Assembly: GCA_025361865.1 (NCBI GenBank)
Contig: JANYJH010000294.1
Location: forward strand, 1-24,943
DNA: 24,943 nucleotides
Direction of reading: 5' to 3'
From: Phragmitibacter sp.
Lineage (GTDB): Bacteria > Verrucomicrobiota > Verrucomicrobiia > Verrucomicrobiales > Verrucomicrobiaceae
The notes beneath the pieces are model-generated. The model saw only the letters and a list, made by a program, of their open reading frames with translations, ran no database searches and was not told the origin of the DNA. The position numbers and the translations under genes were made by a program. How positions within the stretch are numbered: position 1 is the first letter of the stretch; every line of letters begins with the position of its first letter. Positions 1-24,943 of the stretch are shown in pieces.

Positions 1-2004
1 GGCCATCCCACGTTCAGCTTCAAAGTTAATACCGCCGCTACGGACCTTACCTATGTCGTCGAAGCTTCCACCAGCCTGACCGCCAACACTTGGGAAAGAG
101 GCCCTACCATTACCCACCTCACGAACGAGACCGACCTCGGCAACGGCTTCACCCGTCGCACCTACACCTCATGGAACAGCACAGCGGACACCTCCCGGCA
201 GTTCTTCCGGCTCAACATCCTCCAAGGCGACGCCATCCCCGCCGCTTGGTTTACCCGCTACGCTCTGGACCCGAACAGCTCGCCGGATGACGACTTCGAT
301 GGCGATGGCCTGTCGAATCTCCAAGAGTATCTGCACGGCACTGATCCGACCAAGAAGGACACTGATGGTGATGGCGTGAATGACGGCCCTGAAGTCACCT
401 TCGGCACTGACCCAAACGATCCCAATGACACGCCGCCTGAAGTGACGGGAGACATCGTGATCCAGACCCGTTGGGTGACCGTGGAAGTGCAAGATCAATC
501 CTCTCCCATCGGAAAGTTTTACTGGAGCGATGGCAACACGAACTATCCCGCCGGATGGTATCGGGATGTCAATTGGAATCCAGGTCCGCTTATGCCGCAA
601 CTCCACTGGAAATGGAGCAGCAACTCGGGCGGCATCGAGTGGCAGGACGGCAGTTCCGTCGCCGGAGCGCCAGACCTCACCGACCTCACCTTCACCCAAC
701 CCAGCGATGACAGCAACATCGTGGGCAACGCCAGCGACAGCACCCCGAGCGGGCAGAGCGGCATCCCTGAATACATCGCTCCCGAAGACGCCCCCTTTGA
801 TTGGCTTCAGGAATACTCCCAGCACATCTACACCGCCCCGAGTGGCAACCACACTTACAGCACCACGATGACGGAAATCCGTCTGCACCGCTTGGTTCCA
901 GATTCTCCATCACCGAACATCGTCAAGCCCGAAGCCAGCAAAGCATTCCTCGTGCTGCACAAGGTCAGGAACATCGGACAGACGACTGATTCAGTTACCG
1001 GAACAGAAGCCAAGAGTCTGTCTCTGCCCGAAGACGAGGATGATAGCCCGAGCACCCTCCTTGCTCCCACGTTGGAGCCGAATACGTCGAAGGTGGATGT
1101 GGCGATAAAGATGGAAGTAACGATTAAAAAATCATCAGATTCTTCACCACCAGAAGATGGAGTGATCGCGAAGGTGGGAGAAGCCCTTGAGTTCAAAATC
1201 AGCGACCTATCGCAAAGTGAATTCCCCGCCACTGTCGAAAACATGAAATGGTATCAAAAGCAGTTGCAGGCAGATGGCACTTACACGGCGAACTGGCAGG
1301 ACATCGGCACGGAAGCCCGAGGGGTCAGATTTGAGCATACTTATAGCACGGGCGGCATCTTTAGAATCAAATGCGATGTAACCACTGTTTCAGGAACCAG
1401 CACCTACAACTACTTGCGTAAGAAGGACAACATCATGGCGAAGCACAATCCCGATAATGCCAAAGAGTCCGTGCCCGATGGGATGAAGGCGGGAGACCCT
1501 GATGCGATCGGGATATGCGATACTCAAAAGCAAATCGACATCCGCTTTCAGGCGAAGATTAATCTCAACAGCAGCTACTACGCATATAAAAATGACATTC
1601 CTCCCGTAAGGACCGGACCTCATTGCAATATTTTCGTTGCCCATAAGGCGGGAGATGCTGGAGCCACTGTTCCTTGGTTTAATGGAACTTTGACAGCTCA
1701 ACCTCCAGCGGCAAATCAGTGGGCAGGGATTCCATTCAACGCTCCAAATAATCCCGAATATGAATCCAAATTCACGGGTTGGCCTCTTTTACCCAGTGAT
1801 TCCTATCCTCAACCCGGCATGGTGGCGGGCGAAGGCAATTATAACTGGGGCACTGGACACTGCGGAATCGTTGACTACGACGGACAATGGATCAGTTCAT
1901 CAGACCCCAAAGTCAACCGCCATGCTGACTTTGCCAATTACAAAAACACCGATCTGGATGGAAACAAACATCCTGCGGGCAAACGAAAATATACAGGTAA
2001 CTAA
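1..2004 (+). CDS. Large secreted repeat protein, 5'-partial. It has thrombospondin-type-3-like Ca-binding repeats, an Ig/PKD-like beta-sandwich and a low-GC C-terminal domain of unknown function.
   Basis: Frame 1 is open from nt 1 with no stop. The track's 376 start is only a GTG inside the frame. Translation contains DDDFDGDGLSNLQEYLHGTDPTKKDTDGDGVNDGPEVTFGTDPNDPND (DxDxDG repeats). A beta-strand-rich segment (GTYTANWQDIGTEARGVRFEHTYSTGGIFRIKCDVTTVSGTSTY) looks Ig/PKD-like. Stop is TAA at 2002-2004. Confidence 0.75.
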   Translation, partial: GHPTFSFKVNTAATDLTYVVEASTSLTANTWERGPTITHLTNETDLGNGFTRRTYTSWNSTADTSRQFFRLNILQGDAIPAAWFTRYALDPNSSPDDDFDGDGLSNLQEYLHGTDPTKKDTDGDGVNDGPEVTFGTDPNDPNDTPPEVTGDIVIQTRWVTVEVQDQSSPIGKFYWSDGNTNYPAGWYRDVNWNPGPLMPQLHWKWSSNSGGIEWQDGSSVAGAPDLTDLTFTQPSDDSNIVGNASDSTPSGQSGIPEYIAPEDAPFDWLQEYSQHIYTAPSGNHTYSTTMTEIRLHRLVPDSPSPNIVKPEASKAFLVLHKVRNIGQTTDSVTGTEAKSLSLPEDEDDSPSTLLAPTLEPNTSKVDVAIKMEVTIKKSSDSSPPEDGVIAKVGEALEFKISDLSQSEFPATVENMKWYQKQLQADGTYTANWQDIGTEARGVRFEHTYSTGGIFRIKCDVTTVSGTSTYNYLRKKDNIMAKHNPDNAKESVPDGMKAGDPDAIGICDTQKQIDIRFQAKINLNSSYYAYKNDIPPVRTGPHCNIFVAHKAGDAGATVPWFNGTLTAQPPAANQWAGIPFNAPNNPEYESKFTGWPLLPSDSYPQPGMVAGEGNYNWGTGHCGIVDYDGQWISSSDPKVNRHADFANYKNTDLDGNKHPAGKRKYTGN

Positions 2005-2005
2005 T

Positions 2006-2818
2006 ATGACGATACTTCGACTCATTTTGATGCTGATGATTCCTTCAATGTTGCTTACATTGACGGTGAATGGGGAGCTTCCTGCGGAAGCGAAACAGGC
2101 ACGGGCTCTGATGGATAAAGTGTATGAGGCCATCCAGAAGCAAAACTGGAAAGATGCCCGTGATAATCCTGGGGACATGTTTCAAACCACAGAATACCGT
2201 GACCTAGCTCAGGAGTCTCCAGTGATTTGGGAAGCTGCGATGGATCATCTGAATGAGATCGCTCCCAGTGAATCAGATCGTTTTTTGCTCTTGAATGCCC
2301 TTTCATCCCTACCACCAAAGACTTTTTTAAAGGCAGTCCATAAGTCGATTGATCTCTACACTCAGGGCAAGCTAGATGAGACAGCTTTGACAAATTATTT
2401 CTTTTTTAATGGAGGTCCTAATTGGGGCTTTTTTGATGTCAACTACCAAAACCCAGAGGTCATCCAAATCCTTCAGAAATTGAAGATATTATTCGTCAAA
2501 GACGCCATCATGATCAATACCCTCGACAACATTTTATCTGGAGATGGTAAAGTGGGTGTCGAGAATAATATCAGGGATAATCCAGATTATGTAAGACGTT
2601 CGGTTAAAGCTGTTTTGCTTGATAATCCTGAGCCGAAAGATGGAGAAGCAGCCTTTCCCTTAAATCCCGCAATTCCTTCTTCTGGCATCAGTAGCTGGGG
2701 AGCTAAAATCTATTCAATGGCTGGAACGGACTCTTCGTCAGGCTTCCCTATATTGATAAGCGTGGTTCTGGCAGTGCTGGTGGTGATTGGAGGCGTGTTC
2801 TGGTTGAGACGCAAATAG
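2006..2818 (+). CDS. Hypothetical exported protein with N-terminal signal peptide and C-terminal TM anchor plus basic tail. Candidate cognate or immunity partner of the upstream C-terminal domain.
   Basis: ATG lies 1 nt after the upstream stop, with AGG 8-10 nt upstream. N-terminus MTILRLILMLMIPSMLLTLTVNG is a signal peptide. C-terminus is GFPILISVVLAVLVVIGGVFWLRRK. It shares the same low GC (~38-42%) as the 3' end of the upstream gene. The track ORF start at 1760 overlaps the upstream gene and was rejected. Confidence 0.65.
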   Translation: MTILRLILMLMIPSMLLTLTVNGELPAEAKQARALMDKVYEAIQKQNWKDARDNPGDMFQTTEYRDLAQESPVIWEAAMDHLNEIAPSESDRFLLLNALSSLPPKTFLKAVHKSIDLYTQGKLDETALTNYFFFNGGPNWGFFDVNYQNPEVIQILQKLKILFVKDAIMINTLDNILSGDGKVGVENNIRDNPDYVRRSVKAVLLDNPEPKDGEAAFPLNPAIPSSGISSWGAKIYSMAGTDSSSGFPILISVVLAVLVVIGGVFWLRRK

Positions 2819-2944
2819 CTGCCCGCCGACTATTCAGCATTCGTTTCGTGAGTTGCCGGAAACATAGATGACATGAGACGACTTCCTGATGTGGAGACGG
2901 AAGGCTAACGCTTGCACTTTTGCGCGGAGACCGTAAAAAACAGA

Positions 2945-4042
2945 ATGCACGATCCACGCATTGACCAACTCGCCCGGCAGCTTGTCCGCTACTCCACCAA
3001 CGTCAAAAAGGGAGACAAGGTCCTGCTAGACATCTATGACGCGCCGAACAGCATCGCCATTGCCCTGATCCGTGCCGTGGTGGAAGCCAAAGGTGTGCCC
3101 GTGGTGAAGCTGCATGACACGGTGGTCACGCGCGAACTGATGAGGCACGCGACGGAGGGGCAGTATGATCTGCTCTCCAAGAATAACCTCGATCTCATGG
3201 TAGAGATGCAGGCTTACATCGCCGTGCGCGGCAGCCATAACATCACGGAGACGGCGGATGTGCCAGCGAAGAACATGAGTCTGATCATGGAGAAGATGCG
3301 CCCGGTCATCAATCACCGTGTGAACAATACGAACTGGTGTGTCCTGCGCTGGCCTACCTCTGCGATGGCGCAGCAGGCGGGCATGAGCACGGAGGCTTTT
3401 GAGGACTTTTATTTCCGGGTGTGTCTGTTGGATTATAAGGCGTTACTGCCGGCGATGGGAGCTTTGAAGAAGCTGATGGACAAGGCCCAGAACGTCCACA
3501 TCAAGGGGCCGGGAACGGACCTTAAATTCTCCCTCAAAGGGCTTAAGGCCATCCCGTGCGGCGGCACCCATAACATTCCTGATGGAGAGGTCTTCTCCGC
3601 GCCAGTCAAGGACAGCGTGGAAGGCTATGTGAGCTACAATGCGCCGACGGTTTATCAGGGCATCGCGTTCGATAATGTTCGCTTGGAATTCAGCAAAGGG
3701 AAGATCGTCAAGGCCACAGCCAACAACACGACGGCGCTCAACAAGATTCTCGATTCTGATGAAGGCGCGCGCTACATCGGTGAGTTCGCCATTGGGTTTA
3801 ATCAGGAAATCAAGGAGCCGATGCGGGACATCCTCTTCGATGAGAAGATCGCCGGTTCCTTCCACTTCACGCCCGGTCAGGCGTATGAAGGCGTGGCGGA
3901 CAATGGCAACCGGAGTCAGGTCCACTGGGATCTGGTGAACATCCAACGCCCTGAATATGGCGGCGGGGAGATCTGGTTTGATTCCACGCTCATTCGTAAG
4001 GACGGCAAGTTCTTGGCGAAGGAGTTGGAGAAACTGAATTAG
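2945..4042 (+). CDS. Aminopeptidase, peptidase family M29 (AmpS/PepS-like thermophilic metalloprotease family)
   Basis: Whole-protein resemblance to M29 aminopeptidases. The N-terminal [24 protein letters not shown] and the C-terminal [14 protein letters not shown]...[13 protein letters not shown] regions are typical. The first ATG is at 2945; the track start at 2912 is TTG. Confidence 0.88.
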
Positions 4043-4125
4043 GCCTTTTTCATCAGCGCATCGTCAGAAGGTGGGATGATCTGCCCACGCTCTTACGAGC
4101 GCGGCCACGATGGCTTTTCAGCGCA

Positions 4126-4746
4126 CTAGGACTCGAAGATTCCCGCGTGCTCGACCATTCTCACCAGCTCGGCGAGGGATTGCACTTCCAGCTTGTCCAT
4201 GAGGCGGGCGCGATGGACTTTGATGGTCTTTTCCACGGTGCCGAGTTCTGCTGCGGTCTGCTTGTTGAGGTAGCCCTGCACCACGTAGCGAAGGACTTCG
4301 GTCTCGCGCGGAGTGAGCCGGGCGAAAAGGGATCTTAGGGCCGCCAGTTCGGCGCGTTGGGCCCGGGTGATTCGGTCGTGATCGAAGGCCCGGTTGATCG
4401 CGGCCAGTAACGTCTGCTCCGTGGCGGGCTTGGTGAGGAAATCTGAAGCCCCTGCTTTCATGGCGGCTACGGTGGAGGGAATATCACCCTTGCCGGTTAG
4501 AAAGATGATAGGCAGGGTATTTTTCCGTTCGTTCAGTGCGGCTTGCACGTTCAGCCCATTGAGTTCGGGCATTTGAAGATCGAGGATGATACAGCCCGCC
4601 AAGGCTTGATGATGCTGGGCGAGGAATTCCAAGGCGGAAGCGAAGGCCACGCATTGAAAATGCAGTGATTTGAGCAGCCGTGTCAGGCTTCGGCGCGCGG
4701 AGTCGTCATCATCTACGAGGTAAATGGTTTGTTGTGGCGGAGTCAT
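4126..4746 (-). CDS. Two-component response regulator, REC + LuxR/FixJ-type HTH
   Basis: Receiver-domain signature YLVDDDDSARRSLTRLL...ILDLQMPELNG...TGKGD and a C-terminal LuxR-type HTH TPRETEVLRYVVQGYLNKQTAAELGTVEKTIKVHRARLMDKL. The ATG overlaps the kinase stop (ATGA). Confidence 0.92.
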   Translation of the reverse strand: MTPPQQTIYLVDDDDSARRSLTRLLKSLHFQCVAFASALEFLAQHHQALAGCIILDLQMPELNGLNVQAALNERKNTLPIIFLTGKGDIPSTVAAMKAGASDFLTKPATEQTLLAAINRAFDHDRITRAQRAELAALRSLFARLTPRETEVLRYVVQGYLNKQTAAELGTVEKTIKVHRARLMDKLEVQSLAELVRMVEHAGIFES

Positions 4747-7019
4747 GGATTTGGGACAATACGCAGGGTAAAATGAGAAGAGGCTCCACCATTCGGGTTG
4801 TTCTCTAACCAGAGGCGACCACCGTGGGCCTCGACGATGGATTTGCTAATGGAGAGGCCCATGCCCAGGCCATTGGGTTTGCTGGAGTGGAAGGGTTCAA
4901 AGACCCGCTCCATGAATTCATCTGCGACTCCATGACCGCGGTCTGTCACGGTGACCAAGATCATGTCATCTGCCTTGAGCGTTCGCACTTGGAGGATGGC
5001 TTTATGGGCGGGGAGTCCCTGCATGGCCTCTGCGCCATTGAGACAGAGATTGATCAAGACCTGCTGCAACTGCACGCCGTCACCAAGGACATGGGGTAGG
5101 CCGAGCGCGAGTTCCACGGAGAGCGTGACGCCCCGTCGGGAAAGGGTATTGCGGATGAATCCGGTGGCTTCTGTCACTTGGGTGTTGATGGCTAAGGGGT
5201 GAAAGGTGTGCTGCTCGTTACGCAGCAGGGGATAGAGGCGCTGGATGACTTGGGACGCGCGTTCGTTGTCGGAGATGATGTCATTGATGAGGGCGCGCAT
5301 TTCATCAAGGTCCACCTTATCAGTGTTCAGGAAGCGTCTTCCGGCCAAGGCATTGTTCATGATGGCGGAGATAGGTTGGTTCAACTCATGAGCCAGCGAG
5401 CCCGCCAGTTCTCCCATCGTCGCCACACGCATGGCATGGGAAAGTTGATCCTGACGCTCCTGTATTTCCCGCGCCATGAGTTTGTGCTCCGTGATGTTCA
5501 TGGTCACTCCCATGAGCCGGAGCAGTTGGCCATTGGCGTCCAGCCTTGCCCGGCCCTTGCTGGAGAGCCAGCGCTCGGAGTCGTCGTCAGGTAAAATCAC
5601 GCGGAATTCCACCTCGGCATAGGCATTGTTTTCCGTAATGCTGCTCCAAGCGGCTTTATAGGACGCCACGTCATCAGGGTGAATGCGTTCAAGGCATTCC
5701 TTCCCGGTCAAATCCTGCTCCAGAGGGAAGCCGTAGAAGGCATTAAAGGTGTCCGTGCACCAGATGCGGTCATCCTCTGGACGCCAGATCCAGAGCCCCA
5801 AATCAGCGGAGTCGGAAGCGATGGACATGTGCTCCTCACTTTCACGCAGGGAATTCTCCACGAGGCGTCGCTCCCGGCGCTGCCAGAGAAGAAGGCCGAT
5901 CAACGTTAGAAGGCTGATCATCAAAAAAAGCCCGGTGACGATGGTATCGCCATAAGCTTCTAGCACGGACGGAATGCGGAATCGTAACTCGCTATGAGGC
6001 GGCGCTTTGTTTTCATCCAGATTCCAACGCTGAAGTTCCCGCCAGTCAAATACAGGGATATTCGACCGGGTGCGTATGATCGGCACCGTGGAAGCATTAC
6101 CTGCTGTTACCGCCGTCGCCACCTGCCTAGCCATTTCCACGCCCAAGGCGGAGGGGTTCAGGCTGATACCGCCCACCGAGCCGTAACCGACAAACGTTTC
6201 CATGCAGCTGAAAATGGGAGCGTTGGAGGCTTTGCTCAGTTCAGGAATCAGATCGCGGGCCGTGTATTGGTTTTCTTCCCCATCCGTAGTGATACCGGCA
6301 TAAAACACGATCGTATCGGGAGGGAGTGCGCTGAGGAGAGATTTCGTCTCGGCCAAACTATATTCTGTCAGGTCGATCCATTCATAACGACCCGCCGCAA
6401 ATTCCAGAGCATCCTTTCGCCAGCCCTTTTCCAAATCTTCGTAGGGCGAGCTGATGCCTGCCACGTAGGCGATGGAGCGCGCATTCGGGCAAAATCGCGC
6501 CGCTGCCGCCAGTGTGCCTTTGACATCTGCATCGAAGGTGACGCCCGTGATATTCGGCAGATGGACAAAGCGCGCTGCGTCCGTCTCGCTGATACCAGTG
6601 AAAATAATGGGCACGCCCGGCCACAAGTCATTGCGCAGCGAAATGGCGTAATTCAGTGAGGCTTCATCACCCACAGCGATGGCGTCCAGTTTCCTCCCGC
6701 TATACTTTTCATGGAGCCACTGCGAAAGCTTCTCTTTGTAGGCCGCGCTGCTGAACCAGCTAAAGTCCAGATTCTCTGTGTAGATGGTTACGGGCCGATT
6801 CAGAACTCTGACAAGTTCAGGACGAAACGCGGACATGAAATTAACAAAGAAGGGAAGGCTGGGATTTTCCTCCTGAAGCAGAAGGATGCTTTTGGTCTCG
6901 CGCGCGCCCCACGCGCAACTAAGGCCGTTCAAGTATGCGAACACACCAAGCAGCACCAAGGCTCTCAGCAGCGCTGAGGCCTTGAAACCCTTCGAGTTAT
7001 TCCATTCTGCCATACACAT
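4743..7019 (-). CDS. Sensor histidine kinase. Periplasmic ABC-substrate-binding-like sensor domain, TM, PAS, HisKA (FixL-like) and HATPase_c.
   Basis: N-terminal signal/TM, then a ~330-aa periplasmic domain resembling ABC_sub_bind-type solute-binding folds. TM segment is IVTGLFLMISLLTLIGLLLW. A PAS-like region precedes H-box HELNQPISAIMNNA and G-box GLGMGLSISKSIVEAHGGRLWLE. The track start at 7037 is GTG. In-frame ATGs at 7019 and 7013 are more likely, so the start is uncertain by a few codons. Confidence 0.9.
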   Translation of the reverse strand: MCMAEWNNSKGFKASALLRALVLLGVFAYLNGLSCAWGARETKSILLLQEENPSLPFFVNFMSAFRPELVRVLNRPVTIYTENLDFSWFSSAAYKEKLSQWLHEKYSGRKLDAIAVGDEASLNYAISLRNDLWPGVPIIFTGISETDAARFVHLPNITGVTFDADVKGTLAAAARFCPNARSIAYVAGISSPYEDLEKGWRKDALEFAAGRYEWIDLTEYSLAETKSLLSALPPDTIVFYAGITTDGEENQYTARDLIPELSKASNAPIFSCMETFVGYGSVGGISLNPSALGVEMARQVATAVTAGNASTVPIIRTRSNIPVFDWRELQRWNLDENKAPPHSELRFRIPSVLEAYGDTIVTGLFLMISLLTLIGLLLWQRRERRLVENSLRESEEHMSIASDSADLGLWIWRPEDDRIWCTDTFNAFYGFPLEQDLTGKECLERIHPDDVASYKAAWSSITENNAYAEVEFRVILPDDDSERWLSSKGRARLDANGQLLRLMGVTMNITEHKLMAREIQERQDQLSHAMRVATMGELAGSLAHELNQPISAIMNNALAGRRFLNTDKVDLDEMRALINDIISDNERASQVIQRLYPLLRNEQHTFHPLAINTQVTEATGFIRNTLSRRGVTLSVELALGLPHVLGDGVQLQQVLINLCLNGAEAMQGLPAHKAILQVRTLKADDMILVTVTDRGHGVADEFMERVFEPFHSSKPNGLGMGLSISKSIVEAHGGRLWLENNPNGGASSHFTLRIVPNP

Positions 7020-7233
7020 TACTGGGACGTAATCCACAGTTTGTATTTGTCCACAAACACAGTGCTGTTATTGCTCGGATTCATAAAGGCAGCTTGCCAG
7101 ATACAGCAAGACCTTACTTATTTCTTCCGTCGCGGCGAGGCCTTGTTCCACCCAGTTCCTTCTGCTGCTGAAAATGCTCCGCAAAGGGACTTCCTCCGCT
7201 AGCGCATTTTTGGAGTCGTGCTAGCGTGGATTC

Positions 7234-7818
7234 ATGATGTGTTTTCTCTCTTCATTCCGCCCCTCATGGATGGCTCTCTTGGCGGCTGTTTTCCTCCCAT
7301 TGCTCCTAGATTCCTGTTCCAGCACCACTCCGAAGTTCGATGGATTGCCAGAAAAACTGCCAGCCATCGCCTTGAATGGTTCCGCCCGCACGCCCGCCCA
7401 TTCCATGCAGAGCACCGAGTATCCTTTTGATTCCAACGGCAACTACGTATCCGAATGGGCAGCGGAAGGGGAACGCCGATCAGGTCGTCCTGCAGCGGCG
7501 ACGAATGATGATGAAGTCAGTCGCCAGAAATCGCACGGGGGTCAGGTCACTGGCGTTCATAAATCCACCGCAAAATCCAAAGTCAGCGATTCCAAAGCAA
7601 AGTCCAAGACCACCACGAAGTCTTCGGATAAGCCTGCTGCCAAAAGCTCTGCCACCACCAAGAAACCCGCCACCAGTGTGAGATACGTGGTGAAGAAAGG
7701 CGATACACTGTCCAGCATCGCGGACCGATTCGACAGCACAATCGCGAAGATCAAGGCGGCCAATGGGCTGAAGAGCAATACGCTGAGTGCAGGCACGGTT
7801 CTGAAGGTTCCCAAATAA
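7234..7818 (+). CDS. LysM-domain lipoprotein with low-complexity K/S/T-rich linker
   Basis: Signal peptide with lipobox-like LLDSC. C-terminal LysM motif is [29 protein letters not shown]...GTVLKVP. The linker is [39 protein letters not shown]. An alternative ATG lies at 7270 ([16 protein letters not shown]). Confidence 0.8.
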
Positions 7819-7879
7819 ATTGGGGATATTCCGTTGAAAATTGATCGTTTCCCTGCCTATTGCGTCAAAGTTGATTCAC

Positions 7880-8641
7880 ATGTGCTTGGTTGGAAAAATA
7901 CATTCGCTCGTTTTGGTCGCGGTGCTCCTTGGCGCTGGGTCAGCTTCCGCTTTTGAGACCGTCGTCATTGATCCTGGGCATGGCGGGAACGATGAAGGAA
8001 CGAAATGGTATCACGTCCGGGAAAAGGATCTCACGCTTGCCGTGGCCAAGCGCCTTGAGCGCGTGCTTCAGATCTACGGCGTGAACACCATGATGACACG
8101 GCGTTACAACACGTATGTCTCGCTTGATGAGCGCTCAGAGATGGCCAATCGCGTGGAGAACTCACTGCTTCTGAGCATTCATTTCAATGCCAGCAGCGCC
8201 CAGTTCATCTCCGGCTTCGAGAGCTTCTATGACTTTCAAACTGAGGGCTGCAGAAACATCGCCTCCTCCATTCAGCAATCCCTCGCGGAAAGCATTCCGA
8301 GCCGCAGCCGCGGAGTGACGAAGCAGGACTTCGCCGTGCTTGTTCGGACCACGGGCTGCGCGGTTCTCATCGAGTGCGGCTTCATCAGCAACAAAGCGGA
8401 AGGCCAGCGCTACGCCACACCTGAAGGTCAGCAAGCACTCGCCGAAGCCATCGCTCGCGGCGTGGTGCGCATCAAGCCGATCATCAACTATGATCTTCCC
8501 ACCAGCATGATCACTCTCGGTGATAAACCGCGCAAGAAGTCCACGCATAACTTACCCGTGGATAACTCAAAGAAGACCGATCCCGTGAAAAAGGTCGCCG
8601 TCACCAGCACACCGGCGAAGACCAAGAAGAAGAAAACGTAG
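7880..8641 (+). CDS. N-acetylmuramoyl-L-alanine amidase (Amidase_3, AmiC-like)
   Basis: VVIDPGHGGND...HVREKDLTL...LLSIHFNA...GVTKQDFAVL...ECGFISN matches the zinc-amidase Amidase_3 fold. Signal peptide begins at the ATG 7880; the track start at 7841 is TTG. It ends in a K-rich tail. Confidence 0.9.
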   Translation: MCLVGKIHSLVLVAVLLGAGSASAFETVVIDPGHGGNDEGTKWYHVREKDLTLAVAKRLERVLQIYGVNTMMTRRYNTYVSLDERSEMANRVENSLLLSIHFNASSAQFISGFESFYDFQTEGCRNIASSIQQSLAESIPSRSRGVTKQDFAVLVRTTGCAVLIECGFISNKAEGQRYATPEGQQALAEAIARGVVRIKPIINYDLPTSMITLGDKPRKKSTHNLPVDNSKKTDPVKKVAVTSTPAKTKKKKT

Positions 8642-8645
8642 CAGG

Positions 8646-9470
8646 TTACAAGCTCACCCGCTGAACGCGTCCGAAGTCAGCCCGCAAGAATCGCTTGGCC
8701 AGCGTCTCGAACTGTTCCGATAAATCCGTGAGATAAAGTTCCAGCTTCGGCTTGCCCTTGGCCGTGCGCAGCAGTTCCTGCTCCGTAAGCAGACGCTTCA
8801 CATGCTCCGCACAGACCACAGCGGAATCCACGAGGCGCACCTTGTTGTTCAGAATCTTCACAAGCAAGGGCTTCAACAAAGGATAGTGCGTGCAGCCCAA
8901 AACCAGCGTGTCCATGCCGCGATCCAGCATGGGTTTGAGATATTCTTTAACGATCATCTTCGTCGCCGGATGATCTATCCAGTCCTCTTCAATGAGTGGC
9001 ACCAGCAGTGGCGTGGCTTCCGCATAAATTTGCAAATCGGGTCGCTTCATGGCTAGCGCGTGTTGATAGGCACAGCTCTTGATGGTGCCCGCCGTCCCGA
9101 TGATGCCGACTCGTTGGCAATGAGGATCAGCCAAGGTGGCTTCCACTCCTGGTTCCAATACGCCGATGATCGGCAGTCGGAACATACTCTGCAAAACGGG
9201 CATCGCATGAGCCGTGGCCGTATTGCACGCGACCACGACTGCTTTGACCCCTTTCGACAGCAGAAACTGAGTGTCTTCCACCGCGAATTTACGGATCGTT
9301 TCCGGTGACTTGGAACCATAGGGAACGCGCGCTGTATCGCCTAGATAGATGATGGATTCACCGGGCAACACGTCCATCAGGGCACGCACCACCGTCAAGC
9401 CACCGACGCCCGAGTCAAAGACACCGAGCGGCGCATTGGGATTAACTTCAATCATTCCCAGATGAAGCAT
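8646..9470 (-). CDS. murI: Glutamate racemase
   Basis: GVFDSGVGGLTV...VVACNTATA...LGCTHYPLL are hallmark MurI motifs, including both catalytic Cys regions. The track start at 9497 is TTG. In-frame ATGs lie at 9470 and 9455. It is convergent with the amidase, with only 4 nt between stops. Confidence 0.9.
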   Translation of the reverse strand: MLHLGMIEVNPNAPLGVFDSGVGGLTVVRALMDVLPGESIIYLGDTARVPYGSKSPETIRKFAVEDTQFLLSKGVKAVVVACNTATAHAMPVLQSMFRLPIIGVLEPGVEATLADPHCQRVGIIGTAGTIKSCAYQHALAMKRPDLQIYAEATPLLVPLIEEDWIDHPATKMIVKEYLKPMLDRGMDTLVLGCTHYPLLKPLLVKILNNKVRLVDSAVVCAEHVKRLLTEQELLRTAKGKPKLELYLTDLSEQFETLAKRFLRADFGRVQRVSL

Positions 9471-9854
9471 GTGATGGATACAAATTTCAAGAGGCAATGC
9501 AGCTCAACTCAATCGCAAAGCGCTAGCATCAGCCCTGCTAATCAACAGATTCTATTGACAAACTCAAGAGATGTATCATCTTCTCATTGTCAGCCGAAGT
9601 CATTCACCCTTCCTGGTGGGTGGCACGGGGGAACCGAACTCCTGGTCTCGCAAGAGAACAGGACGGGGCGCACGGAGTGGGTAACCACTCGCAGAGGTCA
9701 CTTCCAAGATCTAGCCCGTCAGCTAACCTCGTAGGACATTTGGGAGGGACGATTCTCTAAAGCTCGCAGGTCGCGGGTTTCATGATCTCCCTACAGCAAC
9801 AAGCTGCATGAGGCGGGAGACCAAATCACGCGGCGCACCAGCCAACGAGAGAAC

Positions 9855-10055
9855 ATGAAATGCCCAATCTGCCAGACTCCGATGGAGGATGGCTACTTAT
9901 GCGATAACCATTGGTGTCGTCATCAACCCGCTGAGTTGCGGGTAGAGCACGCCATCCTCAGAGCCACTTACTGGCTCAGCGGACGACGCGGCGCGCACCC
10001 CTTGCAGACGCACCGCTGCCCGAAATGCAGCCGCCTGGAGTTGACCGCTCCCTGA
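9855..10055 (+). CDS. Possible small Cys4 zinc-ribbon protein (66 aa)
   Basis: ATG start with GAGAG upstream. The protein has CPICQ near the N-terminus and CPKCS near the C-terminus, plus CDNHWC in between. An 8-bp perfect hairpin follows the stop at ~10061-10081. No homology is recognised. Confidence 0.3.
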   Translation: MKCPICQTPMEDGYLCDNHWCRHQPAELRVEHAILRATYWLSGRRGAHPLQTHRCPKCSRLELTAP

Positions 10056-10168
10056 AAACTTTCGGAAGAAACGATCTTCCGACAAACCTTTCGCGCCCAC
10101 GATGGCGTAGCTGTCATCCGACGCGATTACGACAAAAAACAGACAAAGACAAATAGACAACGAAACTT

Positions 10169-11950
10169 ATGAATACAGACATTCTTGAACTTCTCTGGCA
10201 TAGCTGGTGGATCAAAACACCGCTCATCCTATTCCTCATTTATCATCTGCTCGGATTTGTTTTCATCCGCGAGCATGAGGTCGGCATCGTCATCAAACGC
10301 TTCGCCATGAAGAACCTCGCACCCGGTCAGATTGTGGCCTTGAACGGTGAAGCCGGCTATCAAGCGGACACCCTTGCACCAGGTTTACACCTGTTCTACT
10401 GGCGCTGGCAGTATCGCATCCTATCCAGTGGGCTTATCTATGTGCCACAGGGAGAAATTGCCCTTATCGTCGCCAATGCTGGCGCGTCCATTCCTCCAGG
10501 CCGAATTCTCGGTAGCTTCGTGGACTGTAACCACTTCCAGGATGCCCGCGCATTCCTCACGCAAGGCGGCGAGAAGGGGCGTCAGCTCGGTATTCTTACA
10601 GCTGGGACTTACCGGATCAACACCGCGCTCTTCAGCGTGATCAATACGAACAGCGCCAGCGAGCACGGCCTGAACCCTGCGATGTTACGTCTCTACAAAG
10701 TGGAGCCTGATCGCGTCGGTATCGTCACCACATTGGATGGCGCTCCTATTAGTGAAGGTGAAATCGCAGGTGCTATCGTGACGGGTCATGACAACTTCCA
10801 GAACGCCCAGGCTTTCCTTGATGGCGGCGGTAATCGTGGTCTGCAGGAGCAGATTCTTCTGAGCGGTCAGTGGAATATGAACCCCTGGTTTGCGCAGGTG
10901 GAGCAGGTGCCAATGGTGGAAATCCCCATCGGTCACGTCGGCGTCGTCATCAGCTATGTGGGCAAGATCCACGAGGACGTCAGCGGCGTCGATTTCAAGC
11001 ACGGTGATCTCGTCCTGCCCGGTCACAAGGGCGTCTGGGTCTCTCCGTTGTTCCCCGGCAAGCACCCGCTCAATGTGCGCATCATGCGTGTCGAAATCGT
11101 GCCCACCACGAACATTGTTCTGAACTGGGCCATGCGCACCGAAGCTCATAACTATGACTCGAAGTTGAACTCCATCACGGTCCGTTCAAAGGACGGCTTC
11201 GCGTTCAATCTCGACGTGTCACAGATCATCCACATCAGCACGGAGAAGGCTCCAAAGGTCATCAGTCGCGCGGGTTCCTTGCAGAATCTCATCGACCATG
11301 TGCTCCAGCCTTTGGTCGGTAATTACTTCCGTAACAGTGCCCAAGGTTACAGCGTGCTCGACTTCCTCAGCGCCCGAACACAGCGTCAGACAGAGGCCAC
11401 CCAGCACATCCGTGCCGCGCTCAAAGAGTATGATGTGGAAGCCATTGACACCTTGATCGGCGACATCACGCCACCCGAAGCATTGATGAAAACTCAGACG
11501 GATCGCAAGATCGCCGAGGAACAACAGAAGACCTACGAGATGCAGGAAAGCGCGGAGAAGCAACGCCAACAACTCGTGCGTCAGACCAGCCTTGCGGACA
11601 TTCAGCATGAAGTCGTCGGAGCAGAGCAAGGCGTGCAGATCGCCGAGCTTCATGCCCGTGCCAGCGTGCGCTCCAGTGAAGGTGAAGCGGAGTCCATTCG
11701 CCTCAAAGCCAGCGGTGAATCCGATGCTATCCGTGCGATGGGTAACGCAAAAGCGGAAGCCTATCAGGCCGGTGTGCAGTCCCTCGGCCAGGAAAGCTAC
11801 GCCTTGCTGCAACTCATGCAGATCATCGGCGAGCGCAACGTCCGCGTGGTTCCTGATGTCAGCGTCAGCGGAGCCCAAGGCAGCAATGGTCTTCTGGATG
11901 CCTTGCTGGGCTTGAAGCTCAAGAAGGATGTCGTCGAACTCAAAGCCTGA
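10169..11950 (+). CDS. Flotillin-like SPFH/band-7 membrane protein (YqiK/FloA-like)
   Basis: N-terminal TM (IKTPLILFLIYHLLGFVFI), then an SPFH domain. The C-terminal half has flotillin-type Ala/Glu-rich coiled-coil repeats (AEEQQKTYEMQESAEKQRQQL...EAESIRLKASGESDAIRAMGNAKAEAYQAG). Confidence 0.9.
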   Translation: MNTDILELLWHSWWIKTPLILFLIYHLLGFVFIREHEVGIVIKRFAMKNLAPGQIVALNGEAGYQADTLAPGLHLFYWRWQYRILSSGLIYVPQGEIALIVANAGASIPPGRILGSFVDCNHFQDARAFLTQGGEKGRQLGILTAGTYRINTALFSVINTNSASEHGLNPAMLRLYKVEPDRVGIVTTLDGAPISEGEIAGAIVTGHDNFQNAQAFLDGGGNRGLQEQILLSGQWNMNPWFAQVEQVPMVEIPIGHVGVVISYVGKIHEDVSGVDFKHGDLVLPGHKGVWVSPLFPGKHPLNVRIMRVEIVPTTNIVLNWAMRTEAHNYDSKLNSITVRSKDGFAFNLDVSQIIHISTEKAPKVISRAGSLQNLIDHVLQPLVGNYFRNSAQGYSVLDFLSARTQRQTEATQHIRAALKEYDVEAIDTLIGDITPPEALMKTQTDRKIAEEQQKTYEMQESAEKQRQQLVRQTSLADIQHEVVGAEQGVQIAELHARASVRSSEGEAESIRLKASGESDAIRAMGNAKAEAYQAGVQSLGQESYALLQLMQIIGERNVRVVPDVSVSGAQGSNGLLDALLGLKLKKDVVELKA

Positions 11951-12020
11951 TCCAGATTAAATAGCTGAAACCAGAGGGCATTGTGTTTGTATAAGACCCA
12001 GTGCCCTCAATCATTTTCCT

Positions 12021-12491
12021 ATGAACATCCTCGTTACCCTCTTCGCCGGAACCTTCATGCTTATCGGGTTTTGCATCGCCTTCTTCGGTTTCAAAGACGT
12101 GCAGAAGGCTCAGGCGAGTAGCCGTTGGCCTCTCGTTTCCGGGGTCGTTTCGCATTCTCAGATCAAGGTCACCCAAGCATCGAGAGGCGGCTCGTCGTAT
12201 CGCCCAGACATTTCCTACACCTATGTCTTCGATGGCCAGAGCTTCACGGGGAACGTCATCTCCATCGGTGGTTCCGGCATGTCTTCTGGAGATCGCACCT
12301 ACGCTGACAATTGCCTTATGAAGTATCCTTTGAACTCACCTGTGCAAGTGTCCGTGAACCTCGACAAGCCCACAGAATCAGCCTTGGAGCCTGGGCTCAC
12401 AAAACGAGCCTTCCTCAGCGTCGCCTTCGGAGCCATCTTCTTCGGCGCAGGCTTTTCCATTTGGCTGCTCTGCTGGCTCTCGTCTCCATAG
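12021..12491 (+). CDS. DUF3592-family membrane protein
   Basis: Signature layout: TM helix; W-P-x-x-x-G-x-V; Y-R-P-x-I-x-Y-x-Y-x-x-x-G-x-x-F-x-G; Y-P-x-x-S-P-V-x-V; then a C-terminal TM helix. It is downstream of, and co-oriented with, the flotillin gene. Confidence 0.78.
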   Translation: MNILVTLFAGTFMLIGFCIAFFGFKDVQKAQASSRWPLVSGVVSHSQIKVTQASRGGSSYRPDISYTYVFDGQSFTGNVISIGGSGMSSGDRTYADNCLMKYPLNSPVQVSVNLDKPTESALEPGLTKRAFLSVAFGAIFFGAGFSIWLLCWLSSP

Positions 12492-12511
12492 CGAGTATTG
12501 GTCTGACTGAT

Positions 12512-12536
12512 GCGGCCTCAAGGCCGCGCTCCTTTT
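12512..12536. terminator. Putative bidirectional intrinsic terminator between convergent DUF3592 gene and folD
   Basis: Perfect hairpin GCGGCC-tcaa-GGCCGC followed by a TTTT run. It occupies the ~45-nt gap between the two convergent stops. Confidence 0.45.
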
Positions 12537-13407
12537 AGAGCTGCTTGCACGCCTTGATCGTATTCGCCATCAGCATGGCGATGGTCATCGGGCCGACGCC
12601 GCCGGGAACGGGGGTGATGGCTTTGCATTTCGGGGCGACTTCATCAAAGGCGACATCGCCGACGATCTTGTAGCCTTTCTCGGTCGTCGGATCGTCCACG
12701 CGATTGATACCGACATCAATGACGACGGCTCCTTCACGCACCATGTCTGCTTTGAGAAAATGAGGGCGGCCAATGGCGGCGATGATGATGTCGGCATGGC
12801 GCGTCACTTCGGCGAGGTTCTTCGTGCGTGAATGCGCGACGGTGACGGTGGCGTCTCCGCCTTGGCCCTTGGCCATGAGGAGCAGGGCCATCGGTTTGCC
12901 GACGATCATGCTGCGACCAAGCACGACGACGTTCGCACCGCTGGTTTCCACGCCTGCATCCATGAGGAGGCGCTGACAACCCGCTGGTGTGCAGGGAACG
13001 AAGCCGCTTCGGTCTTCGAGAGCGAGCTTGGCGACGTTCACCGGATGGAAGCCGTCCACGTCTTTGCGGGGATCAATGGCCAGCACGATGGCCGCTTCAT
13101 CAATGTGCTTCGGCGGTGGGCTTTGCACGAGGATGCCGTGGATGGTGGAGTCCGCATTCAGCTTAGCGATGACCGCCAGCAGATCGGCTTGCGTGGTGTC
13201 GGCTGGCAGCTCCAGTTTGACGGAGTGCAGGCCGAGGTCATGGCATTTCTTATCCTTGCTGCGGACATAAGCGCGGGAGGCTGGATCATCGCCGATCAGG
13301 ACAACGGCGAGCCCTGGTTTCTTCCCGAGAGTGGAGAGTTCTGCGATGTCTCGTTTGCATTCGGCCAAGACTTTTTCAGCGACTTCGTTTCCTTTGATCA
13401 AGATCAT
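12535..13407 (-). CDS. folD: Bifunctional methylenetetrahydrofolate dehydrogenase/cyclohydrolase
   Basis: Full-length FolD-like protein with [48 protein letters not shown] and [10 protein letters not shown] motifs. Confidence 0.95.
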
Positions 13408-13490
13408 GAATCAGGAAGCATGAGGCACGCGGGAAAGCAAGGAATGAGATTAAGGGGAGCTGCTCCAAGCCTTCTCACACGCGGCTTTGA

Positions 13491-14135
13491 CTACGGTTGG
13501 GTAGAAGGCTCTCGAGTGCCCGCGAACAGGATTTGCTCAATGGTGACACGCTGTTGCTCGCACTCATCTTCGGTCATGCGGCGCGGCACCTGGATGGGAA
13601 GGGCGAACTCGATCTCCACGCCTGAGAAGGGCAGGGGAAGCTGAAAGCCGTCCCAGGTCTTGAACCGGATGGCGCGGTCATAGCGCACATGGACGGGAAG
13701 GATCTTGGCCCCGGTGAGTTGAGCCAGTTTGATGACGCCCATGTTCAACTGATAGCGCGGTCCGCGTGGTCCATCAGGCGTGATGCCGATGTCGTGCCCG
13801 GTTTTGATCATCTGCGCCATTTCGATCATGGCCTGAGCGCCGCGCCTTGAACTGGAGCCGCGCACAGGTCGCAAACCGAACTCGGAGCAGGCTTCGGCAA
13901 TGATTTGTCCATCGCCACTTGGACTGGTGAGGAAGGCTCCGTGCTGGCCGGGAAAAAGGTTCTGCCGAAACCACGGGATGAGGAACATGCGGTTATGCCA
14001 GAAGATCCAGATATGGCGCGCATCACTGGGATAGAACATGCCTTCCTCATTCACCACGCGGTAACGTAAGGTCTCCGCGAGGGTTCGGATGAGCCAGGCG
14101 ACGATGCGGCCCGGTTGTTTAAGGCGGATTTTCAT
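13491..14135 (-). CDS. DUF374 / lysophospholipid-acyltransferase-family protein
   Basis: ~214 aa with IWHNRMFL...SPSGDGQIIAEA...RGSSSRRGAQAM...ITPDGPRGPRY...GVIKLAQLTGAKILPV, the conserved DUF374 pattern. It sits immediately downstream of xylB (2-nt gap). Confidence 0.72.
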   Translation of the reverse strand: MKIRLKQPGRIVAWLIRTLAETLRYRVVNEEGMFYPSDARHIWIFWHNRMFLIPWFRQNLFPGQHGAFLTSPSGDGQIIAEACSEFGLRPVRGSSSRRGAQAMIEMAQMIKTGHDIGITPDGPRGPRYQLNMGVIKLAQLTGAKILPVHVRYDRAIRFKTWDGFQLPLPFSGVEIEFALPIQVPRRMTEDECEQQRVTIEQILFAGTREPSTQP

Positions 14136-14137
14136 GC

Positions 14138-15637
14138 CTAGAGATGCCCGACCTCATGGAGTCTGCGGGTGAGTCCCGTGAACAATTCCATCTTCTCAGC
14201 GTAGAGGGCGACGCTCGCAGCATTTGGTTTGCAGCGGGTGCTTTCATCCAAAGTGACGAGTCGCGTGGTCAGCTCTTCGATGTGATTTGCCTGACCCGTG
14301 AGCTTCAGCAAAGCAAACGCGGCCTGCACCGCAGAGCCCAGCGCCGCGCCTTCAGCGGTCGCCAGCGTGACGACTTCCGCATTGAAGACATCCGCCGCAA
14401 TCTGTCGCCATGCGGGGCTTTGCGAACCGCCGCCGGTGAGACGGATTTCAGTGGGGTTCATTCCGAGTTCACGGAAGCGTTTCAAGCCGTAAGCCAGACC
14501 AAGAGTTGCGCCTTCCACGGCGGCGCGGGCCATATTCTGCGGCGTCATGTTCGTGGGGCGGAGTCCGTGAAGAACGCCGCTTCCATTCGGAAGATTCGGA
14601 GTGCGCTCGCCATTGAGGTAAGGCAGAAAGGTCAGGCCCTCAGCACCGGCGGGAGCTGAAGAAACAGAGGCTTCAAGCTGGGGAAGGCTCCAGCCGAACA
14701 TCTCCCGAACCTGTTCCGTGACCACGGTGACGTTCATGGTGCAGACGAGTGGGAGCCATTGATCCGAGCTGTCACAGAAGGCGGCGACCTCGCCTTGGCC
14801 ATCGACGACGGGCTCAGCGGCGACTCCGTAGAGCGTGCCGCTGGTGCCGAAGCTCGCCGTGATGACGCCGGGCTTCACATTGCCCGTGCCGATCGCGCCC
14901 ATCATGTTATCGCCACCGCCAGCACTTATGATGACGCCTTCATTGAGACCCCATCGCTTAGCCAACTCAGGGCGCAAGGTGCCCTGCACCGCAGTGGATG
15001 AGCCGACGGGCGGGAGCATCGCACGCACTCGTGCATCTACGAAGTCACAGATTTCAGTGCACCATTCACGGGTGCGGACATTCAGGATGCCCATGCCGCT
15101 GGCATCACCGTATTCCATGCGCTTCACGCCGCTGAGATGGAAGTTGATGTAGTCATGAGGCAGCAGGATGGAGGTAACTTTGGCAAAGTTGTCAGGCTCG
15201 TTTTGTTTGATCCAGAGAAGCTTTGGGATCGTGTATCCAGGAAGAATGGCGTTGCCCGCGAGATGAATGCAACCCGCCTGACCGCCGAATTCATGGGCGA
15301 TCTGGTCGCATTGAGCGGAAGTGGAAGTGTCGCACCAGAGCTTCGCGGGACGCACGACTTGATCCTTCGAGTCGAGCACGACAAGGCCATGCTGCTGACC
15401 GCTGACGCCGATGCCCGCGATCTTCGTTTTGTCGGCCCCGAGCTTCTCCAGACACTCGGCGATGCAGCCGTCCACAGCGTCTAGCCAGTCCTGCGGATGC
15501 TGCTCCAGATGACCGGCAGGCAGGCCTTCGATCAGTTCATATTTGCGGTGAGCGCTGGCGAGAATCTTACCGCTTTCAAAGTCGAGCACGATGGCCTTGG
15601 TGCTCTGGGTGCCGCTGTCGATGCCGAGGAAATACAT
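14138..15637 (-). CDS. xylB: Xylulokinase (FGGY carbohydrate kinase family)
   Basis: FLGIDSGTQSTKAIVLD N-terminal FGGY motif, GVSGQQHG, and a PHDYINFHLSG xylulokinase-type motif. The track start at 15649 is TTG; the first ATG is 4 codons in (15637). Confidence 0.88.
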   Translation of the reverse strand: MYFLGIDSGTQSTKAIVLDFESGKILASAHRKYELIEGLPAGHLEQHPQDWLDAVDGCIAECLEKLGADKTKIAGIGVSGQQHGLVVLDSKDQVVRPAKLWCDTSTSAQCDQIAHEFGGQAGCIHLAGNAILPGYTIPKLLWIKQNEPDNFAKVTSILLPHDYINFHLSGVKRMEYGDASGMGILNVRTREWCTEICDFVDARVRAMLPPVGSSTAVQGTLRPELAKRWGLNEGVIISAGGGDNMMGAIGTGNVKPGVITASFGTSGTLYGVAAEPVVDGQGEVAAFCDSSDQWLPLVCTMNVTVVTEQVREMFGWSLPQLEASVSSAPAGAEGLTFLPYLNGERTPNLPNGSGVLHGLRPTNMTPQNMARAAVEGATLGLAYGLKRFRELGMNPTEIRLTGGGSQSPAWRQIAADVFNAEVVTLATAEGAALGSAVQAAFALLKLTGQANHIEELTTRLVTLDESTRCKPNAASVALYAEKMELFTGLTRRLHEVGHL

Positions 15638-15751
15638 GGAGTGATGCAAAAGGGTTGGATGAGAGTGAACTGAAGGAACAGCATAGGTTTGGGACGGCGC
15701 TGGTCAAATCCCTTGTCTCTTCCCTGCTTTGTGGCTTGGTGATTGAAATCT

Positions 15752-16132
15752 ATGGTTACCAAACTCCTTCACACCCGCTATCGCGTCACCGATCTGGAAA
15801 AGACGGTTTCTTTTTACAAAGAGGTCCTTGGACTGGAGGAAGTGCGGCGGCATAAATCCCCACGCGGCTCTGAGCTGGCTTTCCTGAAGACACCGGGCAG
15901 TGAAGAGTTGATTGAAATCTGTTCCTTTCCTGCCAGTGGCCCCGTGAATATCACCGGGCAAGATGTCACCCATCTCGCCTTTGAAGTGCCTGATCTCACG
16001 GCCTTCGCCGCGCACTCCACGGCTCTGGGCTATCCTCTCACCGATGGCCCCACGGAAAGCTCCAGCGGCCTTTTTGCGTTTATTGATGCGCCGGAAGGAT
16101 ACGAGATTGAATTGATCCAGTATCGCCGATAG
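15752..16132 (+). CDS. Glyoxalase I / VOC-family protein
   Basis: KLLHTRYRVTDLEKTVSFYKEVLG...THLAFEV...GYEIELIQ is a typical glyoxalase/bleomycin-resistance fold. The track start at 15743 is TTG; the ATG is at 15752. Confidence 0.85.
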   Translation: MVTKLLHTRYRVTDLEKTVSFYKEVLGLEEVRRHKSPRGSELAFLKTPGSEELIEICSFPASGPVNITGQDVTHLAFEVPDLTAFAAHSTALGYPLTDGPTESSSGLFAFIDAPEGYEIELIQYRR

Positions 16133-16166
16133 GATAACCGTAAATCGCCCGATAATTACGACCCAC

Positions 16167-16448
16167 ATGGACTTTGACTGGATAGACGTTCCTTTTGACC
16201 TCGCCTCGTTGCCGCCGAAGGACATCGAGGAGACCTTTGAGGACCCGTTTGCCCTCAAGTTCCTGCCGGATGGCGAGAACTCAGACCCTCGGTCATCACG
16301 CTATTTTTCCCTTGGCAAACCGCTTTCCGGGAAAGGCATCTTCAGCGTCTTCTGGACGGATGGAAAGCGTTACCGCATCATCTTCGCACGGCACATGACC
16401 CCGGAGGAAGAGCACTTCTACGAGCGTAAAAAGTCTGAAGATCTCTGA
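16167..16448 (+). CDS. brnT: BrnT-family type II toxin (DUF497 ribonuclease toxin)
   Basis: MDFDWIDVPFDLAS...FEDPFA...YRIIFARHMTPEEEHFYER matches the BrnT consensus: F-E-W-D start and an I-R-I-I-S-A-R-x-A-x-x-x-E motif near the C-terminus. Confidence 0.8.
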   Translation: MDFDWIDVPFDLASLPPKDIEETFEDPFALKFLPDGENSDPRSSRYFSLGKPLSGKGIFSVFWTDGKRYRIIFARHMTPEEEHFYERKKSEDL

Positions 16449-16467
16449 GGTCATTCCACCCATCATC

Positions 16468-16737
16468 ATGAACGCCATCCGCCACTGGTCAGAACTTCCC
16501 CGCTTCGAGAACGAAGATGATGAGGCGCGCTTTTGGTCAGAGCACCAGCTCGATGGCCGCCTTATGCAAAGCTCCATGCATCGTCCAGATGTGCGTGAGT
16601 CAACGACCATCACGCTGCGCTTCGACCCGCGCATGTTGAGCCGCATCAAGCGCATCGCCCGTCGCCGCTACCTGAACTATCAGAGCATGATCAAGCAGTG
16701 GCTCAGCGAGCGGATGGAGAATGAGATGAAGGACTGA
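16468..16737 (+). CDS. brnA: BrnA-family antitoxin (ribbon-helix-helix/CopG-like)
   Basis: Located 19 nt downstream of brnT. DDEARFWSEHQLD...TITLRFDPRMLSRIKRIARRRYLNYQSMIKQWLSE matches the BrnA antitoxin pattern. Confidence 0.75.
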   Translation: MNAIRHWSELPRFENEDDEARFWSEHQLDGRLMQSSMHRPDVRESTTITLRFDPRMLSRIKRIARRRYLNYQSMIKQWLSERMENEMKD

Positions 16738-16782
16738 GCACTTGATGCAAAGTTTCCTGTGACTCTTCTAAAATCTTGTTAA

Positions 16783-19280
<2,498 letters not shown>

Positions 19281-19286
19281 AAGGGA

Positions 19287-20456
19287 TCATTCTTTAAAGT
19301 GGATGCCATGCGCCGCGCTGGTGGCCGTGTGAAGGGCTTCCTCGGCGCTATCACCCAGAGCGGTGACGTGGCCCATTTTACGTCCGGGTGAGGCGCGCAG
19401 TTTGCCATAGAGGTGAACCCGTGCGCGGGGGATGGCGAGCGCTTCTCCGATGCCGCAGGGCGCTCCGCTGCCAGTGGTGTTTGCGAGCAGATTAACCATC
19501 GCCGCAGGGCTACGCATTTCCGTATTCCCCAGAGGAAGCCCGAGGATGGCGCGGATGTGGTTTTCAAACTGGGAGCAGTCACAGGCTTCGAGCGTGTAGT
19601 GGCCGGAGTTGTGAACTCGCGGAGCCATTTCATTCACCACCAGTGTGCCATCCTTCAACAGGAAAAACTCAACTCCGAATGTCCCCACGCCGTCCACTTC
19701 ATTCACGGCGCGCAAGGCCATCTGCTTGGCGAGTTTGGTGAGTTCAGAGGAGATGGCCGCCGGAGCGAGCACACTGCTGCAAACATGATTTTCCTGCCGA
19801 GATTCCACCACGGGATAAATGGCCGTCTCACCCGTGCTGCTGCGGGTGACCATCACGGCCAGTTCCATGACAAAGGGGCACCATTTCTCCACATATAAAC
19901 CGGAAGTCAAGCCACCGAGCTTTTTCACTGCTGCATCCAGATCCGCCTCTGCATTCACCGTGCAGTTTCCTGTGCCGTCATAGCCGAGCGTGCGTCGTTT
20001 GAGAACGAACGGATAGCCCACGGCGCGGGCAGCATCGGTCAGCTCTTGGGTGGAAGCGATGGCCTGGAACTCCACCACCGGAATACCCGCCTGACTCAGC
20101 GTTTGTTTCTGCACGAGCTTATCCTGAACCAGCCGCATGGTCTTGGAGGAAGGCAGCACCGTGTGGCCGCGCTGCTCAAGATCAGCGAGCAAGTTCGCAT
20201 CCACGAACTCATTCTCCAGCGTGATGACATCCGCATCCTGCGCGAAGGCTCGTAGCGTCTCAGGATCAGCCCAATCTCCTACGCAGCATTCGGCAACGGC
20301 GTGCTTCGCCGGACATACTGACGATGAGGCCAATACGCGAACGCTAATCCCAAGCTGCGACGCGGCCCGAGCCAGCATGAGGGCGAGCTGGCCACCGCCG
20401 AGGATGCTGATGGTGATGTATCGAGGAGGGTCAGTGTTGATGAAAACGCGGTGCAT
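19287..20456 (-). CDS. purK: N5-carboxyaminoimidazole ribonucleotide synthetase (ATP-grasp)
   Basis: ILGGGQLALMLA N-terminus, ATP-grasp motifs and a PurK-like C-terminus. It lies 6 nt upstream of purE on the same strand. Confidence 0.94.
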   Translation of the reverse strand: MHRVFINTDPPRYITISILGGGQLALMLARAASQLGISVRVLASSSVCPAKHAVAECCVGDWADPETLRAFAQDADVITLENEFVDANLLADLEQRGHTVLPSSKTMRLVQDKLVQKQTLSQAGIPVVEFQAIASTQELTDAARAVGYPFVLKRRTLGYDGTGNCTVNAEADLDAAVKKLGGLTSGLYVEKWCPFVMELAVMVTRSSTGETAIYPVVESRQENHVCSSVLAPAAISSELTKLAKQMALRAVNEVDGVGTFGVEFFLLKDGTLVVNEMAPRVHNSGHYTLEACDCSQFENHIRAILGLPLGNTEMRSPAAMVNLLANTTGSGAPCGIGEALAIPRARVHLYGKLRASPGRKMGHVTALGDSAEEALHTATSAAHGIHFKE

Positions 20457-20467
20457 GGAGTGATGAC

Positions 20468-21160
20468 TTAGCTCTGGCTGAAGAACTCCACAAGTCCAGT
20501 GTCCAGGTGGTATATTCCTCCTGTGATGAGGAGTTTTCCTTCAAGCTCCATCTTCGCCAAAATGGGACTTTGCCTGCGGATGGCAGCCATAACCTGCTTC
20601 ACATTCTCTGCTGCCACCTCGTCCTCGAAGGCCGCGCCAGTGTGCTTGATTTTCGGGTCGGATGAAACCTTGCGGACGGCTGGTTTGATCTTGGCCAAAA
20701 GCCCGGTTACATGACCAAGTTTTGCGTTTGAGCAAGCACCGCCCACCGCTCCGCAACGGGTGTGACCAACAATGACGACAGCTTTTGCGCCTGCTTTCGC
20801 CGTTGCGAATTCCAAGCTTCCCAGCACGTCATCGTTGAGCACATTGCCCGCGACTCTGGCGCTGAAAATATCGCCGATGCCCTGATCGAAGATGAGTTCA
20901 CTGGAAGCGCGAGAGTCAATGCAGCCCAGGACCGCTGCGATGGGATGCTGGCCGGATGAGGTTTTCTTGACCTGAGCGACGAGATCACGATGGATGCTGT
21001 GTCCTGAGGCAAAGCGGGCATTGCCCTCCTTTAAAGTCGTCAGAGCCTGCTGCGGGGTGATTGCGGCTTGTGAATCCTTGGTTTGAACCTTGGAGGTGGC
21101 GCAGCTAATCAGGTTGGATGTGGCGATGATAGCCAGTGCCATGTGGAAATGATGTTTCAT
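20468..21160 (-). CDS. Beta-class carbonic anhydrase, predicted lipoprotein
   Basis: Beta-CA Zn-ligand motifs CIDSR and HTRCG plus the GHSIHRDL region. The N-terminus MKHHFHMALAIIATSNLISCATS is a signal peptide with lipobox LISC. The track ORF extends upstream to 21469 through non-coding frame; the ATG at 21160 was chosen. Confidence 0.88.
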   Translation of the reverse strand: MKHHFHMALAIIATSNLISCATSKVQTKDSQAAITPQQALTTLKEGNARFASGHSIHRDLVAQVKKTSSGQHPIAAVLGCIDSRASSELIFDQGIGDIFSARVAGNVLNDDVLGSLEFATAKAGAKAVVIVGHTRCGAVGGACSNAKLGHVTGLLAKIKPAVRKVSSDPKIKHTGAAFEDEVAAENVKQVMAAIRRQSPILAKMELEGKLLITGGIYHLDTGLVEFFSQS

Positions 21161-21186
21161 TATTTTGCTCGTTATTGGTTGGGTTG

Positions 21187-22167
21187 TTACATGTGCAGAA
21201 GAAACTTGGCGAACCCGTGGTAAAGCGGGATGCCGAAGACGATGTTGAAGGGGAAAGTCATCGCTAGGGAAGAGGTGAAGTAGAGCGCGGGGCTGGCCTT
21301 CGGCAGTGCGATACGCACGGCGGCGGGCGCGGCGATGTAGGAGGCGCTTGCCGCCAGCGTGGCCAGAACCGTGATGCCGCCGAGGCCGAGGCCGCTCCAG
21401 AGACCGAGCACAGCCCCGATGAAGCCGTGGAGGATCGGCATCAGAATCGCAAAGGCCACCAGCCGCCATCCGACCGTCTTCAGGTCATGCAATTTCCGTC
21501 CGGTAATGAGGCCGACTTCCAGCAAGAACAGCGTGAGAACGCCTTTGAACGGCGCATCGAAGAGAGGCGCGACTTGATCAAATCCCTTATGTCCGGTGAG
21601 CAAGCCGATGGCCAAGCCACCGAGCAGTAAGATGATTCCCTTCCCCGTCAGCAGGTCGTGGAGCAGGTGCTTGAATCCACCGGAAGCAGAGCTGTTGTCA
21701 CTGCTTTTTCTCATGGCCAGAAACACCGCGACGATGATGGCGGGGGCTTCCATCACGGCCAGTAGCGCGGGGATGAAGCCTTCCACGGGGATCTTCGCAT
21801 TCTCCAAAAAGGCCAAGGCCGCGCTGAAGGTGACGGCTGAGACGGAGCCGTAATGCGCCGCGATAGCTCCTGCATTGATAGAGTCCAGTCTGACAAATCC
21901 TTTCAGCACGTAAAAGCTCCAGATGGGAATGGCGATGCTCAGCAGGATGGCGCTCAGCAGTGGCCCGCCCACCACCATGAGGCTCACGCCTTCCAGCTTC
22001 ATTCCACCCTTCAATCCGATGGCGAAGAGCAGGTAGATGGTCAGTGCGGATTGCAGCTCCTCAGGGAATTTCAGATCGCTCTTCAGTAATGTGGCGATGA
22101 TGCCCAGAGCGAAGGCGAGGACCATGGGGGAAAGCAGGCTGGTGGAGAGGGATTGAAGGAGTTCCAT
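21187..22167 (-). CDS. sbtA: SbtA-like sodium-dependent bicarbonate permease family (DUF897/Sbt_1) membrane protein
   Basis: About 10 predicted TM helices in two halves. Recalled similarity to cyanobacterial SbtA blocks (SPMVLAFALGII...IGLKGG; AHYGSVSAVTFSAALAFLE...PALLAVMEAPAIIVAVFLA). It lies directly upstream of the beta-CA on the same strand. Confidence 0.75.
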   Translation of the reverse strand: MELLQSLSTSLLSPMVLAFALGIIATLLKSDLKFPEELQSALTIYLLFAIGLKGGMKLEGVSLMVVGGPLLSAILLSIAIPIWSFYVLKGFVRLDSINAGAIAAHYGSVSAVTFSAALAFLENAKIPVEGFIPALLAVMEAPAIIVAVFLAMRKSSDNSSASGGFKHLLHDLLTGKGIILLLGGLAIGLLTGHKGFDQVAPLFDAPFKGVLTLFLLEVGLITGRKLHDLKTVGWRLVAFAILMPILHGFIGAVLGLWSGLGLGGITVLATLAASASYIAAPAAVRIALPKASPALYFTSSLAMTFPFNIVFGIPLYHGFAKFLLHM

Positions 22168-22220
22168 GAGTGTTGTGTGGGTGTGAGGCTTGCGAACAGG
22201 ATGTTTCTGGTGTTTATTTA

Positions 22221-22256
22221 CATGAATCTAAATACATGAGCTCTAATTCATGTATT
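22221..22256. promoter_or_regulatory. Palindromic operator-like site in divergent sbtA / wHTH-regulator promoter region
   Basis: Perfect 9-bp inverted repeat AATACATGA-N8-TCATGTATT, with an additional CATGAAT/ATTCATG half-site copy just upstream. The region is AT-rich, in the 120-bp gap between divergent genes. Confidence 0.5.
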
Positions 22257-22287
22257 GCATTACAGTTCTTTAACGTCAATCCGAAAA

Positions 22288-22608
22288 ATGAAAAAATCTG
22301 AGACACCGCGCCCAGAGCCTTCTGGTTGGACCTTCTTCACGAACCATGCGCATGTGCTGCTATGCCTGGCTTCTGATCCAGAGATGCGATTACGTGACCT
22401 CGCCGCCACCGTCGGCATTACAGAACGCGCCGTTCACAAGGTGGTTTCAGAGCTGGAAGAGGGCGGCGTGCTGGAGCGGGAAAAACAGGGACGGCGGAAC
22501 GTCTATACCATTCACGGTAAGCTTCCGCTGCGGCATCCGGTGGAGTCGCACTGCACGGTGCGGGGACTCATCAAGTTCGTGATTGAATCACGCCCCAAGC
22601 CCCGCTGA
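22288..22608 (+). CDS. Winged-helix (MarR/ArsR-like) transcriptional regulator
   Basis: ~107 aa with an HTH-like segment LRDLAATVGITERAVHKVVSELEEGGVLEREKQGRRNVY. It is divergent from sbtA. The track start at 22255 is TTG and overlaps the palindrome; the ATG at 22288 was preferred. Confidence 0.68.
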   Translation: MKKSETPRPEPSGWTFFTNHAHVLLCLASDPEMRLRDLAATVGITERAVHKVVSELEEGGVLEREKQGRRNVYTIHGKLPLRHPVESHCTVRGLIKFVIESRPKPR

Positions 22609-22703
22609 GCTTCTTGCGCAAAATCGATTGGCAGTCCCTGAGTGGTCCGCTTTGAGCATTTTTCAATGCTTGCCTTGAACTAAGGAAAGGATAAACTTGG
22701 GCC

Positions 22704-22928
22704 ATGACACCGTTGATTGATCGTATCACGTTTAACCCCAAACAATGCGGTGGGCGTCCGTGTATTCGCGGGATGCGCATTCGTGTCAGTGACGTGCTTG
22801 ATCTTTTCGCATCTGGATTGGATGCTGTTCAGATTCTTGATGAGATGCCAGATTTGGAATCAGATGACATCAAGGCTTGTCTCGCATTTGCCAGTCGTCG
22901 TATAGACCATCCGCTTTTGGCTGCATGA
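22704..22928 (+). CDS. DUF433-family protein (antitoxin-like partner)
   Basis: ITFNPKQCGGRPCIRGMRIRVSDVLDLFASGLDAVQILDEMPDLESDDIKACLAFA matches the DUF433 consensus (G-x-P-x-I-x-G-T-R-I-x-V ... P-x-L-x-x-x-D-I). A strong SD (AAGGAAAGGA) lies upstream. Confidence 0.8.
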   Translation: MTPLIDRITFNPKQCGGRPCIRGMRIRVSDVLDLFASGLDAVQILDEMPDLESDDIKACLAFASRRIDHPLLAA

Positions 22929-23260
22929 TTCTTTGGGTAGATGCTCAATTATCGCCGCGAATTGCTCGCTGGATTACTGATCATAATCCCAACGTCACTG
23001 CACTGGCGCTTCGAGAGATAGGACTGCGAGATGCGGAAGATGAGGTGATCTTTGCTGCCGCTCGCGCTGCCAATGTGATCGTGCTGACGAAAGACAGCGA
23101 CTTCATCCACTTGCTGGAAATATATGGTAGCCCACCGAAGATTCTCTGGCTCACCTGCGGCAACACATCCGATGCTGTATTGCAGGAGCTTCTAGGACTG
23201 CATCTTTCCACCGCGCTCAGCTTCTTGGCTGATGGTGAAGATTTGGTAGAGATAGGTTAA
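22925..23260 (+). CDS. DUF5615-family PIN-like protein (toxin-like partner of DUF433)
   Basis: Starts MILWVDAQLSPRIARWI...VIVLTKDSDF, typical of the small PIN-like DUF5615 proteins paired with DUF433. Its ATG overlaps the DUF433 stop (ATGA). Confidence 0.72.
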   Translation: MILWVDAQLSPRIARWITDHNPNVTALALREIGLRDAEDEVIFAAARAANVIVLTKDSDFIHLLEIYGSPPKILWLTCGNTSDAVLQELLGLHLSTALSFLADGEDLVEIG

Positions 23261-23278
23261 AGGCGGAGGCCAATATAC

Positions 23279-24565
23279 TCAAGGTAACTGCGGCTTGCTC
23301 CCGAGGCACCAGAGGGTCTTCTCCGTTCTGACGAAGAGATGATTCCAAGCGATGGCGGGCGTTGAGTTAATGGGCGCGTCGAGTTTGCTGGCTCCCAGCA
23401 GTTCAAATTTAGGGCCAGCTTTGACGACGATGACATCGCCGGTTTGAGAGCAGCAGAAGATCTTGCCGTCGCCTGCGATGGGGCTACTGAAGAACTTGGC
23501 GCTGTTGCCCGTGGCTCCGCTGAGGCGCTCGCTGTAAACCTCGGAACCGGTCTTCAGATCGAAGCAGGTGAAGATGCCGCCGTCGTTGAGCAGATACATT
23601 TCACCGCCAATGATGAGCGGGGTGGGGACGTAGGGCAGACCTTTCTTGATCTCAAAGACGACGGCGGGGGCTTCGCCTGCATTCCCGAGTTTCAGCGCGG
23701 CGGATTCCTGACCGTTGCCGCCTTGGCCCATCGTTCCGAAGATGAAGTTATCCTGAAGGGCGATGGAGCCGACGGAGCGCATTTTGTAACCGGGATTGTG
23801 CTGCCAGTTGACGTTGCCCGTGGCGGCATCGAGCCCGACGAAGCCGCTGGTGCTATCAGCGATGATGACTTCTTTGCCCTTGGCGGTGTCGCGCACGACA
23901 GGAGTGCTGAAGGCGGTTTTGCTGGCGGGTAGGACGTGCTTCCACTTGGTCGCGCCCGTGGCAGCATCAAGCCCGAGGATGCTGTTTTCCTTCGCGCTGG
24001 ATTCGCTTTTGCCATCTTCTCCAGCCTGTTCATTGCGGACGATCAAGATGCCGTTCACGACGATGGGCGAGGCTCCGTAGCCGTGCTCGTGATCGAAGAG
24101 CGCGAGGTTATCGCGCTTCCAAACTACCTTGCCAGTGTGGTCCAAGGCGAGCGCGTCGATTTGATCACCGTTCGCCCAGACGATGTAAACGCGCGCTTCA
24201 TCCACGAAGGGCGTGGTGGAGGCGTAGGAGTTGAACTTGTGCTTCTTGTGGGCCTGGAAGGGGGCTTCGTAGCTCCAGAGGGTTTTGCCAGTGCCTGCAT
24301 TCAGGCAGAGCACGGCGCGCTTGCCTTCACTGGACTCATCCATAACGAAGAGCTTTTCTTTGAAGAAGACGGGTGAGGACCAGCCTGCGCCGAGATCCAC
24401 TTTCCAAGTGGTCGTGGCCGCGTCGAAAGTCGTGGGCAAGCCTTTGGCTTCAGCCACGCCAGTGCCGTTCGGTCCCCGGAAGCGCGACCATTCTTCTGCG
24501 TGAACGGACAGGGCAGATGCGCTGAGGGCCAGGAGGACGAGGAAGGAGAGGGGTTGATGTTTCAT
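23279..24565 (-). CDS. PQQ-repeat beta-propeller protein, secreted
   Basis: Signal peptide MKHQPLSFLVLLALSASALSVHA. It has repeated W-x-x-x-x-G / G-x-V-Y-x-x-x-x-D-G-x-L-x-A-x-D-A-x-T-G-x-x-x-W motifs (LDAATGATKWK, LDAATGNVNWQ, FDLKTGSEVY) characteristic of PQQ/BamB-like propellers. Confidence 0.85.
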   Translation of the reverse strand: MKHQPLSFLVLLALSASALSVHAEEWSRFRGPNGTGVAEAKGLPTTFDAATTTWKVDLGAGWSSPVFFKEKLFVMDESSEGKRAVLCLNAGTGKTLWSYEAPFQAHKKHKFNSYASTTPFVDEARVYIVWANGDQIDALALDHTGKVVWKRDNLALFDHEHGYGASPIVVNGILIVRNEQAGEDGKSESSAKENSILGLDAATGATKWKHVLPASKTAFSTPVVRDTAKGKEVIIADSTSGFVGLDAATGNVNWQHNPGYKMRSVGSIALQDNFIFGTMGQGGNGQESAALKLGNAGEAPAVVFEIKKGLPYVPTPLIIGGEMYLLNDGGIFTCFDLKTGSEVYSERLSGATGNSAKFFSSPIAGDGKIFCCSQTGDVIVVKAGPKFELLGASKLDAPINSTPAIAWNHLFVRTEKTLWCLGSKPQLP

Positions 24566-24644
24566 GAGAAGCTCGGGGTAGATTGCAATCTAACGTGTCG
24601 GACATTGGTGACATTTCCAAGGATGTCTTATAAGTGACTGGTTG

Positions 24645-24943
24645 CTATTGATCGTCGAGGTGAAGCGCGCCTTCCAGTTCAGGTTGTTCAATAGTCGCTA
24701 GTTTCCAATCGCCGGGCTTCCAGCCTTCTTTCTTCCAGACGAAGACAAAGGGCTGCTTCAGGTGGTTCACGGTGTCCACGACCATCTGGCTGACGCCTGC
24801 GCCGTTGCCACTTATTTTGAAGATGGCAGCGGCCTTCGCGGTCTTTCCGTCCACGCTGACTTCAAGGAATTTCGTGTCGATGTTGAAAATGAAGAAGGCG
24901 CCGAGAAGCTGCTTCATGCAGCCAAGGGCTTGTTCACGCGGCT
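24645..24943 (-). CDS. NTF2-like/SnoaL-like (DUF4440-type) protein, N-terminus beyond window
   Basis: The minus-strand frame is open to the window edge upstream of the listed M. The C-terminal FVFVWKKEGWKPGDWKLATIEQPEL resembles the terminal beta-strands of NTF2-like small proteins. Confidence 0.55.
   Translation of the reverse strand, partial: PREQALGCMKQLLGAFFIFNIDTKFLEVSVDGKTAKAAAIFKISGNGAGVSQMVVDTVNHLKQPFVFVWKKEGWKPGDWKLATIEQPELEGALHLDDQ

Follow-up and report, generated by a model that had tools for sequence, protein, structure and literature searches.

From our analysis of the 24,943-nt window (the whole stretch of Phragmitibacter sp. DNA examined), the region from about nt 1085 to 2818 is probably a polymorphic-toxin-type cassette of two genes, toxin and immunity, in which the tip of a large secreted protein would be a peptidoglycan hydrolase and the downstream gene would encode a periplasmic partner that blocks it. 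A polymorphic toxin/immunity locus had been proposed in a preliminary description of this DNA, and the proposal is supported, as each of its computational predictions that could be examined was borne out: the tip has a hydrolase fold with conserved Cys, His and Asp and stood at the C-terminus in all family members examined, a coupled partner family follows it, the GC content is low and relatives show a breakpoint. Judged from sequence, the pair forms a new toxin/immunity family within the known class of polymorphic toxins; we infer the peptidoglycan substrate, the toxicity, the neutralisation by the partner, the export and the delivery route. The features are listed in the table below.

Table. 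Features of the putative cassette and of the protein that carries it (coordinates in nt of the window)
Feature	Position	Strand	Basis or remark
Large secreted multidomain protein, 3' part (667 codons + stop)	1..2004	+	Frame-1 translation open from nt 1 to TAA 2002-2004; 667 codons visible because the ORF runs off the window's 5' end
Bacterial thrombospondin type-3 (TSP3) calcium-binding repeats, GC-normal scaffold	289..462	+	Pfam TSP3_bac, E 5.5e-11
PKD/Ig-like beta-sandwich	1114..1410	+	AF2, Foldseek, Pfam, family consensus; N-terminal to the catalytic domain in most family members
Linker, counterpart of the recombination junction in relatives	1411..1491	+	Low pLDDT at AF2 model residues 101-107
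Divergent NlpC/P60-CHAP papain-like hydrolase domain (predicted toxin tip)	1492..2001	+	
Predicted catalytic Cys, His and Asp	1624-1626, 1858-1860, 1879-1881	+	Within the tip
Partner gene (270 aa + stop), predicted periplasmic immunity protein	2006..2818	+	ATG at 2006; translationally coupled, 1-nt spacer
Signal-peptide-like N-terminus of partner (MTILRLILMLMIPSMLLTLTVNG), no lipobox cysteine	2006..2074	+	Hydrophobicity scan
All-alpha helical-repeat domain of partner	2075..2635	+	'ILSGDGK' version of the family LSGE.K motif
C-terminal transmembrane helix and RRK tail of partner (predicted membrane tether)	2744..2815	+	Hydrophobicity 3.12

The AF2 model of the tip (pLDDT 91.3) shows an alpha+beta fold of the papain-like type, in which the Cys lies at the N-terminus of a helix and a beta-strand carries the His, and in structure comparisons its best matches were all peptidoglycan endopeptidases or amidases. 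All three residues, Cys, His and Asp, are unchanged across 50 sequences, and the Cys and His do not vary across 75 full-length members. The Cys/His-rich motifs and the Ig/PKD-like beta-sandwich quoted in the preliminary description are all present, and of the motif residues just two are conserved across the family, the Cys of HCNIF and the His of GHCGIV. The tip reached no curated Pfam or NCBIfam model: the window domain had no Pfam match at E<=1 and the NCBIfam search of the tip returned nothing. Single-sequence and profile searches of the tip against PDB sequences likewise returned nothing, and CHAP was the sole family match in other members, where even the best score, 24.6 bits, fell short of the 26-bit cut-off. 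From its modelled fold and invariant Cys, His and Asp, the tip is predicted to be a cell-wall hydrolase of the NlpC/P60-CHAP fold that would cut bacterial cell walls. The order Cys before His is canonical for peptidoglycan peptidases, while the permuted enzymes, His before Cys, target lipids (PMC12994826). In the window the Cys (nt 1624) precedes the His (nt 1858); with a catalytic core that is not permuted, a lipid target is improbable, and of the two activities suggested earlier, cell-wall or lipid-targeting, the former is favoured. The wider alternative, a toxin/immunity pair directed at membrane lipids (as with Tox-Act1 and TseH), lipoproteins or periplasmic proteins, is unlikely, given the non-permuted core, the uniformly peptidoglycan-directed structural matches and the membrane tether (C-terminal transmembrane helix) in only 17/57 partners.

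An initial word-indexed protein search gave a single tip homologue and, for the partner, only the partner itself; the orphan status that this suggested was overturned by an exhaustive HMMER search and a genome scan. The tip family comprises 404 cluster representatives, and its 60 genome loci come mostly from Verrucomicrobiota, Kiritimatiellia and Lentisphaerae, a spread essentially confined to the PVC superphylum. The tip lies at the extreme C-terminus in 151/151 members examined, followed by a median of 1 residue and preceded by 0-2379 aa of very different N-terminal regions; signal-peptide-like N-termini were found in 49 of 84 long members. Pfam searches of 75 members found TSP3_bac (21), Laminin_G_3, LTD, Calx-beta, fn3, PKD and Big_1, and none of the known trafficking domains RHS, PAAR, VgrG, LXG/WXG and TPS/FHA. 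The genes neighbouring the loci are not conserved, and no secretion gene recurred among the 115 neighbours searched. Searches of plasmids, phages and viral contigs gave no relatives, and carriage on such elements is therefore unsupported.

In the window, the tip is carried by a protein whose calcium-binding repeat stalk, proposed earlier, could be assigned to TSP3 with a clear Pfam match; the TSP3 regions of NCBIfam MtsD and CglD also match aa 97-154. These repeats are the sole part of the scaffold in common with other family members, and neither the metagenome scan nor the comparison with family members gave an orthologue of the window's own scaffold, as the searches matched TSP3 repeats only. 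An NCBIfam match named 'Amuc_1099 pilus-like' spans aa 75-119, adjoining and overlapping the start of the repeats; at 26.9 bits versus a cut-off of 50, it was rejected as a functional clue. The PKD/Ig-like domain is modelled with strands at residues 3-85 (pLDDT 94-98) of the AF2 model of window nt 1156-2004, resembles the PKD domains of ColH and ColG (Foldseek E about 7e-3, probability 0.98-1.0), has a weak Pfam match to PKD_4 (E 0.022) and is present in the family consensus.

The partner's start codon follows the toxin-gene stop after a single nucleotide and its N-terminus is signal-peptide-like, both as first described, and a signal peptide is also present in 55/57 homologous partners. The partner is not unique and belongs to a conserved cognate family of helical proteins with signal peptides, the HMM of which matched downstream of the toxin gene in 52/60 loci and recovers the window partner at 8e-48. 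In phmmer searches the window partner matched the downstream genes of homologous loci at 1.4e-25 (L002) and 6e-12 (L011), which places them in one family. Of the 57 loci whose downstream sequence was usable, 56 have a coupled ORF on the same strand (118-412 aa long, with only two outside 189-290 aa), and 53/57 of these downstream ORFs form one family. This family matched no Pfam or NCBIfam model, and a structure model of moderate confidence, built from a 5-sequence alignment, had no resemblance to known immunity proteins, including the solved Tai/Tsi/Rap structures. Exosortase-type C-terminal sorting of the partner was set aside, as matches to CTERM sorting domains reached only E about 0.1 with no consistent motif.

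We found exchange of tip and partner in Kiritimatiellia relatives (L032, L015 and L020), in which scaffolds of 90-100% identity give way to sequence of 35-50% identity about 190 aa from the end; at the DNA level, homology at 89% breaks off sharply some 500 nt ahead of the stop codon, and the partners downstream of these near-identical scaffolds are only 24-32% identical. The arrangement foreseen earlier, a conserved scaffold with a variable 3' tip and partner, is found in these relatives with a sharp breakpoint. The swap junction was, however, misplaced: it had been put before the Ig domain (nt 1085), whereas in the relatives it follows the last strand of that domain, equivalent to window nt ~1411, after 'YNYLRKKDN' (corresponding to 'ERFYVWD') and with no strictly conserved motif identified. 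Identity collapses at this aligned junction in L032/L015/L020 and in L046/L048. Across loci the evolutionary rate of the partner is roughly double that of the tip (mean identity 18% versus 38%), and their divergences co-vary (Mantel r 0.75, 0/2000 permutations), a correlation that can come from linkage alone. Tandem extra partner genes were found in six distinct loci (L004/L005, one sequence under two bin names, L017, L019, L024, L035 and L040), and Cys-less toxin remnants stand beside intact partners in L058 and L061; the window itself holds neither extra partners nor toxin remnants.

These observations bear on a second alternative, in which there is no conflict system and the C-terminal hydrolase of a surface or adhesin-like protein remodels the producer's own wall, for example for passage or anchoring, with the partner as a periplasmic regulator or adaptor comparable to those of MepS-NlpI and LytE-IseA. 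We regard this as unlikely, and slightly less probable than a toxin with another target. Several genomes carry multiple divergent tip/partner pairs, conservation of the gene context is lacking, partner divergence is very rapid, breakpoints of tip and partner are sharp on nearly identical scaffolds, toxin remnants are kept with intact partners, partner genes are duplicated, the composition is foreign and the partner has no lipobox, all of which speak against own-wall remodelling.

The low-GC block reported at about nt 1085-2820 is real. A two-change-point maximum-likelihood fit on GC gave 58.5%, 46.1% and 56.1% with boundaries at nt 1081 and 2760, and the block (nt 1085-2820) has 46.5% GC versus a mean of 56.3% (sd 1.8, minimum 52.7) for all 1736-nt windows elsewhere in the window. 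The reported drop from ~60% to ~38-45% is confirmed as a drop and overstated in depth: the toxin part (nt 1085-2004) has 48.5% GC and the partner 44.3%, and values of 37.5-38% are confined to about nt 2300-2600. The intergenic region 3' of the partner gene has 52.7% GC and not the ~58% claimed for it. Codon usage is also non-uniform on recomputation, with third-position GC (GC3) of 0.71 (nt 1-1083), 0.60 (nt 1084-1491), 0.45 (nt 1492-2004) and 0.46 (partner) versus 0.57-0.745 in all other genes of the window; the GC3 change point is significant (0/1000 permutations) and not sharp, with its best position at nt 1582 and a support interval of 874-1597. In 33 loci of other genomes, GC is lower than in the flanks by 10.4 points on average in the partner (lower in 31/33), by 6.4 points in the tip (29/33) and by merely 0.5 points in the N-terminal part, and the same GC-poor bias of tip and partner recurs across genomes of 40 to 68% GC. 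We examined the cassette borders for direct or inverted repeats and found none meaningful, and promoter or terminator signals were not above background. The least probable alternative, that the GC of weakly expressed, fast-evolving, long-resident genes was lowered by their amino-acid composition or by relaxed codon selection, with neither transfer nor cassette exchange, draws on the overall GC step being sharper than the GC3 step, so that amino-acid content contributes, and on the bias across so wide a range of genomic GC, which could therefore be an intrinsic family property, but GC3 itself lies outside the range of all other window genes and relatives show tip and partner replaced together on conserved scaffolds.

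In the toxin/immunity reading, a large Sec-exported scaffold with TSP3 repeats and other domains ends in the PKD/Ig-like domain followed by the non-permuted NlpC/P60-CHAP cysteine hydrolase, which most likely cuts peptide or amide bonds in the peptidoglycan of competing bacteria. The helical-repeat partner with its signal peptide most likely inhibits the hydrolase by binding it in the periplasm of the producer, at the window locus tethered to the inner membrane via its C-terminal helix, and would protect the producer both while the toxin is exported and against sister cells. Tip and partner would travel and diversify jointly, exchanged on otherwise conserved scaffolds, and their foreign, GC-poor composition would be a consequence of this joint exchange. 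Tentatively, we raise the further possibility of an antagonism system specific to the PVC superphylum that dispenses with known delivery machines, in which a Sec-exported, calcium-binding TSP3/Ig surface scaffold presents or releases the exchangeable NlpC/P60 hydrolase while a hitherto unrecognised alpha-solenoid immunity family guards the producer's periplasm; if true, polymorphic toxins would here be delivered by a new logic. To our knowledge, interbacterial warfare in the PVC group is essentially uncharted, and competition mechanisms in Verrucomicrobiota, Kiritimatiellia and Lentisphaerae are barely known. A self-contained, mobile putative toxin/immunity cassette is described here from these lineages, including those of gut and rumen. 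The analysis defines two uncurated protein families, the divergent CHAP-like hydrolase tip and its cognate helical periplasmic partner, and offers a new predicted peptidoglycan hydrolase together with its putative inhibitor, while the known concept of polymorphic toxins is left unchanged.

The Rhs and CdiA cassettes combine, in the case of Rhs, a GC-rich core with an AT-rich tip and downstream ORF, have VENN or PxxxxDPxGL junctions and mostly deliver cytoplasmic toxins. The present loci are similar in that a variable, GC-poor tip and a predicted immunity gene follow a conserved body of normal GC, with a sharp junction and displaced remnants; they differ in having no Rhs/YD or filamentous-haemagglutinin repeats and in a junction that follows the last Ig strand ('ERFYVWD' / 'YLRKKDN'). 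Also close are the polymorphic toxin systems with NlpC/P60-clade peptidase tips, such as Hoch_2166 (Zhang et al., 2012, Biol Direct 7:18, PMC3482391). As in those systems, large secreted multidomain proteins end in the toxin domain, the (here predicted) immunity gene lies directly downstream, tips vary on conserved scaffolds, and extra or orphan (here predicted) immunity genes occur; their Sec/T2SS-type category fits the present proteins that carry a signal peptide alone. Unlike them, the present tip and partner families have no Pfam or NCBIfam model, the tip is almost always accompanied by a PKD/Ig domain, TSP3 repeats take the place of RHS, FilH or PAAR in the scaffolds, and the spread is essentially that of the PVC superphylum. 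We also compared the Type VI amidase effector/immunity pairs Tse1/Tae1-Tsi1, Tae3-Tai3 and Ssp1/Tae4-Rap1a/Tai4. Tae proteins are small single-domain T6SS-loaded effectors with no signal peptide, whereas the present domain forms the C-terminal end of long proteins of the Sec type, with no T6SS domain in 75 members, no T6SS gene recurrent among 115 neighbours and a partner unlike any solved Tai/Tsi/Rap structure. With the NlpC/P60 and CHAP autolysins of LytE-IseA and MepS-NlpI, the pair has in common the catalytic fold and control by a dedicated binding protein (predicted here). Housekeeping autolysins are encoded by single-copy, syntenic genes that evolve slowly, and they do not form the C-terminal tips of polymorphic scaffolds; the present pair behaves in the opposite way.

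The tip (the C-terminal domain of the large secreted protein) and the product of the downstream gene, its partner, form an exchangeable, GC-poor cassette whose exchange was seen in relatives; the tip is a papain-like hydrolase with an intact catalytic triad, and the partner is a co-inherited, exported, fast-evolving helical protein. All functional statements on the two proteins are computational. Only 667 codons of the toxin gene are visible because the ORF is already open at nt 1, and another assembly from this organism (GCA_025354425.1) stops even earlier than the window.

Features of the window, with coordinates in nt
Feature	Position	Strand	Details
Large (toxin) ORF	1 (open) to 2004	+	667 codons visible; stop TAA at 2002-2004
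TSP3 calcium-binding repeats, bacterial	within scaffold (N-terminal remainder)		E 5.5e-11
PKD/Ig-like sandwich	~1114-1410		low-GC part; Foldseek matches to ColH/ColG PKD domains
Linker	between sandwich and terminal domain		low-GC part; short, poorly ordered
Terminal domain (tip)	1492-2001		low-GC part; 170 aa
Partner	2006-2818	+	ATG at 2006; 270 aa; signal-peptide-like N-terminus without lipobox, helical domain, low-complexity linker, C-terminal TM helix ending RRK
Peptidoglycan-metabolism cluster	7234-9497		LysM protein, Amidase_3 N-acetylmuramoyl-L-alanine amidase, Asp/Glu racemase
c-di-AMP riboswitch	9582-9752	+	Rfam RF00379, 45.8 bits, E 7e-8, full-length match; ~417 nt upstream of the next feature
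SPFH/Band_7 gene	10169-11950
Second, milder GC dip (about 51%)	22000-23300		short ORFs only; between genes ending at 22167 and 23279; no match in the Rfam search of the window

The terminal domain had no match in Pfam, NCBIfam or PDB sequences. HMMER, run exhaustively against 1.84 billion representatives, recovered 404 relatives with E<=1e-3, of which 251 reached E<=1e-10. In every one of the 151 members examined, the domain is placed at the very C-terminus (median of one residue behind it), preceded by N-terminal regions that range in length from 0 to 2379 aa and have little in common except TSP3 repeats. Three residues are invariant, a Cys (HCNIF), a His (GHCGIV) and an Asp (YDG); among the Cys/His-rich stretches pointed out in the preliminary description, the HCNIF Cys is conserved in the family alignment whereas the other cysteines are not. 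The AlphaFold model, built from 50 sequences, was confident (pLDDT 91.3, pTM 0.90), with the Cys located at a helix N-terminus and the His where a strand begins. Pfam CHAP matched some members over the Cys-to-His region but stayed below its cut-off of 26 bits (best score 24.6); the tip agrees with CHAP/NLPC_P60 in structure and catalytic residues but lies outside the sequence models of both. Its residues follow the canonical Cys-then-His order, which is that of the peptidoglycan-cleaving branches, lipid-targeting NlpC/P60 enzymes being permuted (PMC12994826). We infer that the tip would cleave the peptidoglycan of competitors. A different substrate is possible but is argued against by the core of the tip, which is not permuted, and by its structural neighbours.

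The TSP3/Ig scaffold might serve surface display, release or target binding. No known trafficking domain was found by Pfam among 75 members, and no secretion system recurred among 115 neighbour genes. Three long members (P0004, P0015 and P0074) share a motif, 'P(A/S)WW ... N.GQ.K', just after the signal peptide, which could be an N-terminal targeting element that has yet to be characterised.

A word-indexed search had presented the partner as a unique protein, a view overturned by the 60 genome loci recovered that encode the tip. Downstream sequence was usable at 57 loci, and at 56 of them a same-strand ORF begins between -16 and +42 nt of the toxin stop; with two exceptions, these ORFs are of 189-290 aa. 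Signal-peptide-like N-termini are present in 55/57 of the downstream proteins (17/57 also have the C-terminal anchor), and 53/57 belong to one family (window partner vs locus L002, 1.4e-25; vs L011, 6e-12; vs L009, 3e-9) with motifs such as VSNNW, TNE..R and LSGE.K. The partner HMM finds the gene in 52 of the 60 loci, and none of the curated family models checked covers the family. The partner is predicted to fold as an alpha-helical repeat (pLDDT 74.6), for which comparison with the PDB gave generic solenoid neighbours only. At three toxin loci (L049:6817-7614, L051:~873-1650 and L055:~632-1430) the downstream proteins belong to a different family, whose members measure 260-266 aa, start with a signal peptide and have '...DSPLKDYIYLRLYEKMR' at the C-terminus; it may be an alternative immunity family. 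At L028:2-1219 the tip and partner HMMs both match a single ORF, which may reflect either a gene fusion or a frameshift/assembly artefact.

The distance matrices of tip and partner correlate (Mantel r 0.75, 0/2000 permutations), and the two are therefore, at minimum, co-inherited. Mean identity is 18% for the partner vs 38% for the tip, the partner being lower in 99.8% of pairs and diverging about twice as fast. Most likely, the partner binds and inhibits the tip in the producer's periplasm, where it would protect during Sec-dependent transit and against attack by sister cells (cf. the cis-protection described for Xanthomonas T4SS effectors; PMC10933484).

By record titles, the PVC superphylum accounts for 46/60 loci (20 Verrucomicrobiota, 22 Kiritimatiellia, 3 Lentisphaerae and 1 Planctomycetota); nine of the 60 lie in bins bearing other names, on contigs that are mostly short (2-13 kb). 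Several single MAGs carry two to four divergent pairs, and neighbour genes differ from locus to locus (115 neighbours, 100 Pfam families, each in at most two loci). No relatives were found in the plasmid, phage and viral collections searched. The peptidoglycan-metabolism cluster lies 4-7 kb downstream of the window's pair, a closeness that is probably coincidental because homologous pairs do not share this neighbourhood (115 neighbour genes compared).

In three Kiritimatiellia loci (L032:4114-7269, L015:2-2928 and L020:2263-5432) the scaffolds share 90-100% identity up to and including the Ig domain; some 190 residues from the stop, directly after 'ERFYVWD', identity drops to 35-50%. The DNA similarity of 89% ends ~500 nt ahead of the stop codon, and the partners are mutually just 24-32% identical. 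L046 and L048 show the same breakpoint pattern in milder form. These loci are a clean natural example of tip/immunity replacement, and the Kiritimatiellia breakpoints are the most telling result on the behaviour of the pair. The junction aligns with 'YNYLRKKDN' of the window at nt 1411, between the boundary proposed in the preliminary description (1085) and the GC3 optimum (1582). Extra tandem partner genes were found in six distinct loci. Toxin remnants without the catalytic Cys, followed by intact partner genes, occur at L058:5763-6926, adjoining a cytosine methylase/DUF4928 pair, and at L061:5835-6612, adjoining T2SS-E (FHA-fused) and T2SS-F-like genes. That tip and partner are a housekeeping autolysin-regulator pair is contradicted by copy number, variable gene context, rapid partner divergence, the breakpoints in relatives and the toxin remnants.

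The low-GC block described at 1085-2820 was almost exactly reproduced by a two-change-point fit, which placed the segment at nt 1081-2760 (58.5%, 46.1% and 56.1% GC before, within and after it; window average 55.7%). GC over 1085-2820 is 46.5%, against 56.3±1.8% (minimum 52.7%) in equally long windows elsewhere. The '38-45%' first quoted is too low for the toxin part (48.5%) and fits only the partner, which has 44.3% GC and dips locally to 37.5-38% around nt 2300-2600. GC3 is 0.71 at nt 1-1083, 0.60 at 1084-1491, 0.45 at 1492-2004 and 0.46 in the partner, all other window genes having 0.57-0.745; the shift is gradual though significant (0/1000 permutations; best point 1582, support 874-1597). 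The low-GC signature is shared across the family: in 33 loci the partner lies on average 10.4 GC points under its flanks (31/33) and the Ig-plus-tip segment 6.4 points (29/33), the N-terminal part of the same toxin genes just 0.5. The GC3 values contradict a purely compositional origin of the low GC, as does the fact that relatives show real replacement of the cassette.

The pair works like polymorphic toxin systems, whose catalogue already holds NlpC/P60 tips and Sec/T2SS-type toxins (Zhang et al., 2012; PMC3482391), and like Tae/Tai amidase-immunity pairs. Membership of Tae/Tai was rejected because the pair has no T6SS link, its proteins are long and their N-termini are of Sec type. In essence, the kind of system, a polymorphic toxin, is already known, and what is new here is one toxin family and one immunity family.
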